Shown here one piece after another: positions 1-64,000 of a DNA stretch of 64,000 nt. The notes under the pieces are model-generated. The model searched no databases and had not been told where the DNA came from. It was given only the letters and a program-made list of their open reading frames with translations. The translations under genes and the position numbers were made by a program. Position 1 is the first letter of the stretch, and the number at the start of each line of letters is the position of its first letter. Origin of the DNA: an uncultured Pseudomonadota bacterium (GTDB taxonomy: Bacteria > Pseudomonadota > Alphaproteobacteria > Rs-D84); assembly GCA_949290785.1 (NCBI GenBank), contig CASETE010000011.1, positions 5,893-69,892 on the forward strand, given 5' to 3'.

Positions 1-1822
1 ACCTTGATTGCAAATCCAACGTATCGTTTTCTTCATTGAAAATATCGCCGTATTGTAAAGGATCAACCCACTTTTTAAGTGCCGAACGCATATTACCAGA
101 CGAAGAGAAACAACTTTCCCAAAGATTTTTCAACAACCTATCTTTGTTATCAAGATAATCAAAATTAACAGAAACCGCACGAGCAATTTCATCTGCTGAA
201 TTTGCATCAGTTTGACCTGAAATCATAGCCAACCAACGACGTAAGAAAGCGCGGTTTACTGCATTATCGGGCATTTTAAGCGGATTTAAATGCGTTTGAA
301 AATCTATGACAGACTTTTCTTTTTCTTTACCTTGCATGGTTATATATTTACCGCCAACGGATAAAGTAAATATTTCTGCCCCTTTGTTTCTATCAAAGAA
401 GAATGCCTTTAATTTTTTGTGACGTAAAGATTGTGCAATCAAGAACGAGAATAATGTAGTTTTACCGCCACCTGTTGGACCGATTGTTAACGTATGTCCC
501 ACAGCTGCGGGTTTATCAGAAACATGAAACTGGAATTGATACGGCGTTCCCTGTGCGGTTGGGAATATTACAAGCGGCCCTTGCCCCCAGTCACTGTTTG
601 TAACGCCGGTTGGTTGACTGGACATAGGTATACTGATTGCCGCGGTTCTGGATAACATTTTAAAACTGCGTGGAAAAACGTCAAAACCAGGCAATTGTGC
701 AAACCATGAAACTGTAGATGCGAACGTTTCTACAATCGGTGAAATACCGAATGAGGCAGAAATTTTCTTAAATTCATCAACATACTTTTGTAATTCTTCT
801 TGTGTTGCACCGAAGACTATAAACAATGGGTAATAATTAACAAGACTTTGATTACCAGAAATATTTTCATCCATTGCTGTTTGTGCCGCGGATATTTGTT
901 CTTCTGCTACATCATTATTTTTATCTGCCGTTGATATTCTTTGACGTATAGCCATTTCTACGTCCGCGCTGCCCATAATTTTAAAAGCATTCATACATAT
1001 CATTTCTGTTTGAATGGTAGAAACTGTATTGAAAAAATCTTCGTCCAGATAATCAGGCGACATTTTAAATGAAATCATCGATGCAAAAGATTGCTTTCCA
1101 CCGCTTATATACCTAACAACACCATCTTTTAAAAATTCTACATCATCAACAGTTGTTACGTTTGCAATATTTTGATCACACGCAATTGGTTCTGGTTTTG
1201 TAATTGGCGATAAAATGCGACCAAAAAACTTTGCCATATTATCATGTAAATTGTTACGTAAAAGTACCGGTCTGTATGCGGCCAATATAGATTCAATATA
1301 ATTACAATATTGATTTAGTTTATCTCTTGCATTATTACCAGACACAGATAAAACAACATAATAATTATTATTAAATATACGCAGACCTTGTTCTTGCCAT
1401 TTATCGTAAATTTTTTGTAAAACAGGTTGGTCAAATTCGTAATTTGTATTTTCATCTATTGCGTCACGCATCATATAAAAACGTAATATGACATTTTTAT
1501 CACGAATTTGGTTAAATAATTGAGCCCTCAAATCCAAAAATTTTTCTTTTGTTGCGTCGTCTTGCATACTTGTCTGAACGCCTGCAATTTTATAGACACG
1601 TAAAATACTGCCATCTGTCAAAGTCAAAGAATCATCGTTATAAACTGTACCAAAAGGCAAATATTGAGAATAATTCGCATAACCAAACTTAGGGAATATT
1701 CGGCGAGTTATGGCAGGTATATATAACATCAAAATGATAAATAAAAACACCACCGCCATAACTAATATTATGGTAGTGATAGGAAATCCAGCACCTGCAA
1801 AATAATTAAAAAAACTTGTCAT
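1..1822 (-). CDS. virB4: Type IV secretion system ATPase VirB4 (C-terminus beyond window edge; ~607 N-terminal codons present)
   Basis: Uninterrupted minus-strand reading frame from ATG at ~1822 to position 1 (not in ORF track because truncated). Walker A GPTGGGKTT at ~440-470. ATG overlaps the stop of the upstream VirB3-like ORF (classic virB3-virB4 coupling). Confidence 0.75.
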   Translation of the reverse strand, partial: MTSFFNYFAGAGFPITTIILVMAVVFLFIILMLYIPAITRRIFPKFGYANYSQYLPFGTVYNDDSLTLTDGSILRVYKIAGVQTSMQDDATKEKFLDLRAQLFNQIRDKNVILRFYMMRDAIDENTNYEFDQPVLQKIYDKWQEQGLRIFNNNYYVVLSVSGNNARDKLNQYCNYIESILAAYRPVLLRNNLHDNMAKFFGRILSPITKPEPIACDQNIANVTTVDDVEFLKDGVVRYISGGKQSFASMISFKMSPDYLDEDFFNTVSTIQTEMICMNAFKIMGSADVEMAIRQRISTADKNNDVAEEQISAAQTAMDENISGNQSLVNYYPLFIVFGATQEELQKYVDEFKKISASFGISPIVETFASTVSWFAQLPGFDVFPRSFKMLSRTAAISIPMSSQPTGVTNSDWGQGPLVIFPTAQGTPYQFQFHVSDKPAAVGHTLTIGPTGGGKTTLFSFLIAQSLRHKKLKAFFFDRNKGAEIFTLSVGGKYITMQGKEKEKSVIDFQTHLNPLKMPDNAVNRAFLRRWLAMISGQTDANSADEIARAVSVNFDYLDNKDRLLKNLWESCFSSSGNMRSALKKWVDPLQYGDIFNEENDTLDLQSR

Positions 1823-1823
1823 T

Positions 1824-2120
1824 TTATGCTGCTAATCTCCTTGGTATTCTTTTTTTTAATAAATACATTTTTGCAGAAATGATTTGTCCCAATTGCGGTT
1901 CTTTTTTTGAAAACCCCGCAAGAATTATATGAACAATACATACAGATATTAAAAAGAATAGCGGATTTATGTTAGAGCTTGCCCCATTTATGATTAAACC
2001 TATTACAAAAACAATTATGAATATAATGAATTGAACAGCAAAATTTAAAACGGCAACGGAATAAGGCACGTAAAAAATACGCGCTGGATTTGCTAATGCT
2101 TTTAATACTTGTTGCTTCAT
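1824..2120 (-). CDS. virB3: Type IV secretion system protein VirB3 (small inner-membrane protein)
   Basis: 98 aa, two hydrophobic segments. Immediately upstream of and overlapping virB4; size and topology typical of VirB3. Confidence 0.65.
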   Translation of the reverse strand: MKQQVLKALANPARIFYVPYSVAVLNFAVQFIIFIIVFVIGLIINGASSNINPLFFLISVCIVHIILAGFSKKEPQLGQIISAKMYLLKKRIPRRLAA

Positions 2121-2386
2121 TTTGAGATAAATCCTCTCTCGCTGTTCAAATTATAACAATTTCAACAGTTTTCAACAAGCATAAAAAACAAACATATTTT
2201 TTTGTTAAAAATGTTTAAAAAGTATATATTTTTTAACTGTTAATTATTTTTCTATTTTTTTAACACTTTTTTAAAAAATCCTAGAAAACCGGGAAAAAAT
2301 TGTTAAAAACTTGTTAATAAATAAATAAAAACCGTTTTCAACATATTTAACAGGCATAACAAAAACAACAAAAATATTAATAAATA

Positions 2387-2414
2387 TTTGATTTTTTAGA
2401 AAAAGCGTTTATAA
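2387..2414 (+). promoter_or_regulatory. sigma70-like promoter (TTGATT-16-TATAAT) upstream of the bL36 paralog
   Basis: Near-consensus -35/-10 hexamers about 25 nt upstream of the 2439 ATG. Confidence 0.35.
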
Positions 2415-2438
2415 TGACCAAGCAAAAAGGATTTAGAT

Positions 2439-2573
2439 ATGAAATTTTTAAGTTCATTAAAGGCTTGGAAAAAACGCGGTAATATAAAACAAATTCGTCG
2501 TGGTAAACAAGTTATTTTAATTGACCCAAGTAATCCTAAATTAAAGGCAAAACAGGGTTTTAAAAGAAAATAA
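2439..2573 (+). CDS. rpmJ: 50S ribosomal protein bL36, type 2 (C-minus, YkgO-like paralog), 44 aa
   Basis: Not in ORF track (<60 aa). Translation MKFLSSLKAWKKRGNIKQIRRGKQVILIDPSNPKLKAKQGFKRK aligns closely with E. coli YkgO/RpmJ2 ([46 protein letters not shown]). Confidence 0.7.
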   Translation: MKFLSSLKAWKKRGNIKQIRRGKQVILIDPSNPKLKAKQGFKRK

Positions 2574-2594
2574 ATATCATCTGGCTTTGTACAG

Positions 2595-2622
2595 GTTATT
2601 TTTAAGGTCCGATAAAATCGGA
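2595..2622. terminator. Intrinsic terminator hairpin (GTCCGAT-AAAA-ATCGGAC + T run); bidirectional between rpmJ and the SufD-like gene
   Basis: Perfect 7 bp stem followed by a T9 run directly after the rpmJ stop. Confidence 0.5.
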
Positions 2623-2629
2623 CTTTTTT

Positions 2630-3310
2630 TTAAAATAAAGAAAAATCGTTTAAAAAAGATTCTTTCATTACATTAATTGCTTCTTGTTGTGATAATCCTG
2701 ATTCACGCAAGTATTGTATTTGTATATTTGTCGGTTGAAAAATAGAAGCGCTATGGTCTGCTGTATCTGGAATAGCAGATATCTTTTGTGCCGGTGTAAA
2801 CTGCATTTTTGCTGTTTTGTCTGCTAATGCAGAAAACGTTATATTTGATTTTGTATTTATACAATTTTTATCAATAATTGCGGTTCCCGACATTTTTGAA
2901 ATAGAGTGTTCATTTGCTAATAATTTCGTATTTAAGAAAACTGTTGTGTCTGATTGCGTATGGTTTGCTGTACAGTTAAAATCCATATTGCTATTATTTT
3001 CTAGCATTATTTGGCCACGTAATTCAGAAAATTTGCCGGTGTTTTTGATAAAAATATTTAAAAAAGCCGGTTTTTTATTTTTTATTCTTAGACTCAGAAA
3101 CACCTTTTGATTTTCGGCAGATATGTTTATATCAAGGTCATTTTGATTTTCGATTTCGCCGACGTATATAATATGTATTGGTAATTTATATTTTTTTTCT
3201 ATATTTGTGCTTTTTATGGTTGATAATTCCGGACAAAAGCATCCATCTTGGAAAACAATAGTTTCCGCTGGAAAGGTTTTTATATTGAATTTTTCCCACA
3301 TGTATGACAT
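2630..3310 (-). CDS. SufD/SufB-family Fe-S cluster assembly protein, short orphan form
   Basis: C-terminal QIQYLRESGLSQQEAINVMKESF matches the conserved SufB/SufD C-terminal motif (EEQLFYLRSRGI..EA..MI..F). Only ~226 aa and no adjacent sufBC. Start chosen at MSYMWEKF to avoid overlapping divergent ychF. Confidence 0.4.
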   Translation of the reverse strand: MSYMWEKFNIKTFPAETIVFQDGCFCPELSTIKSTNIEKKYKLPIHIIYVGEIENQNDLDINISAENQKVFLSLRIKNKKPAFLNIFIKNTGKFSELRGQIMLENNSNMDFNCTANHTQSDTTVFLNTKLLANEHSISKMSGTAIIDKNCINTKSNITFSALADKTAKMQFTPAQKISAIPDTADHSASIFQPTNIQIQYLRESGLSQQEAINVMKESFLNDFSLF

Positions 3311-3338
3311 ATTGCTATATATTATAAAGGAAATATAA

Positions 3339-4418
3339 ATGGGATTCAATTGCGGAATTGTCGGATTACCAAACGTTGGTAAATCTACATTATTTAATGC
3401 GTTAACACAAAGTGCCGCGGCAGATGCGCAAAATTATCCTTTTTGTACTATTGAGCCGAATACAGGTCGCGTCGTTGTACCGGATATAACCTTGCATAAG
3501 TTAGCAGAAGTTGCAAATTCACAAAAAATTATACCGACGCAACTGGAAATTGTTGATATTGCGGGTTTGGTTAAAGGGGCATCAAGTGGCGAAGGGCTTG
3601 GTAATAAATTTTTAGGCAACATTTTATCTACGGATGCAATAATTCACGTTGTTAGATGTTTTGAAAACGATGATATTGTCCATGTAAACGGTCGCATAGA
3701 CCCACTTTCTGATATTGACACGATTGAAACTGAATTAATGTTGGCTGATTTAGAAAGCCTTGATAAGCAGATAAAGAACCTTGAAAAAAAAGCGCATGGT
3801 TTGGATAAAGTTGCTATCAAATTACTTGCGGATGCAAAGGTAATTCGCGATGGGCTTGCAACAGGTACTCCTGCCAGAATGCAAGAAGTAGATACTGCGC
3901 CGTTTAATTTATTAACGGCAAAACCGGTTATATATGTATGTAACGTAGAGGAATCGGCGGCGGCAAATGGTAATAAGTATTCAGATATGGTTCGCGACAA
4001 ATTTGGTAAAATTGCGCCTGTTCTTGTAATTTCATCAAAAATAGAAATGGAGATTTCACAAATAGTTGATCCCGCAGAAAGAAAAATGTTTCTTGATGAT
4101 TTAGGATTAACAGAATCCGGTTTGGATAAAGTTATAAGAACTGGATACGATACTTTGGGGTTACAAACTTTTTATACGGTTGGTCCAAAGGAAGCACATG
4201 CTTGGACGATAACGAAAGGCATGACAGCTCCGCAGGCGGCGGGTAAAATACATACCGATTTTGAAAAGGGTTTCATTCGTGCAGAGATAATATCTCCGTC
4301 AGATTTTATTGCGCTTGGTGGGGAAGTTGCGGTAAAAGAAGCCGGTAAAATGCGTCTTGTCGGCAAAGAATACATTATGCAAGAAGGTGATATTTGTCAT
4401 TTCTTATTTAATAATTAA
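3339..4418 (+). CDS. ychF: Ribosome-binding ATPase YchF (Obg-family GTPase)
   Basis: N-terminal GIVGLPNVGKSTLFNALT G1 motif; 359 aa; C-terminal TGS domain. Confidence 0.9.
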   Translation: MGFNCGIVGLPNVGKSTLFNALTQSAAADAQNYPFCTIEPNTGRVVVPDITLHKLAEVANSQKIIPTQLEIVDIAGLVKGASSGEGLGNKFLGNILSTDAIIHVVRCFENDDIVHVNGRIDPLSDIDTIETELMLADLESLDKQIKNLEKKAHGLDKVAIKLLADAKVIRDGLATGTPARMQEVDTAPFNLLTAKPVIYVCNVEESAAANGNKYSDMVRDKFGKIAPVLVISSKIEMEISQIVDPAERKMFLDDLGLTESGLDKVIRTGYDTLGLQTFYTVGPKEAHAWTITKGMTAPQAAGKIHTDFEKGFIRAEIISPSDFIALGGEVAVKEAGKMRLVGKEYIMQEGDICHFLFNN

Positions 4419-4429
4419 AGGGTATAAAA

Positions 4430-5314
4430 ATGATACATGTTCTATTTTCAGCGTCAAAAAATATAACCAGTTGGTTATCTGTTGCGATTATAAGTATGGC
4501 CGAAAATACGAACAGTAAAGTAACACTGCATATTATAGATAACGGCATAACGAATCTTGATAGAAAAATAATAGAAGATATATGTGTAAAATATAAGCAC
4601 CTTAGTAAACCTAAATGGTATTTTATTGATATAAACAAAGAGTTTTCTGGTTGTGCAAGTTGGACTGGTGGGCTTGATACATGGTCTCGGTATCTTGCCC
4701 CAAATTTGATAAAAAACATTGATAAAATAATTTATCTAGATAGTGACATTATTTTTACAGGCGACATACAAAGAATATGGGATATTGATTTAGAAGGTTT
4801 TCCGCTGGCGGTTGTTCCGGAAATATTTATGGGCGCGGATTATATGACTGATAAATTAAAATATTACAGAGATGTACTTCATTTCTCGCAAAAGAATTTA
4901 TCTTTTTCTGTCAGTACAATCATATTTGATTTAAAAAAATGGCGTTCGGAAAAATATACAGAAAAGTTAAAACAAATAGGTATTAAATATGGCGAAGAAA
5001 TTGCTGGGGCCCCAGATCAATATGCAATGAATATGTTATTTGCTGATAATTATAAAGCGATTGATACCGCATTGGTACCTACTACTTTTGATGTGGAATG
5101 GTTTGAATCTGTTCAAAAAGACAGGTTTTCAGAAATGCAAAATCAAATGGTGATAAGACAATTTAATATATTAAAGCCGTGGTCTGAATACTTAATAAAC
5201 AATCGTCCGATGTTACATTTTGAGTTATTTTGGTATTATGCGCAAAAAACGCCCTTTGCAGATTATTTCAAGGTTAAATTTATGATATCAATGTATGAAA
5301 AGTTAAAAAAATAA
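4430..5314 (+). CDS. Glycosyltransferase family 8 (RfaJ/WaaJ-like, retaining GT-A)
   Basis: DxD motif in YLDSDIIFTGDIQRIWDIDL; overall GT8 layout; 294 aa. Confidence 0.65.
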   Translation: MIHVLFSASKNITSWLSVAIISMAENTNSKVTLHIIDNGITNLDRKIIEDICVKYKHLSKPKWYFIDINKEFSGCASWTGGLDTWSRYLAPNLIKNIDKIIYLDSDIIFTGDIQRIWDIDLEGFPLAVVPEIFMGADYMTDKLKYYRDVLHFSQKNLSFSVSTIIFDLKKWRSEKYTEKLKQIGIKYGEEIAGAPDQYAMNMLFADNYKAIDTALVPTTFDVEWFESVQKDRFSEMQNQMVIRQFNILKPWSEYLINNRPMLHFELFWYYAQKTPFADYFKVKFMISMYEKLKK

Positions 5315-5364
5315 TGAATAAAAATACCGGCTTTTTTGATAAAAATGTTTAAAAAAGCCGGGTT

Positions 5365-6984
5365 TTATAACATTGTAATTGTGTCCAGTTTATCGGTATA
5401 TTTTTGAATTTCTGCATCAATATTTTTTATTTCATCGCCTGCTTTTTCATCGCCGGAAATAAATGCAGAAAATAACTCTTTCTTTTTTATATTCAGCGAT
5501 TCGAGATATTTTTGTATTTTTAATGAAACGATATATTTTTCGGCCGATTTTTCATCTAAATTCATATCTGATGCATCACCGTCAAAACCGACATTCAATG
5601 TTGCTAAAAATTCTGCATACCTTTCCGCCAGTTCTGGATATTTATTTATAATGAATATTAAAGTATTTTTAGTGATAGTGTCTATTTGTGGTAATTCTAT
5701 ATTTGTTTGTTTTGAATCTGATTTTTTCCATTTGTGCCAAGAATTGAATTTTCTGGAATTATATTCTTGTTCATATTCAGCGCGCAAAGAAACGTCGGTT
5801 ATTTTATCGGTTTTTTGCTTCAAGAATTTTTCTGCCTGTGCACGTCCGCCTGGCGTAGAGACTAAAAAAGATTCGTTAGTAAGTTTCCATAAAAAGTCAA
5901 CAAGTGGTGTTGCATTGTCTATTATTTTACGCATGGCATCGGCGCCAGATTTTTTTAGAATTTCATCTGGATCTTTACCGCCAGTAACAAAAGCAAATCG
6001 TACATCAGAATTATCGCGTAAAAACGGCATTACTATATCACATGCTCTACCCGCTGCTTTTTGTCCTGCATTATCACCGTCAAAGCAGAATATAATATTT
6101 CTATTTGATTTACATAAAATAGCAATGTGATCTTCTGTCAGTGCAGTACCAAGCGGGGCAACGGTTTCAGGAAAACCATTTGATTGCATTTGAATTGCAT
6201 CAATTTGCCCTTCTACAACGATACTTCTATTTGACCGATGAATTGCGTCGCGCGCAAAATTTAATCCAAAAATAGTTTTTCTTTTATGAAACATTTCGGT
6301 ATCTGATGTGTTTATATATTTTGGTTCAGAACCGTCCATACTACGCCCTGAAAACGCAACAACTTGTCCGTGTACGTTGAATATAGGAAACATTAATTTA
6401 TCACGGAAAAAGTCATATATGCCATAATCACCGCGCCTACATAAACCAGTAGATAATAATGTTTCTTGTTTTATGTTTACAAATTTATTGGCGATGAAAT
6501 TATTTTTAGGCGCATATCCTATACGATATTTTTTTATCATTTCATCAGAAAAACCGCGTCCGCGAATATATTCCAATGCACTTTGACCGTCACTTTCAAA
6601 TAATTTTTTTTGATAAATTTGTGTTGCTTGTTCTGTTATTTGAAAATAGTTTTCTTCCCTGGCAACTTGTTCTGCCGATTTCGGTTTATATTCAGGCATT
6701 TTTATACCTGCCTGATTTGCTAATTCTTTTAAAGCATCCACGAAGTCCATATTATTAGATTTCATGGTAAAAGAAATTATGTCACCGTGTTCACCGCATC
6801 CGAAACAATGATAAAATCCTTTTTCTTCGTTTACAGAAAAACTGGGTGTTTTTTCATTATGAAAAGGACAGCACCCCCAATAATTTTGACCTTTCTTAAC
6901 AAGCGGAACGCGGCGCCCTACTACATCAACGATAGATAAACGGGTTCTAAGTTCGTCTGTAAAATTACGGTCATATCCTGCCAT
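5365..6984 (-). CDS. dnaG: DNA primase DnaG
   Basis: Zinc-ribbon CCPFHNEKTPSFSV..CFGCGEHGD, TOPRIM region; 539 aa. Confidence 0.9.
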   Translation of the reverse strand: MAGYDRNFTDELRTRLSIVDVVGRRVPLVKKGQNYWGCCPFHNEKTPSFSVNEEKGFYHCFGCGEHGDIISFTMKSNNMDFVDALKELANQAGIKMPEYKPKSAEQVAREENYFQITEQATQIYQKKLFESDGQSALEYIRGRGFSDEMIKKYRIGYAPKNNFIANKFVNIKQETLLSTGLCRRGDYGIYDFFRDKLMFPIFNVHGQVVAFSGRSMDGSEPKYINTSDTEMFHKRKTIFGLNFARDAIHRSNRSIVVEGQIDAIQMQSNGFPETVAPLGTALTEDHIAILCKSNRNIIFCFDGDNAGQKAAGRACDIVMPFLRDNSDVRFAFVTGGKDPDEILKKSGADAMRKIIDNATPLVDFLWKLTNESFLVSTPGGRAQAEKFLKQKTDKITDVSLRAEYEQEYNSRKFNSWHKWKKSDSKQTNIELPQIDTITKNTLIFIINKYPELAERYAEFLATLNVGFDGDASDMNLDEKSAEKYIVSLKIQKYLESLNIKKKELFSAFISGDEKAGDEIKNIDAEIQKYTDKLDTITML

Positions 6985-9254
6985 TATTTTTTTACGGTCT
7001 TTTTAAATTTAGTTGACGGTTTTTTGTTATTTATCAGTTCGATTGCTGTTTCTAAATCTGGTTGTGATTTCACGGATACATTTACTTTATTAGAAGATAT
7101 ATATGCACCATATCGTCCTGTTGGGTAATAATAAATCATTTTATCTGTTTCAGGGTTTTTACCAATTTCAACAGGTTCAGACTTTTTTGATTCGTTTTTT
7201 AATAGTTCTTTCGCTATATCCAAAGTAATTGTTTCAGACGTATATTTTTTTGCGGCGACATTTTTTGTACCGTCTGTAACATAAGGTCCAAAACGCCCAA
7301 TACGGAAAGAAATACCATCACCTAATTCTATTGAATTAGATTTTTGTTTTTCGGTTTTCGTGTCATCTGATTTTACGTCTGCTTCTGCGTCTGTAATATC
7401 TAGTTTTTTCGTATAATTACATTTCGGATAATTTACGCATCCTATAAAAGGCCCGAACTTTGATAATTTAATTCCTAAATCCCCACCGCATTTTGGACAT
7501 TTATTGTTACCAATATATAGTAAATGTTCGTGCATCAGTTCATTTATCGCATCAATAATTTCCGCGGTTTTAACGTCTTTTGCACCGTTAATCATATTTT
7601 CTGTCGGAGACCAGAAATCCCGCAAAGCATCTAATTTGTTTTGTTTTCCGTTTGACACGTCGTCCAATGTGTCTTCTGTTTTTGCGGTAAAGTTTACATC
7701 AACCAGGTCTTTAAAATATTTAGACAGATAAGAAGCGATAACCCAACCACCTGATGTAGGATGAAATCTACGTTGTTTATCTTGCTGGACATATTTTCTG
7801 TCTACGATAGTTGACATAATAGTCGCATAAGTAGACGGGCGCCCTATTCCAAGTTCTTCCAGTTTTTTTACCAGTGATGCTTCTGTATATCTTGCCGGTG
7901 GTTGCGTAAAGTGTTGCTCGGGCTCCAGTCTTGTTATAAGGATATCGTCACCGACAGACAACGGCGGTAATTTAGATTCATTATTTTCTTCTGCATCATC
8001 TTTATCTTCGGTGTATACACGCATAAAGCCATCAAAAGTTCTGGTTGTACCAACAGCGTGAAAAACGGCACGTTTATTTTCCGTTTCCATATCTGCGGAT
8101 ACACTATCAAATTCAGCGTTCGTCATTTGACAGGCAATTGTTCTTTTCCAGATTAAGTCATATAATTTTGCTTCATCACCGGACAGTTTGTGTTCGTTTG
8201 TATCAAAGTGAGTTGGTCTAATTGCTTCGTGTGCTTCCTGTGCGTTTTTGGATTTAGTCACATATACGTTTGGTGACTTGGGAACAAATTTTTCGCCATA
8301 CGCATTTTGAATATAGTTACGAATATCGTTTACCGCTTCTGCCGACAAGTTAGTCGCATCAGTACGCATGTAAGTAATCATACCTTGTTCGTATAATTTT
8401 TGCGCTGTTGCCATCGTGCGTTTTGAAGAAAAATAAAGTTTTCTTGCGGCTTCTTGTTGCAGCGTACTTGTCGTGAATGGCGCCGCCGCCCGCCGAGAAG
8501 TCTTCTTTTTATCCAAAGAAATAACTTTTGCATTTATTATGGGGCTGCCTATTCCAGATAAAATATCGTCTACCTGCGCTTTATTTTCTATTGTCATCTT
8601 TTCAATTTTTTTTGAATCAAATTGAGAAAGATTGGCGGAAAAGACAAAATCGTTTTTATCGCATTCGGCAGATATAGACCAGTATTCAACAGGTTTGAAC
8701 GCTTCTATTTCGCGTTCTCTATCAACGACCAATTTAACAGCGACTGATTGTACGCGCCCGGCAGATTTACCAAGATTTCTGCGCCATAGCAACGGTGATA
8801 TGCTAAAACCAATCAAATAATCTAATGCGCGACGAACAAGATACGCATCAACTAAATCGTTATCTATTTCGCGCGGATGTGCAATTGCTTCTTGTACGGC
8901 TTTTTTCGTAATTTCATGGAAAGCAACACGGTAAACTTTTTTACCGTCTAAAACCTTTTTTGATTTTAAAATATCAAGAATGTGCCATGCAATGGCTTCT
9001 CCTTCTCTATCCGGGTCAGAAGCCAAATAAACAGCATCTGCCTTTTTTATTTCATCTGTAATAAGTTTTATTTGCTTTTCTTTCCCGGGCATTATCTGCC
9101 AGCGCATAGCAAAATCTTTATCTGGGTCAACGCTGCCGTTTTCCGGAACAAGATCGCGAACATGTCCAACAGAAGCAATAACACGCCAGCCACTGCCAAG
9201 GTATTTTTCAATTGTTTTTGCTTTTGAAGGTGATTCCACGATAAGTAAATTCAT
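6984..9254 (-). CDS. topA: DNA topoisomerase I
   Basis: TOPRIM N-terminus MNLLIVESPSKAKTIEKYLG; C-terminal Zn-ribbon repeats; 756 aa. Confidence 0.9.
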   Translation of the reverse strand: MNLLIVESPSKAKTIEKYLGSGWRVIASVGHVRDLVPENGSVDPDKDFAMRWQIMPGKEKQIKLITDEIKKADAVYLASDPDREGEAIAWHILDILKSKKVLDGKKVYRVAFHEITKKAVQEAIAHPREIDNDLVDAYLVRRALDYLIGFSISPLLWRRNLGKSAGRVQSVAVKLVVDREREIEAFKPVEYWSISAECDKNDFVFSANLSQFDSKKIEKMTIENKAQVDDILSGIGSPIINAKVISLDKKKTSRRAAAPFTTSTLQQEAARKLYFSSKRTMATAQKLYEQGMITYMRTDATNLSAEAVNDIRNYIQNAYGEKFVPKSPNVYVTKSKNAQEAHEAIRPTHFDTNEHKLSGDEAKLYDLIWKRTIACQMTNAEFDSVSADMETENKRAVFHAVGTTRTFDGFMRVYTEDKDDAEENNESKLPPLSVGDDILITRLEPEQHFTQPPARYTEASLVKKLEELGIGRPSTYATIMSTIVDRKYVQQDKQRRFHPTSGGWVIASYLSKYFKDLVDVNFTAKTEDTLDDVSNGKQNKLDALRDFWSPTENMINGAKDVKTAEIIDAINELMHEHLLYIGNNKCPKCGGDLGIKLSKFGPFIGCVNYPKCNYTKKLDITDAEADVKSDDTKTEKQKSNSIELGDGISFRIGRFGPYVTDGTKNVAAKKYTSETITLDIAKELLKNESKKSEPVEIGKNPETDKMIYYYPTGRYGAYISSNKVNVSVKSQPDLETAIELINNKKPSTKFKKTVKK

Positions 9255-9257
9255 TTT

Positions 9258-10403
9258 TTAACTTCCTTTTGCAGACAATTGTTGATCTTTATGAATGTGC
9301 GCATTTTGGCATAGCCCGAAACCAAACATCAGCGATAAAAGACTGCTGCCACCAAAAGACATCAAAGGCAGTGGCACACCAACAGTTGGCATCAAACCCA
9401 AAACCATAGAGATATTTATAAAATAATAAATGAAAAAGTTCAACATAAAACCAAAACATACCAGTTGACCGAACCTATTCCTGCACGTTTTTGCGCACCA
9501 AAACAGAACGATTATTATGATTGTATATAACATAAGTAACGAAAAGGCGCCTACGAAACCAAATTCTTCACCAAGCATGGTAAATATAAAATCGGTTTGT
9601 TTTTCGGGTAAGAAAGATTGTTGCGATTGCGTTCCTGACATATATCCCTTGCCCAACATACCGCCGCTGCCAAAAGCAATTTTTGCTTGGTTTATTTGAT
9701 ATCCTGCACCTTGTGCATCGTGGTCTGGGTTTACGAAAGTTATAATTCTGTCGCGTTGATAGTCGTGCAAACCGCCGTACCAAACCAAAGGTGTAGCCAT
9801 TAACCCAAGTATAATGGCGATGATGAACCATTTTTTTTGCGCGCCAACTATATAAAACATGCCGACAGTAATCATACCAAGTGATAAAGCAGTGCCTAAA
9901 TCCGGTTGTAAAACGATTAATAAAAACGGCACCAACAACATAGTTGCCGGTACGGTATAATTTTTAATTTGTGATAATTCTACGGAATTCATCCAAGCAA
10001 AGTAACGCGCCAAAGCTAAAACAAGAGCAATTTTAATTAATTCTGATGGTTGAATATGAAAGAAACCTAGATTAAGCCAACGTTGTGCGCCCATACCAGT
10101 ATGCCCTACGAACGTTACAAGTACAATCATTATAAAGGCGATTATATAAATCCAGTATGCGGATTTTATCCATGTCTTTATATTAATAAAGGCTGCAAAA
10201 AAGAATACGCCGAACCCAAGTAAAATTTTAATAAGTTGCGACATCGCAAAGGGATACCAAGATCCCCCACCGGCTGAATATAAAACAACGATAGAAATAG
10301 CCAGAACTAAACACATAGGAATAAATAAAGCCCATGAAAAACGGCTAAGTTTTTCTGGAAATGTCATCATATTAGCATTAGAAACGCGCGTTTGGCGTGC
10401 CAT
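9258..10403 (-). CDS. mrdB: Peptidoglycan glycosyltransferase RodA (SEDS family)
   Basis: Multi-TM FtsW/RodA-family protein immediately downstream of PBP2 in the mre-mrd operon. Confidence 0.8.
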   Translation of the reverse strand: MARQTRVSNANMMTFPEKLSRFSWALFIPMCLVLAISIVVLYSAGGGSWYPFAMSQLIKILLGFGVFFFAAFINIKTWIKSAYWIYIIAFIMIVLVTFVGHTGMGAQRWLNLGFFHIQPSELIKIALVLALARYFAWMNSVELSQIKNYTVPATMLLVPFLLIVLQPDLGTALSLGMITVGMFYIVGAQKKWFIIAIILGLMATPLVWYGGLHDYQRDRIITFVNPDHDAQGAGYQINQAKIAFGSGGMLGKGYMSGTQSQQSFLPEKQTDFIFTMLGEEFGFVGAFSLLMLYTIIIIVLFWCAKTCRNRFGQLVCFGFMLNFFIYYFINISMVLGLMPTVGVPLPLMSFGGSSLLSLMFGFGLCQNAHIHKDQQLSAKGS

Positions 10404-12178
10404 TATTTATCCTTTTTTAAAAGTGCGCGCATTGTTGCCGCAACTGTTCGTGCCGCTGGACCGCTGCCACCAGAATGTTCTGTTATTGCACAAACAGCGT
10501 ACTTTGGTTTGCTTGTTGGTGCGTATCCGACAAATAAACCGTGATTGCGCATATTCCACTTTAATTGCTCGTTAGTCAAAACGCCGCTAAGACGTTCTGC
10601 GCGGGAAATGCTACGAACTTGTGACGTTCCGGTTTTGCCGCCCATTTTTGCACCGCTTACATTGATAGCGCTTCCCGCGGCTGTTCCACCGGTCTTGGTT
10701 ACTTGTTCCAAACCGTTTAATACAGATTTGATATTTTTGTAATTCAAACCAAGATTCGCAAATTGTGGCTTTTCTTCTGTTAAAATAAGGCGGGGCATAA
10801 CGACTTTATTTGATACCGTTCGTGCCATCATAACGGCTAACTGTAAACAGTTCGTTAAAGTAAAACCCTGACCTATTCCAGATATAATCGTGTCGCCGTG
10901 AACCCACCTGTAACCGATTTGTTTTTCTTTCCAATATCTGTCTGGTATAACGCCCGGCATTTCACGCGATAATATACCATCCATATATTTTTGCGTAAAC
11001 CCAAGTTTAATGGCCATTTGTTTAATAGAGTCAATACCTATTCTTAACGCGACTTGATAAAAATATATATCGCAAGAATGTTTTAATGCACCAGCCAAAT
11101 CAACCCATCCATGACCTTCTTCTTCCCAGCAATGATATCTTCTGTCGCCATAATCCCAATATCCTGGGCAGAATATTTTTTCATTTGGTGTTATCGCGCC
11201 GGATTCTAGTGCCGCCAATGCAACGACTATTTTGAATGTAGAGCCAGGTGGATACAATCCTTCTATACTTTTATTCATAAAAGGTTTCATATAATCTTCG
11301 CGCAGTGATGCGATATATTCTTCGCCGTCATCAGAACCAAATTTATTTGGGTCAAAGCTTGGGGCGGATACCATTGCCAATATATCACCGGTTTCTATAT
11401 CCAAAGCAACGCCACATCCAGAACGATATGATATCAAAGAATCATACATTGCCTTTTGTGCGTCGTCGTTTATAGTCGTTTTTAAATCGCTGCCGATTAT
11501 TGGTTGTTTAAATTGTGTTTTATCTTCACCGGTTATTCTGCCTACTGCGTTTGTAATCATAACGGTTTGTCCGGGCGTACCCGCTAACATATCGTTATAT
11601 CTTTTTTCAAGGCCGGTGATACCCGTCGTTAAAAAGGGTGCATTTGCTACTGGTTTTTCTGGTGCACCTACGTAGCCAAATATTTGTGCGCCCGCAGGCC
11701 CCATTTCATAAAGCCTTGAAAAACCGCTTCGTACGTGAAGCCCAGGTAAATTTTGCGCCTGTAATTTTGCCAGTTTATTCCAATCTGTGTTTTCGCTAAC
11801 AAGTACAGGTTGAAATTTTAATTGCTTTTTTATTTTTTTATAAATGTTATTAACGCGCTTATTATTCAGGTTTAATTCTTTTGCAACAATACTGATTAAT
11901 TCATCAAGATTTTCCGTTTCTTCTGGTATTATATAAATTCTGTATATAGATGTATCCCTGGAAATAGGCGTACCAGAATTAGATAATATTTTACCGCGTT
12001 CGGGCATATTTATTTGAATTCTGAAAGAGTTGTTTTCGCTTTTTTTTGTATATTCACGATAGTTGAAAAGTTGCATCTGTAACATACGTAAAACAAGTGC
12101 AGATGTTAAAACCGCGCCTGCGGTTAAGAACAAAGCGCTTCTTCTATCAAAAAGACGTGCAACTTCTTTATCTATCAT
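10403..12178 (-). CDS. mrdA: Penicillin-binding protein 2 (transpeptidase)
   Basis: N-terminal TM and PBP dimerisation region plus transpeptidase motifs (STFK, SGN/KTG); 591 aa; between mreD and rodA. Confidence 0.85.
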   Translation of the reverse strand: MIDKEVARLFDRRSALFLTAGAVLTSALVLRMLQMQLFNYREYTKKSENNSFRIQINMPERGKILSNSGTPISRDTSIYRIYIIPEETENLDELISIVAKELNLNNKRVNNIYKKIKKQLKFQPVLVSENTDWNKLAKLQAQNLPGLHVRSGFSRLYEMGPAGAQIFGYVGAPEKPVANAPFLTTGITGLEKRYNDMLAGTPGQTVMITNAVGRITGEDKTQFKQPIIGSDLKTTINDDAQKAMYDSLISYRSGCGVALDIETGDILAMVSAPSFDPNKFGSDDGEEYIASLREDYMKPFMNKSIEGLYPPGSTFKIVVALAALESGAITPNEKIFCPGYWDYGDRRYHCWEEEGHGWVDLAGALKHSCDIYFYQVALRIGIDSIKQMAIKLGFTQKYMDGILSREMPGVIPDRYWKEKQIGYRWVHGDTIISGIGQGFTLTNCLQLAVMMARTVSNKVVMPRLILTEEKPQFANLGLNYKNIKSVLNGLEQVTKTGGTAAGSAINVSGAKMGGKTGTSQVRSISRAERLSGVLTNEQLKWNMRNHGLFVGYAPTSKPKYAVCAITEHSGGSGPAARTVAATMRALLKKDK

Positions 12179-12626
12179 TGCACACCCTTTTTATTAAAGC
12201 AGTTACAGGTATGTAAAGCGTTGATACCCATGCAAACGTCCATCCAGCGCGTATCAGGTTTGATACATTAAAGTTCATAAAAGATAATATGAGCAGTGAT
12301 ATACCAAAAAATACCATAAATATTTTTAGCGCGTTATTATCTTGTTTTGATAAATCAATGATACTTTGAAATCCGATTATTGCATAAAACAGGCAATACA
12401 TAACAGTCCAAAACACTAACGAATCAAATCTGTAATCTATTAAAAAACAAAAAATAGCGGCAAATGGTGCGAACCAAGGTATAGGGCGTACAAACGAACA
12501 ATAAAATATGGGTATTATTGCCAGGATGCCTGCGGGATTCCAGAACGCAGCAGATAATCGCCATAACACTATTACGGCGATAAAAGGAAACGCGTCGCGC
12601 AGAAAATTTATTATTTTATTTTTCAT
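12168..12626 (-). CDS. mreD: Rod shape-determining protein MreD
   Basis: 152 aa polytopic membrane protein between mreC and mrdA. Confidence 0.6.
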   Translation of the reverse strand: MKNKIINFLRDAFPFIAVIVLWRLSAAFWNPAGILAIIPIFYCSFVRPIPWFAPFAAIFCFLIDYRFDSLVFWTVMYCLFYAIIGFQSIIDLSKQDNNALKIFMVFFGISLLILSFMNFNVSNLIRAGWTFAWVSTLYIPVTALIKRVCNDR

Positions 12627-13525
12627 TTATATTCGTCTTGTGTATCAAATTTTAATACAACCACACGTGATAATTGTTTTGGTGGTAATACACTTACATC
12701 TGTTTCGTTTTGCATTTCACCGACGGGTATTCCGTTTGGCAAGACGCCGCTTATATTACTTGTAACCAATTTAATGCCGCCAGAAGGTTGGAATTCGGGG
12801 TCGCTAAAAAATCCCATTGTTGGTGTGCTGGAACCGTTGCCTTGCATAAAACCATAAACTTCCGAGCCAACAACGCGAACCGGAATATTTGTGTTTGAAT
12901 CTGTCAAAGCGCGTACGCGTGAAAAATGCGGCGCAACATCAGTTATAATACCGACCAACACGCCATCAGTAGATGTTACAACCATACCTTTTTCTAAACC
13001 TTGCTTAATACCTTTGTTAATAAGGAAAGTACTATGATGAAAGGCGGAATCATCGTATATAACATCTGCAATCAAAGAATCACGTGGGTTAGATTCAATA
13101 ATATCTAGCTCGCGCGCAAGTTTTTGATTTTCTAATACGGCGATTTCACATGCGGTTTTGTTTTTAAGCGCCTCGTCCAATCTTACGCGCAGTTCTTCGT
13201 TTTCCGTTCGCAAAGTTGATAATTCTCTGATGTTATCAACCGCGTTACCAACGGCGCGAACCGGCCAAGTTATTATGTTACCGGTCCAATGTGCCACGGG
13301 CAGAATTATATGTGCCAAACCATTCATTATTTTATAATCGGGTTTAGCAATCATTATATATATAAATAGTACGGGCAAAATTGCTGCTGCAACGGCAGAT
13401 TTAATGATAGTATATAATCTTGAAGATAATTTATTTTGGCTCATATTAATGGGTAGTGTAAACTCTAAAAGAGCAACATTCAATAAAAACTTGATTTTTC
13501 TTTTTATTATGCCAGAATAACGCAT
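12623..13525 (-). CDS. mreC: Rod shape-determining protein MreC (true start may be the internal MSQNKL.. about 27 codons in)
   Basis: N-terminal TM, coiled-coil (RTENEELRVRLDEALKN), C-terminal beta domain; operon position. Confidence 0.75.
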   Translation of the reverse strand: MRYSGIIKRKIKFLLNVALLEFTLPINMSQNKLSSRLYTIIKSAVAAAILPVLFIYIMIAKPDYKIMNGLAHIILPVAHWTGNIITWPVRAVGNAVDNIRELSTLRTENEELRVRLDEALKNKTACEIAVLENQKLARELDIIESNPRDSLIADVIYDDSAFHHSTFLINKGIKQGLEKGMVVTSTDGVLVGIITDVAPHFSRVRALTDSNTNIPVRVVGSEVYGFMQGNGSSTPTMGFFSDPEFQPSGGIKLVTSNISGVLPNGIPVGEMQNETDVSVLPPKQLSRVVVLKFDTQDEYK

Positions 13526-13586
13526 GTGTTAAACAAAGCCGAAATGGCAATGGCATTGCCATAAGGTATTAAGAAAGAGGTAAAAA

Positions 13587-13790
13587 ATGCCAAAATTAAA
13601 AACAAAGTCGTACTTAAAAAAGCGCGCATCTATGACAGCGACCGGTAAAATTCGCGTTGCCAGAAATGCCCACAAGAAACTGTTACGTCATAAATCCAAG
13701 CGTGCAAATAACGCTGGGTCAAAGCCACAGTATCTGAATGAAAACATGGTCGGTCAGGCAAAAATCTTGGCCCCATATGGATTGAAATAA
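13587..13790 (+). CDS. rpmI: 50S ribosomal protein bL35
   Basis: MPKLKTKSYLKKRASMTATGKIRVARNAHKKLL..; 67 aa. Confidence 0.9.
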   Translation: MPKLKTKSYLKKRASMTATGKIRVARNAHKKLLRHKSKRANNAGSKPQYLNENMVGQAKILAPYGLK

Positions 13791-13803
13791 AAGGGGGTAG
13801 ATT

Positions 13804-14172
13804 ATGGCAAGAGTTAAACGCGGAACAACCGTAAAACAAAAACATAACAAGATTTTGGCCCGTGCCAAAGGGTATCTGGGTCGTCACAGTACAACGTATC
13901 GTGCTGCGCGTGAAAAAACCGAAAAGGCGGGACAATATGCATATCGCGATCGTCGCGTTAAAAAACGTGAATTTCGTGGTTTGTGGATTGTTCGTATAAA
14001 CGCTGCCGTGCGTAGCAATGGTATGACATACAGTCAGTTCATGAATGGTTTAAAGAAAGCAGGCGTTACATTAGACCGCAAGGTCTTGGCAGAAATGGCG
14101 TATGCCGGTGACGCTAATTTCACAAAACTGATTGATACTGCAAAACGATTTATCTCTGCCGATGCTAAATAA
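13804..14172 (+). CDS. rplT: 50S ribosomal protein bL20
   Basis: [24 protein letters not shown]..; 122 aa. Confidence 0.9.
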
Positions 14173-14185
14173 GCCTTGGCGGCAG

Positions 14186-14232
14186 GTGTTTTATTTTGTA
14201 TGATAAAGCCGTCTATTGACGGCTTTTTATGT
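14186..14232 (+). promoter_or_regulatory. Candidate pheST attenuator: mini-ORF GTG-TTT-TAT-TTT-GTA-TGA (fMFYFV) whose stop abuts an intrinsic terminator (AAAGCCGTC-TATTG-ACGGCTTT + T5) 15 nt before the pheS ATG
   Basis: Hairpin plus T run lies between rplT and pheS, the position of the E. coli pheM leader/attenuator. The ORF-track start at 14176 would place this terminator inside coding sequence, so the pheS start is taken as 14248 (SD AAGGTGG). Confidence 0.35.
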
Positions 14233-14247
14233 TTTAAGGTGGAATCC

Positions 14248-15195
14248 ATGCAAGAACAAATAAAAAACATTAAAACTTTGGAAGATTTACAGGCATTGTA
14301 CGTTGCTACCTTCGGTAAAAACGGGACGATGACGGCGCGATTGAAAGAAATGAAAAATTTGGATAACGACGCGCGCGCGGAACTTAATAAAGAGAATTCA
14401 ACTTTGCGCGAATTATTCAAAGTTCGTCAATCTGAACTGGAACAGCAGGCATTGATGGCAGGCCTACAAAAACAAAAGTTAGACGTATCGTTGAACCCTG
14501 AACCCGAAAATGTAGGAACGTTGCATCCGATAACTCATGCTTTGGCTGACATATCTTCAATACTTGAATCGTTCGGTTACGAATTATGGACCGGGCCAGA
14601 GGTAGAAGATGATTGGCATAACTTTACGGCTTTGAATACTCCTATGCATCACCCTGCTCGCGACATGCAAGATACCTTCTTTTTACCGAATGGAAACGTT
14701 ATGCGCACGCAGACATCTGCAATTCAGATTCGCAGCATGGAAAAGAAAGGGGCGCCGATAAAGATGTTTGGTATAGGTGCAACATATCGTAAAGAAATGG
14801 ACGCAACGCATGGTCCTATGTTTCATCAGATAGAAGGCTTGTATATTGATAAAGATGTGACGATGACTGATTTAATCGGTGATGTACAAGAATTTTTGAA
14901 AAGATTTTTTGAAATGGACAATGTTGAATTACGTATTCGTCCGTCTTACTTTCCTTTTACCGAACCAAGCATAGAAGTAGATATGAAATGGCGTGGTGAT
15001 AAATGGTTAGAACTAATGGGGGCCGGTATGGTACATCCTGATGTTTTACGTAACTGCGGCATAAATCCAGAAGAATATCAAGGGTTTGCGTTTGGTTTTG
15101 GCTGGGACAGACTTGCAATGTTAAAGTATGGACTAAACGATTTAAGAAAACTTTACGACGGTGATATTCGTTGGTTAAAAAACGCCGGATTTTAA
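14248..15195 (+). CDS. pheS: Phenylalanine--tRNA ligase alpha subunit
   Basis: Class II aaRS motifs (FRIRPSYFPFTEPSIEVD, GAGMVHP); start at MQEQIKN after SD. Confidence 0.9.
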   Translation: MQEQIKNIKTLEDLQALYVATFGKNGTMTARLKEMKNLDNDARAELNKENSTLRELFKVRQSELEQQALMAGLQKQKLDVSLNPEPENVGTLHPITHALADISSILESFGYELWTGPEVEDDWHNFTALNTPMHHPARDMQDTFFLPNGNVMRTQTSAIQIRSMEKKGAPIKMFGIGATYRKEMDATHGPMFHQIEGLYIDKDVTMTDLIGDVQEFLKRFFEMDNVELRIRPSYFPFTEPSIEVDMKWRGDKWLELMGAGMVHPDVLRNCGINPEEYQGFAFGFGWDRLAMLKYGLNDLRKLYDGDIRWLKNAGF

Positions 15196-15214
15196 ATTAA
15201 GAACGAGGCATAAG

Positions 15215-17518
15215 ATGAAATGGACTTATGATTGGCTAAAAGATTACTTAAAAACAGATGCTGATGCGTCTTTGATTGCGGACACACTGACGCGTACCGG
15301 GTTGGAGGTTGAAGATTTAATAGAACCTATTTCACCAGTTGCGGCTAAAATAATTGAATGCGTACCGCATGAAAATAGTGACCATTTACACGTATTAAAA
15401 GTTGATGATGGCAGCGGAAAACTGCGTCAGGTTGTATGCGGTGCACCAAACGCGCGCGTTGGATTGATATCTGCGCTGGCGAAACCCGGCTGCGTAATAG
15501 AAGGTCATGAAATACAAAGCGGTAAATTACGTGGTGTTCTGTCCGACGGCATGATGTGCAGCGGTCGCGAGTTAGGTATAAACGACGACCACAGCGGTAT
15601 TATTGAGTTGCCTGAAAATACAGTAATAGGTTCACAAATATTTCCCTCAGAAACTGTTTTTGATGCGGGGATTACGCCAAACCGACCCGATTATTTGGCA
15701 GTACGCGGAATCGCACGCGATTTAGCGGCATGTGGAATCGGTGAATATATTATACCAAAAGACGACGTTTTGGCGCCTGTAACGGGTCAAAGAAAAATAA
15801 AAATAGAAACAGATAAGTGTCCTGTATATCAGTTCTGTGAAATACACGATATAAAAATCGGGCCAAGTTCCAGCAAGATAAAATCTCGTCTTGCAGCAAT
15901 TGGTATAAATCCTAAAAATGCCCCGATAGATGCAACGAATTATATTTGTTATGATATGGCACAGCCTATGCATTGTTTTGATGCTGATGAAATAGTTGGT
16001 GACATAACTGTTCGCAGCGCTAAGACAGGCGAAAAATTTACAGATTTATTCGGTAACGAGCATGATTTATCTGATACAGACGTGGTTATCGCGGATGATA
16101 AAGGAATTCTTGCGTTGGCGGGTGTTGTTGGCGGTGCGCGTGGCATGACGACAGATAATACGAAAAATATTATTTTAGAAAGCGCATATTTTAATCCTGT
16201 ATCTGTTCGCAAGACTTCTAAGCGTATCGGCATATCAACAGATTCTTCATACAGATATGAGCGCGGTATAGACCCAACTATTACGGGCATTGCGTTGGCA
16301 AAAGCAGCAAAAATAATAATGGAAGCCTGTGGTGGAAAAATAGTTGGTACGGGAATTGGTGGGGAAATACCAAAAGAAACGCGTGCTATACGATACAGTC
16401 CGGATTTGTTCAAGAAAAAAATAGGCGTTGATATGGAAAGTTCTCGTCAGCGCGAGATTCTTGAAGGGCTTGGGTTTAAAATAACAGAAACAAAAACCGC
16501 GTGGACAATTGTGCCTAGGTCGGCGCGCGTTGATATTGTTTTACCTGAAAATATTATATCCGAATTAATCAGAATATATGGTTATGACAATATATCAAAG
16601 GTTGCAAAACACAAAATAGCAAGCGCCGTGCCACATAAAGATTCTTATATGTGGTTAAAAAAGGAATTGGCTGCGCGTGGTTTGAACGAGGTTAAGTCAT
16701 ATAGCTTCGGTAATTCAAAAATAGAAGAATTATTGTCAGATAAAACCATCATAAACATTGCGAATCCTATTATAAATACTATGGATACAGCAAGAAACGG
16801 TTTATTGGGCACGTTATTAAGTTTTGTATCGGAAAATGAAAAGCGCGGATTCCCAGATTTAAATATGTTTGAATTGGGAACGGTTTTTGACGGTGATATG
16901 CCGGGTCAGCAACATACACAGATATGTATCGTTCGTACGGGCAACACATCGCCTAAACATTGGCAACATAGAAATCGGGTTCGTGACATATATGATGTAA
17001 AGGCGGATTTAATTGCATTGATGCACGGACAGAATTTCACGGTCAGCACTGACAATGCACCGCTGTGGGCACATCCATTCAGATACGGTGCAATTATGCA
17101 AGGTAAGAAAAAGATATCAGAATTTGGCGAATTACATCCATCTGTTGCACGTAACTTGAAAATAAAAACACCTGTTATGATAGCGATTGTGGAAGATGTA
17201 GAAAATTTACCAAAAGCAAAGAAATCGAAAGAACCTGTAATAAGTGAATTTCAGCCTATTACGCGTGATTTTGCATTTATTGTAGATTCTGAATTTCCTG
17301 CGGAAAAACTAACAAGTGTTGCGGTATCAAGTGATAACAGAATACAGAATGTGATAGTATTTGATGCATTTGATATGGGTGACGGCAAGAAGTCAATAGC
17401 ATTTACAATAACAATAATACCGACAGAAAATATGTCAGATGAAGATTTGCTAAAACTTCAAGATAAAGTCATAGAAAATGTCGAAAAGAAATGTAATGCA
17501 AAGATAAGAGATAAATAA
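15215..17518 (+). CDS. pheT: Phenylalanine--tRNA ligase beta subunit
   Basis: 767 aa; tRNA-binding (EMAP-like) N-terminal domain, B3/B4 and FDX-ACB regions. Confidence 0.9.
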   Translation: MKWTYDWLKDYLKTDADASLIADTLTRTGLEVEDLIEPISPVAAKIIECVPHENSDHLHVLKVDDGSGKLRQVVCGAPNARVGLISALAKPGCVIEGHEIQSGKLRGVLSDGMMCSGRELGINDDHSGIIELPENTVIGSQIFPSETVFDAGITPNRPDYLAVRGIARDLAACGIGEYIIPKDDVLAPVTGQRKIKIETDKCPVYQFCEIHDIKIGPSSSKIKSRLAAIGINPKNAPIDATNYICYDMAQPMHCFDADEIVGDITVRSAKTGEKFTDLFGNEHDLSDTDVVIADDKGILALAGVVGGARGMTTDNTKNIILESAYFNPVSVRKTSKRIGISTDSSYRYERGIDPTITGIALAKAAKIIMEACGGKIVGTGIGGEIPKETRAIRYSPDLFKKKIGVDMESSRQREILEGLGFKITETKTAWTIVPRSARVDIVLPENIISELIRIYGYDNISKVAKHKIASAVPHKDSYMWLKKELAARGLNEVKSYSFGNSKIEELLSDKTIINIANPIINTMDTARNGLLGTLLSFVSENEKRGFPDLNMFELGTVFDGDMPGQQHTQICIVRTGNTSPKHWQHRNRVRDIYDVKADLIALMHGQNFTVSTDNAPLWAHPFRYGAIMQGKKKISEFGELHPSVARNLKIKTPVMIAIVEDVENLPKAKKSKEPVISEFQPITRDFAFIVDSEFPAEKLTSVAVSSDNRIQNVIVFDAFDMGDGKKSIAFTITIIPTENMSDEDLLKLQDKVIENVEKKCNAKIRDK

Positions 17519-17520
17519 AG

Positions 17521-17548
17521 AAAAAAGCCGGTAAATACCGGCTTTTTT
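17521..17548. terminator. Bidirectional intrinsic terminator (A6-GCCGGTA-AAT-ACCGGC-T6) between convergent pheT and the OMP gene
   Basis: Perfect hairpin flanked by an A run and a T run. Member of a recurring terminator family in this window. Confidence 0.6.
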
Positions 17549-17561
17549 ATTGTTTTATTTT

Positions 17562-18293
17562 TTAGAATTTATAACGAGCCCCGATCATAACTTCATGTGA
17601 AGATACGTCAATATCACCGTTTATATACAATAATTTACCCAAGTTTAGAATGTTTTCTGCTGCACTATCTGTTACGCTGCCATAATTTGTATACCGATAT
17701 GCGATATCAAATGCGAGATTTTCGTTTAAATTATAAGATACACCAGCACCAACATTCCAAGCCAAATTATCAGCTTTTGAGTCTATTTCTATGTCTAAAA
17801 CGCCACCAGGTATATTACCTGTTGCCAAAGAAGAAATTTCAACGTGTGCGTAACCAATACCAGCGTTAACAAACGGAACAAATTTTGTGCCGGTGTTAAT
17901 ATCATAATAGAAATTCAACATAGCATCATAAATAGAGGTTGTTGTTTCATAATTATGAGTATATAAATTGTCTATTTCGAAAGGAAAATCATTGTCGTCT
18001 GTAAAATCAGAGTTCCAACCAAATTCTGCTTCTGCACGTAATGTTCCGTATGGAATTGGTGTTTCTGCGCCAACAGCGGCACGACCGCCAAAATGAATAT
18101 CAGAGTGAGTTGTATCAGAGATGGTATTATTATGGTGTGTTTTTCCGCCAAAAGAATAATCAGACAAAACGTTTGTTTCATTGTTTGAATATATGCCGGC
18201 GATTCTTAATCCTGCATATGGTGTCAGTTCAAAAGCGTTTGCATTTGCACCCAATAAACAAATTGCGCTGGTTAAAAAGATAGTTTTTTTCAT
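17562..18293 (-). CDS. Outer-membrane beta-barrel protein (OmpA-like/porin-family, Opa-like surface antigen)
   Basis: Signal peptide MKKTIFLTSAICLLGANANA, alternating amphipathic beta strands, C-terminal aromatic ...GARYKF. Start taken at MKKT. Confidence 0.55.
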   Translation of the reverse strand: MKKTIFLTSAICLLGANANAFELTPYAGLRIAGIYSNNETNVLSDYSFGGKTHHNNTISDTTHSDIHFGGRAAVGAETPIPYGTLRAEAEFGWNSDFTDDNDFPFEIDNLYTHNYETTTSIYDAMLNFYYDINTGTKFVPFVNAGIGYAHVEISSLATGNIPGGVLDIEIDSKADNLAWNVGAGVSYNLNENLAFDIAYRYTNYGSVTDSAAENILNLGKLLYINGDIDVSSHEVMIGARYKF

Positions 18294-18440
18294 TTGAAAT
18301 CCTTTCTTTCTGTTTTTATACCAACGGTGGAATATTTTTGTGAATTTAAACAAAAAATTTCCTTTGTTGGATTACTATGAATATATACCAAAAAAAGCAA
18401 AAAATCAAGAATGCATAAAATAGAGAAAAATAATGTTTTG

Positions 18441-19097
18441 TTAAATGATTTTATCGTTAGCGTTACACCAACGTGCCACAGGGCATTCGCCACATTTTGG
18501 TTTTAAGGCTTTACAAGTATACCGGCCATGCAAAACCATTACGTGGTTAACCATAGAATGAAATTTTTTCGGAATTTTTTTTATAAGCTTTTCTTCTACT
18601 TTTTCTGGCGTGTTATCAGAATCGTCTGCCCAACCAAATCTGTGGGATAATCTGAATACATGTGTATCAACCCCAATATTTGGTGCGTTCCACAAGACAT
18701 TCATTATAACATTTGCGGTTTTTTGTCCGATACCCGGCAATTTCATTAAAGCATCCCTATTATGAAATATTTTTGGGAATTTATAATTTTCATCGGCATT
18801 ATTGTCTTCATCCATTAATCTGGTAGATAATCCGATAATGCTTTTTGCTTTATTATTAAAGAAAGAAATTACGCGAATATATTTTTTTATACCGTCTTCG
18901 CCAAGCGCTATCATTTTTGCGGGGCTGGGGGCAATACGAAAAAGTTCTGGTGTTACTTCGTTTACTTTTTTATCTGTAGCCTGCGCCGACAGAATGACAG
19001 CAACCGCAAAAGTAAATTCGTTCGTGCTATATAATTCGGAACGAATGTTCATATCTATGGTTTTAGGTACTTCGCGAAAATAAATGTCAGGTTTCAT
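18441..19097 (-). CDS. nth: Endonuclease III (DNA glycosylase/AP lyase)
   Basis: HhH-GPD motif LPGIGQKTANV and C-terminal 4Fe-4S ligands C-x6-C-x2-C-x5-C (CKALKPKCGECPVARWC). Confidence 0.85.
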   Translation of the reverse strand: MKPDIYFREVPKTIDMNIRSELYSTNEFTFAVAVILSAQATDKKVNEVTPELFRIAPSPAKMIALGEDGIKKYIRVISFFNNKAKSIIGLSTRLMDEDNNADENYKFPKIFHNRDALMKLPGIGQKTANVIMNVLWNAPNIGVDTHVFRLSHRFGWADDSDNTPEKVEEKLIKKIPKKFHSMVNHVMVLHGRYTCKALKPKCGECPVARWCNANDKII

Positions 19098-19110
19098 TTT
19101 ATAAAGAATA

Positions 19111-19377
19111 TCATGATAAAAGTTCTGTACACGCTTGTTGACACTCGTCAGAGTATTCTTTCAGGTACTTTTCCATTTCTTTTGTTGTTTTATACTTTCC
19201 TGTTATCGTAAGTGCAGTAAAGGGGTTGAACCGACTTTTTGAATCACAGCATACACATTCGCGGGTATGCAGTATGGTTAAATCGCCTTTTGTATTTTTG
19301 TTACCGATATAAAATCCGGCACCAAACAAAGCAAGAACAAGTAATGCACCAGCAATCCAATATAGCATTTTATGCAT
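19111..19377 (-). CDS. Small single-TM protein with ECVCCDS cysteine motif; tandem paralog A; unknown function
   Basis: 88 aa; N-terminal TM helix; about 75% identical to the adjacent ORF, with a near-identical ~60 nt DNA stretch. Confidence 0.45.
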   Translation of the reverse strand: MHKMLYWIAGALLVLALFGAGFYIGNKNTKGDLTILHTRECVCCDSKSRFNPFTALTITGKYKTTKEMEKYLKEYSDECQQACTELLS

Positions 19378-19396
19378 GTTGTATCCTTATTATATT

Positions 19397-19672
19397 TTAT
19401 AAAGAATATCCAGCAAACTCATCCTTGCACAGTTGTTGACACAGTTCAGGGAATGGGTATTCTTTTAGGTACTTTTCCATTTCTTTTGTTGTTTTATACT
19501 TTCCCGTTATCGTTCGTGTAAAGACATTACCATTTGAATCACAGCATACACATTCACGGGCATGCAGTATGGTTAAATCGTTTTTTGTGTTTTTGTTGCC
19601 GATATAAAATCCGGTACCAAACAAAGCAATTATAAAGGCGGCACCTATTATCCAATAAAATGTTTTACGCAT
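19397..19672 (-). CDS. Small single-TM protein with ECVCCDS cysteine motif; tandem paralog B; unknown function
   Basis: 91 aa; same architecture as 19111-19377; divergent C-terminus. Confidence 0.45.
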   Translation of the reverse strand: MRKTFYWIIGAAFIIALFGTGFYIGNKNTKNDLTILHARECVCCDSNGNVFTRTITGKYKTTKEMEKYLKEYPFPELCQQLCKDEFAGYSL

Positions 19673-19675
19673 AGT

Positions 19676-22600
19676 TTATCCTTTATGCTTTTTTATAGAA
19701 ATAGATAGGTTATAACCTTCTATTTCTGTGTTATATTTTCCGTCACCACGTGACATATTTGTTATTAATGCCTCGTCCATAATGTGTTGGCGGTGTTGTT
19801 CAATAGCATTTGCCAATGCTGGATCTGCATTATATTCTAATATTATCCTGTCTGACACATCCATACCAGCATTTTTTCTGGTATCTTGTATGAAACGCAA
19901 TGCGTCATTTGCCAGACCTTCGGCAACCAGTTCTGAATTTATTTCGGTATCCAACACAATAACAGCGGTATTGTCTGGCAAGGCGCAACCCGTTACACCC
20001 TGTTTTACGGTTAAACGTTTTTCAAATTCATCAGAATTTAAAGTATATTGCCCGACTTTCAACTTAGCGTCAGACATTTCGTATTCGCCACGTTTTACAG
20101 CAGGTATGATTTCTTTTAATGCGCCACCCAATCTTGCACCGATTTTCGGTGTAATTAGGTATACAAAAGAATCTGCCACGCCCGAGATATCGTCAGTAAA
20201 TTGAATTTCTTTTATATTTAATTCGTCTTTTATTATATCCGCGTATTCTGTTAAATCAGTTCCTGCAACCGTCATCTTAGACAGTGGAAGACGATTGCGC
20301 AGTTTATATTGTTCACGCAGTTGTTTGCCAACAGAAACGATTGATTGCACGCGACGCATATCTTCTACGATTTTATGGTCGTATTCTTGTGCAACAGGGA
20401 AAGATTGCAGATGCACACTTTCTGTTCCCGTTAAGTTTTTGTAAATATAGTCGCTGATAAATGGAGCAAACGGTGCCAACGTGCGACATAGATTTATTAA
20501 AACGTAATACAAGGTATCAAATGCGTCTTGTTCTTCATCCCAGAAACGTGCGCGACCACGACGAATATACCAGTTATTTAATACGTCCAAGAACCTTACG
20601 AATTCTTTAATTGCAACGTCTGGTTTATATTCGTTAAGTGCTGTGGATACAACAGAAACTAACTCGTTTAATTCTGCCAAGATATATTTATCCAACACGT
20701 TTTCTGAATCTGTTTTTTCTTGCGCTGTTATATTTCCAGCGTTTGCGTATAAAGTAAAGAAGTGATACGCATTCCACAGCGGCGTCAGAATTGTCTTTGT
20801 TGATTCTGTAAAGACCTTGCCTTCTATGTCAATTCCAACTGGTTCCGCCTTTAAGAAGTTTGAACCTAATATGAATAAACGTACCGCGTCTGCACCATAT
20901 TTTTCAATCTGTTCTTCTGGGTTAACAAAGTTCCCCAAAGATTTAGACATTTTCTTTTTGTTATCATCAACGACCATACCATTTACAGAAACGGTCTTGA
21001 ACGCAGGCTTATCAAATAACGCGGTTGCCAAAACCATCAAAGAATAAAACCAACCGCGTGTTTGATCTTGACCTTCTATTATATAGTCAGCAGGGAAAGT
21101 CGCTTCAAATTTATCTGCGTTTTCAAATGGGTAATGCAGCGATGCAAAAGGCATAGAACCAGATTCAACCCAGCAATCTAAAACGTCTGTAATACGTTTC
21201 CACCCGTCTTTTGTAAGTGCGTCTAATGTCGGGCGATGCAGGTCATGAATTTCCACACCGAAAAATTCTTCCATTTCTGAAATAGAGCCAAAGATTTTAT
21301 ACTGCCCGTCTTTTTCCCATATCGGCAGTGGTGTTCCCCAGAAACGATTTCTTGATACAGACCATGGACGTGCACCTTCTATCCAGGACAAAAAGCGGTC
21401 GCCGGCAGAAGTCCATTTTGTATAGTTTTTTGTATTCTCAATTAATTTTTCACGGATTTTTGGTACGTCAATATACCAAGAATCTGTTGCACGATAAATC
21501 AGCTTTTCTTTACTACGTGGACCATATGGATAACTATGTTTATATTGTTCTTTTTTAACTAGGTGACCGTTATCACGCAGGTGCTGTATAATTTTTGGGT
21601 TTGCGACGAATATATTTTCCCCTGCCCAATCTTTGACTTCATTCGTAAAATTACCATAGTCATCAACGTTTAATAGAACCGGGAACCTTGGGTCAATGTT
21701 TTTTGCTGCCCAGAAGTCATCTTCACCATAAGCTGGTGCGATATGAACGATACCAGTACCGTCAGAATCAGATACGTATTCAGCAGGTATGATTTGATAT
21801 AACAAACCTGTTTCGTCATTTGAATAGTAATCAAACAAAGGACGATATTTTTTACCGACCAGTTCACTGCCTTTTAATTCGCCAATCTTTTTTGTGGCTG
21901 CAAATTGCTTTTCATATGCAGAAAGTCTGGTTTCAGCGATTACATAAACGCTGCCGTCTTCGTCTTGCATGCGAAGATAGTTCATGTTTGGGTTTACTGC
22001 CAAAGCGGAATTTGCCGGCAAAGTCCATGGTGTTGTTGTCCATGCCAATACTCTGTCCCCGTTTTCTAGTTCAAACCAAACAGTGATTGCGTCATCAACG
22101 ACGTCTTGATATTCACTAGATGCTTCAGAATTAGATAAAACGGTACCTAACTTCCAATCAAACGGGTTAACACGATAATCTTTATATAACAAGCCCTTAT
22201 TATGCAATTCTTTCATTGCCCATATAACAGATTCCATATAATTTTTGTCCATTGTGCGATAGCCTTTTTCATCACCGCCATCAACCCAACGACCGATACG
22301 TTCAATAAATTTTAGCCACTCATTAGAATATGTTAAAACATCATTTCTGCACATATCACAGAATGCTGCAATACCGTCTGTTGCGACAATATCTTTTGCT
22401 TGTCTGCCTTGCTTTTTTTCAGCGGATGCTTCTGCGGGCAGTCCATGGCAATCCCAACCAAGTTCGCGAACAACATGTTTTCCAAGCATGGTCTGATAAC
22501 GACCAACCATATCTTTTACGGCAGAAACGCCCAAGTGTCCCCAATGTGGCAAATTATTTGCAAAAGGAGGTCCGTCATAGAACGAGAAAGGATGGCCTAA

Positions 22601-22711
22601 TTTAGTTTGATTTAAAGACTTGTGAAAGGTGTCATCACTTCTCCAGAAAGTCAGCATTTCTTGTTCCAGTTTTGGGAAATCGGCTTTTGGTTCTGTTTTT
22701 GGGTATGCCAT
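19676..22711 (-). CDS. ileS: Isoleucine--tRNA ligase (long ~1011 aa form)
   Basis: Class I aaRS with HxGH-type (PHWGH) and KMSKS motifs; editing and anticodon-binding regions. Confidence 0.9.
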   Translation of the reverse strand: MAYPKTEPKADFPKLEQEMLTFWRSDDTFHKSLNQTKLGHPFSFYDGPPFANNLPHWGHLGVSAVKDMVGRYQTMLGKHVVRELGWDCHGLPAEASAEKKQGRQAKDIVATDGIAAFCDMCRNDVLTYSNEWLKFIERIGRWVDGGDEKGYRTMDKNYMESVIWAMKELHNKGLLYKDYRVNPFDWKLGTVLSNSEASSEYQDVVDDAITVWFELENGDRVLAWTTTPWTLPANSALAVNPNMNYLRMQDEDGSVYVIAETRLSAYEKQFAATKKIGELKGSELVGKKYRPLFDYYSNDETGLLYQIIPAEYVSDSDGTGIVHIAPAYGEDDFWAAKNIDPRFPVLLNVDDYGNFTNEVKDWAGENIFVANPKIIQHLRDNGHLVKKEQYKHSYPYGPRSKEKLIYRATDSWYIDVPKIREKLIENTKNYTKWTSAGDRFLSWIEGARPWSVSRNRFWGTPLPIWEKDGQYKIFGSISEMEEFFGVEIHDLHRPTLDALTKDGWKRITDVLDCWVESGSMPFASLHYPFENADKFEATFPADYIIEGQDQTRGWFYSLMVLATALFDKPAFKTVSVNGMVVDDNKKKMSKSLGNFVNPEEQIEKYGADAVRLFILGSNFLKAEPVGIDIEGKVFTESTKTILTPLWNAYHFFTLYANAGNITAQEKTDSENVLDKYILAELNELVSVVSTALNEYKPDVAIKEFVRFLDVLNNWYIRRGRARFWDEEQDAFDTLYYVLINLCRTLAPFAPFISDYIYKNLTGTESVHLQSFPVAQEYDHKIVEDMRRVQSIVSVGKQLREQYKLRNRLPLSKMTVAGTDLTEYADIIKDELNIKEIQFTDDISGVADSFVYLITPKIGARLGGALKEIIPAVKRGEYEMSDAKLKVGQYTLNSDEFEKRLTVKQGVTGCALPDNTAVIVLDTEINSELVAEGLANDALRFIQDTRKNAGMDVSDRIILEYNADPALANAIEQHRQHIMDEALITNMSRGDGKYNTEIEGYNLSISIKKHKG

Positions 22712-22735
22712 AATAAAAACTCCGTTTGGTTTTAT

Positions 22736-22822
22736 TTATAAAAAACGGGCGCCTATGCGCCCCAGCCACGTGCAGAAGCGCGGTGCCGAGTTATTTTATA
22801 ATAATTATGCTTGTTAATTTCA
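22736..22822 (-). promoter_or_regulatory. Candidate ileS leader-peptide attenuator: 10-codon ORF MKLTSIIIIK (22790-22822) followed by terminator GGGCGC-ATAG-GCGCCC + GTTTTTTA (22736-22761), 24 nt before the ileS ATG
   Basis: Read on the minus strand: ATG AAA TTA ACA AGC ATA ATT ATT ATA AAA TAA, then GC-rich hairpin and T run in the ileS orientation. Four consecutive Ile codons directly upstream of the Ile-tRNA synthetase gene. Confidence 0.45.
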
Positions 22823-22936
22823 TTGCTAGTGCAATTTTAGTATAGAAAAATATAAAATGCTAGTTTTTTTTATAAAAAAGTTGAAATTTGTTTATTTTTA
22901 TGGTGTAATATTCCCCGCTAAAAAAGGATTTAGAAG

Positions 22937-23305
22937 ATGAGCAGTAAAAAAATAGATAGTAAATTATTAATGATAAAGACCGTAAACATAGCGCAACGCA
23001 GTTGCGTATTGACTGTATTACCAATGGTTTTATTTGGTGCGGTGTTTGCTTGTCCTGCAATGGGTTTGTGTGATTCAATAAACGCGGTAAGAAACACCAA
23101 GGATAAAAGCAAGCGCGCAAAGGTTGGTATAGATACTGCGGCAGATACAATTTGTAAAGTTGCCAAAGTACCGTTTGAGTTTGTTGTTGAAACATACAAA
23201 TATGGAACAGAAAAGTTAGAAAAATACAAATCTCAGAATCAGAAGTTTGAGTTAGCTAAAAAAAACATCGTTCAAACAAAACAGCGAAGCGCGCGGCAAA
23301 GATAA
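22937..23305 (+). CDS. Hypothetical protein (122 aa), one hydrophobic segment
   Basis: ORF followed by hairpin terminator AAAGCCAC-TTTT-GTGGCTTTTTT at ~23306-23330; no recognisable domain. Confidence 0.3.
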   Translation: MSSKKIDSKLLMIKTVNIAQRSCVLTVLPMVLFGAVFACPAMGLCDSINAVRNTKDKSKRAKVGIDTAADTICKVAKVPFEFVVETYKYGTEKLEKYKSQNQKFELAKKNIVQTKQRSARQR

Positions 23306-23336
23306 AAAGCCACTTTTGTGGCTTTTTTAATTTATC

Positions 23337-23412
23337 TGGTGCCGGTTATAGGACTTGAACCTACGACCCCCTCATTACGAATGAGATGCTCTACCAGCTG
23401 AGCTAAACCGGC
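23337..23412 (-). tRNA. tRNA-Thr (anticodon CGU)
   Basis: Cloverleaf GCCGGTTTAGCTCAGCTGGTAGAGCATCTCATTCGTAATGAG..GTTCAAGTCC..AACCGGCACCA with encoded CCA. Confidence 0.85.
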
Positions 23413-23530
23413 ATGTAGCCAATATCATAATATATGTTTTTACGAATTTCCAGTATATTTTTTTATTGTTAAATACGAATAAATTCATTAATATATTAAT
23501 GTATATTTAACTATAAAAAGGAAGAATTAA

Positions 23531-24100
23531 ATGAAAAAAATATTTTTAACAACAATTTTAGCAATATTACCAATATCTGCGTTTGCAGAAATAGAATATA
23601 AAATTATAAAACCAAAATTTTTTGTAGAATATGGTGCCACTATATTATCAAGTAATGGCATAAAAACCAAAGCTAATGATACAGTTGTTTCAGATGTTGA
23701 TACGTTAACTTTTAATGCAGGAAATGCATTATTTGTTGGTGGAGATTTTAATGGTGTTCAATTAGGTTTTTCACCATCGTATACAGACCAAGAAGGAACA
23801 TCAGAATTTGATTTGTTATTAAAGTTAGATATACCTTTTATGGAAGGTAATTTTCAACCGTATTTTTCTTTATCTGCTGGGTTGGGTATAATGAGTATGG
23901 ATGATTTAAATATAGATAACGAGCTTGGTTTTGCATATGGTATAGGTGGTGGAGTAAAATATAGTTTCAGTGAAAATATTTATATGAAATTTGGCTTAGA
24001 ATATGCAGGAACAAGTTTTTCTACATCAGTTGAAAATGTAGACATTAATTTAACATCTTCTGGATTTGGTCTAACAGCTAATTTTGGATATGTATTTTAA
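23531..24100 (+). CDS. Outer-membrane beta-barrel protein (OMP_b-brl family), signal peptide
   Basis: MKKIFLTTILAILPISAFA signal; amphipathic strands; C-terminal ...NFGYVF. Confidence 0.55.
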   Translation: MKKIFLTTILAILPISAFAEIEYKIIKPKFFVEYGATILSSNGIKTKANDTVVSDVDTLTFNAGNALFVGGDFNGVQLGFSPSYTDQEGTSEFDLLLKLDIPFMEGNFQPYFSLSAGLGIMSMDDLNIDNELGFAYGIGGGVKYSFSENIYMKFGLEYAGTSFSTSVENVDINLTSSGFGLTANFGYVF

Positions 24101-24104
24101 TAAA

Positions 24105-24132
24105 AAAGGCGCTAAATGCGCCTTTTTTATTT
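24105..24132. terminator. Bidirectional intrinsic terminator (A7-GGCGC-TAAAT-GCGCC-T6) between the OMP gene and mnmG
   Basis: Hairpin flanked by an A run and a T run between convergent genes. Confidence 0.5.
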
Positions 24133-25783
24133 AGTTGTTTCCACATTTAATTTTACGCAAAACTACCATTATTCCTGCAGGCGTCATCCCTGGTATTCTG
24201 GATAAGTCCGCTATGTTTTCAGGACGTGTTGCAGTTAGTTTTTCTATTAACTCGTTTGTTAGACCCGGTAGATTTTTATAATCAAAATTTACTGGTATTT
24301 TCATCGCTGCGTCGCGTCTGTACGAAGCGATTTCGCGTTCATTGCGCTGGATATAGCCCGCGTAAAACTTATCATTTTCTTTTATTTTTTCTGCGCGCAG
24401 TGCGTATTTTCTATCAAATTCTTCTTCTGTGATAAGACCCTGTTTTATAGCAAGTTTTCCCAGGCGCGTAATTGCGTTATCACTACGCAGTGATAATCTG
24501 TATTCTGCACGTGAAGTAAACATACGATAAGGTTCATCAACCCCAAGTGTTGTTATATCGTCTATCAACACACCAATCATAGCATTTGTTCTGTCTAGAT
24601 TTAATGTTTCTAAATTCAAGGCAAACGCTGCCGCATTTGCACCAGCAACGATTCCTTGGGCGGCGGCTTCTTCATAACCAGACGTACCATTAATTTGCCC
24701 CGCAAAGAATAGACCAGCAATATCTTTTGATTCCAAGCGTTCGTTCAGCATACGTGCATCTATCGCATCATATTCAATTGCATAACCATAGCGTGCAATT
24801 TTTGCGTTTTCTAAACCCGGAATTGTACGTATCCATTTGTCTTGAATATCCGCGCCAAAACTGGTTGATATGCCGTTGGAATATATTAAATCGCTGTCCA
24901 GACCTTCTGGCTCTAAGAATACATGGTGCGTTGTATGTTCTGGAAATCGCATAACTTTATCTTCCAGCGACGGACAATATCTTGGTCCTGTACCACGAAT
25001 ATCACCGTTATACATAGGTGCGTTTGATATATTATCACGGATAATTTTATGCGTTGTCTCGTTTGTATGTGTTATATAACAAACCGCATCATAATTATTT
25101 TCTGGATTAGGTTCAGAAAACCAATCGTGTGGGGTATCACCTGGTTGCAGTTCACATACAGAAAAATCAATAGAAGATTTTTCAATACGCGCCGGCGTCC
25201 CTGTTTTAAGACGCATTAAAGAAAATCCTGCATCTTTTAATATACCTGATATATTTGTATCTGGTTCTTGATATGTGCCGTCATCTTGTAATCTGCCAGA
25301 CGGTATTTTTTCTGCCCCACGTGTGACAAGCCCTTGCAAGAAAGTCCCTGTCGTCAGTACGATTGCACGTGCGTGATATTTTCTGTTGACAGTTTTTTCT
25401 TTTAAGTTCAGACTTTCAACTTTTTCAAAAACTATATCTAAGTTTTTATATTCTGACAGAATTTTAACGATTGCATTATGATAAAGTTTTCTATCAATCT
25501 GTGCGCGCAGTGCTTGCGTTGCCGCCCCATGCGAAGCGTTCAGCGTACGAAAGTGAATACCTGCGGCGTCTGCTGCGCGCCCCATAATACCACCCAGCGC
25601 ATCTATTTCTGCAACCATTTGAGATTTACCGGGTCCCCCGATACTAGGGTTACAAGACATTGCCCCCAGGTCTGTTTCACTTTGTGTTAATAACAAAGTC
25701 TTTGCGCCACGACGCGCAGCAGCAGCAGCGGCTTCTACGCCGGCATGTCCACCACCGATAACAATTACGTCAAATTCTGTCAT
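24131..25783 (-). CDS. mnmG: tRNA uridine 5-carboxymethylaminomethyl modification enzyme MnmG (GidA)
   Basis: FAD motif DVIVIGGGHAG, SCNPSIGG, C-terminal ..SRIPGMTPAGIMVVL aligns with MnmG to the end. Shorter (550 aa) than E. coli MnmG but not TrmFO. Confidence 0.85.
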   Translation of the reverse strand: MTEFDVIVIGGGHAGVEAAAAAARRGAKTLLLTQSETDLGAMSCNPSIGGPGKSQMVAEIDALGGIMGRAADAAGIHFRTLNASHGAATQALRAQIDRKLYHNAIVKILSEYKNLDIVFEKVESLNLKEKTVNRKYHARAIVLTTGTFLQGLVTRGAEKIPSGRLQDDGTYQEPDTNISGILKDAGFSLMRLKTGTPARIEKSSIDFSVCELQPGDTPHDWFSEPNPENNYDAVCYITHTNETTHKIIRDNISNAPMYNGDIRGTGPRYCPSLEDKVMRFPEHTTHHVFLEPEGLDSDLIYSNGISTSFGADIQDKWIRTIPGLENAKIARYGYAIEYDAIDARMLNERLESKDIAGLFFAGQINGTSGYEEAAAQGIVAGANAAAFALNLETLNLDRTNAMIGVLIDDITTLGVDEPYRMFTSRAEYRLSLRSDNAITRLGKLAIKQGLITEEEFDRKYALRAEKIKENDKFYAGYIQRNEREIASYRRDAAMKIPVNFDYKNLPGLTNELIEKLTATRPENIADLSRIPGMTPAGIMVVLRKIKCGNN

Positions 25784-25788
25784 GATAA

Positions 25789-26517
25789 TTAAAATCTGCC
25801 CATTGCGCCGTTTACATGCAAGGTTTGCCCGTTGATATAAGACGCTTCATCAGATGCCAAGAATACGCAGGCATTTGCGATGTCTTCTGGTTCACCAAAG
25901 CGACCTGCAGGTATTTGTGCCAGATAAGATTGCTTTAGTTCATCAGACAGAACGTCTGTCATAGGTGTTTTAATAAAGCCCGGTGCGATACAGTTAGCAG
26001 TAATCCCGCGCGATGCAACTTCTGCAGCAATAGACTTTGTCATTGCAATCATACCGCCTTTTGATGCGGCATAATTTGCCTGCCCTGGTCCGCCAATTGT
26101 GCCGATAATTGATGCCATATTTATAATGCGACCAAAGCGTTGCTTCATCATAGGCATAATAACCGCGCGACACATTTTAAAACAAGAACGTAAGTTCGTA
26201 TTAATAACGTCGTCAAATTGTTCGTCTGTCATACGCATCAAAAGAGTATCTTTTGTAATACCTGCGTTATTAATCAGAACGTCTATTTTACCGGCTTTTT
26301 CAATTGTGTTCATAATTAATTCAACGCCTGCCCCTTCGGCTGCAAGGTCCGCAGGGATTTTAATATAAGAATCGTCAAATTCTGTTTCTAATTTTGCTAA
26401 ATTTCTACCAGACACAACTACTGTTGCACCGGCTTCTTTCATTTTTTTAGCAATTGCGCCACCGATACCACCGGTTGCACCTGTAATTAATGCGACTTTG
26501 CCTGTTAAATCAAACAT
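25789..26517 (-). CDS. fabG: 3-oxoacyl-[ACP] reductase
   Basis: SDR: TGATGGIG Rossmann motif, catalytic YAASK; 242 aa; adjacent to fabD. Confidence 0.85.
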   Translation of the reverse strand: MFDLTGKVALITGATGGIGGAIAKKMKEAGATVVVSGRNLAKLETEFDDSYIKIPADLAAEGAGVELIMNTIEKAGKIDVLINNAGITKDTLLMRMTDEQFDDVINTNLRSCFKMCRAVIMPMMKQRFGRIINMASIIGTIGGPGQANYAASKGGMIAMTKSIAAEVASRGITANCIAPGFIKTPMTDVLSDELKQSYLAQIPAGRFGEPEDIANACVFLASDEASYINGQTLHVNGAMGRF

Positions 26518-26518
26518 A

Positions 26519-27394
26519 TTATATCTCCAATTTTTTAGATGTCATGTCAGTACATATGCGTCCGGTAAGCCCTGTTAAAACAGCGCCTGGTCCGACTTCA
26601 ATTGTTTCAGTTATACCAAGTTCATGCATTTTTAAAACAGATTCACGCCAACGAACGCCATGCGTAATTTGATATACCAACGCCTCTTTTATTTCTGCAG
26701 CGTCGCTCATTGGCGCTGCTGTTTTATTAGCAATCAGAACGGCTTTTGGTGCTTTTATTTCAATGTTTTCCAATGCTGCGCGCATTTCTTCTGCGGCCGG
26801 TGCTTGGATTCTACAATGAACAGGTACAGACAAGGCAAGCGGCATAGCACGCTTTGCGCCTGCTTCTTTTGCCAGTGCCATAGTTGATTCTACAACATCT
26901 TTTGCGCCAGATATAACGACCTGACCTGGACTGTTGTCATTTGCAACGTCGCAATCTGTTTGTGTGCAAATTTCACGAATTTTTTCAATATCTAAACCAA
27001 GAACAACCGCAGTCAGTCCTTCGCCAACTGGCACCGCGCGTTGCATTGCGTCCCCGCGCAAACGAAGTAGTCTGGCTGTATCTGCCAAGGATAATGCGCC
27101 CGCTGCACATAAAGCGGTATATTCACCCAAAGAGTGCCCCGCAACATATTCAGTAAGAGGCACACCACTTGCCCGCAACATAGCAATAGACATAGCCATA
27201 ATCGCCGGTTGAACATTCGTCGTCAGTGTTAAATCTTCCATTGGACCGTTAAAGATAATATCAGATAATTTTTGATTTAACGCATCATCAACTTCATCAA
27301 ACACAGCGCGTGCCGCAGGGTTATTTTCGTATAAATCTTTTCCCATACCAACGGCTTGCGAGCCTTGCCCAGGGAAAACCAAAATAGATGACAT
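26519..27394 (-). CDS. fabD: Malonyl CoA-ACP transacylase
   Basis: VFPGQGSQ and GHSLGEYTA active-site motifs; 291 aa. Confidence 0.9.
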   Translation of the reverse strand: MSSILVFPGQGSQAVGMGKDLYENNPAARAVFDEVDDALNQKLSDIIFNGPMEDLTLTTNVQPAIMAMSIAMLRASGVPLTEYVAGHSLGEYTALCAAGALSLADTARLLRLRGDAMQRAVPVGEGLTAVVLGLDIEKIREICTQTDCDVANDNSPGQVVISGAKDVVESTMALAKEAGAKRAMPLALSVPVHCRIQAPAAEEMRAALENIEIKAPKAVLIANKTAAPMSDAAEIKEALVYQITHGVRWRESVLKMHELGITETIEVGPGAVLTGLTGRICTDMTSKKLEI

Positions 27395-27424
27395 ATTTAC
27401 ACCTTTGTTCAGTTCATATCCGAA

Positions 27425-27955
27425 TTATACTTTGCGCACAGAGAATTCGCAACCGCAATAATTCTGACGATAAAAATTAGAATTTCTGCCAATTTCTTGA
27501 CGTAATTTTTCATCCCACTTGATTGGTATATAGGAAATATCTCCTAAAGAGCACTGTGCAGCACGGTCAACTTGTGATTGGTCTTTGTGTCGTGATACAC
27601 CAAATACAGATGCGACCGCGTCATATCCATTTTCTTTTGCCCAACGTCGTGCAAATTCAAATCTGAATTCAAAGCAACGACTGCAACGTGCACCTCGCTC
27701 TGGTTCGGCTTCTAAACCACGTACTGCACCGCGCCAGTCTTCGTGATTGTAATTTCCAACAGCGTATTTAACGCCCAAAGATTCGCAATATTTTATTTGC
27801 TCGTTCAGGCGTTTTGTATATTCTGCAGCGGGAAAAATGTTCGGGTTAAAGAACAACACAACAAAGTCATCAACGTCAGGTATTTCGCCGTCCGCTAATT
27901 GCTTTATTGCACCCGCACTGCAAGGTGCACAACAAGACATCAGAACCAGTTTCAT
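27425..27955 (-). CDS. queH: Epoxyqueuosine reductase QueH (DUF208)
   Basis: Conserved CCAPCS and C-terminal NYCGCEFS motifs. ATG overlaps the metG stop (ATGA), suggesting translational coupling. Confidence 0.75.
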   Translation of the reverse strand: MKLVLMSCCAPCSAGAIKQLADGEIPDVDDFVVLFFNPNIFPAAEYTKRLNEQIKYCESLGVKYAVGNYNHEDWRGAVRGLEAEPERGARCSRCFEFRFEFARRWAKENGYDAVASVFGVSRHKDQSQVDRAAQCSLGDISYIPIKWDEKLRQEIGRNSNFYRQNYCGCEFSVRKV

Positions 27956-29955
27956 TTTATTTCCCAAATACTGCCTATTTTTGCATCACTATCCAGTTCT
28001 ATTATTTCATCTGCGTTATTGCCCTGTCCCAGTTCTGCGGCACTGCACATCATACCGAAAGACTCAGTTCCTGCAATTGTGCGCTGGGATATAGGCTTTT
28101 TCATTGTCGGCAGCACGCAACCAACAGGTGCCAATATGCCAATTAACCCAACACGAACATTTGGCGCGCCACATACAATTTGTAAATTATGATTTGTACC
28201 GTCATCAACTGTTAAAAGATGCAAGTCATCACGTGATGGATGATTTTTTACTTCGATTATTTTAGCAACAACAGGTTTAACATTGTTGTCTTCTTTTTTA
28301 GCATATTTTTCAGTCAACTCTGCAACGCGCGCATCATCAATTCTGGAAAATAAGTTTTCTGGAACTGTGAAAGCTTCGCCATTTTGAATTCTGCGTTCAA
28401 ATTCTTTTGGCCAAGACAGGTCGTGCGTGTTGTTAAATACACGCTGTATTTTTTCTGCAGCATCTGGAATAAACGGTGCGGAAACGCGCGCATACAAGTC
28501 TATCAGTTGAAAGCATTCGTTTAGTACTGCACCCGCTTGCCCGGCGTTTCCATTTTTCACAAGCGCCCACGGTTCTTTAACAGTCATATATTCGTTACCA
28601 ATTGCATACAACGAACGCAACGCAACAACAGCCACACGGAATTCGCATGCGTCCAGCGCAGCAGTAAGTTCTGCAATTTTTTCGTTTACTTGCGCAGTTA
28701 AAGAAGCATCTAATTCGCCTGCATTTGGAACGGTTAGTCCAAAATTTTTATCAGTCAGTTTGCAAACGCGCGAAACAAAGTTACCCAACATACCGTTTAG
28801 GTCTTTATTGACGATGTCCGCAAAGCGCGCAAAAGTAAAGTCTGTATCGTCTGTTTCTGGTGCGGATGCAATCAGCGCATAACGCCAAGCGTCAGCAGGT
28901 GCAATGCTGACTGCTTCGTCCAAGAACACACCGCGCTTTTCAGATTTAGAAAACTTACCGCCTTCAAAATTCAGGAAGTTCATCGCTTTTAACTGGTCAA
29001 CAGTTTTCCAGTTGTCGTTCATCGCCAGTTGCTGTTCAGGGAATAAAACCGCATGGAACTTAACATTATCCTTGCCCATAAATTGTGCATAATGACAATC
29101 AGGATTTTTCCACCATGTTTCCCAGTCTTTATTTGCAGCCTGCGATATAGAAACATAACCCCAAGGTGCATCAAACCAAACATAGAAAACTTTATTTTCG
29201 TACCCTTCTTTATTTACAGGAATACCCCATGACAAATCACGTGTAATAGAATAGTCCAACAGACCGATTTTCTGCCAACCGTATGCGATACTTTTTGCAG
29301 TTTTTGACCAACCACTTGAATGAGTAGTCAACCAATCGTCCCAAAGCTTTTGCGCCTTTGATGCTAAAAAGAACAGATTTTTTGTTGGGCGTAGTTCAAT
29401 ATTACTGCTGCCAGATATTGTGCTGCGTGGGTTTAAAAGTTCTGTTGCTTCATATGTCGCACTGCACTTATCACATTGGTCGCCACGTGCCTTATCATAA
29501 CCGCACTTTGGGCAGGTTCCAACTAACTGACGGTCTGCCAAGAACATGTTATCATCAACAGAGAAAGGTTGCAGTGTTTCACGTTCTTCAATCAATCCCA
29601 GCTCATCAAGACGAGAAAATAAATCTTGGACTAATTTTTCCTGCAATTCTGTATGTGTACGTCCATAAATATCAAAAGATAAGTTAAAATTACGAACCGC
29701 ACGTAAATGTTTTTCGTAATATTTATTAGAATAATCAAAAGGCGACATATTTTCTTTCATAGCACCGACAACAACAGGTGTACCATGTTCGTCTGCCCCG
29801 CAAACATATAATACATCACGTCCGCATGCGCGACAAAAGCGGGCATATATATCCGAAGGCAACCAGCACCCGATAAGGTGCCCCAAGTGCAATTCGCCAT
29901 TAACATATGGCAATGCAGAAGTAATAAGATATTTTTGTTTATTGTCAGTTGTCAT
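27952..29955 (-). CDS. metG: Methionine--tRNA ligase with C-terminal EMAP/Trbp111-like tRNA-binding domain
   Basis: PYVNGELHLGHL (HIGH) and KFSKS (KMSKS) motifs; Zn knuckle CPKCG..CDKC. Start at MTTDNKQ (29955); the ORF-track TTG extension would run through the terminator hairpin. Confidence 0.9.
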   Translation of the reverse strand: MTTDNKQKYLITSALPYVNGELHLGHLIGCWLPSDIYARFCRACGRDVLYVCGADEHGTPVVVGAMKENMSPFDYSNKYYEKHLRAVRNFNLSFDIYGRTHTELQEKLVQDLFSRLDELGLIEERETLQPFSVDDNMFLADRQLVGTCPKCGYDKARGDQCDKCSATYEATELLNPRSTISGSSNIELRPTKNLFFLASKAQKLWDDWLTTHSSGWSKTAKSIAYGWQKIGLLDYSITRDLSWGIPVNKEGYENKVFYVWFDAPWGYVSISQAANKDWETWWKNPDCHYAQFMGKDNVKFHAVLFPEQQLAMNDNWKTVDQLKAMNFLNFEGGKFSKSEKRGVFLDEAVSIAPADAWRYALIASAPETDDTDFTFARFADIVNKDLNGMLGNFVSRVCKLTDKNFGLTVPNAGELDASLTAQVNEKIAELTAALDACEFRVAVVALRSLYAIGNEYMTVKEPWALVKNGNAGQAGAVLNECFQLIDLYARVSAPFIPDAAEKIQRVFNNTHDLSWPKEFERRIQNGEAFTVPENLFSRIDDARVAELTEKYAKKEDNNVKPVVAKIIEVKNHPSRDDLHLLTVDDGTNHNLQIVCGAPNVRVGLIGILAPVGCVLPTMKKPISQRTIAGTESFGMMCSAAELGQGNNADEIIELDSDAKIGSIWEIK

Positions 29956-29977
29956 ATTTACGCCTTTGTTATTTAAT

Positions 29978-30050
29978 AAAAAGGTGCCCAACGGGGCACC
30001 CAGGAATCCCGTCAGAAATTTTAGTAAGATTAATTGTACATTCGCATCAT
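29978..30050 (-). promoter_or_regulatory. Candidate metG leader-peptide attenuator: ORF MMRMYN (30030-30050) then terminator GGTGCCC-CGTT-GGGCACC + T5 (29978-30000), ~27 nt before the metG ATG. An alternative ACGGG:CCCGT pairing could act as an antiterminator
   Basis: Minus strand reads ATG ATG CGA ATG TAC AAT TAA (3 Met codons of 6), 29 nt spacer, perfect 7 bp GC hairpin, T run, metG. Lies between tRNA-Val(GAC) and metG. Confidence 0.45.
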
Positions 30051-30071
30051 TTCTTTTCTTGTTTTTTATAA

Positions 30072-30148
30072 TGGTGGGTGGTATTGGACTCGAACCAACG
30101 ACCTTTACGATGTCAACGTAACGCTCTAACCAACTGAGCTAACCACCC
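30072..30148 (-). tRNA. tRNA-Val (anticodon GAC)
   Basis: GGGTGGTTAGCTCAGTTGGTTAGAGCGTTACGTTGACATCGTAAAGGTCGTTGGTTCGAGTCCAATACCACCCACCA; perfect 7 bp acceptor stem; encoded CCA. Confidence 0.85.
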
Positions 30149-30162
30149 GATATTTTTCGGTG

Positions 30163-30237
30163 CTATGTCCAGAAAGCCAACGACCTTTACGATGTCAACG
30201 TACGCGGCTGACCAACTGAGCTAACCACCCGATAGAC
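30163..30237 (-). pseudogene. Truncated/degenerate duplicate of tRNA-Val(GAC): 5' acceptor strand, mutated D arm, anticodon arm, variable loop; no T arm or 3' acceptor
   Basis: About 52 nt nearly identical to positions 1-52 of the adjacent tRNA (..CCAACGACCTTTACGATGTCAACGTA..CCAACTGAGCTAACCACCCGA) with the D stem disrupted (CGCGGCTGACC for ACGCTCTAACC). Confidence 0.6.
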
Positions 30238-30308
30238 TTTAAACTTTCAGGATTATACCAAAGAAAAATACGATTGCAATATCAAAAAGCAGCATTTATA
30301 ATATATAC

Positions 30309-30483
30309 CGCAACAGGTGTTCTGTTGTTGGGCTTACAAACCCATTCAATCAGCGTCAGCGATGGCGAAAAATATCTCCAACTAATTGGTTGGAGTGGTC
30401 TGAATATATTGAATAAGACCGCAATTTCTGATTGAATTGTTTGTAAACTCCAACCACCTGAATTTTCCGGTGGTTTTTTGTTT
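30309..30483 (+). ncRNA. Structured sRNA, copy 1 (~175 nt), with own promoter TTGCAA-17-TATAAT (30274-30302) and terminator AACCACC-N10-GGTGGTT-T6
   Basis: Predicted helices: CAACAG/CUGUUG 5' hairpin; long-range UUACAAAC/GUUUGUAA; AUUCAAUCAG/CUGAUUGAAU; CUCCAAC-UAAUU-GGUUGGAG hairpin; GGUCU-(GAAUAUAUUGAAUAA)-AGACC hairpin; terminator. Confidence 0.5.
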
Positions 30484-30552
30484 AACGCAAGGGAGTAAAA
30501 AGCGCCAGAAAAAATAATTTGATATGTGATTTATGGGTGGTTATAATACATA

Positions 30553-30722
30553 CCGCAACAGGTGTTCTGTTGTTGGGCTTACAAACCTAGTGAACGCGCT
30601 TGGTTATCAGGCGAAAATCCAACCAATTGGTTGGAGTGTGCCGAATATATTGAATAAGGCACGCAATTCGTTCAATTGTTTGTAAACTCCAACCACCTGA
30701 ATTTTCCGGTGGTTTTTTGTTT
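30553..30722 (+). ncRNA. Structured sRNA, copy 2, promoter TTGATA-17-TATAAT (30519-30547), same terminator
   Basis: Same architecture as copy 1. The loop-closing stem changes GGUCU/AGACC to GUGCC/GGCAC (compensatory) with the identical loop GAAUAUAUUGAAUAA. Confidence 0.5.
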
Positions 30723-30791
30723 AACGTAAAGGAGTAAAAAGCACCAGAAAAAATAATTTGATATATGGTTTATGGGTGGATATAATATGTA

Positions 30792-30966
30792 CTGCAACAG
30801 GTGTTCTGTTGCTGGGATTCACAACCTATTGTCAAGCGTCCGCAGGGACGAAAAAAACTCCAACCCCTGGTTGGAGGGACTTTAAATATATTGAATAAAA
30901 GTCGCAATTCTTGACAATTGTTGTGAACCTCCAACCACCTGAAATTTCTGGTGGTTTTATTTTTGA
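30792..30966 (+). ncRNA. Structured sRNA, copy 3, promoter TTGATA-17-TATAAT (30758-30786), terminator CCACC-UGAAAUUUC-UGGUGG-U4AU5
   Basis: Long-range helix changes UUACAAAC/GUUUGUAA to UUCACAAC/GUUGUGAA (three compensatory pairs). Inner helix changes to UAUUGUCAAG/CUUGACAAU. Loop stem becomes GACUU/AAGUC. Confidence 0.5.
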
Positions 30967-30980
30967 ATATCGGGGGTAAA

Positions 30981-31169
30981 ATGACACTGGGTAATGAAAT
31001 AGAACAAATCCGACAAAAATGTAATATGCCGTTATTTATTGCATATTCTATATTTGATACCGATGAAAAAGGTTATCATCAAATTGTGATTGGTCGACAA
31101 AAACCCACAGTTTTTCAATTAATAATGTTTATTGATTCCACCCACCACCCAATGAAGTGTATAGAATAA
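30981..31169 (+). CDS. Small XRE/Cro-like helix-turn-helix protein (62 aa), tentative
   Basis: ATG 9 nt after RBS GGGGGTAAA, directly after the copy-3 terminator. LGNEIEQIRQKCNM...YHQIVIGRQKPTVFQLIMFIDS loosely fits the HTH_3 pattern (LG.rIr.lR...G...IS.IE.G.r.P....L.kIa.aL). Confidence 0.35.
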   Translation: MTLGNEIEQIRQKCNMPLFIAYSIFDTDEKGYHQIVIGRQKPTVFQLIMFIDSTHHPMKCIE

Positions 31170-31212
31170 AAACAGTTGTTATACACATACTATATTTTAT
31201 AATATTTAATAC

Positions 31213-31533
31213 ATGAAAGAATACAACTTTTGGGTATATATATTATTTAATGATCGTGCCAAGGCAACATATATCGGGGTTACAAATAATTTAGAACGCA
31301 GAATAATTGAACATAAAATGGGACTGGTACCTGGGTACACCAAACAGCACAATATTGACAAACTGGCTTACTTTGAACATTATCAATATATACACGATGC
31401 AATTGCACGCGAAAAGGCATTAAAAAAATGGAATCGTGCGTGGAAGTATAGATTAATAGAAACAATGAATCCTGAATGGAATGATTTGGCTGTTGGTTTG
31501 ACAGAATATATAAAAAATATGGTAAAAATTTAA
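31213..31533 (+). CDS. GIY-YIG nuclease superfamily protein (YhbQ/UPF0213-like stand-alone domain)
   Basis: YNFWVYILFNDRAKATYIGVTNNLERRIIEHK ... REKALKKWNRAWKYRLIETMNPEWNDL matches the GIY-YIG core and the C-terminal KKW.R.WK..LI...NP.W.DL signature; 106 aa. Confidence 0.7.
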   Translation: MKEYNFWVYILFNDRAKATYIGVTNNLERRIIEHKMGLVPGYTKQHNIDKLAYFEHYQYIHDAIAREKALKKWNRAWKYRLIETMNPEWNDLAVGLTEYIKNMVKI

Positions 31534-31623
31534 ACATTGTTTTTCTAATATATTATCTTATTTGTCATTCCCGCGTCCGTGGGTCAAAAAACTAATGTTT
31601 TTATTGGGTGATAATGCGTGTTT

Positions 31624-31758
31624 TGTCATTCCCGCGCAGGCGGGAATATGGTCTATTAAATTTATATCGCAGATTTCAGATTAATGAAAAAAACATAGAT
31701 ATATATAATTAATTAAATAATTATTTTAGTCCCTATTCCCGCCTGCGCGGGAATGACA
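31624..31758. mobile_element. MITE-like element, 135 bp, with perfect 24 bp terminal inverted repeats TGTCATTCCCGCGCAGGCGGGAAT (each containing ATTCCC-N8-GGGAAT) flanking an 87 bp AT-rich core; a third degenerate half-site at 31562-31586
   Basis: Left repeat 31624-31647 is the exact reverse complement of right repeat 31735-31758. GC-rich palindromic ends in an AT-rich intergenic region between the GIY-YIG gene and mreB. Confidence 0.5.
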
Positions 31759-31814
31759 GATAGAGGGGAATTTTCAAAATATAATATATCTGTTTGCGGT
31801 AATAACAAATAATA

Positions 31815-31843
31815 CAAAAAAACACCGGCATTTGCCGGCATTT
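31815..31843. terminator. Intrinsic terminator for mreB (A7-CACCGGCA-TT-TGCCGG-CATTTTT), same family as other terminators in the window
   Basis: Hairpin plus T run in the minus orientation directly after the mreB stop. Confidence 0.5.
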
Positions 31844-32941
<1,098 letters not shown>

Positions 32942-33017
32942 TTAAAAAATCAAGACATCGTGTATTTAATTTATGTTTTTTATTTGATTATCTTTATATT
33001 TTGTTATTATAAGCAGA

Positions 33018-33368
33018 ATGAGAAACACTATAAAAAGACATGACGATTTTTTAATGACGGACCAAGACCTGAATGCGCGGTGCGTTTGGTTTTATGTTCG
33101 CGCTAAACCTGTGAAAATATCCGGTGACCCCAGATTTGGCTTGACTGTGACTAAAAAGACGTTCAAGCATGCTGTTGACCGCAATCGGGCAAAGCGTTTA
33201 TTACGTGACTGGTTGCGCTTTAATGAAAAATACTTATGCGACGATTTTGATTATATTTTTACCGCGCGCAAGCCTATATTAGATGCTACGCGCGACGAAG
33301 GGCGCGACGCCATGCGCAAGGCCTTACATTATATAAAAAAGTTACGTAATGAAAAATCAGCAGAATAA
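33018..33368 (+). CDS. rnpA: Ribonuclease P protein component
   Basis: Basic 116 aa protein with RNR-like KRLLRDWLR motif; overlaps yidD as in the canonical rnpA-yidD arrangement (no rpmH upstream here). Confidence 0.8.
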
Positions 33369-33600
33369 TTTTTTGGTTAGATGGGCGCGTAAATGTGCAA
33401 ATATGCTTATACGGGGGTATCAGGTTTGTATATCGCCGTTTATCGGCGGGCGCGCAGCGTGCAGGTTTACCCCGTCTTGCAGCGAATATACCAGACTGGC
33501 AATTGAAAAGTACGGCGTGCGGCGCGGGGTCTGGTTGGGAATAAAAAGAATATGCAGGTGCAGGCCTGGTGGGGGCTATGGTTACGACCCTGTCCCTTGA
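33349..33600 (+). CDS. yidD: Membrane protein insertion efficiency factor YidD
   Basis: [22 protein letters not shown] signature; 83 aa. Confidence 0.8.
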
Positions 33601-33662
33601 CAAGTAACTTGATTGTGGTAAAATCTCACTTACTGATATAAAAAATATAAAAAGGATGTAAA

Positions 33663-34109
33663 ATGTCTTTTCGTGCAACCGTTGAATCCATGTCTAAAAT
33701 AATGGATGAAATGGGCATTACAGAACTGGAACTGGAACGTCAATTTTTATTCGGCGTTTATCGCAAACATATTCATTTATCAAAGCAACAGGCGACCGCG
33801 GTGGCAATGCCTAACTTCCCAGTTGCAACAGAATCAAAAAATACAAACAGCGAACCTTCTGAAAAGGTATTAAATGGTTACGCATTGAAATCGCCGATGG
33901 TGGGCGTTGCATATTTGGCGCCGGAACCCGGGGCAAAGCCGTTCACAACAGTCGGCGCGCAAATCAAGGCTGGTGATACCGTTGCGTTGATTGAAGCGAT
34001 GAAAACATTTAACCCAATAAAGTCTGACAAAGACGGCGTTGTAAAAGAAATATTGGTTTCCGATGGTCAGGCCGTTGAATTTGACCAACCAATCATAGTA
34101 ATTGAATAA
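33663..34109 (+). CDS. accB: Acetyl-CoA carboxylase biotin carboxyl carrier protein
   Basis: Biotinyl-lysine motif IEAMKTFN in a C-terminal lipoyl-like domain. Confidence 0.85.
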   Translation: MSFRATVESMSKIMDEMGITELELERQFLFGVYRKHIHLSKQQATAVAMPNFPVATESKNTNSEPSEKVLNGYALKSPMVGVAYLAPEPGAKPFTTVGAQIKAGDTVALIEAMKTFNPIKSDKDGVVKEILVSDGQAVEFDQPIIVIE

Positions 34110-34117
34110 GTTAAAAA

Positions 34118-35545
34118 ATGTCTCAGATAAAAAAAGTTTTAATTGCAAATCGTGGTGAAATCGCACTACGCATAATTCGTGCGTGTCGTGACATGGGTAT
34201 ACGAACTGTTGCGGTATATTCTACGGTTGATAAAAATGCAATGCATGTGCAGTTGGCCGACGAATCTGTTTGTATTGGTCCTGGGCCTTCAAAGGATTCT
34301 TATCTTAACGAGTCTGCGATTTTAACGGCGGCGTTATTAACGAACGCCGACGCGATTCACCCTGGGTATGGGTTCTTGTCTGAACGTGCGGATTTTGCCC
34401 AAAAGGTTGAGCAACACGGTTTAATATGGATTGGGCCGTCTGCTGCGATGATTGAAAAAATGGGCGACAAGGTTAACGCAAAAAAGACTGCTATTGAATG
34501 TGGTCTACCTGTTGTACCGGGGTCTGACGGTGCGGTAACGTCTTTGGAAGACGCATTATCGTGGGCAGAAAAAATCGGATATCCGGTTATGTTAAAGGCG
34601 TCTGCCGGCGGTGGCGGCCGCGGTATAAGGCCTGTTATGTCTGCCGAAGAAATGCCGGCTGCGTATCAAATTACAAAGCAGGAAGCAAAATCCGGCTTTG
34701 GTGACGACACGTTATATATGGAAAAGTTACTGTTACATCCAAGACATATTGAATTTCAGGTCTTGGGCGATAAGCATGGCAACGTTGTTATATTTGGGGA
34801 ACGCGATTGTTCCTTGCAGCGTAAGAATCAAAAGGTTATGGAAGAATGCCCTGCGGCAATTCTGACTCAGAAGCAACGCGACGATATGATAAAGATATGT
34901 AAAGAAGCCGCGAAAAAAATGGGCTATACAAACGCCGGTACTTTTGAGTTTATGTTTGAGGGCGGTAAGTTTTATTTCTTGGAAATGAACACGCGCCTGC
35001 AGGTAGAACATCCAGTGACGGAAATGGTGTATGGTGTTGACCTTGTACGTGAACAGATAAGGGTTGCGGCTGGCGAAAAGTTGGGTTATACACAGTCTAA
35101 CGTTGTACCGCATGGTCATGCGATTGAATTTCGTATAAATGCCGAAGACCCAGAAAACTTTGTTCCAAATCCGGGAAAAATTGCTTTATATGCGCCGTCT
35201 GGTGGCATGGGCGTTCGTGTGGATAGCGCGGTTTATACTGGATATACGATACCGCCGACTTATGATTCAATGATTGCAAAGTTAATAGTTCATGCGCCGA
35301 ACAGGCCAGCGTGCATAATGCGTGCGACGCGTGCGCTGGATGAATTTGTAATTGAAGGCGTAAAGACGACGATACCTTTGCAACAGAGGTTATTAAAGAA
35401 CAAAGATGTAAAAACTTTAAATTTTGATAACCATTGGCTGGAAAGTTTTTTACAGGGTGAAAAAGCGCAATCTGCTTCAAAGGAAGATGAAGATGCGACG
35501 ACGGACGAAACTGTAAAAAATAAAACAGTTAAAAAGAAGAAATAA
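34118..35545 (+). CDS. accC: Acetyl-CoA carboxylase biotin carboxylase
   Basis: ATP-grasp fold, KVLIANRGEIALRIIRAC N-terminus, 475 aa; followed by terminator A6-GCCGGCAAACGCCGG-T7 at ~35547-35575. Confidence 0.9.
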   Translation: MSQIKKVLIANRGEIALRIIRACRDMGIRTVAVYSTVDKNAMHVQLADESVCIGPGPSKDSYLNESAILTAALLTNADAIHPGYGFLSERADFAQKVEQHGLIWIGPSAAMIEKMGDKVNAKKTAIECGLPVVPGSDGAVTSLEDALSWAEKIGYPVMLKASAGGGGRGIRPVMSAEEMPAAYQITKQEAKSGFGDDTLYMEKLLLHPRHIEFQVLGDKHGNVVIFGERDCSLQRKNQKVMEECPAAILTQKQRDDMIKICKEAAKKMGYTNAGTFEFMFEGGKFYFLEMNTRLQVEHPVTEMVYGVDLVREQIRVAAGEKLGYTQSNVVPHGHAIEFRINAEDPENFVPNPGKIALYAPSGGMGVRVDSAVYTGYTIPPTYDSMIAKLIVHAPNRPACIMRATRALDEFVIEGVKTTIPLQQRLLKNKDVKTLNFDNHWLESFLQGEKAQSASKEDEDATTDETVKNKTVKKKK

Positions 35546-35569
35546 AAAAGCCGGCAAACGCCGGTTTTT

Positions 35570-36034
35570 TTATTTGTTTCTATTTTTCCTAAATTCGTCC
35601 AAGGATACGACGCGGCCTGTATCTGGAACAGAACCCGGTTTTTCTTCCAACGGTAATTCCATGTCGTTATCTGCCGCCACGTTGCCTTTTGGATGAAAGG
35701 ATAATATAAAGTCAACAGACGGGTCTTTAAATTCCACCAGCGCAGAAAACGGTACACGAATGAAAAACGGGCGACCGTCAAACGTTAATTGAACGCCAAA
35801 CTCTTTATCTGATACATGTAAATTATTATATGAATATTGCAAAACGATTGTCATTATGTCGGGGTATCTGATGCGCAGAAAGTCAGGCAGTACAACGCCG
35901 GGCGCGCGCGTCTTGAACGTTATAAAAAAGTGAGAACCATCACCCAAGCCGTTTATTTGTGCATGAATTAATGCCTCTTTAACAACGGATTTCAGGGCGA
36001 TGTCTAGTAAATTTTGATAATCAATTTTGCTCAT
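35570..36034 (-). CDS. ClpXP adaptor SspB-like protein (alphaproteobacterial type)
   Basis: ..HFFITFKTRAPGVVLPDFLRIRYPDIMTIVLQYSYNNL.. resembles the alpha-type SspB core; acidic/basic C-terminal tail; 154 aa. Confidence 0.45.
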   Translation of the reverse strand: MSKIDYQNLLDIALKSVVKEALIHAQINGLGDGSHFFITFKTRAPGVVLPDFLRIRYPDIMTIVLQYSYNNLHVSDKEFGVQLTFDGRPFFIRVPFSALVEFKDPSVDFILSFHPKGNVAADNDMELPLEEKPGSVPDTGRVVSLDEFRKNRNK

Positions 36035-37118
36035 TTATATTCTCCGCCACAAGTATATTATTTATTGTGCCTCCCTTGCAAGTAACAAATAATGCGCCGG
36101 GTACATTTTTAAAAACGCTTGAATCTAAACCGGTTGCCCACACTTGTGCGTTTGCATCGTCTAGGTCCTTGAATAACCTTGCGCGCGCGTCGGAATCAAG
36201 GTGTGCAGCCGCCTCGTCCAGTAATATTATCGTATCACGACCTGTTTTGGTATGTATAAGTTTTGCATGCGATAAAATTAAATCTAACAATACCGTCTTT
36301 TGTTGTCCCGTGCTGGTAAGATTGGCCGGTAGATTTAAAGATTTATTAAATATGCCAAAGTCGGATTTATGCGGACCGTCTAATATCATTTTATCGCCGA
36401 TAAGTTCACGGTTAGATTGTAAATATGCAAGATATTTTCTTTCTGTTTCTGCGGCATTGTTTCCTTCTAGTAACATTGATTCAACAATTCCAGATACAGT
36501 TATGGCAGAGCCCTTTAAAAAGTAGTTTAATTCCCCTGCATATTGAATGCGCGCAAAAGCAATCGCAACAGATGTGCCACTGATTTGTGAATCTAGCGCG
36601 TTTATCCAGTTTATATCTTTTCCGTTTTTTAGAGCAAATGCCCTTTCTGTAATAAGTTTTGAAAGTCTTGCGACGCGTCCAGCATGTGTTGGGTCAAAGC
36701 CAGAAACCAGTCTATCAAAGAACGCCCGTCTATCAGATGCGGCATCTACAAATAATCTATCTTCTTTCGGGGTTAGCCATATGATTCGTAGGTATTTTGC
36801 TAAATCAGATAACGCAGTATTATCGCCGTCAACTTTTGCCCTACGATTAGAATCCCCAGAATTAAAATACACTGATATTTCCGTATCGTCGGCAAGGTTT
36901 GCGCAAACGGCAAAATTACCGTTACCGTCAAAACGCGTTATGTCTGTCATACAGGCGCCGCGCAGACCTCGGTCGCCGCCTAACATAGATATTGCTTCTA
37001 AGATGGCGGTTTTACCTGCTCCGTTTGGTCCGGTTATTATTATATTACGACAGCTATGCGTTTTTATTCGGCATGTAGTATGGTTTCTGAAATTAGATAA
37101 GGTTATTTCGTTTATCAT
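36021..37118 (-). CDS. recF: DNA replication and repair protein RecF
   Basis: MINEITLSNFRNH.., Walker A GPNGAGKT, ABC signature/Walker B LLDEAAAHLD. The ORF-track N-terminal extension reads through tRNA-Cys and is rejected. Confidence 0.85.
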   Translation of the reverse strand: MINEITLSNFRNHTTCRIKTHSCRNIIITGPNGAGKTAILEAISMLGGDRGLRGACMTDITRFDGNGNFAVCANLADDTEISVYFNSGDSNRRAKVDGDNTALSDLAKYLRIIWLTPKEDRLFVDAASDRRAFFDRLVSGFDPTHAGRVARLSKLITERAFALKNGKDINWINALDSQISGTSVAIAFARIQYAGELNYFLKGSAITVSGIVESMLLEGNNAAETERKYLAYLQSNRELIGDKMILDGPHKSDFGIFNKSLNLPANLTSTGQQKTVLLDLILSHAKLIHTKTGRDTIILLDEAAAHLDSDARARLFKDLDDANAQVWATGLDSSVFKNVPGALFVTCKGGTINNILVAENINEQN

Positions 37119-37128
37119 TATAAAAATA

Positions 37129-37202
37129 TGGAGGCCTGGGTCGGAATCGAACCGGCATACAAGGATTTGCAGTCCTCTGCATAACCACTCTGCCACCAGG
37201 CC
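37129..37202 (-). tRNA. tRNA-Cys (anticodon GCA)
   Basis: GGCCTGGTGGCAGAGTGGTTATGCAGAGGACTGCAAATCCTTGTATGCCGGTTCGATTCCGACCCAGGCCTCCA; ends 10 nt before the recF ATG. Confidence 0.85.
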
Positions 37203-37309
37203 ATAAATAGTGTGCAACTATACTACGAAAAAAAAAATTGTAATTCAACATAAAAATTAATATTATTTATGATATAATATTTTCAGTATTATAGAGAGTG
37301 TGTATACAA

Positions 37310-38635
37310 ATGAAAAAGTTGTTTTTCTTGTTATTCTTTACGCCATTACCGGTATTCGCATCGGCAGATTGTTTGTCTACGAATACAGTCCCCCAAGGCA
37401 AACTTACTCTACAACAAGTAATAGAATTGGGGTTATGTAGAAATCCTGAAACAACTTCTGCGTATTTGTCTTTGGAATCTGCAAGGTTTAACAAAAACGC
37501 CGGATACGCACAATATTTACCAAGCGTCAGCGCATCTGGTTCTGCGACTTTGCCGTATAGAAACGAAGAATGGGCCGATTGGTCATATGGCGCGTCTATT
37601 TCTGCGTCGTATTTGATTTTTGATTTCGGAAAAAGATTGTCGGATGTGAACCAACTTATTGCGACATGGCGGGCAACTGGTTTTGATTACAGCGAATCCG
37701 TTCAAAATTACGTATACGGTATAATAGGTGCGTATTATGCTTTGTTGAATGCGGACGCTGACGTAATGACAGCGCAATCTTTAAAGGTTGTTGCGCAAAC
37801 CGCAAAAGATACCGCCGATAAGAAATACAAGGCTGGTGCCGTCGCCAAGGCAGATGTGTTGAAAGCAGATACGACGCTGGCCAGTCGCGAATTAGATTTA
37901 GAAAGGGCAAAGAACAACCGCGAAATCGCCAAGGGGACTTTGCTGTCTAAATTGTCTTTTTCTGCGAACCAGAATATAGAAATTGCAGATATGCCGGCAG
38001 AATTCGGCACTGAATCAGAGAATAAAAACATAGATGAATTAATTGCGTTGGCTGAACAAAAGCGCCCTGACCTGTTGCGTGCGTCTGCAAATAAAGACGC
38101 CGCATGGCACAGAAGAAATAGTGCTTTTTTAAGTAATTTGCCAAGTATTTCTGCTTCTGGCAGTTTGTCTTGGAATAACTCGCCGTCAGATGTGTTTAAC
38201 GCGGGTCAAGATAATGTAAGCGGCAGTATCGGGATTCGGGCATCTATGCCGATATTTGCCGGTTTTGCAAATGTATATAATGTACGGTCTGCCCAGGCAA
38301 ACTATGAACGCGCCAAAGAACAAGAACGGGCAACGAAAGATGCAGCGGTACTAGACGTATTTACTGCGTATCAGAATTATAAAACGGCGCAAACTGTATT
38401 GAAACAAACGGAAACTTTATTGGCTTCTGCAAAAGAAACAGAAAAGGTTACTGCCGGTATGTATAAGGTCGGCAAGGCCACGATGTTGGACTGGCAAACC
38501 GCCTTGGCGGATTTGGCCGATGCGCATAAACAAAATAATGCGGCAAAATATGACTTGTTCACAAAACGTGCGGCCTTGGCGTTGGCAATAGGCGATATAA
38601 AAGACGGATTAATGGAGGATGAGGTAGATGAATAA
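37310..38635 (+). CDS. TolC-family outer-membrane efflux channel (OMF)
   Basis: Signal peptide MKKLFFLLFFTPLPVFA, two repeated OEP coiled-coil/beta halves, 441 aa; -10 TATAAT at ~37274; first gene of an efflux operon. Confidence 0.7.
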   Translation: MKKLFFLLFFTPLPVFASADCLSTNTVPQGKLTLQQVIELGLCRNPETTSAYLSLESARFNKNAGYAQYLPSVSASGSATLPYRNEEWADWSYGASISASYLIFDFGKRLSDVNQLIATWRATGFDYSESVQNYVYGIIGAYYALLNADADVMTAQSLKVVAQTAKDTADKKYKAGAVAKADVLKADTTLASRELDLERAKNNREIAKGTLLSKLSFSANQNIEIADMPAEFGTESENKNIDELIALAEQKRPDLLRASANKDAAWHRRNSAFLSNLPSISASGSLSWNNSPSDVFNAGQDNVSGSIGIRASMPIFAGFANVYNVRSAQANYERAKEQERATKDAAVLDVFTAYQNYKTAQTVLKQTETLLASAKETEKVTAGMYKVGKATMLDWQTALADLADAHKQNNAAKYDLFTKRAALALAIGDIKDGLMEDEVDE

Positions 38636-39809
38636 AGAGTCTAAATTAAAGAAAATATGGTCATGGATTAAAAGACGTAAATGGTGGTTGATATCATTTT
38701 TGGTTGTTGCTGGTGCGGTTGTTTATTTTATGTTATCCGGCGGCAGTAAAGAAAATACGGGTTTTGCTACTGCTTCCATTACGCGCGGTAATTTGCGTCA
38801 GGTTGTAACGGCGACCGGTGAAATACAACCTTTGAATACGATTAATGTAGGATCACAGGTAAGCGGTACAATTGAAGAAATATTCGTTGATTATAATTCA
38901 CGGGTAAGTAAAGGTGATGTGCTATTAAAAATCGAGCCGTCAGTATTGCAAGCGTCTGTTGATGAAGCCAAGGCGTCTTTGGTAAGTGCAGAATCACAAC
39001 GTGATTACGCTAAAAGCGAATACGAACGTAATAAAATTTTATATGAAGATGGATTTATAGCACGTGCAGAATTGGAACAATCTCAGACAACATATGAACA
39101 AGCGGAACAATCGGTTAATCGTATGAAGTCTCAGTATGACAGAGCAGTTACGAATTTAAGTTATGCAACGATTACATCGCCTGTTGACGGTACGGTAATT
39201 TCTCGTCAGGTTGACGTTGGGCAAACCGTTGCGGCTTCTTTCCAAACGCCTGACTTGTTCGCAATCGCAGAAGATTTATCAAAAATGCAGATTGAAACCG
39301 CTGTGTCAGAGGCTGATATTGGCATGATAACCGAAGGTCAAAAAGTAACTTTTACTGTAGACGCATATCCAACACAAACCTTTGAAGGCGAAGTGCGTCA
39401 AATTCGTCTGTCTCCTACAATCACTTCAAACGTTGTAGTTTATACGGTTGTAATTGACGTTGATAACAGCGATTTGCGGTTAAAGCCTGGAATGACGGCG
39501 TTCGTTACAATATTAATTTCAGAAAAAGACGATGTGTGGAAAGTGCAGAATTCATCACTTATTTTGCGTAGTTTTGACGGTATCGTTGAAGACGCGGGTG
39601 ATGCAACAACAAAAACTCATTTGGCGATACAACGTAATATTAACGGTAACCCAACCGTTGTATTGGTGCCGTATGAAAAGGGATTGGTTACCGCTACAGA
39701 AACGGAAATCATCTCGGATGATATTCAAGAAGGAGATAGAGTAATCATAGGTCGCTATGGGCAAAGTTCTTCATCGTCATCTGGTATTCGTATGGGGCCT
39801 CCAAGATAA
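38628..39809 (+). CDS. HlyD/MacA-family periplasmic adaptor (membrane fusion protein)
   Basis: N-terminal TM anchor, coiled-coil hairpin, lipoyl/beta-barrel domains; overlaps the TolC-like gene. Confidence 0.75.
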   Translation: MNKESKLKKIWSWIKRRKWWLISFLVVAGAVVYFMLSGGSKENTGFATASITRGNLRQVVTATGEIQPLNTINVGSQVSGTIEEIFVDYNSRVSKGDVLLKIEPSVLQASVDEAKASLVSAESQRDYAKSEYERNKILYEDGFIARAELEQSQTTYEQAEQSVNRMKSQYDRAVTNLSYATITSPVDGTVISRQVDVGQTVAASFQTPDLFAIAEDLSKMQIETAVSEADIGMITEGQKVTFTVDAYPTQTFEGEVRQIRLSPTITSNVVVYTVVIDVDNSDLRLKPGMTAFVTILISEKDDVWKVQNSSLILRSFDGIVEDAGDATTKTHLAIQRNINGNPTVVLVPYEKGLVTATETEIISDDIQEGDRVIIGRYGQSSSSSSGIRMGPPR

Positions 39810-39911
39810 AATAGGAATAGTTTGTAACCGGCAAAACGCCGGTTTTTTTAAAATAGTTTTATGAAAAAATGGTAACGGATGGTATAATGTTCTCAGAAAG
39901 AGAGTGTAGTA

Positions 39912-40658
39912 ATGAATAAATCGCAAAACAAAGTTAATATAATTTCAATGGATAAAATCTGTAAAAGTTTTCCCGTTGAAATGGGCGGGCAACAACAGGT
40001 TTTGTTTGATATAACATTTGATGTTAACCAGGGCGAGTTCGTTTCTATTATGGGGCCGTCCGGCAGTGGCAAATCTACATGCATGAATATAATAGGTGCC
40101 TTGGATACGCCAACAAGTGGCACATATAAATTATACGGCAAAGATGTTACACATTTATCGGCGGACGAATTAGCAATTGTCAGAAACGAATATATCGGAT
40201 TCGTCTTTCAACAGTTTAATTTACTTTCTAAAAGAAGCGTTTTAGACAACGTTATGTTGCCGTTGATGTATCGTGGTTTGCCAATGGAGGAACGCATACG
40301 CAGGGCGCGTGAAATGTTAAAACGAGTAGGACTAGAAAAATTTGAATCTTATTTGCCGACGCAATTATCTGGTGGTATGAAACAGCGCGTGGCTATTGCA
40401 CGTGCGCTGGCAGGTGACCCAAAGTTAATTCTTGCAGACGAACCGACGGGTGCTTTGGACAGTAAAATGGGTAATGAAATATTAAAGTTTTTTAAAACAT
40501 TAAACGAAGAAATGGGGATAACAATCGTTATGATTACCCATGAATTTGAAATTGCGCGATATTCAGATCGTCTTATACACATTTATGACGGAAGAATAAC
40601 TTATGATGGAAAAATACCGAAAGACGAAAAAACGTTATTAAAACACACAGGGAAATAG
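39912..40658 (+). CDS. MacB/LolD-type ABC transporter ATP-binding protein
   Basis: Walker A GPSGSGKST, Q-loop, signature LSGGMKQRVAIARAL, Walker B ILADEPTGALD. Confidence 0.8.
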   Translation: MNKSQNKVNIISMDKICKSFPVEMGGQQQVLFDITFDVNQGEFVSIMGPSGSGKSTCMNIIGALDTPTSGTYKLYGKDVTHLSADELAIVRNEYIGFVFQQFNLLSKRSVLDNVMLPLMYRGLPMEERIRRAREMLKRVGLEKFESYLPTQLSGGMKQRVAIARALAGDPKLILADEPTGALDSKMGNEILKFFKTLNEEMGITIVMITHEFEIARYSDRLIHIYDGRITYDGKIPKDEKTLLKHTGK

Positions 40659-40666
40659 GTAGAAAA

Positions 40667-41884
40667 ATGACTTTTAATGATATTTTTAAAGAATCTTGGT
40701 TGTCTATCAGTGGAAATAAGATACGTTCGTTTTTGACGGTTCTTGGTATAGTTATCGGCGTTATGGCTGTGGTTATAATGGTCGCTGTCGGTGAAACGGT
40801 GTCCAAGGAAATAAACGACCAATTTTCTTCGTTGGGGACCAACACCATAACGATTCGTGCCGGTGCCGCGCAAAGCGCCGGTGTAAGAACCGGTAATAGA
40901 CAGACGTTAACAATCCAAGATTCAGAGTTTATCGCACAATTACCAGACGTCGCTGCGGCCAGCCCAGTACAAAATGCAGCCGCACAGGTAATTTATGGTA
41001 ACCAAAACTGGTCTTCTTCCATGGTCGGTGCATACCCCGATTATGCAACTGTTCAGAATTTAGAAATGAAGTACGGTACCTTTTTTGATCAATCTGCTGT
41101 AAGGAACGCTTCTACATATGCGGTAATCGGGCCGCAAACCGCCGAAGAATTACAAATGACTGAAAACCCAGTTGGGGAAGTAATACGTATTCAAAATATG
41201 CCTTTTGTAATAATAGGCGTTACGAAAGAACGCGGGGATTCCGCAATGGGTAGTCAAGATGATATGGTAATAATACCTATTACTACCTTGAAAAAACGTT
41301 TACAAGGCAGCCGTTTCCCAAATTCCGTAAACATGATTACATTAAAATTGTATTCAGATGCTGATAATAGCCTGGCCATAGAGCAAATTACCGCCCTACT
41401 TCGCGATAGACATAAGTTAGATGAAGAAGACGCCGATGATTTTCAAATTATGGACATGAAACAAGTTATGGATGCAATGAACACAGTAACCGGTTATATG
41501 ACGATGTTATTGATAGCAATTGCAGCAGTGTCTTTGCTGGTCGGCTCTATTGGTATTATGAATATGATGTTGGTATCTGTTGCCGAAAGAACGCATGAAA
41601 TAGGCATTCGTAAAGCCATCGGTGCCAGGGAAAAACATATAATAATTCAATTTTTGTCTGAATCTATTTTAATATCTTTTATAGGTTCCCTTTTTGGTAT
41701 GTTTTTGGGCGTCGGTTTATCTCAAGGTGTCGGCAGATTTGTTTTAGGATATTCTGTACCTTTCAGTGTATGGCCGGTTGTTGTTTCTGTCGGGGTTGCT
41801 GTTATCGTCGGTCTGGCGTCGGGTGTGGTACCGGCCAGAAAAGCCGCAAAATTAAACCCCATAGACAGCCTGCGATACGAATAA
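40667..41884 (+). CDS. MacB/FtsX-family ABC transporter permease (separate gene from the ATPase)
   Basis: N-terminal TM, large periplasmic MacB_PCD domain, C-terminal FtsX 3-TM bundle; followed by terminator A7-CCGGCAAATGCCGG-T6 at ~41883-41912. Confidence 0.8.
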   Translation: MTFNDIFKESWLSISGNKIRSFLTVLGIVIGVMAVVIMVAVGETVSKEINDQFSSLGTNTITIRAGAAQSAGVRTGNRQTLTIQDSEFIAQLPDVAAASPVQNAAAQVIYGNQNWSSSMVGAYPDYATVQNLEMKYGTFFDQSAVRNASTYAVIGPQTAEELQMTENPVGEVIRIQNMPFVIIGVTKERGDSAMGSQDDMVIIPITTLKKRLQGSRFPNSVNMITLKLYSDADNSLAIEQITALLRDRHKLDEEDADDFQIMDMKQVMDAMNTVTGYMTMLLIAIAAVSLLVGSIGIMNMMLVSVAERTHEIGIRKAIGAREKHIIIQFLSESILISFIGSLFGMFLGVGLSQGVGRFVLGYSVPFSVWPVVVSVGVAVIVGLASGVVPARKAAKLNPIDSLRYE

Positions 41885-41907
41885 AAAAACCGGCAAATGC
41901 CGGTTTT

Positions 41908-42771
41908 TTATACATTTAATTTCTTTTGCATTGCTTTTAAAATTGGCACCTCGGTTTTTAATTGCCCTGCTCTGTTAATTAAACCGTTTAGTGCGAATAT
42001 ACCCTCTACGGTACCTTCGGGTTTATCGCCCTTTGCAATTGCCATGCCGCCCGCAAAATTACGGCTGGTTGCAGAGGTAGCAGATAGAAATAAATCCCCT
42101 ATTCCGCATAAGTCTAAAAATGTACGCATTTTTGCCCCGCTGGCCAGTCCTATATTCATGACCTCGTTCCATGCGCGCGTGAATATCATCGCGCGTTCAT
42201 TTTCACCGTTGCAAGCAATAAAATTATAACCGCAAATCAAGGCAACCGCATTTTTACCGACACCACATATTTCTGTGCCTATTATATCGTCACTGTCGTT
42301 TATGTATAATAAATGTAATATATCCCTGCCGATTTTTATTGTTGTTGGTGTACCTGCAAGCGTGGAACCTGTCGGAACACCGCGTGCGACTTCTGCGGCG
42401 AATTGTGGACCAGACAGAACGCCAAAATCTGAAACTTCTTGTAATTCCGATTGTAAAATTTCGGACATAAAACAGCCGGTTGAGTATTCAGCACCTTTGG
42501 TACAAATAATTATAGGCTGTTTGTTGTAAAAAGGAACGAATTTTCGCAAGGTTTCACGAAAAAAAGCCCCAGGTGTAACCATAAGCCATGCGTCACAACC
42601 ATGAAGATCTTTCATGTCTTTTGTTATGCACAAATTTTTTGGGACATCTATACCATCAAATTCTTTTTTTTCGCCGTCATAAGACCACAGTGTTACATCC
42701 GCTCCGCCGCGTGCAGAAATAATAGCCAAGGCCGTTCCCCACGCGCCGGCACCAATAATACCGACTTTCAT
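41908..42771 (-). CDS. gpsA: Glycerol-3-phosphate dehydrogenase [NAD(P)+]
   Basis: Rossmann motif MKVGIIGAGAWGTALA; ..GPQFAAEVA..; 287 aa. Confidence 0.85.
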   Translation of the reverse strand: MKVGIIGAGAWGTALAIISARGGADVTLWSYDGEKKEFDGIDVPKNLCITKDMKDLHGCDAWLMVTPGAFFRETLRKFVPFYNKQPIIICTKGAEYSTGCFMSEILQSELQEVSDFGVLSGPQFAAEVARGVPTGSTLAGTPTTIKIGRDILHLLYINDSDDIIGTEICGVGKNAVALICGYNFIACNGENERAMIFTRAWNEVMNIGLASGAKMRTFLDLCGIGDLFLSATSATSRNFAGGMAIAKGDKPEGTVEGIFALNGLINRAGQLKTEVPILKAMQKKLNV

Positions 42772-44384
42772 TTAATTTTCCTTAGTTTTTTTTGTATTTC
42801 TGGAATGACTACCAGTCCATCATCGGATAATTCTATTGCGCGCAAATACGCATCTTTTGCTAATTTTTTATCGCCAGATTCTATGTACAAATCCCCCAGT
42901 TGCTCAAATAAAGAGGAACATGTCATAGATAATTCACCGACGCGCACCAGTACATCTAAAGCCGGTTGTAACCCTTCACGTCTATATACAACCCGCCCTA
43001 ACGTGTCCCATGCGTTTATGTCCGTTGGATTTTTTGTAACCAGTAACATGGCATAATCATAGGCGTTTTCTATTTCTCGATTTTGTGCCGCCCATATCTT
43101 TGCTTGTAAAGATAATACATCTGTATCCAAAGGAATTCCTTTTGCGGCGTCGTGCAAATCTGATTGTGCTTTATCAAAATCGCCGAATGTATAATAAATT
43201 AAAGCACGGTTCTTTAGCAAAAAAGCACGCCCTGCATCATTTAGTCTTTCGTTGTCCAGTGCTGTGTTAACAACGCGTAATGCGGCGCGCTTTGATCCGT
43301 TCTTTGTATGATGAGCAACCAGTTTGTTTATTGCAGGAACAAATAGTGGGTTTTCTTCGAACGCTTCTTCTAGTTTTTCTATATCCCCATTTTTATCGGC
43401 CAACCGTATGGTTGCAAAGAGATAAAAAGGACTTTCTGTTTGAATCTTGTTAAAGTTTTGTTCGTAATTGCCGTCGTTATTATAAAAATATTGCCCCAGA
43501 TAATAATTTATTGCGTCATTACTTTCAGAGAATCCCGGGCCAATTATTTGAGCAAAACGTAATAATAAAATAGATAAGTCCGAATACATCATTATTTGAG
43601 TATGCGATACATTTTGCACTAAACTGAAAGCTAAAGCATTTTTATATCCAGAAAAATGTGACCAATCAGGCACGTTTTTATGGTCAAGCATAAACATCCC
43701 ACCCGGTCTGGCGGTAAAATCTGAGTATAATTTATTGCCGGTATCTGTCATGTTATGATGCTTATAAAAAGAACTTATATACAGATAGTCGTTTATATTC
43801 ATGAAATCTGGGCTTACTTTTGCGAAATACTCTGCGGCCTTTTCAGGCTGGTTTAATTCCGCATAAATCTGCCCACGAACAAAGTCTTTCCATGAGTTGT
43901 TAGTAGGTAAACCATCAATGAATTTTAGCGCCTCTTTTTCACGGTTTGTCGCCACAGATGCCCATATTTTCAAAGGCGATGCCAAAGCAGATTCGTCTTT
44001 TTTATGGCGACTGTATAGTTCTTTCCAGTTGTCTTGCGTTAAAAGATACGCGTCGTAAATCAATCTGGAAGCAGACGCTTTTTCGTCTTTAAGAGATTCT
44101 ACGTTTTTAGGTAGGTTGCCACTAAGAAACTCGGCCAACATTTTTGTAGATTGTACAGTTGGGTAATCTACGTCTTCTAATGTTCGTGCAAATTCGGCCG
44201 CTTTTTCAAAATCATTAACATATACTGCGTGCTGTGCCGCTAAAAACGCGCCGTATTTTGTTGTAGGATAGTTAAAATTATCAGCGCGATTTGTTTTATC
44301 TTTATGATACCAAAACGCACCGCCCGTTATAACGATAACGGCGATTAAAATAATTCCGGTTAAGAAAGTTTCTGTTTTCCTCAT
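42768..44384 (-). CDS. Membrane-anchored tetratricopeptide-repeat (TPR) protein
   Basis: N-terminal TM helix LTGIILIAVIVITGGAFWY followed by multiple degenerate TPR-like helical repeats; 538 aa. Confidence 0.5.
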   Translation of the reverse strand: MRKTETFLTGIILIAVIVITGGAFWYHKDKTNRADNFNYPTTKYGAFLAAQHAVYVNDFEKAAEFARTLEDVDYPTVQSTKMLAEFLSGNLPKNVESLKDEKASASRLIYDAYLLTQDNWKELYSRHKKDESALASPLKIWASVATNREKEALKFIDGLPTNNSWKDFVRGQIYAELNQPEKAAEYFAKVSPDFMNINDYLYISSFYKHHNMTDTGNKLYSDFTARPGGMFMLDHKNVPDWSHFSGYKNALAFSLVQNVSHTQIMMYSDLSILLLRFAQIIGPGFSESNDAINYYLGQYFYNNDGNYEQNFNKIQTESPFYLFATIRLADKNGDIEKLEEAFEENPLFVPAINKLVAHHTKNGSKRAALRVVNTALDNERLNDAGRAFLLKNRALIYYTFGDFDKAQSDLHDAAKGIPLDTDVLSLQAKIWAAQNREIENAYDYAMLLVTKNPTDINAWDTLGRVVYRREGLQPALDVLVRVGELSMTCSSLFEQLGDLYIESGDKKLAKDAYLRAIELSDDGLVVIPEIQKKLRKIK

Positions 44385-44410
44385 GTAAAACTTATGCTAC
44401 AATAATATTC

Positions 44411-44971
44411 ATGAATAATAAAGCAAAATTTAATCTTTATGAAAAATTATTGCGCGAATGGTCTAATAAAATGAACCTTATTGCGCCCAGCACGATTGAA
44501 AACATACAGGAAAGACATTTTGCCGATTCTGCACAGTTGGCTGATATCATGCCTCGCGATGTAAACGTAATAGATTTGGGCAGCGGTGCCGGTTTTCCTG
44601 GCGTTGTTCTTGCGATATTGGGGTGGAACGTTGTTTGTATAGAGTCTATTGGTAAAAAAGCCTCTTTCTTGGAAGAAGTAAAAAAACAGTTAAATTTGGA
44701 TAATTTGACGATTTATAATGGTCGGGTAGAGGTTTTTATACCTACCCTGCCCCGTGATAAGAAAAATATTATTTTTACTGCGCGCGCATTTGCACCTTTG
44801 ATTAAAATATTAGATTATGTTGCAAAAACAAAATGCCGGCTTTTTCTATTAAAAGGCCGGGAAGTTTTGAACGAAATTTCTGTGGCAAAACAAAAATATA
44901 AATTTGATTACGATTTAATACCGTCAAAAACCGGTGATGGTTATATATTAATTATTCAAAACAGCCGGTAA
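44411..44971 (+). CDS. rsmG: 16S rRNA (guanine527-N7)-methyltransferase RsmG (GidB)
   Basis: SAM motif IDLGSGAGFPGVVLAI; 186 aa; upstream of parAB. Confidence 0.85.
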   Translation: MNNKAKFNLYEKLLREWSNKMNLIAPSTIENIQERHFADSAQLADIMPRDVNVIDLGSGAGFPGVVLAILGWNVVCIESIGKKASFLEEVKKQLNLDNLTIYNGRVEVFIPTLPRDKKNIIFTARAFAPLIKILDYVAKTKCRLFLLKGREVLNEISVAKQKYKFDYDLIPSKTGDGYILIIQNSR

Positions 44972-44981
44972 TTTCATATGA

Positions 44982-45077
44982 AACTATGTTTATCTGATTG
45001 AAAATAGTATTTTTTTACATATTAATTTGTTTTTTGCTTGGTTGTAACGGGGTATATGTGTGTTGTTTCACATGAAA
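44982..45077. promoter_or_regulatory. Two parS-like palindromes upstream of parA: AATTTCATATGAAACT (~44982-44997) and TGTTTCACATGAAATT (~45062-45077)
   Basis: 11/16 and 13/16 matches to the canonical parS TGTTNCACGTGAAACA; located in the rsmG-parA intergenic region. Confidence 0.35.
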
Positions 45078-45190
45078 TTAGTTATAACGGTTTGATTTTT
45101 CTTGTTTTTTACAATTAAAATATAATTGTCTTGACTGAATCGTGGCGTTTTTATATTCTGAATAAGAAATAAAAAACGGAAAGGAAATAG

Positions 45191-45967
45191 ATGACAAAAA
45201 TAATTGCTTTTGCAAATCAAAAAGGTGGTGTCGGTAAAACTACCACGGCAATAAATATAGGTGCGTCTTTGGCTGCGATAAAAAAACGCGTTTTGTTGGT
45301 GGATTTAGATTCGCAGGGAAATGCCGGTACTGGGCTGGGGTTTATTCGTGCTTCTCATCGTCAAAGTGTTTATGGTGTGATTATGGGGACAGCGAATGCG
45401 GCTGATAATATTTTGTCTACGGCCGTTCAAGGAATGCATATAATGCCTTCTACGATGGCTTTGGCCGGGGCCGAGGTTGATTTGTTAGACGTTGATAATC
45501 GTGAATATCGGTTGCGTGATGCTTTGGCGCCCATTATGGAACATTATGATTATATTTTGCTAGATTGTCCGCCTGCCCTTGGCTTTTTGACTTTGAATGC
45601 GTTAACTACGGCCGATTATGTAATTATACCTTTGCAGTGCGAGTTTTATGCTTTGGAAGGAATCAGTCATTTAATTAATTCTGTAAACGAAATAAAAAAT
45701 AAATGGAATCCGAATTTAGAGGTCTTGGGTGTATTATTAACTATGTACGATAAACGTTATGGTTTAACGCGCGCCGTGGAAGACGATGTAAGAAAAACTT
45801 TTGGTGATAAGGTTTTTAAAACTGTTATACCGCGCAACGTTCGTGTGTCAGAAGCGCCAAGTCACGGAAAACCGGCGTTGTTTTATGATTTTAATTCTGC
45901 CGGCGCACAGGCTTATTTGCGTGTTGCCACCGAATTAATACAAAAAATAGAGAAAGAGGTAGCGTAA
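45191..45967 (+). CDS. parA: Chromosome partitioning ATPase ParA (Soj)
   Basis: Deviant Walker A KGGVGKTT; 258 aa. Confidence 0.9.
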   Translation: MTKIIAFANQKGGVGKTTTAINIGASLAAIKKRVLLVDLDSQGNAGTGLGFIRASHRQSVYGVIMGTANAADNILSTAVQGMHIMPSTMALAGAEVDLLDVDNREYRLRDALAPIMEHYDYILLDCPPALGFLTLNALTTADYVIIPLQCEFYALEGISHLINSVNEIKNKWNPNLEVLGVLLTMYDKRYGLTRAVEDDVRKTFGDKVFKTVIPRNVRVSEAPSHGKPALFYDFNSAGAQAYLRVATELIQKIEKEVA

Positions 45968-46842
45968 TGTCAAAGTTTGGTTTAGGACGTGGTTTGGCTG
46001 ATTTAAAAGAAGAGATGGGGGGGATTCCTGACATTTCTATTTTAACTGGTGGTGAACGTGTTGTTGTTAAACAAATACCTTTGGTACAGATTGGTGCTAA
46101 TCCGGACCAGCCAAGGAAAACTTTTTCTGACGCTGAATTACAGGAGTTAGCGGCATCAATCAAAGAGAAGGGGGTTTTGCAACCTATTTTATTGCGTGCT
46201 GTAACTGGGCGTCCTTATATGTATGAAATTGTTGCCGGTGAAAGGCGTTTTCGGGCTAGTAAAATAGCGGGCTTAAATGAAATTCCTGCCTTAGTAAAGA
46301 AGATAACAGATGAAAATGCAATGGAAATTGCGTTAATAGAAAACGTTCAACGTGAAAATTTGAATCCGATAGAAGAAGCGGCCGCATATAAGAACCTTAT
46401 GGATAAGTGTGAATATGCTATGTCGGATGTATCTAGGTTAATAGGAAAATCAGAAAGTTATATAAAAAATACGATAAGATTATTGTCCTTGCCGACGGCT
46501 GTTACAGACATGGTAGAGCAGGGAAGTTTATCTCCGTCGCATGCCCGTGCATTGGCTGTGGCAGAAAATCCTGTTCAACTTGCTAACGAGATAGTGGAAA
46601 AAAAGATGTCTGTTGCGGAAACGGAAAAGATGGTGAAAATGTCGGGGCGTTCTGCAAAAAGTCGCGCGTACGTATCCAAGACCATAGATGCAGACACTGT
46701 TCGTGATATTGAAATGCGCATAAAAAATGCCCTGGGCGTCCCGGTTAAATTAAACGAAAAAAGGGGCGGGGCGGGCTGTGTGATTTTGTCTTTTACAACA
46801 AGAACACAGCTGCAAGATTTAGTAGATAAATTGACCAGATAA
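45967..46842 (+). CDS. parB: Chromosome partitioning protein ParB (Spo0J)
   Basis: ParB box GERRFRAS, HTH, C-terminal dimerisation; followed by terminator A7-GCCGGTATTTACCGG-T7. Confidence 0.9.
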   Translation: MSKFGLGRGLADLKEEMGGIPDISILTGGERVVVKQIPLVQIGANPDQPRKTFSDAELQELAASIKEKGVLQPILLRAVTGRPYMYEIVAGERRFRASKIAGLNEIPALVKKITDENAMEIALIENVQRENLNPIEEAAAYKNLMDKCEYAMSDVSRLIGKSESYIKNTIRLLSLPTAVTDMVEQGSLSPSHARALAVAENPVQLANEIVEKKMSVAETEKMVKMSGRSAKSRAYVSKTIDADTVRDIEMRIKNALGVPVKLNEKRGGAGCVILSFTTRTQLQDLVDKLTR

Positions 46843-47029
46843 AAAAAGCCGGTATTTACCGGTTTTTTTATTGAATGATTATATTGATTCGTTTTTTATA
46901 CTTGCACGGCAAAATAAAATACTTTTGTGCGATTGAATTATTTTTATAAAAAGACCGGCAAAAGCCGGAAAATAGAGTGATAAGATTATATGTTTTTTGT
47001 GGAAATTTTGAATATATGAAAAACAAAAA

Positions 47030-47058
47030 AATACCGGCATTTGCCGGCATTTTTTTAT
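47030..47058. terminator. Intrinsic terminator for pal (A8-TACCGGCA-TT-TGCCGGCA-T7); a second minus-strand hairpin (CCGGC-TTTT-GCCGG) at ~46950-46972
   Basis: Hairpins of the shared GCCGG..CCGGC family; ORF-track ORFs 46868-47068 and 46879-47181 lie within this terminator-rich spacer and are considered spurious. Confidence 0.5.
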
Positions 47059-47068
47059 ACACATACAA

Positions 47069-47485
47069 TTATTTAACTGTTGTGGTTGCGTTACGATTCC
47101 ATTTCCAAACTTCTTCGCCTGTCCCTTGAACCAATGGACGTTCTTTACCGTAAGAAATTGTAGAAATACGTTTAGAATCAATACCGTCTTTTACCATTAC
47201 ATCTTTGGCAGCGTTTGCACGGCGTGCGCCTAATGCCAAGTTGTATTCTGTTGAACCGCGTTCGTCGCAGTTACCGGCGATTTGGATATTTGTTTCTGGG
47301 TGATTCTTCATATACAAAGATTGACCCAACAAATTATCGCGTGCTTCATCAGAAATTTCAGATGAGTTAAATGCGAAGAATACGCGTTGATCGTTTAAAT
47401 CAGCTGGTTCAACGATGTTAGAGCCACCGCAAGCGGCCAACATACCCGCAACACCGGCCAATATAGCAAAGTTTTTTATTTTCAT
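47069..47485 (-). CDS. pal: Peptidoglycan-associated lipoprotein Pal (OmpA-family)
   Basis: Lipobox GMLAAC, OmpA-like C-terminal domain (NLALGARRANAAKD...); 138 aa; no tolB adjacent. Confidence 0.8.
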   Translation of the reverse strand: MKIKNFAILAGVAGMLAACGGSNIVEPADLNDQRVFFAFNSSEISDEARDNLLGQSLYMKNHPETNIQIAGNCDERGSTEYNLALGARRANAAKDVMVKDGIDSKRISTISYGKERPLVQGTGEEVWKWNRNATTTVK

Positions 47486-47564
47486 GAAAATACTCCCTTG
47501 AGTTTTTGTTGCTCGTGTTTTAGTCTATAATAAAATGTTTATAAAATCAAGGGAAATCAAAACG

Positions 47565-48335
47565 ATGTATGGTAATGATTTGCGCGATTTGTCTTTATAT
47601 GGCGTGAAGTGGGAATTAAATAATATTCCGATGGTGTTAAGGGCCACAAAGCAACCTTCTGCTGCCAATGAAATGTCTGGCGTTAGTACGTCAGATGGGC
47701 GAACAAAAACTACCGTTGTGCCGCCGATTGAACCGGTGGTCGGCATGTCGGTTGATACGGTGCGTTCTATGGCTGGTCGTCCTTGTGACATGCTTAGTTT
47801 AAACAGAATGATTAGCGAGTTTAATCATCCGCTGCGTGCGGGTGCAACGAATGTTGTTTTGCCCAGCGTGGCAAGCGCGCCAAACGGATTGGTGATTATT
47901 ACCGATATTCCAAGTGGCGAAGACGATATAAGCGGTAAGATTTTATCTGGGGGGGCAGGGGATTTGTTAGATAAGATGTTATCTGCGATTAATATGACGC
48001 GTGAAAATGTGTCTATCGTTCCGCTGGTGTTTTGGCGCACCCCTGGTGGCAGGACGCCATCGCAAAGTGAACTAGATTTAACAAGGCCTTTCGTAGACAA
48101 GGCGTTGGATTTATTAAAACCGCGGGTGATTTTGACGCTTGGGACTTTGGCGGCGAATCAGGTTGCCGGCGTCAATTTGCCAAAGGCACACGGAAGTGTT
48201 AATAAGTTAGAATCTGGTGCCGTTTGCGTGCCTATATTTCATCCGAACTATTTAATGTTAAAGCCAGCCGCAAAGCGCGACGCGTGGACCGCGTTGCAAC
48301 TTGTACAAAATTTGTTGAAAAGTGCTGATGAATAG
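47565..48335 (+). CDS. Uracil-DNA glycosylase superfamily protein, family-4-like with ~100 aa N-terminal extension and no Fe-S cysteines
   Basis: ..PSGEDDISGKILSGGAGDLLDKMLSAI.. ~ GEGPG..ED..G.PFvG.AG.LLd.ML.AI; ..PLVFWRTPGGRTP..E ~ N.v..RPP.NR.P; ..PIFHPNYLMLKP ~ HPS.llR. Start at MYGNDL after AAGGGA. Confidence 0.55.
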   Translation: MYGNDLRDLSLYGVKWELNNIPMVLRATKQPSAANEMSGVSTSDGRTKTTVVPPIEPVVGMSVDTVRSMAGRPCDMLSLNRMISEFNHPLRAGATNVVLPSVASAPNGLVIITDIPSGEDDISGKILSGGAGDLLDKMLSAINMTRENVSIVPLVFWRTPGGRTPSQSELDLTRPFVDKALDLLKPRVILTLGTLAANQVAGVNLPKAHGSVNKLESGAVCVPIFHPNYLMLKPAAKRDAWTALQLVQNLLKSADE

Positions 48336-48372
48336 GTAATAATTTCCGCATAAATATATAAAGGAGCCTACA

Positions 48373-48921
48373 ATTAAACAAACATTTAACCGTGATAATC
48401 GTCGGGACATGGGACCGCGTATAAACAACAAGATATTTGCAAAAACGGTGCAAGTAATAAGTTCTAATGGGCAAAATATGGGCATAATGCCGACTTCGCA
48501 GGCTTTGCAGGCTGCTGCTGACGAAGGACTGGATTTGGTTGAAATAAATGCAAACGGTGCGACGCCCATCGTGAAAATAATGGATTATGGTAAGTTTAAG
48601 TACGAACAGAAAAAGCGTGCCAGCGAAGCCAGAAAAAATCAAAAAACAATAGAAGTAAAAGAAGTTTGGGTAAAACCTTTCATTGAAGAAAACGACTTAA
48701 ACATAAAAATGAAAAAGGTTTTTGAGTTTCTGGGGGAAGGTAATAAAGTAAAAATTTCTGTAATGACTCGTGGGTCTAAAAAAGTGTTGGCGCGTGGTAA
48801 AGATGCTATTCCTGAATTGTTTGCAAAAATATTGGAATTGGTGGGCGATAAAGGTACTTTGGAAACAAAGTCAAAGCCTGATGAACGAACCAAGTCCATT
48901 CTTATTGCGCCGGCAAAGTAA
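48373..48921 (+). CDS. infC: Translation initiation factor IF-3, ATT (AUU) start codon
   Basis: SD AAGGAG (48361-48366) 6 nt before in-frame ATT. The frame then reads IKQTFNRDNRRDMGPRINNKIFAKTVQVIS..; AUU initiation is the conserved autoregulatory feature of infC. Confidence 0.8.
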   Translation: MKQTFNRDNRRDMGPRINNKIFAKTVQVISSNGQNMGIMPTSQALQAAADEGLDLVEINANGATPIVKIMDYGKFKYEQKKRASEARKNQKTIEVKEVWVKPFIEENDLNIKMKKVFEFLGEGNKVKISVMTRGSKKVLARGKDAIPELFAKILELVGDKGTLETKSKPDERTKSILIAPAK

Positions 48922-48924
48922 TAT

Positions 48925-48960
48925 TCCCCGTTTTATACGGGGATTTTTGTGCTTTTTTAT
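48925..48960 (+). terminator. Intrinsic terminator after infC (CCCCGT-TTTA-TACGGGG-ATTTTTGTGCTTTTTT)
   Basis: Hairpin plus T-rich tail immediately after the stop. Confidence 0.5.
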
Positions 48961-49028
48961 TAATATTTAAGTTATTTTATTTGCGTTTCTAGATTTAATT
49001 TTGTATCTTTTCCGTGTATAAATAAGGG

Positions 49029-49235
49029 TTGGTTATGGACGAAAACAAACTATCTTTTGAAGAAGCGTACAAGCAATTAACAGAACTTGTTAAAAAGATG
49101 GAGGCAGGTGAACTGTCTTTATCTGATTCTGTTGTTGCCTATGAACAGGGAATAAAATTAAAGGCTTATTGTGAACAATTGTTAAAAGAGGCAGAATTAA
49201 AAATAGAAACCTTAAAGGTTGGAACGCAAGCATAA
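49029..49235 (+). CDS. xseB: Exodeoxyribonuclease VII small subunit
   Basis: ..LSFEEAYKQLTELVKKMEAGELSLSDSVVAYEQGIKLKAYCEQLL.. canonical XseB helical hairpin; 68 aa. Confidence 0.8.
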   Translation: MVMDENKLSFEEAYKQLTELVKKMEAGELSLSDSVVAYEQGIKLKAYCEQLLKEAELKIETLKVGTQA

Positions 49236-49247
49236 ATGGATTAAGTC

Positions 49248-51779
49248 GTGGCGGATAAAAGTAAATTGACCCCGGTTATGCAACAGTATGTTGATATGAA
49301 GTCTGAAAATCCAGACGCTTTATTGATGTTTAGACTTGGGGATTTTTATGAGGCGTTTTTTCAAGACGCTAAGACAATCAGTGAGAATCTGGGCTTGGTA
49401 TTAACGCAACGCGGTACAGACGGTGACGGTGAAAACATACCAATGTGTGGGATACCTTGGCATGCGGCGGATAATTATTTCGGTCGTTTAGTCAGGGCGG
49501 GTTTTCGGGTTGCGCTGGTAGAGCAGATGGAAACGCCGGCCGAAGCGAAAGCGCGCGGGCACAAATTTATTGAAAGAAAGGTTATTCGTGTTTTGACGCC
49601 TGGTACGCTGACGGACGAAAATTTGTTAACGCCGAAAAACTCTAACTTTTTATTGGCTGTAACAGTACTGGACGGCGGCAAGTTTGATATTGCCGGCTGC
49701 GATATTTCAACGGGTGAATTTTTTATCGGGCAAACGGCGGATGTTTTGGATGACTTGGTCAGAATTAATCCTGCCGAGGTTATTTATCCGGAATCTTTGG
49801 CGGAAAACGAAACGATTTTACATTTACGAGACGTATTTAAAACAACGCCTGTGTATGAAAAGTTGTATCAACGCGCTGATATAGGGCAGATTGTATCAAA
49901 GGTTTTTGGTGGTGCGGTTCGTACGGATAACGAAAATACAAACTGTGAAAATGCGATAAGTTTACTTGCGGGATATTTATTTAATACGCAACGCGGGGCA
50001 TCAATTTCATTTAGGGCGCCTTATGTATACAAGTCTGGCCGTCAGTTGTTAATAGATTCTGCCACGTGGAAAAGTTTAGAGATTGATGCGCCGATTAATG
50101 AAGGTGGAACCTGCTTGATAGATGTCTTGGACAACACGAAAACGGCGGCGGGCGCCAGGAAATTACGTTCTTATTTGCGTACTTTGTCTGGTGACATTGT
50201 TGAAATAAGGTGCAGACAAGAACATATAGGACATTTTTTAATAAATCCAGATGTTATGGCTGCTGTATCTGCTGTGTTATCAAGCGTTCCTGATGTGGGG
50301 CGCAGTTTATCAAGACTGCTTGCTGGGCGCGGCACGCCGCGTGACATGCGTCATATTGCAGATTTTATGATAGAATTACCAAATTCTAAGATGTTGGCGA
50401 CGCGGTTAGACACAAATTTTGCGGGCAGATTCGCCGAAATCAGAACGCATGACGAGTTAGCGTTAGAGTTGAATTCTGCGCTGGCCGATGAATTACCAAC
50501 TTTTTTTCGTGACGGCAATGTCATAAGAACTGGTTTTGATATTTCGTTGGATAACATGCGTGGTCTGGCGCACGGTGCCAAAGAAACGATTGCTGGTATG
50601 CAAGCGGAATATGCCGCGGCAACCGGGGTTCATACGTTGAAAATAAAATATAATAATATATTGGGGTATTTTATAGAGGTGCCCAGTGCCCGTGCAGATG
50701 CTTTGATGAAGCCGGAATCTGGTTTTATACATCGTCAAACAATGTCCGGTAATATGCGCTTTACAACGGCTAAATTGATAGATTTAGATAACGATGTGCG
50801 AAGTGCAGCCGAAAAATCTGCAGCCATAGAAAACGATATAGTTGCTAGGTTGATTCAAAAGATTCGTGATATTTCAGACGATTTACTATCAACGGCGGAA
50901 TTATTAGCGGATTTGGACGTCTGGTATTCTTTGGCTGTTGCGGCAGATAAGTATTCTTGGGTTCGTCCTAATATGACCGAAGATAACGCGTTTGAGGTTA
51001 TCGGCGGACGTCATCCAGTGATAGAGGCTGTATTGCGTGCGCGCGGGGATAATTTTGTAAAGAACGACTGCAACTTAAACGCAAAATCAATTGCTTTGTT
51101 GACGGGTCCAAACATGGCGGGAAAATCAACGTATTTGCGTCAAAACGCGTTGTTGGTAGTGTTGGCGCATATGGGCTCGTTTGTGCCGGCGACGCGTGCC
51201 ACGATTGGTATTTGTGACCAGTTGTTCAGTCGTGTGGGGGCTTCGGATAACTTGGCCGCGGGGCAATCTACTTTTATGGTGGAAATGAGCGAAACCGCAA
51301 ACATTCTTCGTCGTGCAACGAAAGAGTCTTTTATAATTTTTGATGAAATAGGGCGTGGTACCGCGACGTATGATGGTATGGCGATTGCGCAGGCCGTTTT
51401 GGAATATTTGGATGACCTGCAACCTAGGACGCTTTTTGCAACGCATTATCATGAACTGACCGCGCTGGTTGGGTGTGCGAATGGACAATTGCAGAATGTG
51501 TCTTGTTTGACCATAGATGTGCGCGAGCATAATAATGAAATAATATTCATGCATAAAATAGTTGCAGGCGTGGCAAACAGGTCGTATGGTATACATGTGG
51601 CAAAGATGGCGGGAATGCCGGAATCTGTCGTTGCGCGTGCCGAAAGCGTGTTGGCGGATTTAGAAGACCGTAATTCGTCTGTTTGTAAAAACGCTGCAAC
51701 AGAAGAAAAAACGCAAAAACAAAATGTGAACAAAGTTTCACAAACGAACGCGATTACACAACTTAATTTATTTGGCTAA
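49248..51779 (+). CDS. mutS: DNA mismatch repair protein MutS (GTG start)
   Basis: Mismatch-binding GDFYE motif, Walker A GPNMAGKSTYLRQ, HTH C-terminus; 843 aa. Confidence 0.9.
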   Translation: MADKSKLTPVMQQYVDMKSENPDALLMFRLGDFYEAFFQDAKTISENLGLVLTQRGTDGDGENIPMCGIPWHAADNYFGRLVRAGFRVALVEQMETPAEAKARGHKFIERKVIRVLTPGTLTDENLLTPKNSNFLLAVTVLDGGKFDIAGCDISTGEFFIGQTADVLDDLVRINPAEVIYPESLAENETILHLRDVFKTTPVYEKLYQRADIGQIVSKVFGGAVRTDNENTNCENAISLLAGYLFNTQRGASISFRAPYVYKSGRQLLIDSATWKSLEIDAPINEGGTCLIDVLDNTKTAAGARKLRSYLRTLSGDIVEIRCRQEHIGHFLINPDVMAAVSAVLSSVPDVGRSLSRLLAGRGTPRDMRHIADFMIELPNSKMLATRLDTNFAGRFAEIRTHDELALELNSALADELPTFFRDGNVIRTGFDISLDNMRGLAHGAKETIAGMQAEYAAATGVHTLKIKYNNILGYFIEVPSARADALMKPESGFIHRQTMSGNMRFTTAKLIDLDNDVRSAAEKSAAIENDIVARLIQKIRDISDDLLSTAELLADLDVWYSLAVAADKYSWVRPNMTEDNAFEVIGGRHPVIEAVLRARGDNFVKNDCNLNAKSIALLTGPNMAGKSTYLRQNALLVVLAHMGSFVPATRATIGICDQLFSRVGASDNLAAGQSTFMVEMSETANILRRATKESFIIFDEIGRGTATYDGMAIAQAVLEYLDDLQPRTLFATHYHELTALVGCANGQLQNVSCLTIDVREHNNEIIFMHKIVAGVANRSYGIHVAKMAGMPESVVARAESVLADLEDRNSSVCKNAATEEKTQKQNVNKVSQTNAITQLNLFG

Positions 51780-52275
51780 GGTGGGTATGATGAAAGTTGA
51801 AACTGTATATGTGTTTAAAACAGATTTTTATGCACCAAAATATAAAGAATTTGATAACAAACATAAATTAAAAAACTTTTTAGAAGATTTTGATTTTATG
51901 GAATCGCATAAGCCCAGCAATTTTCCAACGGGCTTGCCAGAGTTTACTTTGGGCGTTTGTGTAAAATTAAAAATAAAGGGTGTTTTATATAAATCTGACG
52001 TTAAATGGGGACCTAAATTTCTTGTAGGTCGTTTTGTGCGTCAGGACGATAAAGGAAAACTTTTTGCCAAGGTTCCTATGGATAAGCCAGGGCGCAATTT
52101 ACCTATGATAGAACGCGAATATAAAGAAGTACCTTTTAAAAAGCATAGTGCGGATGCTGTTATAGATTTAGATAGAATGCTGCAGGTATGGCCTGTACGT
52201 AACAAATCTAGAACGGAACTGGCGAAATTTTTTAATCGGGCCGCAAAAGAAAAAAACAAAATAAAAATAAGATAA
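51772..52275 (+). CDS. Hypothetical protein, tandem paralog 1 (167 aa); start more likely at ATG ~51786
   Basis: Shares a conserved skeleton with the next ORF (V..V.VFKTDF...LKNFLEDFDF...YKSDVKW vs V..L.VFHTKL...LRNFIKSFDF...IKSDVTF); no known domain. Confidence 0.4.
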   Translation: MAKVGMMKVETVYVFKTDFYAPKYKEFDNKHKLKNFLEDFDFMESHKPSNFPTGLPEFTLGVCVKLKIKGVLYKSDVKWGPKFLVGRFVRQDDKGKLFAKVPMDKPGRNLPMIEREYKEVPFKKHSADAVIDLDRMLQVWPVRNKSRTELAKFFNRAAKEKNKIKIR

Positions 52276-52293
52276 TAAATAGGAATTGATAAT

Positions 52294-52800
52294 ATGTATG
52301 TGCAACCTTTGATTGTTTTTCATACGAAACTTGGCGACGAAATCCAGCGGGAGTTTTTACGCGGATACGAATTAAGAAATTTTATAAAGTCATTTGATTT
52401 TTCTAAAAATTATGATGCAAGAGGTAGGGCATATACTTACAATAAGTCTTTTGCTTTGTATCCGCCGATTTTCTATCTGGGGCGTTGCTTTTCATTTGCA
52501 GAAAACGGCTATAGAATTAAATCAGATGTTACGTTTCTGCAAAAAATGTGGGCGGGTCGCGGGGTAGAGGCTATGCCCGTGAAAAATACGGACTTTATAG
52601 ATTATGTCATAGAAATACCGTTTGCCAGAAAGAACCATTATGAAAAGTACACGGTAAGACAGCATAAAAACGATGATTTTACCGTTATAAACCCGAAAAC
52701 CTTGCAGCAGGTCTATCCGCCGGTTGCAAAAAAAGACTCTAAGTTAGAGTTGTTTTTATCAAACGTATTGTCAGAAAGGTTGATAGATTTCAGCAGGTAA
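52294..52800 (+). CDS. Hypothetical protein, tandem paralog 2 (168 aa)
   Basis: Distant paralog of 51772-52275; SD AGGAATTGATAAT-ATG. Confidence 0.4.
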   Translation: MYVQPLIVFHTKLGDEIQREFLRGYELRNFIKSFDFSKNYDARGRAYTYNKSFALYPPIFYLGRCFSFAENGYRIKSDVTFLQKMWAGRGVEAMPVKNTDFIDYVIEIPFARKNHYEKYTVRQHKNDDFTVINPKTLQQVYPPVAKKDSKLELFLSNVLSERLIDFSR

Positions 52801-52815
52801 TACAAATAATGGGTT

Positions 52816-53421
52816 TTATAAAATTTTTAATACATTATTTGTAAACTTTTTAATTTGTCCATGATAATCGTGGGATGTATCTATAAAAGGCATTTTATGC
52901 TTTTTAGCATCGTGTTCCAAACGACGACTGCTGTCTATCATAGAATTTACAAATACGCGTAAATCTTCATCGTTTCTGCGATTAGCGGGTGTTTTACCGT
53001 CAAACTTTCTGATGTCTGCAATTTTTTTATCAACATCTGCATTAGGATATCCAATCGCGATAATTTTAAATTTTTTTCTATCAAACATTTTTGCTGCCAT
53101 GGTCGGTGTCAGGTAAGCGTCTTCATAAACGACCGTAGATACGTCTGATTGTTCAGATAAAAAACGGGTGGCAACATTGTGTAAATCGCGTATCAGTCCG
53201 GCCTTGTATGCGCGTGACATGGCAGGAAATACGTGTTTTAATGGTCTGTATATTGCAGTATAAAAGAAATTCTTTTTACGAATCTGTGTCAAACCGCCAA
53301 CCAAAGCATCTGCAGAAATTACAGATACTGGATGTCCGGCCGACTCTATCTTTTGAGCCACAGACTTTGCCAAAGTTGTTTTTCCTGCACGTGGAATGCC
53401 GATAATTACAAGGTTTTTCAA
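52816..53421 (-). CDS. P-loop NTPase / small kinase-like ATP-binding protein (AAA_33/zeta-toxin-like fold), function unknown
   Basis: Walker A GIPRAGKTTLA at the N-terminus; 201 aa; no second recognisable domain. Confidence 0.5.
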   Translation of the reverse strand: MKNLVIIGIPRAGKTTLAKSVAQKIESAGHPVSVISADALVGGLTQIRKKNFFYTAIYRPLKHVFPAMSRAYKAGLIRDLHNVATRFLSEQSDVSTVVYEDAYLTPTMAAKMFDRKKFKIIAIGYPNADVDKKIADIRKFDGKTPANRRNDEDLRVFVNSMIDSSRRLEHDAKKHKMPFIDTSHDYHGQIKKFTNNVLKIL

Positions 53422-53534
53422 TGTTTGTTCCTATGTTTTTGTCTTTTTTTGATACAAAGTAAGTATCGTTTATATGAATTATATACGAATTTTTTCCTGT
53501 ACAAAAGAAAAAAAACCTTTTTAATATCTATATT

Positions 53535-54413
53535 ATGTGCAATGCATCCGGGTTCGTTTTATTAGATAAGCCATCTGGCATCAGCAGTCGTGGTGCCGGT
53601 GCGCGCGTGGCGCGAATGTTTGGGGCAAAAACTTTTGGACATATTGGTACGCTTGACCCGATGGCTTCTGGCGTTTTGCCGATTGCGCTGGACGCGGCCA
53701 CAAAAATGATTCCTTTTATGGAAGATTCTTCTGATGGGAAGAAGCAATATTTATTTTCATTACGTTTTGGGTTTGAAACAGACACTTTGGATACAAGTGG
53801 CACAGAAATCGCAAATACGGGTTTTGTGCCGGATGAAAAACAAGTTTTGTCTGTTTTACCGTCTTTTATTGGGAAAACAGCCCAGGTTCCCCCGATATAT
53901 AGTGCCGTGCACGTTGATGGACGCAGGGCGTATGAGTTGGCTCGTGCCGGTAAAAAAATAGATATTCCTAAACGTATGGTTACAATATATTCGTTGGATT
54001 ATGTTGGAAGAATAGACGATTCTTGGCAGTTTAGGGTGGTGTGTAGCCGCGGAACTTATGTTCGTGCGCTGGCGCGGGATATTGCAGAAAAATGCGGAAC
54101 GTTGGCGACGGTTGATATGATACGCAGAATGCAAACGAATGGTTTTGATATAAAAGATTGTATAAAACTTGATTTTTTGGAAAATCTGTTTAATAATGGT
54201 GCAGATTTCAAGGGATACTTGAAACAAATTGATTTTGGGCTGGGGGACATTCCGGTTCAAAATCTGGATGATAAACAGGCCGATTTTTATAAGCACGGTG
54301 GTTTTATCAAAACAGACGCTGCTGATGGAATGTGGCGCGTATACAACAATAAACATTTTGTTGGTATAGGTGTCGTATCTGATGGGGTCTTGCGTCCAAA
54401 GCGAACAATATAA
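53535..54413 (+). CDS. truB: tRNA pseudouridine(55) synthase
   Basis: LLDKPSGISS and catalytic-Asp motif GHIGTLDPMASG; canonical truB-rpsO-pnp order. Confidence 0.85.
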   Translation: MCNASGFVLLDKPSGISSRGAGARVARMFGAKTFGHIGTLDPMASGVLPIALDAATKMIPFMEDSSDGKKQYLFSLRFGFETDTLDTSGTEIANTGFVPDEKQVLSVLPSFIGKTAQVPPIYSAVHVDGRRAYELARAGKKIDIPKRMVTIYSLDYVGRIDDSWQFRVVCSRGTYVRALARDIAEKCGTLATVDMIRRMQTNGFDIKDCIKLDFLENLFNNGADFKGYLKQIDFGLGDIPVQNLDDKQADFYKHGGFIKTDAADGMWRVYNNKHFVGIGVVSDGVLRPKRTI

Positions 54414-54430
54414 CTAAAAAAGGAAAAGTA

Positions 54431-54703
54431 ATGTCCATAACAAAAGAAAAAAAGACGGAATTAATCCAGGCTTTTAAAACTACAGAAAAAGATAACGGTG
54501 GTTCCGCCGCATCACAAGTTGCTGTTTTAACAGAACGCATTCGTAACTTAACAAAGCACATGAAAGACAATCATAACGACGAACATTCTAAACGTGGTTT
54601 GTTGTTAATGGTTAATCGTCGTAAAAAACTGTTGGCTTACATCAAAAAACGTAACCTGGCAGAATACGAAGCTTTGATTAAGAAATTAGGTTTGCGTAAA
54701 TAA
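54431..54703 (+). CDS. rpsO: 30S ribosomal protein uS15
   Basis: MSITKEKKTELIQAFKT...HSKRGLLLMVNRRKKLLAYIKK..; 90 aa; followed by hairpin CCGGC-CGGTGT-GCCGG-T5. Confidence 0.9.
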   Translation: MSITKEKKTELIQAFKTTEKDNGGSAASQVAVLTERIRNLTKHMKDNHNDEHSKRGLLLMVNRRKKLLAYIKKRNLAEYEALIKKLGLRK

Positions 54704-54764
54704 AATTGTCCGGCCGGTGTGCCGGATTTTTATTTGCAAACAGATAAATATATTTTATAATCTG

Positions 54765-54838
54765 AAATGCGAAGGAGAAATTGTTCTTTCTTGCATTTAT
54801 AAACAGAATGCAAAAACGAATGATTTTTCTTCGCATTT
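54765..54838 (+). promoter_or_regulatory. Structured pnp 5' leader: nested inverted repeats AAATGCGAAG...CTTCGCATTT with inner TGCATT/AATGCA
   Basis: About 74 nt imperfect long hairpin in the rpsO-pnp intergenic region, the position of the RNase III-processed pnp autoregulatory stem in E. coli. Confidence 0.35.
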
Positions 54839-54864
54839 ATTAAGTTAAAAAAATGGAGAAATAA

Positions 54865-57033
54865 ATGTTATTTGGTTTGTTTAATAAAGATGAAAAAAAT
54901 CGCTTAAATAATCCCGTTGGCGTTGAAATAAAATACGGTGATGAAACGTTGCGCTTGGAAACTGGTCGCATGGCAAAACAGGCAAATGGTTCAGTGCTGG
55001 CCACGATGGGCGGGACAATGGTATTGGCAACTGTTTGTGCAGAAAAAACGGCAGTTGAAGGACAAGATTTCTTTCCGCTGACGGTTGATTATCAAGAAAA
55101 ATTTGCGTCTGCGGGACGTATTCCTGGTTCTCGGGATAGACGTGAAGGCAAGGCGTCTACGTCAGAAACGTTGATTGCACGTTTGATAGATAGACCTATT
55201 CGTCCATTGTTCCCAGAAACGTTTAAAAACAAAGTTCAAATCATCGCACAGGTTTTTTCGTATGATAAAAAGAATCAACCGGATATCTTGGCTATGATTG
55301 CATCAAGTGCTGCGTTGGCGTTGTCTGGTGTTCCTTTCGCGGGTCCTATTGGTGCGGCACGCGTTGGATATATGGACGGTAAATATATTTTGAATCCTTC
55401 AAAGAAAGAAACGGAAGAGTCCGAGATGGATTTGGTAGTTGCTGCAACCAAAGACGGTGTTTTGATGGTTGAATCTGAAATTGGTGAATTAGACGAAGCA
55501 ACTACATTGGGTGCTGTAAAATTTGGTTTTGATGCGCAGCAGGCAGTAATCAAGGCGATTAACGAATTAACAGAAAAAGCCGGTAAAGAACGTTGGGAAA
55601 CGCCTGAACATTCAGATGAATATGTTGCGATGCAAAAAGATTTTGAATCTTTTGCCAGCGATATAGAGTCAGCTTTGCAGATAAAAGAGAAATTGGTTCG
55701 TTTAGAAACGTTGGGCAATATACATGTTGCGGCTAAGGCTCGTATTCCAGAATTATTCCCAGAAACCGCCACCGCTACATCTACTTTGGAATCGTGGGCG
55801 GACGAGATTATAGAAGGTCTGACTGCACGTATTATGCGCGGCAACATATTGGCTGGCAAGCCTCGTATTGACGGCCGCGATAATAAAACAGTACGTCCGA
55901 TTGAAATAGAGTTGGGGGTATTACCGCGTGCACATGGTTCTGCGCTGTTTACGCGCGGTGAAACGCAGGCTTTGGTATCATTGACTTTGGGCGGTGGCAA
56001 AGATGCTTTACCAATTGAGTCCTTAGATGGTGCCGAAGAAAGAGATTTCATATTAAACTATAATTTCCCTGGATATTCTGTTGGCGAAGCCAAGGGGTTA
56101 AAATCACCTGGGCGCCGTGAAATAGGTCATGGAAACTTGGCTTGGCGTGCAGTGCATCCAATGGTGCCAAGTCGTAGTGAATTTGATTATGTTATCCGTG
56201 TGGTGTCTGATATTTTGGAATCAAACGGTTCTTCGTCAATGGCAACGACTTGTGGTGCTACATTGGCAATGATGGACGGTGGCGTACCATTAAAGCGTCC
56301 CGTTGCAGGTATCGCAATGGGTTTAATCAAAGAAGGCGATGATTATGCCATCTTAACGGATATCTTAGGCGATGAAGACCATCTTGGTGATATGGACTTT
56401 AAGGTAACCGGAACGAAAGAGGGCATCACTGCCTTGCAAATGGACATAAAAATAACGTCTATTACGTTTGAAATTATGGAAAAGGCGTTGGCGCAGGCGA
56501 AAGACGGTCGCATGCATATATTAGGCAAGATTGAAAAAGCAATCAAAGCCCCACGCAAGCATGTGTCTGAATTTGCCCCACAGGCCTATTCTATGAAAAT
56601 CAATCCGGATAAAGTTCGTGACGTTATCGGCAAAGGCGGTGCCGTGATACAGGCACTGACCCGTGAAACAAATACCCAGATTGATTTAGAAGATGATGGC
56701 TCTATCAAAATCATGGCAACGGCCAAAGAAGATGCAGACGAAGCAATCAGACGTATAAAAGAGATTGTTGCAGAGCCAGAAGTTGGCATGATTTATGAAG
56801 GTACTGTATCTGGGGTAAAAGATTTTGGATTGTTTGTAAAAATCTTGAACGGTTTTGAGTCAATGGTTCATATCTCTGAAATCACGGGTGAAAGACTGGC
56901 CAAGATTACAGACGCTAAAATAAAAGAAGGCGACAAAGTATTTGTAAAATACCTTGGCGCGGATAAACGTGGAAAAACGCGTATGTCTATGGTCGGTATT
57001 GATCAAAAGACAGGCAAAGAAATAGAAAAATAA
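54865..57033 (+). CDS. pnp: Polyribonucleotide nucleotidyltransferase (PNPase)
   Basis: Two RNase PH domains, KH (VIGKGGAVI) and S1 domains; 722 aa; terminator GTCACCCCGTG-TTTATA-TGGGGTGAC-T5 at ~57036-57070. Confidence 0.9.
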   Translation: MLFGLFNKDEKNRLNNPVGVEIKYGDETLRLETGRMAKQANGSVLATMGGTMVLATVCAEKTAVEGQDFFPLTVDYQEKFASAGRIPGSRDRREGKASTSETLIARLIDRPIRPLFPETFKNKVQIIAQVFSYDKKNQPDILAMIASSAALALSGVPFAGPIGAARVGYMDGKYILNPSKKETEESEMDLVVAATKDGVLMVESEIGELDEATTLGAVKFGFDAQQAVIKAINELTEKAGKERWETPEHSDEYVAMQKDFESFASDIESALQIKEKLVRLETLGNIHVAAKARIPELFPETATATSTLESWADEIIEGLTARIMRGNILAGKPRIDGRDNKTVRPIEIELGVLPRAHGSALFTRGETQALVSLTLGGGKDALPIESLDGAEERDFILNYNFPGYSVGEAKGLKSPGRREIGHGNLAWRAVHPMVPSRSEFDYVIRVVSDILESNGSSSMATTCGATLAMMDGGVPLKRPVAGIAMGLIKEGDDYAILTDILGDEDHLGDMDFKVTGTKEGITALQMDIKITSITFEIMEKALAQAKDGRMHILGKIEKAIKAPRKHVSEFAPQAYSMKINPDKVRDVIGKGGAVIQALTRETNTQIDLEDDGSIKIMATAKEDADEAIRRIKEIVAEPEVGMIYEGTVSGVKDFGLFVKILNGFESMVHISEITGERLAKITDAKIKEGDKVFVKYLGADKRGKTRMSMVGIDQKTGKEIEK

Positions 57034-57088
57034 TAAGTTGTCACCCCGTGTTTATATGGGGTGACCGACTTTTTATTAAGGAGAGAAA

Positions 57089-57389
57089 TATGGATATGGA
57101 AGCTTTATTGGCCCAAGCAAATGCTCTGCAGAGCAAAGTTAACGATGCACAAGAAAAGTTAGATAAAATGCACGTAAAAGGAATTTCCGGAAAAGGTGCC
57201 TGCATTATTGACATGACTGGTAAGTATGATTTAGTTGATGTAAAAATCAGCGAAGATGCTTTGGCTTATGGTGCAGACAAAGTTGCAGAGCTGGTATCGT
57301 TGGCTTATCGTGATGCCAAGGCAAAGGCAGACGAGTTAATAGACAAGGTTATGGGGGAAGCGACAGCGGGCGTTCCAATGCCAGAATAA
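57089..57389 (+). CDS. ybaB: Nucleoid-associated protein YbaB/EbfC
   Basis: MDMEALLAQANALQSKVNDAQEKL..V.GISGKGACIIDMTGKYDLVDVKISEDAL..D.E.L.DLV; SD AGGAGAG; ~100 aa. Confidence 0.8.
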
Positions 57390-57426
57390 AAAACTGGACA
57401 AGTGGGAAAAAATGGTTTATTATAAT

Positions 57427-57503
57427 CGCGCTGTTTCGGATGTTTAGCTCAGTTGATTAGAGCATCTCGTTTACACCGAGAGGGTCGGGGGTTTGAGTCC
57501 CTC
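57427..57503 (+). tRNA. tRNA-Val (anticodon UAC)
   Basis: GGATGTTTAGCTCAGTTGATTAGAGCATCTCGTTTACACCGAGAGGGTCGGGGGTTTGAGTCCCTCAACATCCACCA; encoded CCA. Confidence 0.85.
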
Positions 57504-57748
57504 AACATCCACCAAAAAATACAATCGCCGAATGGCGATTTTATTTTTTGCATGGGGATGTGGGACGAAAACCCCCGAAGTAAGGGGTTTGAACCGCAGA
57601 CGAGAGGCAGACGGCAGTATGCCGGTTCATGCGCAGCATGAACGAGTCAAGGTCGGCGAAGCCAATCCCTCAACATCCACCAAAAAATACAATCGCCGAA
57701 TGGCGATTTTATTTTTTGCATGGGGATGTGGGACGAAAACCCCCGAAT
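57487..57748 (+). repeat. Direct repeat (two ~95 bp copies 168 bp apart) comprising the last 17 nt of tRNA-Val(UAC) (TCCCTCAACATCCACCA), an intrinsic terminator (AATCGCC-GAAT-GGCGATT-T6) and a second hairpin (AAACCCCC-GAAGTAA-GGGGGTTT); separated by a 72 bp GC-rich segment
   Basis: Copies at 57487-57582 and 57655-57748 differ by a single indel. The second copy is preceded by GGTCGG, echoing the tRNA variable/T-stem region. Confidence 0.7.
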
Positions 57749-57892
57749 AAGGGGTTTGACAATGACTAGGCGAGATAAGCGTCAAGCATAATCGAGCCGT
57801 CAGGAATGCCCCGCAGCCGGCGTGACAACGCCGTGCGAGGGAACCGCACCGCATAAATACGCCCAAACGGGCGATTTTTATAAATATGATTT

Positions 57893-59545
57893 TTAACGGT
57901 TACGCGGTTTTCCTCTGTGTAAAAATTTAATAAGGTTTATTTTTTCAGTAATTTCAAATAGTTTTTTATAATAATTTTTCCGGTCTAACCCATTAATTAT
58001 GTTTTGTGAATTTTCCTGCGCATTCTGCTGTTTTGCATTTACTGCGGTATTCATCATAGTTTTTTTTGATATTTTGGTATTATTTTCTAAAAAGTTTTCA
58101 CCATAACTTTGTAAATTTGGCGCATAAAATTTATATAAAATTTTATTCTTGTACATAAAATTATTTTTTATATTTTGTAAACGCGGCGCATACAAAACAT
58201 CAAGGCTTTCGTTATAAAACAAAGCGTCGTTACCGAATGATTCAATTTTGTCTACGCGTAAATATTTAAGGCATTTGTTACAATACAAGAACGCATCGTC
58301 TGCAGATTGCAATTCGTTTAATTCCAATTGTTTTACCTTTTTATTACTTGCCATAAAGTTATATCCGACTTTTTGCAGTTTATCCGCTTTAAATTCGTAA
58401 ATATTTTTATTATGAGATACAAAATTGTTACCGACATGTTTTAAGTTGGCTAGGTGTAATTTTGTTAACCCGAGATTTTTATATAAAAAGTTATCGTCTA
58501 CGGATTCCAGGTTGTCCGCGTTGAAAGAAGACAAGTTAATATTATTTTGTAAAAATAGCGGACCAATTTCTTTTGTATTCGGCAGATTTAAAGCGATAAC
58601 GATTCCTTTTTGTGTTGTTATAACGGGCACGTCGTTCGCAAATAAAGTGACGGTATCGTCAGATTCATTGCGTTGCATACGTAGGGCTTTATCTTTTATT
58701 TCTTTGTTTATGACATTGATAAAACTGTCTTTGAAAACAAGATTATATGGTATATTAAATTTTTTGCATGCAATATTCTCAATATCTGAAAACTGTTTAG
58801 TTGTTATATCAAAAAGGAAATAATCTGCAATAAATTGTGTTTCTTTGTTTATGTCTTGTATTTGATTGTTGTAGACCCAAAAGTCAGGTCCTGAAAGTAT
58901 GCCGTAAAGATTATAATTAAATTTGACGATTTGACCGTTTACTGTTTTAAATCGCTCTGATGGTAATAAATTAGCATTATTACGCATCGGTATATTAAAA
59001 TATTTATGCAGGGAAGCCAACAGCCCCGGAATGATATTATCTGCAAACTTAATGGTATTACCATAACGATTATTAATATAAATATAGTTATTTGACTTGT
59101 CTATTTGTATAGATAATACAGATAGTCCATATTTGTCATATGGTTGCGGGGTTATAAAGTCTGCACGATTTAGTCTTTCTGCTTTGTCGTTTACTGCGTT
59201 AATAATATGATAGTCTTTATATTTATCGTTTTTTTTGAAAATGCCAAGTTCTTCTGATTTTGTAAAGTATTTTTGTATATAATTTTGTGTTTCTGGAGAA
59301 TCGGCATAAACTGCTTTGTATCCTGCTGATTGTAATAATTCAAAAGGCGACTTTTTTGCCAATTGTTCATCTATGCAAGATTTTTTTATGCTTTCTAAAT
59401 ATAGTAATATTGGTTTTGCGTCGTGTCCGGCATATTTTACTATTTTATCTAAATTTGGGATATTAAAAATACCGTTATCATAATCTTGAATGGAATCGAC
59501 AAACTCTTTGCCGTTTTGTTTTTTTATTATACTAAACATAGACAT
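57893..59545 (-). CDS. BspA-type leucine-rich-repeat protein (7 x ~22 aa repeats L..IG.NFL..N..L.......) with ~330 aa N-terminal domain of unknown function; no signal peptide; basic C-terminal tail
   Basis: Repeats ANLKHVGNNFVSHNKNIYEFKA / DKLQKVGYNFMASNKKVKQLEL / DKIESFGNDALFYNESLDVLYA / PRLQNIKNNFMYKNKILYKFYA etc. C-terminus ..KFLHRGKPRNR. Confidence 0.55.
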   Translation of the reverse strand: MSMFSIIKKQNGKEFVDSIQDYDNGIFNIPNLDKIVKYAGHDAKPILLYLESIKKSCIDEQLAKKSPFELLQSAGYKAVYADSPETQNYIQKYFTKSEELGIFKKNDKYKDYHIINAVNDKAERLNRADFITPQPYDKYGLSVLSIQIDKSNNYIYINNRYGNTIKFADNIIPGLLASLHKYFNIPMRNNANLLPSERFKTVNGQIVKFNYNLYGILSGPDFWVYNNQIQDINKETQFIADYFLFDITTKQFSDIENIACKKFNIPYNLVFKDSFINVINKEIKDKALRMQRNESDDTVTLFANDVPVITTQKGIVIALNLPNTKEIGPLFLQNNINLSSFNADNLESVDDNFLYKNLGLTKLHLANLKHVGNNFVSHNKNIYEFKADKLQKVGYNFMASNKKVKQLELNELQSADDAFLYCNKCLKYLRVDKIESFGNDALFYNESLDVLYAPRLQNIKNNFMYKNKILYKFYAPNLQSYGENFLENNTKISKKTMMNTAVNAKQQNAQENSQNIINGLDRKNYYKKLFEITEKINLIKFLHRGKPRNR

Positions 59546-59765
59546 TTTTTACCTCGCTATAAAAATAAACGAAAATTAAAAAATGTCAATTCATTATAGG
59601 AATTTTTGCATTTTAATAATTCAGAAATTTTTTATGTATATTCCGGGGTACAGTTAAATAGTTTTTTATATAGTATTGCAACAACCGCATGTTTATAATA
59701 AATCTGGAAAAAGAGGGCAGAATAAAGGCACAGAATAAAGCAAAACCCGCAAATGCGGGTTTTTA

Positions 59766-60020
59766 TTATTTTTGCTTTTGTTGCCAGCATATGGCGGCAT
59801 TTATATATTGTTTTGCACGATTTATATCAAATGTTTTTGTCCCTGGTGTTTTTAATTTCCCTTCTGCATCTATCCATATATCTGTGCGATTACCCGCAAC
59901 TTTTGCAATTTTATCAAGGTTTTGTATCACGTTTTCTGATGATATGCGTAATAAATCTATTGCTTTATTTACAGGTATATCTTCCCTGATGTCTGAACAG
60001 GTTATATAGCGTAATTGCAT
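59766..60020 (-). CDS. Hypothetical small protein (84 aa) downstream of rlmN, likely co-transcribed
   Basis: ATG 3 nt after the rlmN stop; followed by bidirectional terminator AAACCCGCAAATGCGGGTTT at ~59741-59765; no recognised domain. Confidence 0.3.
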   Translation of the reverse strand: MQLRYITCSDIREDIPVNKAIDLLRISSENVIQNLDKIAKVAGNRTDIWIDAEGKLKTPGTKTFDINRAKQYINAAICWQQKQK

Positions 60021-60022
60021 GT

Positions 60023-61123
60023 TTATTTCTTTTTGTTGTTCAGACGCAATTGCCCACAAGCACTCCCTATATCCTGCCCGCGTTCGCGTCTTATTCTGGT
60101 GTGTATTCCGTTTTTGATAAGAATGTCTTGAAATCTATGAACTGCATTTCCAGAAGGTGCGGCGAAATCACGTTCATCAACCGCATTCCATGGTATTAAG
60201 TTTACCATACAGTTTTTGCCTTTTAGTAAGGCGGATAATTTTTCTGCATATTCTGGTGTGCAGTTAAATAACTCTGTTTCGCCTTTATCGTTCTTTTTGC
60301 CAAGTAATATGTATTCTATCATCAGTTGACGGTTGTGCAGGTCTGAAAATTCAAAAGCGGCGTCCAAAACTTCAGACAATTTGTATTTGTTATTAATTGG
60401 CATAATCTGACTGCGTAATTCGTCTGTTGGCGCATGCAGGGATATTGCAAGGTTTATCGGTCTGCCCCAAGCAGTTAAATCTTTAATTCCTGGTACAATT
60501 CCGCAAGTAGAAACTGTAATTTTTCGCCAACTGATACCCATATCTTTATTTGCGCGTTCTATAAATCCGATAACGTTTTCTGTATTTTGTAATGGCTCAC
60601 CAGTTCCCATAACAACTATATGAGAAACATCATCGTTATTAGCGTCGCCGTTCGGATGTATATGTTTGTCAGAAAATTTGTCTGAGCGCAGTTCCCATTG
60701 CGCGACCAGAATCTGAGAGAAAATTTCGTTTACGGTCAAATTTCTTTTCAAACCTAACAAGGTACTTGCGCAGAACCTGCAGCCCATTGCGCATCCCGCC
60801 TGAGAACTGACGCAGACACTGTTGCCGTAACTTGTTCGCATCAGGACGCATTCTATTTGCTCACAGTCACTCAGTTCCAGCAAGAATTTAGTTGTTTGAT
60901 TATCAGAAGACTCCAATTTTTTTACGATTTTTACCGGCAGCGTCTGAGCTGATTCGTCTAAATCATGACGCAATTTTTCGGGCAAGTTTTTCATAGACCC
61001 AAAGTCTGGTGCGCCGCGTAATAGCCATTCACGAATTTGCTTCGCGCGAAACTTGGGCTGACCTAACTTTTGAATGAAATCCGTTAATTCCGCATCTGAA
61101 AAATTAAATAATATCGGCTTCAT
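60023..61123 (-). CDS. rlmN: Dual-specificity RNA methyltransferase RlmN (radical SAM)
   Basis: Radical SAM CxxxCxxC in VSSQAGCAMGCRFCAS plus downstream conserved Cys; 366 aa. Confidence 0.9.
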   Translation of the reverse strand: MKPILFNFSDAELTDFIQKLGQPKFRAKQIREWLLRGAPDFGSMKNLPEKLRHDLDESAQTLPVKIVKKLESSDNQTTKFLLELSDCEQIECVLMRTSYGNSVCVSSQAGCAMGCRFCASTLLGLKRNLTVNEIFSQILVAQWELRSDKFSDKHIHPNGDANNDDVSHIVVMGTGEPLQNTENVIGFIERANKDMGISWRKITVSTCGIVPGIKDLTAWGRPINLAISLHAPTDELRSQIMPINNKYKLSEVLDAAFEFSDLHNRQLMIEYILLGKKNDKGETELFNCTPEYAEKLSALLKGKNCMVNLIPWNAVDERDFAAPSGNAVHRFQDILIKNGIHTRIRRERGQDIGSACGQLRLNNKKK

Positions 61124-61941
61124 AATTTATACCTGTCGTCATTTATCACGATAACAGCCTTGCGTCGCAGTTGCTTTAATTGTTGGTCAGCCACAAACAT
61201 CGCCTGTTTGTACATCGCGTTTTGTTTGATTATATCGTCCAGTTTTCCGTATTCTGCAGTTTTCTTTGAACTACATACCAACAAAACCGATTTATCTACA
61301 ACCGGCGACCACGTTAATTTAGGCAGATTAATAACGCGTTCACGAATGTCTGCCGATAACTCATATTGCAGGGCAGTAAACTTTTGTGGGACCCCGCCTA
61401 AATCTTCGGCAATTTTTATTGCGTCGTCGCAGTTTTTAGGTTTGGTTAGTTTTGTTGCTACTTCTGCTGGAACGTCAACAAGTCTGACAATAGTCATTTC
61501 TATGGGCAGACCGTGTTCTTTTGCCAATTCGGCCTTTTCCGATGCAATTTCTTCTTTTGATACTTCTATTGTTGGCAAAACGGTTCTTGCAACTATTATT
61601 TGCCATGCAATTTCTGCTTTTAAGGCGGAACGCGCCATTGCTTTTTCAGACGCTGATAATTCGCCTAAATTCATTTTCTTTAATTCTTTTTCAACGTCTT
61701 TGTCATCAGGTACTGCGCCAAAATTAGATGCGTAGGCAAGTTTTACATTGTCATCTATTATGTTTTGCAGTGCTTGTCTACGATTGTCCGTAGAGGTTTG
61801 TCCTTGGCGCGCCATAAGCGTTGTACGTGCGGTGATGTCGGTGTCTGTTATAGGCTTGCCATTAACGCTGGCTACGACGCTGGCACCAAAAGCAGGTAAT
61901 ACAAACAAACAAGACGTCATTATAAAAAATATTTTTTTCAT
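61120..61941 (-). CDS. SurA N-terminal-domain periplasmic chaperone-like protein (no obvious parvulin domain)
   Basis: Signal peptide, helical SurA_N-like region, located immediately downstream of lptD as surA is in the lptD-surA operon; 273 aa. Confidence 0.5.
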   Translation of the reverse strand: MKKIFFIMTSCLFVLPAFGASVVASVNGKPITDTDITARTTLMARQGQTSTDNRRQALQNIIDDNVKLAYASNFGAVPDDKDVEKELKKMNLGELSASEKAMARSALKAEIAWQIIVARTVLPTIEVSKEEIASEKAELAKEHGLPIEMTIVRLVDVPAEVATKLTKPKNCDDAIKIAEDLGGVPQKFTALQYELSADIRERVINLPKLTWSPVVDKSVLLVCSSKKTAEYGKLDDIIKQNAMYKQAMFVADQQLKQLRRKAVIVINDDRYKL

Positions 61942-61952
61942 CTCTCTTTCCT

Positions 61953-63968
61953 TTAATATCTTTGACCATCAATGCTCATACCAAATCGGAATTGAAACGT
62001 TGTTGTACCGACATAGTCTTCTTTTATTGCGTTATCACGGCGATACTCCAAAGACAAATAGTAACAAGGGTGTGTATAAAATATCCCGCCGGCATGTCTT
62101 TGAAATTGATCATATGTGACGTTATATATAGAATTAAAGCGCAATGACCAACGGTTTGTCAATTGGATACCAAACCCGCCGGCAATTTCGTTGATGTTGT
62201 CCCCAATTGTATATGCGTCAATGAATTGTTGAGACCATATATGACCAATGTTTATGAAGTTTTTGGATGTACCGATAACAGCGCTTGTTTCGATATGATT
62301 TAAAGACAAGTCAGATTGAGATAATCTGAATCTGCTGGATAGGTCAATCCACTTCATATTATCATATTCAATGCGACCGACGTAATCAGAAGCCCCGTTA
62401 TGAAATCCGCTGTTAGGGTCTGTTGCTGCGCGGTCTTTGAAATCGTATGTTTGCCCCAAAAATACTTCAAAGGTTTGCCCGTCTTCGTTATTAAACGCTG
62501 CCCAACGCATACCATAGTCTGCATAGGTGCCGTTTTCCCACAGGTCTAACCCTGCAAATCTGTTATTTGAAAACAGTGTTGTATCAGATAACAAAGCGCC
62601 CGCCGAATCGCTGTTAAGGCCGAATTGGTCTTCGTCAGTTTGACGCATAACGGTCAGTCTTGCACGTGGCTCTATTATCTGTGTCCATTTGCTTGTTGGT
62701 TTGAATAGCGGCAGTCCCCATTCAACATATCCACTGGGCAAGAATCTGTCTTTTAGACCCGAAAAACTTTCATAATCAATCATCTCTGTGTTATTAAAGT
62801 TATATATATCATATCTAGCTGATAAACTGGCCGTAATTCGGTTCCCTCCCCACAAAGTCCAAGGTGATGTTATTCTTGCGTCTCCAATCAATCGTTGAGA
62901 CGCGGTTCCGTCACCAGATATACCCAGAATGTCTGTGCTGAATGTTGCATAAGTTTCTTTGAATATAGGGGCTGTTTGATAAACGCCGCGAATGTTTGGT
63001 AAAATATTACCGGACGGTGTAGAATAATTTCCCCTTGTACTACGCAGTTCTTGGAAGATATGTGTATCTGCAACAATATAACTGGATTGACCGAACAGTT
63101 CCAAGGTTGCCCCAGAATCCAAGTAGGGTTGGTCGTCATAAAAACCGTACTTTTGTAAATACGTCTTGTCTGATGCCCTTTCTATAAATACAGTTGCACG
63201 TGCGTATTCGCCCAGTTCTATAACATCATTGTTAAATATGTGCCAACGGTTTTCACCTTCACGATTATGGGTAAATGAACCGTGCGTTCTGTATTCAGAA
63301 TGTGACATATTTAACCTGTGTTCTAATTTGAATAATGGGTTTTCTTTGGTTAAATAAGACGTTGTAAATGTTATATCGTGCGTATCTGATATCGCGATAT
63401 ACAAAGGTATGTTGATTTGTGTGCCCATGTTATTGGTGGATTCAAAGTCGGGCGTTAAAAATCCGGTTTTATGCTTTATACCAGGGTCGGGCATCTCAAA
63501 AAAAGGCAGCCAAAATACAGGGATGTCATAAGTCCACAATACAGGACTGTAAAAACGTAACATTCTGTCGTCCATATCGTGCACGATTTTTTTTGTAGAA
63601 ATCTTCCATGCGTCTCCATATGCGTCACAGTCATCACAGGCTGTAAAGGTGGCTTGGTATGCGATTGTATCTGGGCCTTCGCGGGTTATTTTGTCTGATT
63701 CAATATATACATGGTTACCTAGCCACAGTTTTATATCATCACCCGATAAACTTTCGCCGTTTTCAGATAAATAAGAATCAGTTAATGTCATTCTCTGACC
63801 AGATTGATTAACTATTTCCGTTTCGCCAGATGTTTTGATTGTTTTGTTCTGTACGTCATATTCTATTTTATCTGCGTTTATTGTTTTAGGCGTGTTGACA
63901 TCAATTGACGCACTGTAAGCCGGCGCGGTAAACAAGCATAAAATTAAAAATAGGTTTATTTTCTTCAT
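61953..63968 (-). CDS. lptD: LPS-assembly outer-membrane protein LptD (OstA)
   Basis: Signal peptide, OstA-like N-terminal jellyroll (..ADKIEYDVQNKTIKTSGETEIV..), long beta-barrel region, paired Cys (CDDCD); 671 aa. Confidence 0.75.
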   Translation of the reverse strand: MKKINLFLILCLFTAPAYSASIDVNTPKTINADKIEYDVQNKTIKTSGETEIVNQSGQRMTLTDSYLSENGESLSGDDIKLWLGNHVYIESDKITREGPDTIAYQATFTACDDCDAYGDAWKISTKKIVHDMDDRMLRFYSPVLWTYDIPVFWLPFFEMPDPGIKHKTGFLTPDFESTNNMGTQINIPLYIAISDTHDITFTTSYLTKENPLFKLEHRLNMSHSEYRTHGSFTHNREGENRWHIFNNDVIELGEYARATVFIERASDKTYLQKYGFYDDQPYLDSGATLELFGQSSYIVADTHIFQELRSTRGNYSTPSGNILPNIRGVYQTAPIFKETYATFSTDILGISGDGTASQRLIGDARITSPWTLWGGNRITASLSARYDIYNFNNTEMIDYESFSGLKDRFLPSGYVEWGLPLFKPTSKWTQIIEPRARLTVMRQTDEDQFGLNSDSAGALLSDTTLFSNNRFAGLDLWENGTYADYGMRWAAFNNEDGQTFEVFLGQTYDFKDRAATDPNSGFHNGASDYVGRIEYDNMKWIDLSSRFRLSQSDLSLNHIETSAVIGTSKNFINIGHIWSQQFIDAYTIGDNINEIAGGFGIQLTNRWSLRFNSIYNVTYDQFQRHAGGIFYTHPCYYLSLEYRRDNAIKEDYVGTTTFQFRFGMSIDGQRY

Positions 63969-64000
63969 TTTTTACATAATACAAATAATATACCGACCAA

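Follow-up and report, generated by a model that had tools for sequence, protein, structure and literature searches.

The locus described here lies in a 64,000-nucleotide stretch of DNA (the window) from an alphaproteobacterium of the gut that belongs to the Candidatus Enterousia clade, order Rs-D84. On one side it is bordered by a tRNA-Val gene (GAC; 30072-30148, - strand), found by ARAGORN and matched by the Rfam tRNA model with 71.4 bits, and on the other by a bidirectional terminator common to mreB (31818-31845; terminator scan). Between these borders are three tandem RNA units, a gene for a 62-aa putative HTH protein, a gene for a 106-aa GIY-YIG nuclease and a group of hairpin repeats. Both ORFs are present as a first-pass annotation had described them.

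In almost every one of the 80 related loci that were compared, the tRNA-Val gene adjoins metG. A duplicate of its 5' portion (30177-30234, - strand; repeat D5) lies in the leader of the tRNA transcript. It is 90% identical to 30095-30152, which bears out the tRNA-Val fragment reported earlier, and it is also found in relatives, some of them without the RNA/HTH pair. The promoter scan shows a divergent promoter pair at 30252-30302 in which a palindromic -35 hexamer, TTGCAA, is common to both promoters. One is directed toward RNA unit 1 (30274-30302, + strand; TTGCAA-17-TATAAT) and the other toward tRNA-Val (30279-30252, - strand; TTGCAA-16-TATAAT with a TG extension).

The content of the interval varies among relatives. 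An RNA unit together with the HTH gene is found between tRNA-Val and mreB in 16 of the ~69 species loci with enough upstream sequence, and a GIY-YIG gene in 4 of the 80 loci; in ~19 loci, tRNA-Val is directly followed by accC or mreB. This synteny comparison agrees with the earlier proposal that the interval is accessory and not core.

A Small Protein With an XRE/Cro Fold

The first protein gene (30981-31169, + strand; ATG start) encodes a single-domain protein of 62 residues. A Shine-Dalgarno-like GGGGG (30972-30976, + strand), read from the sequence, is located 4 nt 5' of the ATG and is kept in relatives. The dN/dS ratio of 0.10-0.34 indicates a real gene, and the ORF is undamaged in all 10 strain-level contigs examined; it is conserved, in support of the first-pass annotation.

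Assignment to a fold comes from structure and from the family rather than from single-sequence searches. Pfam gives no match for the window protein at E<=10, which leaves it below the curated threshold of HTH_3 (PF01381), and nothing was found in NCBIfam, PADLOC or PHROGs. Among 19 relatives, two have an HTH_3 match (best E=2.7e-4). The AlphaFold model, built from a 42-sequence alignment, has a pLDDT of 95.6 and four predicted helices (residues 3-13, 18-24, 29-36, and 44-54). Foldseek searches of the PDB with this model return mostly XRE-family HTH domains at TM 0.65-0.77 and probability 1.00, with weak E-values (0.03-0.2); the best matches are HipB, C.BclI, CapH, DdrO, P22 c2, SinR, and ImmR. 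Finally, the family profile reaches verified HTH_3 proteins at E 1e-8 to 1e-3. The Cro/C1-type HTH proposed at first reading is therefore backed by AlphaFold, Foldseek and the family profile, and not by Pfam.

The family comprises 62 clusters, or 136 representatives at 50% identity, and is lineage-restricted, occurring only in gut alphaproteobacteria of the Candidatus Enterousia type (order Rs-D84). In fold and size it resembles the XRE/Cro-C1 HTH domains (HTH_3; P22 c2 N-terminal domain, 434 Cro, SinR, HipB, C.BclI) and, by inspection, Gly and Pro follow helix 3 at the positions expected from the HTH_3 consensus. Nevertheless, it departs from these domains in several respects. The window protein remains under every Pfam threshold, and its gene has neither promoter nor operator of its own and sits behind a terminator. 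In addition, the predicted recognition helix, helix 3, is acidic: 40 of the 42 sequences have E29 and 28 have E31. The net charge of the family is near 0. Because of this acidic helix and near-neutral charge, nucleic-acid binding by the putative HTH is not assured. Cys22 and Gln46 are invariant or almost so in the family.

Tandem Structured RNA Units

The three RNA units are all on the + strand and were delineated with a covariance model, R1. Unit 1 (30307-30478; 156.3 bits) and unit 2 (30552-30717; 145.9 bits) are array-internal; unit 3 (30791-30959; 172.4 bits) precedes the 62-aa ORF as its putative leader. Units 2 and 3 each follow a promoter-like site (30519-30547 and 30758-30786, respectively, both + strand), with the same TTGATA-17-TATAAT arrangement and 11 of 12 consensus matches. 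Units 1 and 2 are duplicates with no gene behind them; each has a promoter and a terminator of its own and would yield short RNA only.

Unit 3 folds with a minimum free energy of -72.9 kcal/mol (z=-6.6). It consists of a 5' hairpin, P1, and a long closing stem, P2, which encloses the inner hairpins P3, P4, and P5. P4 pairs two segments named A and B (30858-30865 with 30869-30876). P5 carries a conserved loop of 15 nt (30884-30898), which is constant regardless of the gene that lies downstream. A third segment, C, is at 30928-30936, and the terminator helix pairs 30933-30939 with 30950-30956. Pairing is seen in 94.1% of the cells of the family alignment, and compensatory changes occur in 41 of 47 pairs; because this alignment was fitted to the R1 model, it is biased toward helices that the model contains. 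Covariation scores 0.625, compared with 0.19 after shuffling, and none of 500 shuffles reaches the observed values. The terminator helix (helix 8) is paired in 97.8%. Searches of Rfam at gathering and permissive thresholds, with the window and eight loci carrying divergent units, returned no family for the RNA unit.

Several other features were considered within the units and set aside. A short AUG ORF running through segment A in unit 1, a candidate leader peptide, is absent from units 2 and 3. A promoter inside the RNA (TTGGAG...TATATT) has the wrong spacing, and a kissing interaction between the P1 and P5 loops is not kept in L038-type variants. An integron attC-like or other DNA-level repeat is ruled out because G-U pairs are frequent and strand-specific.

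The RNA Unit as a Putative Leader

The association between the RNA unit and the HTH gene is strict. Across the 80 reference loci and the window, an R1 match lies upstream of 27 of 27 family ORFs, whose ATG codons are 21-30 nt past the match as read from the sequences. The same holds for the family ORFs of contigs L001-L008 and L089-L098, where an R1 unit is likewise upstream, and the 62-aa family was never found without the RNA leader in the loci and contigs examined. In the window, the promoter scan detects no promoter-like site between 30787 and 30981, and the site in front of unit 3 is the only one available to the 62-aa ORF. Since the gene has no promoter of its own, we infer that the protein is made only on terminator read-through. 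The HTH gene does have a true partner, but this is the upstream RNA unit and not the nuclease.

On sequence grounds, the ~170-nt unit is read as a putative read-through-controlled leader, because it has a fixed place before family ORFs, shows covariation, has a terminator/antiterminator arrangement and also precedes other genes. The proposed switch involves segments A (CUCCAACC), B (GGUUGGAG(G)), and C ((C)CUCCAACC), the last of which overlaps the 5' arm of the terminator. In the predicted default state, pairing of A with B would allow the terminator to form and the gene would be off. Pairing of B with C would block the terminator and the gene would be on.

The B:C helix lies outside the model used to build the alignment; it is paired in 96.3%, four of its pairs are compensatory, and it overlaps the terminator arm by 4 nt. 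At the ninth pair, 25 sequences have G-C, 16 have U-A, and 3 have U-G. A:B is paired in 80-86%, and A, B, and C change together in the divergent variants L050, L066, and L082. The minimum-energy fold of the leader is the terminator state, and a nested fold in which B:C is enforced is 13-21 kcal/mol less stable. Because of this difference, either an active factor would be needed for antitermination or B:C would form as a pseudoknot.

The arrangement can be compared with known systems. Like terminator/antiterminator leaders (riboswitches, PyrR, BglG/RAT, T-box), the unit is a promoter-proximal structured RNA with covariation, a terminator and a competing helix, and it precedes many different genes in one lineage. 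However, it matches no Rfam family, its switching segment B is in an internal hairpin rather than in the closing helix, and each tandem copy has its own promoter. Many of the genes controlled by c-di-GMP riboswitches, such as c-di-GMP-I before surface-protein genes, encode secreted or surface proteins, and the same is true of many genes behind the RNA unit. In type III toxin-antitoxin systems such as ToxIN, the order is promoter, RNA repeats, terminator and protein gene. The locus has the same order: its tandem RNA units follow a promoter and end in an intrinsic terminator, behind which lies a small protein gene. Yet the repeats of ToxIN are 36-nt and processed, whereas the units here are 240-bp independent transcription units; a 62-aa HTH protein stands in the place of a ToxN/AbiQ-type endoribonuclease; and the RNA precedes many unrelated genes.

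Indeed, the leader is by no means limited to the HTH family. Metagenome contigs contain 99 further RNA units, 62 of which are followed by other genes, mostly starting ~15-37 nt downstream. The 62-aa family is the most frequent single cargo; among the rest, secreted cysteine-rich proteins predominate, along with further small XRE-like proteins. Many of these other leader-borne proteins have signal-peptide-like N-termini and are cysteine-rich. When ten leader-borne proteins were compared with Pfam, one Ephrin_rec_like match and one Flg_new match were obtained. Because the same leader stands before many other genes, it has the look of a control element shared across a regulon, of which the small HTH protein may be the regulator.

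Possible Action of the RNA and of the HTH Protein in Trans

Gene-less tandem copies with their own promoters are unexpected for a purely cis-acting leader, which suggests that the RNA also acts in trans. In one alternative, the units would be primarily trans-acting sRNAs with anti-Shine-Dalgarno CCUCC seeds, A-rich linkers and U-tailed terminators, the 62-aa protein being a DNA-binding autoregulator of their promoters and expression of the downstream gene an incidental leakage. Every unit does have its own promoter and terminator. Gene-less copies exist, copy number varies from 1 to 4 between strains, and other contigs have larger arrays, such as the five tandem units of L143. The uninterrupted U-tract is longer in the array-internal units than in the gene-proximal one. 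Seed regions of sRNAs often adjoin the terminator in a single-stranded stretch, and segment C (CCUCCAACC) is single-stranded beside the terminator in the minimum-energy fold. On the other hand, a co-oriented gene lies behind more than 90 of the units, mostly at ~15-37 nt, which leaves no room for a further promoter; such close spacing is typical of leaders and not of free-standing sRNA genes. Moreover, covariation backs B:C, a terminator-competing helix that would be superfluous to a pure sRNA. Finally, inspection of the unit promoters reveals no conserved palindromic operator, nor any operator-like palindrome beyond the palindromic -35 hexamer. We consider this alternative unlikely.

A further proposal makes the ~170-nt unit a new regulatory RNA class absent from Rfam, either a riboswitch or a factor-dependent attenuator. 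In the reduced genomes of Rs-D84 gut alphaproteobacteria it would gate a regulon of small XRE-like and secreted cysteine-rich proteins, with the 62-aa protein as its RNA-binding trans-factor and the gene-less copies as decoys titrating that protein; taken as a whole, this appears distinctly improbable. A closely related version, in which the HTH protein would bind the P5 loop or the P4 hairpin (as RNA, possibly as DNA) and set termination regulon-wide while orphan copies would serve as decoys, is judged quite doubtful.

Proteins that regulate leaders often have a leader in front of their own gene, as for BglG, PyrR and ribosomal proteins. The 62-aa family is the commonest cargo and was never found apart from the leader, and the P5 loop is conserved whatever gene follows. 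These points would suit a trans-factor; the acidic recognition helix and the near-neutral charge of the protein would not. Furthermore, when relatives were compared, the subtype of the HTH protein showed no consistent link with the subtype of the RNA unit or with the loop variant. The window and L009 have their units in a different, shuffled order, and the HTH subfamily of L077 lies behind a standard B/C variant.

A precedent exists in the small anti-CRISPR-associated HTH proteins Aca2 and Aca1, which bind hairpins in their own 5' UTR (PMC13551039) and show that an HTH domain can recognise RNA hairpins in addition to DNA. In both cases a small HTH gene is located downstream of a conserved structured 5' UTR RNA. 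However, the Aca motifs are one or two short hairpins acting on translation, whereas the leader here forms a four-way junction of 170 nt with an intrinsic terminator at its end. The phage or acr context is absent from the locus, the recognition helix of the 62-aa protein is acidic, and any RNA binding by it would be by analogy.

A Probable Ssn-Type Nuclease and Its Hairpin Repeats

The second protein gene (31213-31533, + strand) encodes a 106-aa single-domain GIY-YIG nuclease. The domain (PF01541; E=3.6e-17, above the gathering score) spans residues 6-79, and Pfam detects no second domain, in line with the stand-alone GIY-YIG protein described at first reading. A promoter-like site (31176-31203, + strand; TTGTTA-16-TATAAT, 10 of 12 matches) ends 9 nt before the ATG. 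The protein has homologues in more than 700 clusters, and no NCBIfam family is above cutoff. Its sole sequence match in the PDB is the UPF0213 protein EF2693 (1ywl), a weak one (E=0.005, 20 bits).

Hairpin repeats lie 3' of the gene. An inverted pair of NTS hairpins surrounds an AT-rich core at 31624-31758 (inverted repeat I1, with 42-nt arms that are 86% complementary). Two segments match the NTS consensus, CGTCATTCCCGCGMAVGCGGGAATCYRG, where none is expected by chance: 31624-31651 (+ strand, 2 mismatches) and 31731-31758 (- strand, 3 mismatches). Repeat and motif searches also show a partial NTS-like arm, TTTGTCATTCCCGCGTCCGTGGGTC, at 31561-31583 (+ strand), part of a 61-bp segment found in only some strains. 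In strains L097 and L098, the I1 element is reduced to a single 28-nt hairpin. Rfam gives only sub-threshold matches for the inverted-repeat element (WsnRNA46, FtrB, CbSR3). The sequence GTCATTCCCGCG occurs within the 64-kb window only beside the GIY-YIG gene and, among the fetched loci, almost only with such a gene, the exception being one match in L070. What had been called a MITE does have inverted arms, but with its window copies only beside the nuclease it is better described as NTS/SRM repeats.

Small Ssn-type GIY-YIG proteins cut ssDNA beside their hairpins (Chenal 2025, PMC11893778); the family, with SsnA of Neisseria meningitidis and its NTS/dRS3 repeats, corresponds to CDD cd10448 (PMC11893778). 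The window protein shares with SsnA a single GIY-YIG domain and a size of ~100 aa. By inspection, its residues Y9, Y20, and E67 have the same 11- and 47-residue spacing as the catalytic Y6, Y17, and E64 of the Neisseria enzyme (PMC11893778). Homologues in other lineages lie between two inverted NTS-like arms, and those of L219, L220, and L066 have an arm on each side, as described for the family (PMC11893778), whereas in the window they are on the 3' side of the gene only. Pathogenic Neisseria have hundreds of NTS copies; the window has 2-3 in 64 kb, all beside the gene, and the genome of its host is reduced.

Because NTS hairpins adjoin the gene, the Ssn branch is favoured over the YhbQ-type label of the first-pass annotation, of which the GIY-YIG part holds and the YhbQ part is imprecise given the weak match to 1ywl; a literature search retrieved no papers pairing "YhbQ" and "GIY-YIG". 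Most likely, to judge from sequence, the 106-aa protein is an Ssn-family hairpin-specific ssDNA nuclease, and the former MITE is the NTS hairpin repeat cognate to it. If it acts as SsnA does in Neisseria, the protein would cleave ssDNA beside the NTS hairpins.

The nuclease gene and the repeats together form a ~640-bp segment (31174-31815) with AAAAAC at both ends, delimited by comparison with L027. It sits between the HTH gene and the mreB terminator, is absent from L027 and other relatives and is found only in the closest relatives. In relatives without it (L027, L010, L012), the terminator shared with mreB is directly 3' of the HTH ORF. The gene and its NTS repeats are a later, lineage-specific insertion.

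Relationship Between the Regulator and the Nuclease

The first-pass annotation had suggested, as a speculation, that the regulator and the nuclease form one module for toxin-antitoxin (TA), defence or mobile-element maintenance functions. In such a module, the HTH protein would control or neutralise the nuclease. The two genes are indeed adjacent and co-oriented, 43 nt apart, and are kept together in every strain of the closest clade. Because the terminator scan finds no terminator between them, they may be co-transcribed. The XRE antitoxins HipB and HigA are among the structural neighbours of the 62-aa protein.

Their distributions are nonetheless independent. The HTH gene is present without GIY-YIG in 14 of the 16 species that have it at this locus, and at other loci too; GIY-YIG is present without HTH in L021 and L066; and distant nuclease homologues are in unrelated contexts. 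The nuclease has its own promoter-like site, and the NTS hairpin is already on record as the partner of its family (PMC11893778). PADLOC gives insignificant matches only, the best being UzuA (E=6.7e-4, over 46 residues of the nuclease), and no match for the HTH protein. Because the two genes are distributed independently, a type II TA or defence module is unsupported, and we regard a single module as very improbable. The nuclease is without demonstrable functional tie to the HTH gene.

Thus, the locus is best read as two unrelated things side by side, a leader-controlled XRE gene and an Ssn-type nuclease insertion, a reading to which we give a probability of about 0.6.

Conclusion

For genome annotation, the locus illustrates that co-occurrence should be checked before adjacent XRE and nuclease genes are called a TA or defence pair. 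As judged from its gene and repeats, the nuclease would extend the recently described Ssn/NTS system to an alphaproteobacterial lineage of the gut, and strain-level polymorphism of the NTS hairpin is visible at the locus itself. The 62-aa XRE-fold family, with its acidic "recognition" helix, is a candidate for non-canonical use of the fold.

Uncultured and gut-dwelling, Candidatus Enterousia and its relatives have genomes of less than 1 Mb. In these bacteria, the leader cassette represents a well-defined orphan RNA family placed before dozens of secreted-protein and small-regulator genes, and this promoter-leader-terminator cassette may be a principal switch of their surface or secreted repertoire.

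Two Independent Accessory Elements Between tRNA-Val and mreB

The interval opens with metG (27952-29991, minus strand) and tRNA-Val(GAC) (30072-30148, minus strand). Next come a 58-nt second copy of this tRNA's 5' portion (30177-30234), three tandem repeats of about 240 bp each, an ATG-initiated ORF of 62 aa (30981-31169, plus strand), an ORF of 106 aa (31213-31533, plus strand), an inverted-repeat element (31561-31758) and, beyond it, mreB on the minus strand, then rnpA, yidD, accB, and accC. The coordinates and lengths of both ORFs in the first-pass annotation are correct. The metG of the window shares 97% identity with its counterpart in an uncultured alphaproteobacterial MAG, and all 80 relatives compared are Candidatus Enterousia-like gut MAGs. 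Candidatus Enterousia is an uncultured group of the order Rs-D84, with genomes mostly smaller than 1 Mb (PMC12306168).

In the 80 species-level loci, tRNA-Val almost universally adjoins metG. Among the approximately 69 loci with enough upstream sequence, 16 carry an RNA unit and the gene of a 62-aa helix-turn-helix (HTH) protein after tRNA-Val. In about 19 loci tRNA-Val is directly followed by accC or mreB; the interval is variable and not core, as had been proposed. The GIY-YIG gene encoding the 106-aa protein is present in only four of the 80 loci, namely two close relatives, L021 (opposite orientation, RNA/HTH pair gone), and L066 (46% identity). Compared with the related locus L027, the window contains an insertion of about 640 bp (about 31174-31815), which starts after the stop codon of the HTH gene and ends before the bidirectional terminator of mreB. 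The exact nuclease protein was found in 21 contigs, always at the same locus; the insertion is fixed and lineage-specific rather than currently mobile. The identities of HTH and metG are out of step (45 and 96% in L010, 88 and 77% in L027), which points to cassette exchange. Enterousia lineages differ by an inversion of the mreB-rnpA-yidD-accB-accC block (31844-35545 in the window vs. 6229-9963 in L001), and the tRNA-Val/RNA-HTH spot is one breakpoint of this inversion.

The regulator and the nuclease had been tentatively read as a single toxin-antitoxin, defence, or maintenance module. That interpretation is not supported, since the distributions of the two genes are independent and PADLOC found no defence or toxin-antitoxin signature. 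The interval is made up of two independent accessory elements rather than one regulator-nuclease system; the initial observation is confirmed and its interpretation only partly supported.

Two further features of the region are worth recording. The palindromic -35 hexamer TTGCAA (30274-30279) is common to two promoters that together span 30252-30302, the plus-strand promoter of the first RNA unit and a TG-extended minus-strand promoter. The latter would drive tRNA-Val transcription, in which case the tRNA-Val 5' fragment (30177-30234) would be part of the precursor leader of this tRNA. Downstream of metG, queH is fused to DUF559/MTES_1575 domains in some strains (357-362 aa; L089 1148-2236, L091, L092, L095) and encodes a plain QueH of 171-189 aa in others (e.g., L090 1538-2053).

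The GIY-YIG Nuclease and Its Hairpins

The 106-aa protein consists of a single GIY-YIG domain (Pfam); the earlier label "YhbQ-type" fits it distantly at best. Its homologues form more than 700 clusters, many with 65-85% identity, from MAGs of Alphaproteobacteria, of "Rickettsiales," and even of Bacteroidales. Small single-domain GIY-YIG proteins of the Ssn family (CDD cd10448) are site-specific single-stranded-DNA endonucleases typically flanked by hairpin repeats; in Neisseria, where the repeat (NTS) reads CGTCATTCCCGCGMAVGCGGGAATCYRG, they restrict transforming DNA (Chenal et al., 2025, PMC11893778). The window has two NTS matches, at 31624-31651 (two mismatches to the consensus) and 31731-31758 (three mismatches), with none expected by chance. 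The nuclease gene is associated with such hairpins: within the window, the motif GTCATTCCCGCG lies next to this gene and nowhere else; across 98 loci the motif is confined to those carrying the nuclease, bar one match in L070; and homologues in L219, L220, and L066 lie between two inverted NTS-like arms. Residues Y9, Y20, and E67 have the same spacing as Y6, Y17, and E64 of Neisseria meningitidis SsnA, which were mutated in the cited study. The 106-aa protein is thus a probable Ssn family member with its NTS hairpins and, by analogy, may share the Ssn enzymatic activity. The repeat itself varies by strain: at one extreme it is a single 28-nt hairpin, and at the other, as in the window (31533-31844), an inverted repeat of 135 bp accompanied by a further 61 bp. 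In the single palindrome, the 4-nt loop is flipped (GCAG vs. CTGC) between L097 (4131-4273) and L098 (3379-3521).

A Family of Small XRE-Fold Proteins

The 62-aa protein alone has no match in Pfam, NCBIfam, PADLOC, or PHROGs, and a word-indexed search returned only seven close clusters. When the loci of the relatives were searched with tblastn, many ORFs of 58-67 aa with 30-50% identity emerged; a profile search recovered 62 clusters, and an exhaustive HMM search 136 representatives at 50% identity, nearly all of 60-100 aa and none annotated. The family profile's weaker matches are true HTH_3 proteins with several domains, and a PDB profile search reached the N-terminal HTH of ElrR (E=0.012). 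The ORF is unbroken in ten strain-level contigs, with pairwise dN/dS of 0.10-0.34. AlphaFold, using 42 family sequences, gives four helices (pLDDT 95.6), and nearly all Foldseek PDB matches are XRE-family proteins (HipB, C.BclI, CapH, DdrO, P22 c2, SinR, ImmR) with TM 0.65-0.77 and probability 1.00, the E-values of only 0.03-0.2 being expected for so small a query. The ORF is thus a real, conserved gene with an XRE fold, as had been suspected, even if the link to HTH_3 appears with the family profile and not with the single sequence. In the 42 sequences, the recognition-helix segment is acidic (E29 in 40, E31 in 28) and family members are, on average, without net charge, so that DNA or RNA binding is plausible but not assured; any regulatory role is putative.

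An Obligatory Upstream RNA Unit

Each tandem repeat contains a near-consensus promoter-like site, TTGCAA-17-TATAAT for unit 1 (30274-30302) and TTGATA-17-TATAAT for units 2 and 3 (30519-30547 and 30758-30786), all on the plus strand. Each is followed by an RNA of about 170 nt (30307-30478, 30552-30717, 30791-30959) whose fold (z=-6.6) comprises a hairpin at the 5' end, a long closing stem with three hairpins inside it, and a final GC stem and U-tract. The 62-aa ORF starts 22 nt past the third unit, preceded by GGGGG, and a promoter scan found no site between them. A covariance model built from 21 units gives three units in the window, 53 matches across the 80 reference loci, including a few weak or partial ones, 30 units in ORF- and nuclease-derived loci, and 99 in 80 metagenome contigs retrieved by a 21-base motif. 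No unit variant matches Rfam 15.

A unit lies directly upstream of 27 of the 27 HTH-family ORFs in the reference loci and window, with gaps to the ATG of 21-30 nt as read from the sequences. These 27 include second HTH copies elsewhere on the same contig (L058, L065). The more distant relatives L001, L002, L005, and L024 have exactly one unit and the ORF, the nuclease being absent. The true partner of the 62-aa gene is the upstream RNA unit, and this linkage is obligatory.

The RNA family is large, with about 180 model matches over all sequence examined, and tandem arrays are common (five units in L143, four each in L112 and L096). Unit cassettes at some other loci likewise adjoin tRNA genes, usually divergent (L038 3044-3359, L065 14667-15021, L083 14349-14692, L085 7229-7874); such cassettes may favour the promoter regions of tRNA genes.

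A Terminator/Antiterminator-Like Leader

In a 53-sequence alignment, 94% of cells are paired, compensatory changes are seen at 41 of the 47 pairs, and the covariation score is 0.625, vs. 0.19 for shuffled alignments and about 0.1 for slid partners. Three segments, A (CUCCAACC), B (GGUUGGAG(G)), and C ((C)CUCCAACC), are conserved in sequence. In the minimum-energy fold, A:B makes up the inner hairpin; it is only 80-86% paired, whereas the competing helix B:C is 96.3% paired, though absent from the model that built the alignment; its ninth pair alternates between G-C (25), U-A (16), and U-G (3). In divergent units all three change jointly, as in the L050 type (GGCUGGAG with CUCCAGCC) and the L082 type (ACCUGAC, GGUCGGG, CCCGACC). 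The last four bases of C are the start of the terminator 5' arm. B:C and the terminator are hence mutually exclusive, which gives the order anti-antiterminator, antiterminator, terminator; the unit resembles a terminator/antiterminator leader. The terminator state, the predicted ground state, is favoured by 13-21 kcal/mol over the nested B:C fold. With A:B formed in this state, the terminator can form as well, and the default is probably "off," a factor being required for "on"; the downstream gene would be expressed by conditional read-through. The U-tract is GGTGGTTTTTTG in array-internal units (30463-30482, 30702-30721) and interrupted, GGTGGTTTTATTTTT, in the gene-proximal one (30950-30966); termination may therefore be leakier directly before the 62-aa ORF.

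The leader has spread to many other, unrelated genes, most of which encode secreted proteins rich in cysteine. Besides the HTH family and such secreted cysteine-rich proteins, its cargo in the reference loci includes a DNA methyltransferase, a further family of small proteins, and a second XRE-like family. Among the 92 strongest metagenome units, seven precede the HTH family, 11 are array-internal, 12 have no ORF in range, and 62 precede other genes, mostly starting 15-37 nt downstream. Many of these other proteins are cysteine-rich with signal-peptide-like N-termini, and several further small ones appear XRE-like by eye. A Pfam scan of ten cargo proteins gave one Ephrin_rec_like, one Flg_new, and one small protein weakly matching HTH_31, most having no family. 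Directly behind the leader are also found a second small XRE-like family (70-80 aa, N-terminal motif LIDAxYFG...AR) and a family of 50-85 aa with a KHPxYR motif (jointly, L101 1124-1375, L110, L119, L130, L163, L167, L082 10872-11270).

Irrespective of cargo, the conserved 15-nt loop GAAUAUAUUGAAUAA is identical. Such spread with a constant loop fits a shared cis-regulatory cassette that is not specific to the 62-aa gene. Unit subtypes are ordered u1-u2-u3-HTH in the window (30307-30959) vs. u3-u2-u1-HTH in its close relative L009 (7004-7654), and strains with an identical nuclease protein have one to four copies. Of greatest interest is this uncatalogued leader RNA, just outside the segment first flagged, whose gene-less tandem copies, carrying their own promoters, leave room for an additional role in trans.

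Follow-up and report, generated by a model that had tools for sequence, protein, structure and literature searches.

Behind its tRNA-Val(UAC) gene, the 64,000-nucleotide stretch of DNA that we analyzed (the window) carries, in tandem, two members of a family of small, structured, non-coding elements that had not been filed before, and that we will term E elements. We think it likely that this is the best explanation of the region as a whole, that is, of a sequence frame that is matched to the tRNA, of insertion and exchange at the site, and of the processing that we propose below. The pair of elements is framed by tRNA sequence, resembles the RtT units of E. coli, and lies at a recombination hot spot; their function and the way they move are inferred. 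In Candidatus Enterousia, E elements are about 110–155 nt long (one is 240 nt) and are found directly behind tRNA genes. From 5′ to 3′, a full element consists of a stub that is antisense to the acceptor 3′ strand and the T-stem 3′ strand of the tRNA; a hairpin (P1), in which the T-stem 5′ strand of the tRNA, together with the first 5 nt of its T-loop, forms the 3′ strand; a variable GC-rich core with two to four hairpins and conserved single-stranded motifs; and the last 17–20 nt of the tRNA once more, from where the T-loop ends up to the CCA. After a full element, the tRNA trailer and terminator are present again.

The window comes from Candidatus Enterousia, an alphaproteobacterium of the gut whose genome is smaller than 1 Mb. 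In GTDB it belongs to order Rs-D84, a gut lineage whose genomes are mostly below 1 Mb (PMC12306168). A pnp-based scan of species-representative genomes gave us 80 related loci (L010–L089); where their titles name an organism, it is mostly Candidatus Enterousia or uncultured Alphaproteobacteria/Rickettsiales. The gene order in the window is truB, rpsO, pnp, ybaB, tRNA-Val(UAC), an open reading frame of 550 amino acids on the − strand, rlmN, a SurA-like gene, and lptD. In the Enterousia loci, the order pnp, ybaB, tRNA-Val, variable stretch, rlmN is kept wherever tRNA-Val(UAC) follows ybaB. The variable stretch before rlmN is 0.85 to 5.5 kb long and normally contains a gene for an OmpA-like lipoprotein; in the window this gene is absent from the stretch and the 550-amino-acid reading frame is in its place. 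The tRNA gene (57438–57514 on the + strand, with an encoded CCA; identified by ARAGORN and, with 66 bits, by the Rfam tRNA model) is identical in sequence across about 35 Enterousia loci. Its acceptor stem is GGATGTT/AACATCC and its T-arm is GGGGG-TTTGAGT-CCCTC.

Within the window, the elements are visible as a direct repeat on the + strand. As the preliminary description of this region had reported, the 3′ end of the tRNA and its terminator occur twice, 168 nt apart: by BLAST of the region against the window, 57498–57592 matches 57666–57759 in a 95-column alignment that contains a single indel (98.9% identity, E = 2.5e-45). A repeat search extends the match to 107 nt at 90% if a degenerate left extension (57483–57497) is included. 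The first 17 nt of the repeat, TCCCTCAACATCCACCA, are the 3′ terminus of tRNA-Val(UAC). Copy 1 (repeat family D1) comprises these last 17 nt of the tRNA, the trailer and terminator T1, and the stub and P1 of the first element, E1; copy 2, which the repeat search also found, comprises the tRNA-like 3′ end of E1, terminator T2, and the stub and P1 of the second element, E2′. In other words, the "95-nt duplication" is the tRNA-like 3′ end of E1 plus a repeated terminator plus the conserved stub and P1 of E2′.

Three intrinsic terminators were found by a terminator scan, all on the + strand. The trailer and T1 (57515–57553) consist of an A-tract, a hairpin (57523–57540), and a T-tract, and T1 is predicted to be a terminator on both strands. 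T2 (57683–57721) has the same sequence, so that the terminator hairpin AATCGCC-GAAT-GGCGATT with its T-tract is within both copies of the repeat (57523–57553 and 57691–57721). T3 (57860–57881) is CGCCC-AAAC-GGGCG followed by a T-tract, and it resembles the tRNA terminator of a conspecific genome (L010). The tRNA 3′ end, terminator, and stub together also form a DNA palindrome with 45-nt arms that are 78% complementary.

Other features had been pointed out earlier as well. The unique segments 57583–57654 and 57749–57865 are GC-rich (58%, versus 38.9% for the window), but "far above background" was too strong, as about 50 other 60-nt stretches in the window, mostly coding sequence, reach at least 58% GC. 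Both of the hairpins that had been quoted are present, GTTCATGC-GCA-GCATGAAC at 57625–57643 and CGGCG-TGACAA-CGCCG at 57818–57833. The GGTCGG before the second copy does mimic the tRNA: an alignment places 57651–57665 colinear with its variable-loop/T-stem region.

E1 (57554–57682, + strand) is a complete element of family A, as judged from the covariance model R1 (described below), its fold, and its identity to elements in the related loci L048 and L042. It starts 40 nt past the end of tRNA-Val(UAC). Its stub, GGATGTGGGAC (57556–57566), is the antisense of two parts of the tRNA, the acceptor 3′ strand and the GTCCC of the T-loop/T-stem. In P1 (57568–57590), AAAACCCCC pairs with GGGGTTT, and the 3′ strand belongs to GGGGTTTGA (57584–57592), a copy of the 5′ half of the T-arm (the T-stem 5′ strand and five T-loop bases). 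The core, U1 (57593–57665), takes the place that T-loop positions 58–60 would have and is followed by TCCCTCAACATCCACCA, that is, by the copy of the tRNA 3′ end (57666–57682, equal to 57498–57514 of the tRNA). E2′ (57722–57856, + strand), which was identified from R1, its fold, and its identity to an element in L042, is a variant of family B. Its stub and P1 are as in E1 and its core, U2, spans 57760–57848, but it has no copy of the tRNA 3′ end, and its closing helix is instead ATGTGG (57726–57731) with CCGCAT (57849–57854).

Units behind tRNA-Val in other genomes are built in the same way. They start about 40 nt past the tRNA, right after its terminator, with ...GG(G)ACGAAAACCCC..., and most of them end in ...TCCC..CATCCACCA, which is the tRNA's own 3′ end, followed by the terminator. 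Behind Val(UAC) there are at least two families of cores. Family A, which includes E1, has GTTTGAACCGCAG..AGGCGG..CGCCGGT.. (alignment A2), and family B, which includes E2′, has GTTTGACAATGAGT..GCCCCGCAG-hairpin-TGCGAGGGA (alignments A1 and A3). The covariance model R1 was seeded with eight family B members, with the window left out. It nevertheless matched both elements of the window, neither of which was in the seed: E2′ with 68.8 bits (E = 2.8e-17) and E1 with 50 bits (E = 1e-11).

All of the more than 20 related elements follow a tRNA. Across 1.63 Mb of Enterousia loci, BLAST copies and strong R1 matches were found only directly downstream of tRNA genes, and BLAST found no further copy elsewhere in the 64-kb window. 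We also ran a blind test, in which we looked for a second copy of the last 14 nt of each tRNA within 600 nt downstream. This gave positives for 10 of 47 Val(UAC), 2 of 10 Val(GAC), and 3 of 11 Cys(GCA) genes, but for none of 6 Thr(CGU) genes and none of 10 tRNAs in unrelated loci. The test added three elements behind tRNA-Cys(GCA) whose P1 and 3′ end again match the tRNA. We had considered a function specific to valine, and we abandoned this idea because of the tRNA-Cys elements.

The frames match the neighboring tRNA at all three of these genes. Behind Val(UAC), the acceptor stem GGATGTT/AACATCC of the window goes with the stub GGATGT; in two metagenome contigs, GGGTGTT/AACACCC goes with GGTGTT (L207) and GGGCGTT/AACGCCC goes with GGCGTT (L237). 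Behind Val(GAC), where R1 also found elements (L078 and L067), the stub is GGGTGGT-GGAC and P1 is GAACCAAC/GTTGGTTCGA, matching the T-arm GTTGG-TTCGAGT-CCAAT; these elements end in CCAATACCACCCACCA and then a copy of the terminator of the Val(GAC) tRNA. Behind Cys(GCA), P1 is TCGAACCG/CGGTTCG. There are exceptions in the closing helix: it is not derived from the tRNA in L029 and L036 (TTCGGGA/TCCCGAA) or in E2′, and the acceptor-like closing part is missing or degenerate in L035, in L238, and in the Cys elements of L049 and L058.

Predicted folds (minimum free energy and centroid structures as well as duplex predictions) agree on an element that is closed by a helix between the stub and the 3′ end, with ACCA free and with P1 plus two to four further hairpins inside. 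In these folds, pairing of the stub with the 3′ end makes the core a cloverleaf-like junction of several helices, with a single-stranded ACCA at its end. E1 is predicted to fold with −47.5 kcal/mol (z = −3.4 on the + strand and −2.65 on the − strand) and E2′ with −52.9 kcal/mol (z = −4.0 on the + strand, where 0 of 200 shuffles folded as well, and −2.1 on the − strand). Both the fold z-scores and the U-G wobbles favor the tRNA strand. Several hairpins show compensatory changes (for example, GCGTTTT/AAAACGC versus GCATTTT/AAAATGC, TGCAA/TTGCA versus CAAAA/TTTTG, and CCC/GGG versus CGC/GCG). With 8–9 related sequences per family, the covariation statistics are modest: in alignment A3, 86.9% of the cells are paired under the specified structure (83.2% in shuffles; 0 of 500 shuffles reached 86.9%), the covariation score was reached by 1 of 500 shuffles, and only 4 pairs change on both sides, a count that 79 of 500 shuffles reached. 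In controls in which the structure was slid along A3, 30–54% was paired.

A palindrome in the DNA could account for the complementarity of the stub and the 3′ end just as well as a helix in the RNA. What bears on this is that the closing helix has three solutions, namely the tRNA-like helix, TTCGGGA/TCCCGAA, and ATGTGG/CCGCAT. This argues that closure of the element, rather than the tRNA-terminator-stub palindrome in the DNA, is what selection has maintained.

Comparison of the tRNA loci among relatives, which had been suggested earlier as a check, revealed both empty and filled sites and a hypervariable boundary. One pair is at tRNA-Cys: L076, which is empty, has 100% identity through the tRNA to L072, which is filled by an insert of 185 nt. 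This insert consists of an element and a 60-nt stretch that duplicates ATTCCGACCCAGGCCTCCA (the tRNA 3′ end) and the terminator. Other pairs of empty and filled sites are L045 versus L048 and L032 versus L025 and L035. The left edge of the direct repeat is always 17–20 nt from the 3′ end of the tRNA, at the junction of the T-loop and T-stem. At most filled sites, the duplicated segment is 42–96 nt long and includes the whole host-specific terminator. At the window's own site, the conspecific genome L010 is 100% identical up to 57513 and unrelated immediately beyond, and contigs from short-read metagenomes (L001 and L002) break at the same position, at the end of the tRNA. Strain polymorphism that starts at 57514 accounts for these breaks, and our finding more generally explains assembly breaks at tRNA-Val in these genomes.

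Between genomes, the elements are more alike than the host genes. E1 is 100% identical in L048 and 99.2% identical in L042, and E2′ is 97% identical in L042, across genomes whose pnp genes are only 79% identical at the nucleotide level. Similarly, family B elements are 86–96% identical across genomes with 82–85% pnp identity. The types of elements are independent of the types of terminators and of the host lineages. The terminator copies, on the other hand, are alike within a genome and different between genomes (the window versus L042, and L067 versus L078), which points to concerted evolution.

We propose that elements come in by insertion, with duplication of the target over the stretch between the T-loop and the terminator's end. 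Homologous recombination would then shuffle the elements between strains and species; the simplest account is that it is anchored in the sequences that do not vary, namely the tRNA, the stub, and the 3′ end. Tandem arrays such as the one in the window would arise by unequal crossing-over between the repeats. As to expression, the elements may be transcribed with the tRNA or just after it, and the machinery for tRNA maturation may trim them, as described for RtT, with RNase P acting 5′ of the acceptor-like helix and 3′ trimming to the CCA. Counting against this, what looks like a good intrinsic terminator separates each element from the tRNA, and a scan of the region found no convincing promoter ahead of the elements.

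Which known systems do the E elements resemble? At the tyrT locus of E. coli, 178-bp repeats each include the last 19 bp of tRNA-Tyr. Both these repeats and the RtT RNA were already known around 1980, but neither their origin nor their function has been convincingly explained. We found that in the K-12 units, the stub GGGGAAGGAT is the antisense of ATCCTTCCCC; it is followed by AAGGTTCGA, which is the T-stem 5′ strand and 5 nt of the T-loop of tRNA-Tyr, then by a GC-rich core, and then by AATCCTTCCCCCACCACCA. Not every E. coli strain has units there: in SK1144, tyrT and tyrV are separated by 33 nt and no unit is present. The Rfam family for RtT (RF00391) matches the E. coli units with 133–137 bits (the gathering threshold is 45 bits), and its consensus is closed by the helix of the K-12 stub, with the CCA tail unpaired.

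The E elements share this architecture. Both kinds of units are directly behind a tRNA and on the same strand, within its transcription unit (putatively so for the E elements), and both can be in tandem. Both end with the last 17–19 nt of the tRNA, including CCA (in E1, but not in E2′). In both, a 5′ stub that is antisense to the T-stem 3′ strand and acceptor region closes the unit and leaves CCA unpaired (for the E elements, in the predicted folds). Finally, in both, the T-stem 5′ strand and 5 nt of the T-loop (AAGGTTCGA in E. coli and GGGGTTTGA in the window) precede a GC-rich core of multiple hairpins. RtT RNAs are reported to be released from the transcripts of tRNA operons and to be visible on Northern blots (PMC4986893). 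RtT is not essential and is associated with several different tRNAs, including near other tRNAs in Pasteurellaceae (PMC4986893), and it has been loosely linked to the stringent response (PMC4986893; bioRxiv 10.1101/2024.07.17.603846). According to the preliminary description, its reading would fall if the GC-rich segments were a known structured RNA with a core function. This applies in part: they do resemble the E. coli RtT units, although RtT is not a core RNA.

There are also differences from RtT. The cores of E elements are unrelated to RtT cores by BLAST, and E-element cores of several families are swapped at a single site. Each E unit is accompanied by a further copy of an intrinsic terminator, while the E. 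coli units have a 51-nt spacer without a terminator. The stub of an E element also mimics the acceptor 5′ strand (6–7 bp), which makes for a longer tRNA-like helix. The hosts of E elements are Alphaproteobacteria (order Rs-D84, PMC12306168) and those of RtT are Gammaproteobacteria. RF00391 matched neither the window at its gathering threshold nor, at E ≤ 10, the region 57300–58000 or the tRNA-Cys element of L072, and for this reason we file the E elements as RtT-like in architecture only. They are not members of RF00391, and the likeness to RtT is one of architecture rather than of demonstrated homology.

A broader reading is that RtT-like units in general are widespread non-autonomous elements, parasitic on tRNAs in Alpha- and Gammaproteobacteria. 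They would insert at the T-loop/3′ end; build their tRNA-matched frame (the antisense stub, the split T-arm, and the duplicated 3′ end and trailer) by a fold-back, template-switch, or RNA-mediated route that is undescribed in bacteria; and use tRNA maturation for their expression. We regard this generalization as speculative and rather unlikely. A literature search for a described miniature element that targets the T-loop returned nothing relevant.

The first alternative to our explanation is site-specific integration. The E elements would then be miniature, integrase-less derivatives similar to CIMEs, moved in trans by a tyrosine recombinase that is encoded elsewhere, with the GC-rich core as DNA of the attP arms and the tRNA 3′ copy as the attL/attR core. 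As with integrative elements that target tRNAs and with CIMEs, the insertions are at the 3′ end of a tRNA gene, they are flanked by a direct repeat of the 3′ portion of the tRNA from the T-loop region, and they are present or absent among relatives, with a horizontal distribution that is independent of host lineage. The left edge of the repeat, at the T-loop/T-stem junction, is a frequent crossover point for tRNA-targeting integrases. Furthermore, L046 has a 3.45-kb insert with genes at the same tRNA, bounded by a repeat of ATCCACCA plus the terminator, so larger DNA also lands there. An attR-like second copy had been proposed before, and the evidence supports this to the extent that an insertion at the tRNA 3′ end has its right-hand boundary there. 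The decayed island did not hold up: what was inserted, about 130 nt in length, is complete, conserved, and structured, and two such elements are present in the window.

Other observations make site-specific integration quite improbable. The insert is tiny (only about 125–240 nt) and has no genes. The absence of an integrase had been noted for the window, and among the translated open reading frames from the tRNA to rlmN, none resembles an integrase in the window or in L015, L024, L036, L039, L046, L048, and L057. A comparison of the GC-rich segments with phages and plasmids had been suggested; blastn found no match in phage or plasmid collections, and three pattern scans of viral contigs gave only chance matches of seed length. 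The duplicated segment takes in the whole terminator and far exceeds an integrase core. Also, nothing about an attP arm would call for hairpins that covary, for loops that are conserved, or for a stub that follows the acceptor sequence of the tRNA, and these features (an internal, covarying, RNA-like structure and an antisense stub) distinguish the E elements from known integrative elements.

A second alternative is that the frame has reasons at the level of DNA only. Synthesis that folds back (hairpin-primed) or switches templates at the terminator palindrome, perhaps mediated by RNA, would have left the elements as by-products without a function. Two successive fold-backs would yield the order that we see (the sense 3′ half of the tRNA, the terminator, an imperfect antisense copy, a sense copy, and the terminator). 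The duplicated target runs from the T-loop to where the T-tract of the terminator ends, and the primary tRNA transcript has its 3′ end at this point; the use of local tRNA sequence at three different genes is also as expected. However, this explanation does not account for the origin of the conserved cores, for their fixed position at 58–60 of the T-loop, or for the covariation within them. The antisense stub has a design that is common to two tRNA contexts (a 3-nt skip and then GG(G)AC), which suggests selection, and no reverse transcriptase was seen nearby. We consider it very unlikely that fold-back or template switching is the whole explanation.

Third, the tRNA 3′ flank might have been duplicated locally, by slippage or in tandem, or two strain haplotypes might have been joined in an assembly artifact. 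This might seem to explain two near-identical 95-nt copies 168 nt apart and the contig breaks at the end of the tRNA, but it is barely credible: the 72 nt between the copies duplicate nothing local and are foreign, with the same junctions and 99–100% identity in L042 and L048 despite 79% pnp identity, which excludes the slippage that had been suggested earlier; L042, an independent assembly from another study, has the same order of repeat, E1, repeat, and E2′ (its repeat is 96 nt and perfect), so the array is not an artifact; and strain polymorphism from 57514 explains the breaks.

Several other kinds of RNA or DNA were considered for the E elements. Some hairpin-shaped RNAs with a 3′ CCA are substrates of RNase P, including the precursor of 4.5S RNA, the C4 RNA of phages P1 and P7, and the tmRNA precursor. 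The predicted closing helix of an E element, at about 10–11 bp with an unpaired ACCA, is similar to an acceptor/T-arm minihelix and thus to these substrates, but the E elements have neither a T-loop nor a D-loop. ARAGORN and the Rfam tRNA and tmRNA models identified only four true tRNAs in the window and none in the elements of seven related loci, and searches of Rfam, both at the gathering thresholds and at E ≤ 10, returned only tRNA and noise. We rejected a tmRNA, including the two-piece alpha forms, as ARAGORN and Rfam were negative and the GGGG...CCACCA ends are explained by the tRNA-derived frame. We also rejected dispersed palindromic repeats (REP/BIME, RPE, or MITE), as this is a single locus in the window and copies elsewhere (1.63 Mb) are only behind tRNA genes. 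Reading the 95-nt palindrome as an integron attC site fails on inspection, with no RYYYAAC/GTTRRRY cores and no IntI. The stub is not a primer-binding site of the retroviral type, as there is a break in its pairing with the 3′ end of the tRNA directly behind the CCA. Finally, the CGAAAC is not part of a hammerhead, as the CUGAUGA box is missing.

With this frame now seen behind three different tRNA genes in a distant lineage that has a reduced genome, what was a curiosity of E. coli becomes a comparative problem. The Enterousia loci offer clean empty and filled sites, frames that follow the tRNA, several cores that can be exchanged, and copies that are nearly identical in species with a divergence of about 20%. 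The proposed mechanism can be put to the test, as it predicts that processing occurs at the acceptor-like helix and that insertion at the T-loop duplicates the trailer. The finding also flags a family of unannotated, putatively structured RNAs for the annotation of gut metagenomes.

The 550-amino-acid gene next to the elements (57893–59545, − strand, from the list of open reading frames) had been described as a leucine-rich-repeat (LRR) gene. By eye, there is a repeat pattern of about 23 amino acids, but the protein has no match to a Pfam LRR family even at E ≤ 10, and we dropped the LRR identity, which has neither Pfam nor PDB sequence support. The gene is 29.7% GC. It is placed beyond T3, and the repeat does not flank it, so it is a separately variable neighbor outside of the inserted unit. 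Among about 40 loci, three carry it: the window, L010 (83% amino acid identity), and L014 (39%).

The tRNA-Val(UAC) gene, directly behind which the E elements (small GC-rich structured non-coding units) are found, is also the site of a 3.45-kb insert in the related locus L046 (12648-16103). This insert encodes a TPR protein, a 463-aa lipoprotein, and a truncated ATPase-like ORF, and its end consists of ATCCACCA and a copy of the terminator. Thus, the tRNA-Val site receives larger DNA as well.

Two small modules occur in other loci. Module D, a non-coding insert (TTCGTTAACGAACGCAGTGAG...GCCACACGAAGCCTTGTGCGAAGTGTGGCTTTTTT; L045 12663-12740, and, following their E elements, in L048, L058, L024, and L039), lies 6 nt past the CCA of the tRNA, with CAAAAT on one side and the native terminator on the other. 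Its terminal hairpin is present twice in L041. Module F (TCTATTCCCCTCCACCGGAGGGGTGTTTTTATGC..GCATAAAAACGGGGAGGG; L032 12652-12720, and, following their E elements, in L025, L035, and L224) contains a CCCCTCC that has two alternative, mutually exclusive pairings, and the module looks like a terminator/antiterminator switch. We also observed inverted-repeat units (GTCATTCC(T/C)GCGCAGGC(A/G)GGAATAGGG) 3' of tRNA-Val in L023, L026, L032, L041, and L224, which are similar to the ATTCCCNNNNNNNNGGGAAT repeats of Neisseria. (A low-complexity tract, CTATTATCTATTCTCTATTATC, is found in L031, L034, and L238.)

Separately, the conspecific locus L010 (12885-13120) carries, upstream of a glycosyltransferase gene, a structured element that is conserved and roughly 230 nt long. 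This element is absent from the window and is also present in L018, L049, L052, L058, L039, L024, L046, and L064. It shares the variable interval between tRNA-Val and rlmN with the E elements, and its sequence reads GAATCCACAGGGATGTGG..., with CGGTGCG..GCATCG twice. The 3' part matches sRNA-Xcc1 (RF02221) at 44.1 bits (E = 1.3e-6), which is below the Rfam cut-off of 53 bits. Members of the sRNA-Xcc1 family were originally described from integron cassettes.

The E elements resemble in architecture the RtT RNA of the E. coli tyrT repeats, and the presence of RtT units is polymorphic within E. coli. In strain SK1144 (L264, NZ_AP018784.2 2698163-2698365), we found no RtT unit between or after tyrT/tyrV, in contrast to K-12: the tyrT-tyrV gap is just 33 nt, and desaturase genes lie 17 nt downstream of the pair.

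In E. coli, there is an overlap between the RtT unit and a very small ORF, tpr. In the window, an 85-aa ORF with a TTG start (57493-57750, + strand) extends through both repeat copies. This ORF is most likely spurious, because its reading frame crosses the tRNA end and the terminators. Another ORF, of 97 aa (59766-60059, - strand; contains ..MQLRYITCSDIRED..), is probably a gene remnant. L015 has a 247-aa ORF with a similar N-terminus (MDLRYITCSGPDES..), and DNA resembling 59742-59942 of the window also occurs in L012, L013, L016, L020, and L021.

Follow-up and report, generated by a model that had tools for sequence, protein, structure and literature searches.

BspA/TpLRR proteins, among them Tannerella BspA, T. 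pallidum TpLRR (6mlx) and pneumococcal PcpA (4cp6), are Sec-exported surface proteins or lipoproteins. Their class of leucine-rich repeat (LRR), which is also that of LRR proteins from gut Bacteroides, Faecalibacterium and Eubacterium (4fs7, 4gt6 and 4h09), is shared by the product of a gene in the DNA considered here, a 64-kb stretch from a gut alphaproteobacterium of the order Rs-D84, a relative of Ca. Enterousia with an LptD 73% identical to the LptD of a Ca. Enterousia MAG (‘the window’ being the whole of this stretch). However, unlike the described proteins, neither this LRR protein nor any of 120 homologues has a signal peptide, and it differs further in having a conserved undescribed N-terminal domain, a regular 22-aa unit and a score under Pfam detection.

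The gene and its leucine-rich repeats

The initial annotation had described an open reading frame of 550 aa at 57893-59545 (-), with BspA/TpLRR repeats, no signal peptide and an N-terminal domain that it did not recognize, and nearly all of this has proved sound. The CDS (57893..59545, (-) strand, from the ORF list) has its ATG start at 59545 and its stop codon at 57893-57895, and specifies an Asn- and Lys-rich product of 63.9 kDa and pI 9.15; gene calls in relatives begin at what is here Met3, giving 548 aa. A Shine-Dalgarno GAGG (59552-59555, (-)) is present 6 nt before the ATG, and a sigma-70-like promoter match, TTGACA-16-TATTTT (59562..59589, (-)), agrees with the consensus at 10/12 positions; promoter-like matches in the region are not above those in shuffles, and this one is to be read as a consensus match only. 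Terminator-like sites in the region number 13, with 2.4 expected. One of these, a GC hairpin (57860..57873, (-)), is 20 nt past the stop codon, and another hairpin (59742..59763, (-)), 3′ of the upstream rlmN / 84-aa ORF, sets the LRR gene apart from upstream transcription. A search for a structured RNA in the GC-rich spacer at 57758-57873 gave no match in Rfam.

A linker and beta-hairpins (aa 286-317; 58595..58690, (-); model strands 288-293, 298-303, 306-312 and 315-320) cap a solenoid of 22-aa repeats of the BspA/TpLRR (LRR_5) class (aa 318-493; 58067..58594, (-)), an assignment on which sequence register, model, Foldseek and family profile agree. The repeat class is as first annotated, but the count is eight and not seven. 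The units are in register, each 22 aa, with the consensus xLxxxNLxxVGxNFLxxNxxLx, and the AlphaFold model of the protein (pLDDT 89.6) has a beta-strand every 22 residues (340, 362 ... 472). The query itself has no match to Pfam LRR_5 (PF13306) at E <= 1 and does not reach the gathering threshold of 27.7 bits; homologues do pass it (P0004 with 91.5 bits, P0008 with 75.9, P0024 with 75.1 and L120 with 111.9). Searched against the PDB, the family profile finds the BspA-type LRR proteins 4fs7 (E 5.9e-20), 4h09 (3.4e-14) and 4gt6 (4.2e-11), and the best Foldseek matches of the query model are 4fs7, PcpA 4cp6, 4gt6 and TpLRR 6mlx. A match of the query to DASH_Ask1 was discarded, being under threshold and falling within the repeats. 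When diversifying selection on the concave LRR face was looked for within the lineage, variable positions were not enriched there (6/32 versus 24/144), giving no indication that the binding surface is in an arms race. Beyond the solenoid, the C-terminal tail (aa 494-550; 57896..58066, (-)) has two helices predicted at low confidence (pLDDT 35-66) and the basic end HRGKPRNR; the tail is conserved within the lineage, and its final 20 aa (ending ...FLHRGKPRNR) carry a net charge of +4.

With regard to export, the first 40 aa have a top 12-aa Kyte-Doolittle mean of 0.66, compared with 2.68 for an exported control from the same window (61120-61941), and no membrane segment was found in the LRR protein, the top 19-aa window being 1.17. 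A hydrophobic N-terminus or signal peptide was found in 0/120 homologues, a lipobox is lacking in the query as well as in 120/120 homologues, and the conserved domain begins within the first ~17 residues. Homologues with signal peptides, named in the initial annotation as evidence that would speak against an effector, are thus not seen among the 120. A non-Sec route for its export, type IV secretion included, is possible.

An undescribed domain and the divergent window copy

The N-terminal domain (aa 1-285; 58691..59545, (-)), as delimited by the domain HMM, key columns and the model, represents a degenerate version of a conserved domain that has not been described. In the secondary structure of the model, aa 1-75 form a helical bundle, aa 76-193 an alpha/beta core and aa 199-254 a subdomain of beta-hairpins. 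Just as at first reading, it is not recognizable: it has no match in Pfam, in NCBIfam or in a PDB sequence search with phmmer, and searches of Pfam, NCBIfam, PHROGs and PADLOC with both the query and canonical members gave no credible match for the N-domain. The family profile reaches PDB entries solely via its LRR part. Since the whole query model returned just LRR proteins in Foldseek, a member consisting of the N-domain only was modelled (pLDDT 90.6), and it had no match in the PDB (best E 0.75) or BFVD. An ART-PolyVal match in P0184 was under threshold. For the core, a papain-like reading (Cys opening a helix, followed by His and Asp) and a PD-(D/E)xK-like one (alpha-beta-beta-beta-alpha with E...D...SxK) were both considered; each comes from secondary structure, no search backs either, and they are speculation.

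The family itself is extensive. With the N-domain-only member, phmmer yielded 933 clusters at 50% identity, and homologues of the query (n=131) span 85-91% of it, many with PF13306. Scored with a domain HMM built without its own lineage, the query N-domain gives 237 bits over HMM positions 3-288, with typical members at 300-414 bits. The C-terminal modules joined to the N-domain are exchangeable, being LRR_5, pentapeptide, WD40 or DUF3737. The N-terminal ~290 aa is a conserved, undescribed domain of a large family of gut bacteria and gut phages. Its loci are mostly in MAGs of Enterousia and other gut Alphaproteobacteria, and in gut Alphaproteobacteria related to Ca. Enterousia there are tandem arrays with up to 7 copies per 17 kb. 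Further members come from Firmicutes of the gut and from viral contigs in IMG/VR, and a DNA methyltransferase adjoins homologues in Firmicutes and phage-like contigs; tblastn of INPHARED phages and PLSDB plasmids gave no family match. That the giant ORFs on viral contigs might be ‘polyvalent proteins’ was entertained and dropped, Pfam finding LRR_5 alone in them and the polyvalent-protein paper making no mention of LRRs. Genomes of Rs-D84 are < 1 Mb, and the lineage has been described as probably partner-dependent (PMC12306168).

In the alpha/beta core, the family has an almost invariant polar set: Glu, Cys, two Arg, Asp, Tyr, Ser, Gln, Asn-Arg-Tyr-Asn-His, Asp and Thr. At E14, C105, R112, R139, N166, H167, D173 and T175 (HMM numbering) the query has, respectively, K, G, K, P, G, N, a deletion and a deletion. 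Its lineage departs at 7-8 of the 32 key columns, the window copy itself at 7, with 228 of 357 unique domains departing at none. Outside the query lineage, Cys105 is kept in 343/344 unique domains, and the sole exception (L081 5141-6946) is also without R112, R139, N166, H167 and D173. Copies on viral contigs retain the entire conserved residue set. Conservation, together with the two independent joint losses, suggests that the polar set would be an active site, and the window copy is probably a catalytically degenerate, non-catalytic member of the family.

Proposed role and its alternatives

Building on the observed anatomy, family membership, degeneracy, selection and synteny of the gene, the interpretation toward which we lean is that its product is a diverged and probably non-catalytic protein from a large modular family that has not been described, and likely an LRR-mediated binder. 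Proteins of the family are produced in the cytoplasm, have no Sec signal and follow one design, a ~290-aa head followed by an exchangeable repeat module for binding (BspA-type LRR, pentapeptide, WD40 or other), a layout that may be that of an enzyme or effector head with a target-recognition tail. The query lineage, with the Cys, both Arg, Asn, His, Asp and Thr replaced or deleted, has kept the LRR solenoid and the fold together with its structural residues. As the polar set is lost and the fold and solenoid are under purifying selection (see below), LRR-mediated binding is the most likely function, and the ligand of the LRR would be a protein. The window protein may then be a pseudoenzyme, adaptor or decoy, binding the same kind of ligand as its active relatives act on, and it most likely descends, as a non-catalytic binder, from a family of enzymes involved in conflict or in interaction with partners. 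The reduced, presumably partner-dependent lineage and the tandem arrays in related genomes point to involvement in encounters with another cell or genetic element; the presence of the family in Firmicutes and on phage contigs leaves both the producer's own cytoplasm and another cell as sites where the protein may act.

Bacteria of the Rs-D84/Enterousia group are widespread in animal and human guts, and a family that fills tandem arrays in genomes this small, has a head that current libraries do not recognize and is found in gut phages as well is an obvious candidate for the interface with the presumed partner cells. It also supplies actual proteins for expression, structure determination and bait experiments. 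The value of the window gene itself is more modest, as that of a conserved but degenerate member.

Somewhat tentative, and decidedly less probable than an LRR-mediated binder acting on another cell or genetic element, is that the protein stays in the cytoplasm of its producer as a sensor, adaptor or defence-related binder, with the LRR recognizing a protein of an invading element or of the cell, active paralogues executing the response and the window copy being a regulator or decoy. No export signal of any kind has been identified, and the homologues in Firmicutes and on phage-like contigs, beside a DNA methyltransferase, are in a setting of phage-host conflict. The conserved head, variable repeat tails and tandem arrays also resemble, by analogy, families of immune receptors. 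However, PADLOC defence models gave no match, an NTPase, any other signalling domain and a conserved partner gene are all absent, and it would be unusual for genomes of < 1 Mb to devote large arrays to defence.

A bolder proposal, and an unlikely one, is that the N-domain is a new Cys-dependent enzymatic ‘warhead’ found both in gut phages and in gut bacteria that have reduced genomes and depend on partners (Rs-D84/Enterousia and some Firmicutes), with the LRR, WD40 and pentapeptide tails aiming it at targets in another cell and with non-Sec delivery, possibly by a scattered chromosomal type IV secretion system (T4SS). If true, these organisms would have in the tandem arrays their chief arsenal for interaction, and the window gene would be an offshoot whose product, a pseudoenzyme, can still bind its target.

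Similarly doubtful is the more specific suggestion of the initial annotation that the protein is a VirB/D4 T4SS effector, whose basic C-terminus recruits it for injection and whose LRR then binds a target within the host or partner cell that receives it. As with known VirB/D4 substrates (Agrobacterium VirE2/VirF, Bartonella Beps and Anaplasma/Ehrlichia effectors), the C-terminus is basic, with +4 over the final 20 aa, and the same genome encodes a T4SS ATPase. The virB3 (1824-2120, (-)) and partial virB4 (2-1822, (-); Pfam CagE_TrbE_VirB, 54 bits) that had been assigned to the window are indeed there, in a scattered arrangement with housekeeping genes around them. The lack of a Sec signal in the query and in every one of the 120 homologues, the conservation of the basic tail within the lineage, the strongly reduced genomes of relatives with their presumed dependence on a partner cell, and the expansion of the family in reduced genomes, which is often seen with effector families, are all in keeping with such a role. 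However, a BID domain, an Arg motif and genetic linkage to a T4SS are all missing: the R-x7-R-x-R-x-R pattern is absent from the protein sequence, virB3-virB4 are ~56 kb from the LRR gene, no VirB4 homologue was found within +-8 kb of 76 family loci, and no VirD4 coupling protein was seen within the 64-kb window, where only virB3 and virB4 were. The tail is positively charged, as claimed, but the charge is unspecific. In this Lys-rich proteome the value is within background, with the last 20 aa at least +4 in 6/52 window ORFs (TopA, PBP2 and SurA-like proteins included), and a tail charge of at least +3 is found in 39-40% of homologues in both subfamilies, the subfamily from a Firmicutes-type genomic context included. 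With members in a MAG of Bacilli, in a genomic context of Firmicutes type and on viral contigs, the family is not confined to VirB/D4-bearing lineages, and the putative enzymatic head is degenerate in the window copy.

Horizontal acquisition at a tRNA, also proposed initially, fares no better. The tRNA-Val(TAC) gene (57438..57514, (+)) is a neighbour, outside the LRR gene, and is associated with a direct repeat of 107 nt. Copy 1 (57483..57589, (+)) comprises the tRNA 3′ end and 75 nt downstream, hairpin included; copy 2 (57651..57757, (+)), 90% identical and 168 nt away, is between the tRNA and the LRR gene. With both copies on the tRNA side, the LRR gene is not enclosed by the pair. No third copy of the tRNA 3′ end was found past the LRR gene and no integrase among the neighbouring ORFs, so the locus lacks the flanking tRNA 3′ repeats and integrase of tRNA-integrated genomic islands. 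In the relative L001, where the protein is 87% identical, the gene occupies the equivalent position, with just one copy of the repeat and, in the gap, a gene for a glycosyltransferase; in a further relative, L087, the LRR gene is likewise at that position. Low GC of the LRR gene is partly a family trait, family genes being lower in GC than their flanks in 67/74 loci. The LRR gene, equipped with a promoter-like site and a terminator of its own, is resident on the chromosome rather than being carried by the tRNA-linked duplication. Nothing specific links it to a T4SS or to the tRNA scar, and it serves as a warning that LRRs, a basic tail and a nearby tRNA are insufficient for calling T4SS effectors.

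It is very improbable that the gene has no function and is simply decaying, as part of a region that is still losing genes. The lost conserved residues of the N-domain might be so viewed, as might the GC of the gene, 9.5 points under its flanks, and the state of its neighbours: an 84-aa ORF (59769..60020, (-)) is the internally deleted remnant of a 247-aa gene intact in L001, and a GT2 gene is missing, no remnant of it having been found in the window. However, dN/dS for the LRR gene is 0.175 overall and low in all three parts (0.15 for the N-domain, 0.16 for the LRR and 0.28 for the tail), the frame is open in 13 sequence variants, the gene is intact in 12 close variants (>=94% identity) and also in the relative at 87% identity, and the model is confident throughout the domains. 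The gene is under purifying selection and functional. Scarcely credible is a Sec-exported BspA-like surface adhesin, the repeats being of a class (LRR_5/TpLRR) whose characterized members are surface or secreted, when signal peptide and lipobox are missing in query and homologues alike, the conserved domain begins so close to the N-terminus, hydrophobicity is far below that of the exported control and, as to a mis-called start, the ORF has no signal peptide further upstream and the ATG at 59545 is well placed for both the Shine-Dalgarno and the promoter-like site.

Parallels in known modular proteins

For a family from which the window protein probably derives as a non-catalytic binder, the translocated effectors IpaH/SspH, with LRRs and a NEL ubiquitin ligase that has a catalytic Cys, provide one analogy. 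There too, a repeat recognition module is combined with a conserved-Cys head in the absence of a Sec signal. However, the family has the opposite domain order and another class of LRR, and its head matches neither NEL nor any other PDB entry in sequence or fold; IpaH/SspH are associated with a T3SS, and the Cys is lost in the window copy. The other parallel is with the eukaryotic F-box-LRR and F-box-WD40 proteins. It is an architectural analogy only, the family N-domain being ~290 aa with an enzyme-like polar set and having no F-box similarity in Pfam, but in both cases one conserved N-terminal module is joined to LRR, WD40 or other repeats.

The LRR gene and the tRNA-Val locus

The gene for the leucine-rich repeat (LRR) protein, 57893-59545 on the minus strand, is a real, intact open reading frame with an ATG start and a product of 550 aa. 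Directly upstream of the ATG there is, on the same strand, a sigma-70-like match, TTGACA-16-TATTTT (59589-59562), with GAGG close to the start codon; a hairpin terminator (59763-59742, minus strand) lies between the gene and the upstream rlmN and 84-aa ORF, and a GC hairpin (57873-57860, minus strand) comes after the stop codon. Given the promoter-like match, the GAGG and the flanking hairpins, the gene is a free-standing unit. Its product (63.9 kDa, pI 9.15) is high in both Asn (12.5%) and Lys (11.1%), has no membrane segment and lacks a signal peptide. Within its first 40 residues the highest 12-aa hydrophobicity is 0.66; the exported protein of 61120-61941 reaches 2.68. An AlphaFold model built with 113 homologues as input (pLDDT 89.6) predicts a helical bundle (aa 1-75), an alpha/beta core (aa 76-193), a beta-hairpin subdomain (aa 199-254), capping hairpins (aa 288-320), a solenoid with one strand per 22 residues and a helical tail of low confidence (aa 494-550).

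Proximity to a duplicated tRNA had been taken to support horizontal acquisition. The tRNA-Val(TAC) gene (57438-57514, plus strand) has its 3′ end and the following 75 nt, including a hairpin, repeated directly (57483-57589 and 57651-57757, plus strand), the copies starting 168 nt apart; no additional copy was found, and the LRR gene falls outside the pair. In L001, a relative whose LRR protein is 87% identical, a single copy is followed by a gene for a 301-aa GT2 glycosyltransferase and then by the same LRR gene. The GT2 gene occupies 11740-12645 there and 2021-2818 in another locus, L002; at its position in the window (57590-57892) are 272 bp that include the second copy of the tRNA 3′ end and keep nothing of GT2. 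GC-rich 57758-57873 has neither an L001 counterpart nor an Rfam match. A further relative, L087, has the gene order of the window, its contig ending shortly after the LRR gene. On the other side, next to rlmN, the 84-aa ORF (59769-60020, minus strand) is what an internal deletion has left of a 247-aa gene, its first ~24 and last ~56 aa; in L001 the complete gene and this remnant stand side by side as a tandem pair (8768-9511 and 9523-9777). Because the gene is outside the repeats, GT2 is absent, the neighboring ORF is a remnant and relatives keep the LRR gene, the locus is one where accessory genes have been lost around a gene that stayed; it is not an island bearing that gene, and acquisition at the duplication is not supported. 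The GC content of the gene is 29.7% versus 39.2% for the remaining window, which fits an Asn/Lys/Ile-rich composition; family genes are below their flanks at 67 of 74 loci, by a mean of 4 points. An old transfer of the gene is possible.

An N-terminal domain family and its distribution

The initial database search yielded 131 proteins with alignments spanning 85-91% of the query, and therefore including its N-terminal half. Every homologue opens, within the first ~17 residues, with IKKQNGExFAK or IKKxYGExF..LCR. The ~290-aa domain that follows from this start, which the initial annotation had left as unrecognised, indeed has no match among the models of Pfam, NCBIfam, PHROGs and PADLOC, in the query or in canonical members. 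A member consisting of the domain only, P0066, was modelled separately (pLDDT 90.6), and with it Foldseek finds no match in PDB (best E 0.75) or BFVD; the family profile reaches PDB entries via the LRR part only. The domain defines a family that is both conserved and undescribed: a phmmer search of 1.84 billion cluster representatives with P0066 as query gives 933 proteins at E <= 1e-3, of which 852 remain at E <= 1e-10, and nearly always places the domain at the N-terminus. Behind it come LRR_5 or unrecognised repeats, pentapeptide repeats (P0051, P0285), WD40 (P0265) or DUF3737 (P0239). One homologue, P0184 (645 aa), has an N-terminal extension whose residues 36-170 give a sub-threshold ART-PolyVal match (22.3 bits; cut-off 31.2).

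The family is encoded by at least 571 stretches in a set of contigs with one genome per species, and the best 80 of these are nearly all from Ca. Enterousia or unnamed alphaproteobacterial MAGs of animal and human guts. Tandem arrays occur in many loci: L075 has seven copies within ~17 kb, L061 and L073 have six each, and L062, L069 and L082 have five each. In these arrays, on Alphaproteobacteria/Rs-D84 MAG contigs, the paralogues (5-7 per ~17 kb) are back to back with no small ORFs between. Rs-D84/Enterousia genomes are below 1 Mb and lack most biosynthesis, and dependence on a partner cell has been proposed (PMC12306168). The window belongs to this neighborhood: its LptD shares 73% identity with the LptD from an Enterousia MAG, its PNPase cluster includes a protein from an 'Alphaproteobacteria bacterium' MAG, and it encodes MreB, RodA and PBP2, all reported for the order Rs-D84 (PMC12306168). 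A second subfamily is seen in a Bacilli MAG and in genomic surroundings of Firmicutes type, where DnaD and MucBP are neighbors.

Loss of a conserved residue set in a maintained gene

In an alignment of 357 unique domains to an HMM built without the query lineage, 32 key columns are each at least 93% conserved, and 228 of the domains have no deviation at any of them. The query lineage, with 7-8 deviations, is among the most deviant, equalled only by P0279 (8) and the product of L081 5141-6946 (7). Its changes are, in HMM numbering, E14K, C105G, R112K, R139P, N166G and H167N, together with deletion of the NPDxT loop including D173 and T175. Outside this lineage, all but one of 344 unique domains (343) keep Cys105, and the lone exception is L081 5141-6946, a member of a three-gene array alongside intact copies, where C105H is joined by R112Y, R139Y, N166A, H167G and D173G. 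That the same residues were jointly lost twice independently, while Y143, S146, R164 and Y165 are retained in both cases, suggests that the lost set formed one functional site.

The LRR gene is degenerate yet maintained. Compared with L001, its dN/dS is 0.175 overall (N-domain 0.15, LRR 0.16, tail 0.28), adjacent housekeeping genes having 0.03-0.14, and all 13 variants are intact with a conserved tail, which contradicts a dead or decaying gene. Variable positions among the variants show no enrichment on the concave LRR face. On the reading with most support, the family couples an enzyme-like head to an exchangeable repeat tail that would select the target. In the query lineage the head has lost its conserved polar set, with fold and LRR kept under selection, and the protein is most likely a binder, whether pseudoenzyme, adaptor or decoy.

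Site of action and relation to known LRR proteins

Such a binder might act in another cell, reached by non-Sec export, or stay in the producer's own cytoplasm, in conflict with invading elements, a reading of fairly low probability. GenBank phages and PLSDB plasmids lack the domain. Two forms of it occur on 43 IMG/VR contigs: proteins of ~570 aa on large gut viral contigs of 90-208 kb (L088-L119, L130), adjoining a DNA methyltransferase and members of PHROG families, and, on contigs of 30-70 kb (L120-L129), giant ORFs that exceed 3,400 aa and have LRR_5 after the domain. The viral copies retain the whole conserved set, including Cys/Arg/Arg/Asn/Asp/Thr.

Delivery to another cell specifically by a type IV secretion system (T4SS), as proposed initially, is improbable to a greater degree. 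As annotated, the window does contain virB3 (1824-2120, minus strand; 98 aa, no Pfam match) and a partial virB4 (2-1822, minus strand; CagE_TrbE_VirB, 54 bits). In L084 (10001-13335), a longer contig of the same organism, virB3, virB4 (804 aa) and a 205-aa ORF give way to genes of other kinds, which means that the T4SS genes are scattered on the chromosome; neither virD4 nor virB6-11 appears in the sequence available. The virB pair adjoins sufBD-like and ychF genes; the lowest-GC part of the window (0.267; 2001-3000) is around a short SufBD-like ORF (239 aa), with a GT8 glycosyltransferase gene nearby (4430-5314). Between them and the LRR gene lie ~56 kb with housekeeping genes, and there is no VirB4 homologue within ±8 kb at any of 76 family loci. 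The net charge of the basic tail, +4 over the last 20 aa, recurs in 6 of 52 window ORFs, including TopA, PBP2 and SurA-like proteins, and 39-40% of homologues, in both subfamilies, have +3 or more. Its occurrence on viral contigs and in surroundings of Firmicutes type shows that the family is not one of substrates specific to the T4SS. Non-Sec export, T4SS included, is conceivable as there is no Sec signal of any kind, but is not supported. A Sec-exported adhesin, for which the initial annotation would have looked to homologues with signal peptides, is contradicted by the lack of a signal peptide in the query and of a hydrophobic N-terminus or signal peptide in all 120 homologues (0/120).

The protein, most likely a binder, has eight in-register 22-aa repeats at aa 318-493, not seven as first counted. 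The query itself reaches no LRR model in Pfam. Despite this, the repeats are of the BspA/TpLRR class, as was proposed, at the level of the family: homologues clearly pass LRR_5 (75-112 bits), the family profile matches BspA-type 4fs7, 4h09 and 4gt6 in PDB (E 6e-20 to 4e-11), and the top Foldseek matches of the query model are 4fs7, PcpA (4cp6), 4gt6 and TpLRR 6mlx. Pfam-A (2025 copy), NCBIfam 20.0, PHROGs v4 and PADLOC cover neither the head nor the ways in which it is joined to LRR, WD40 or pentapeptide tails, and also not its expansion where genomes are below 1 Mb or its occurrence on gut viral contigs; the papers found mention none of these. The novelty is in the head domain, the LRR being of a known class, and the whole is a modular LRR protein whose head is new.
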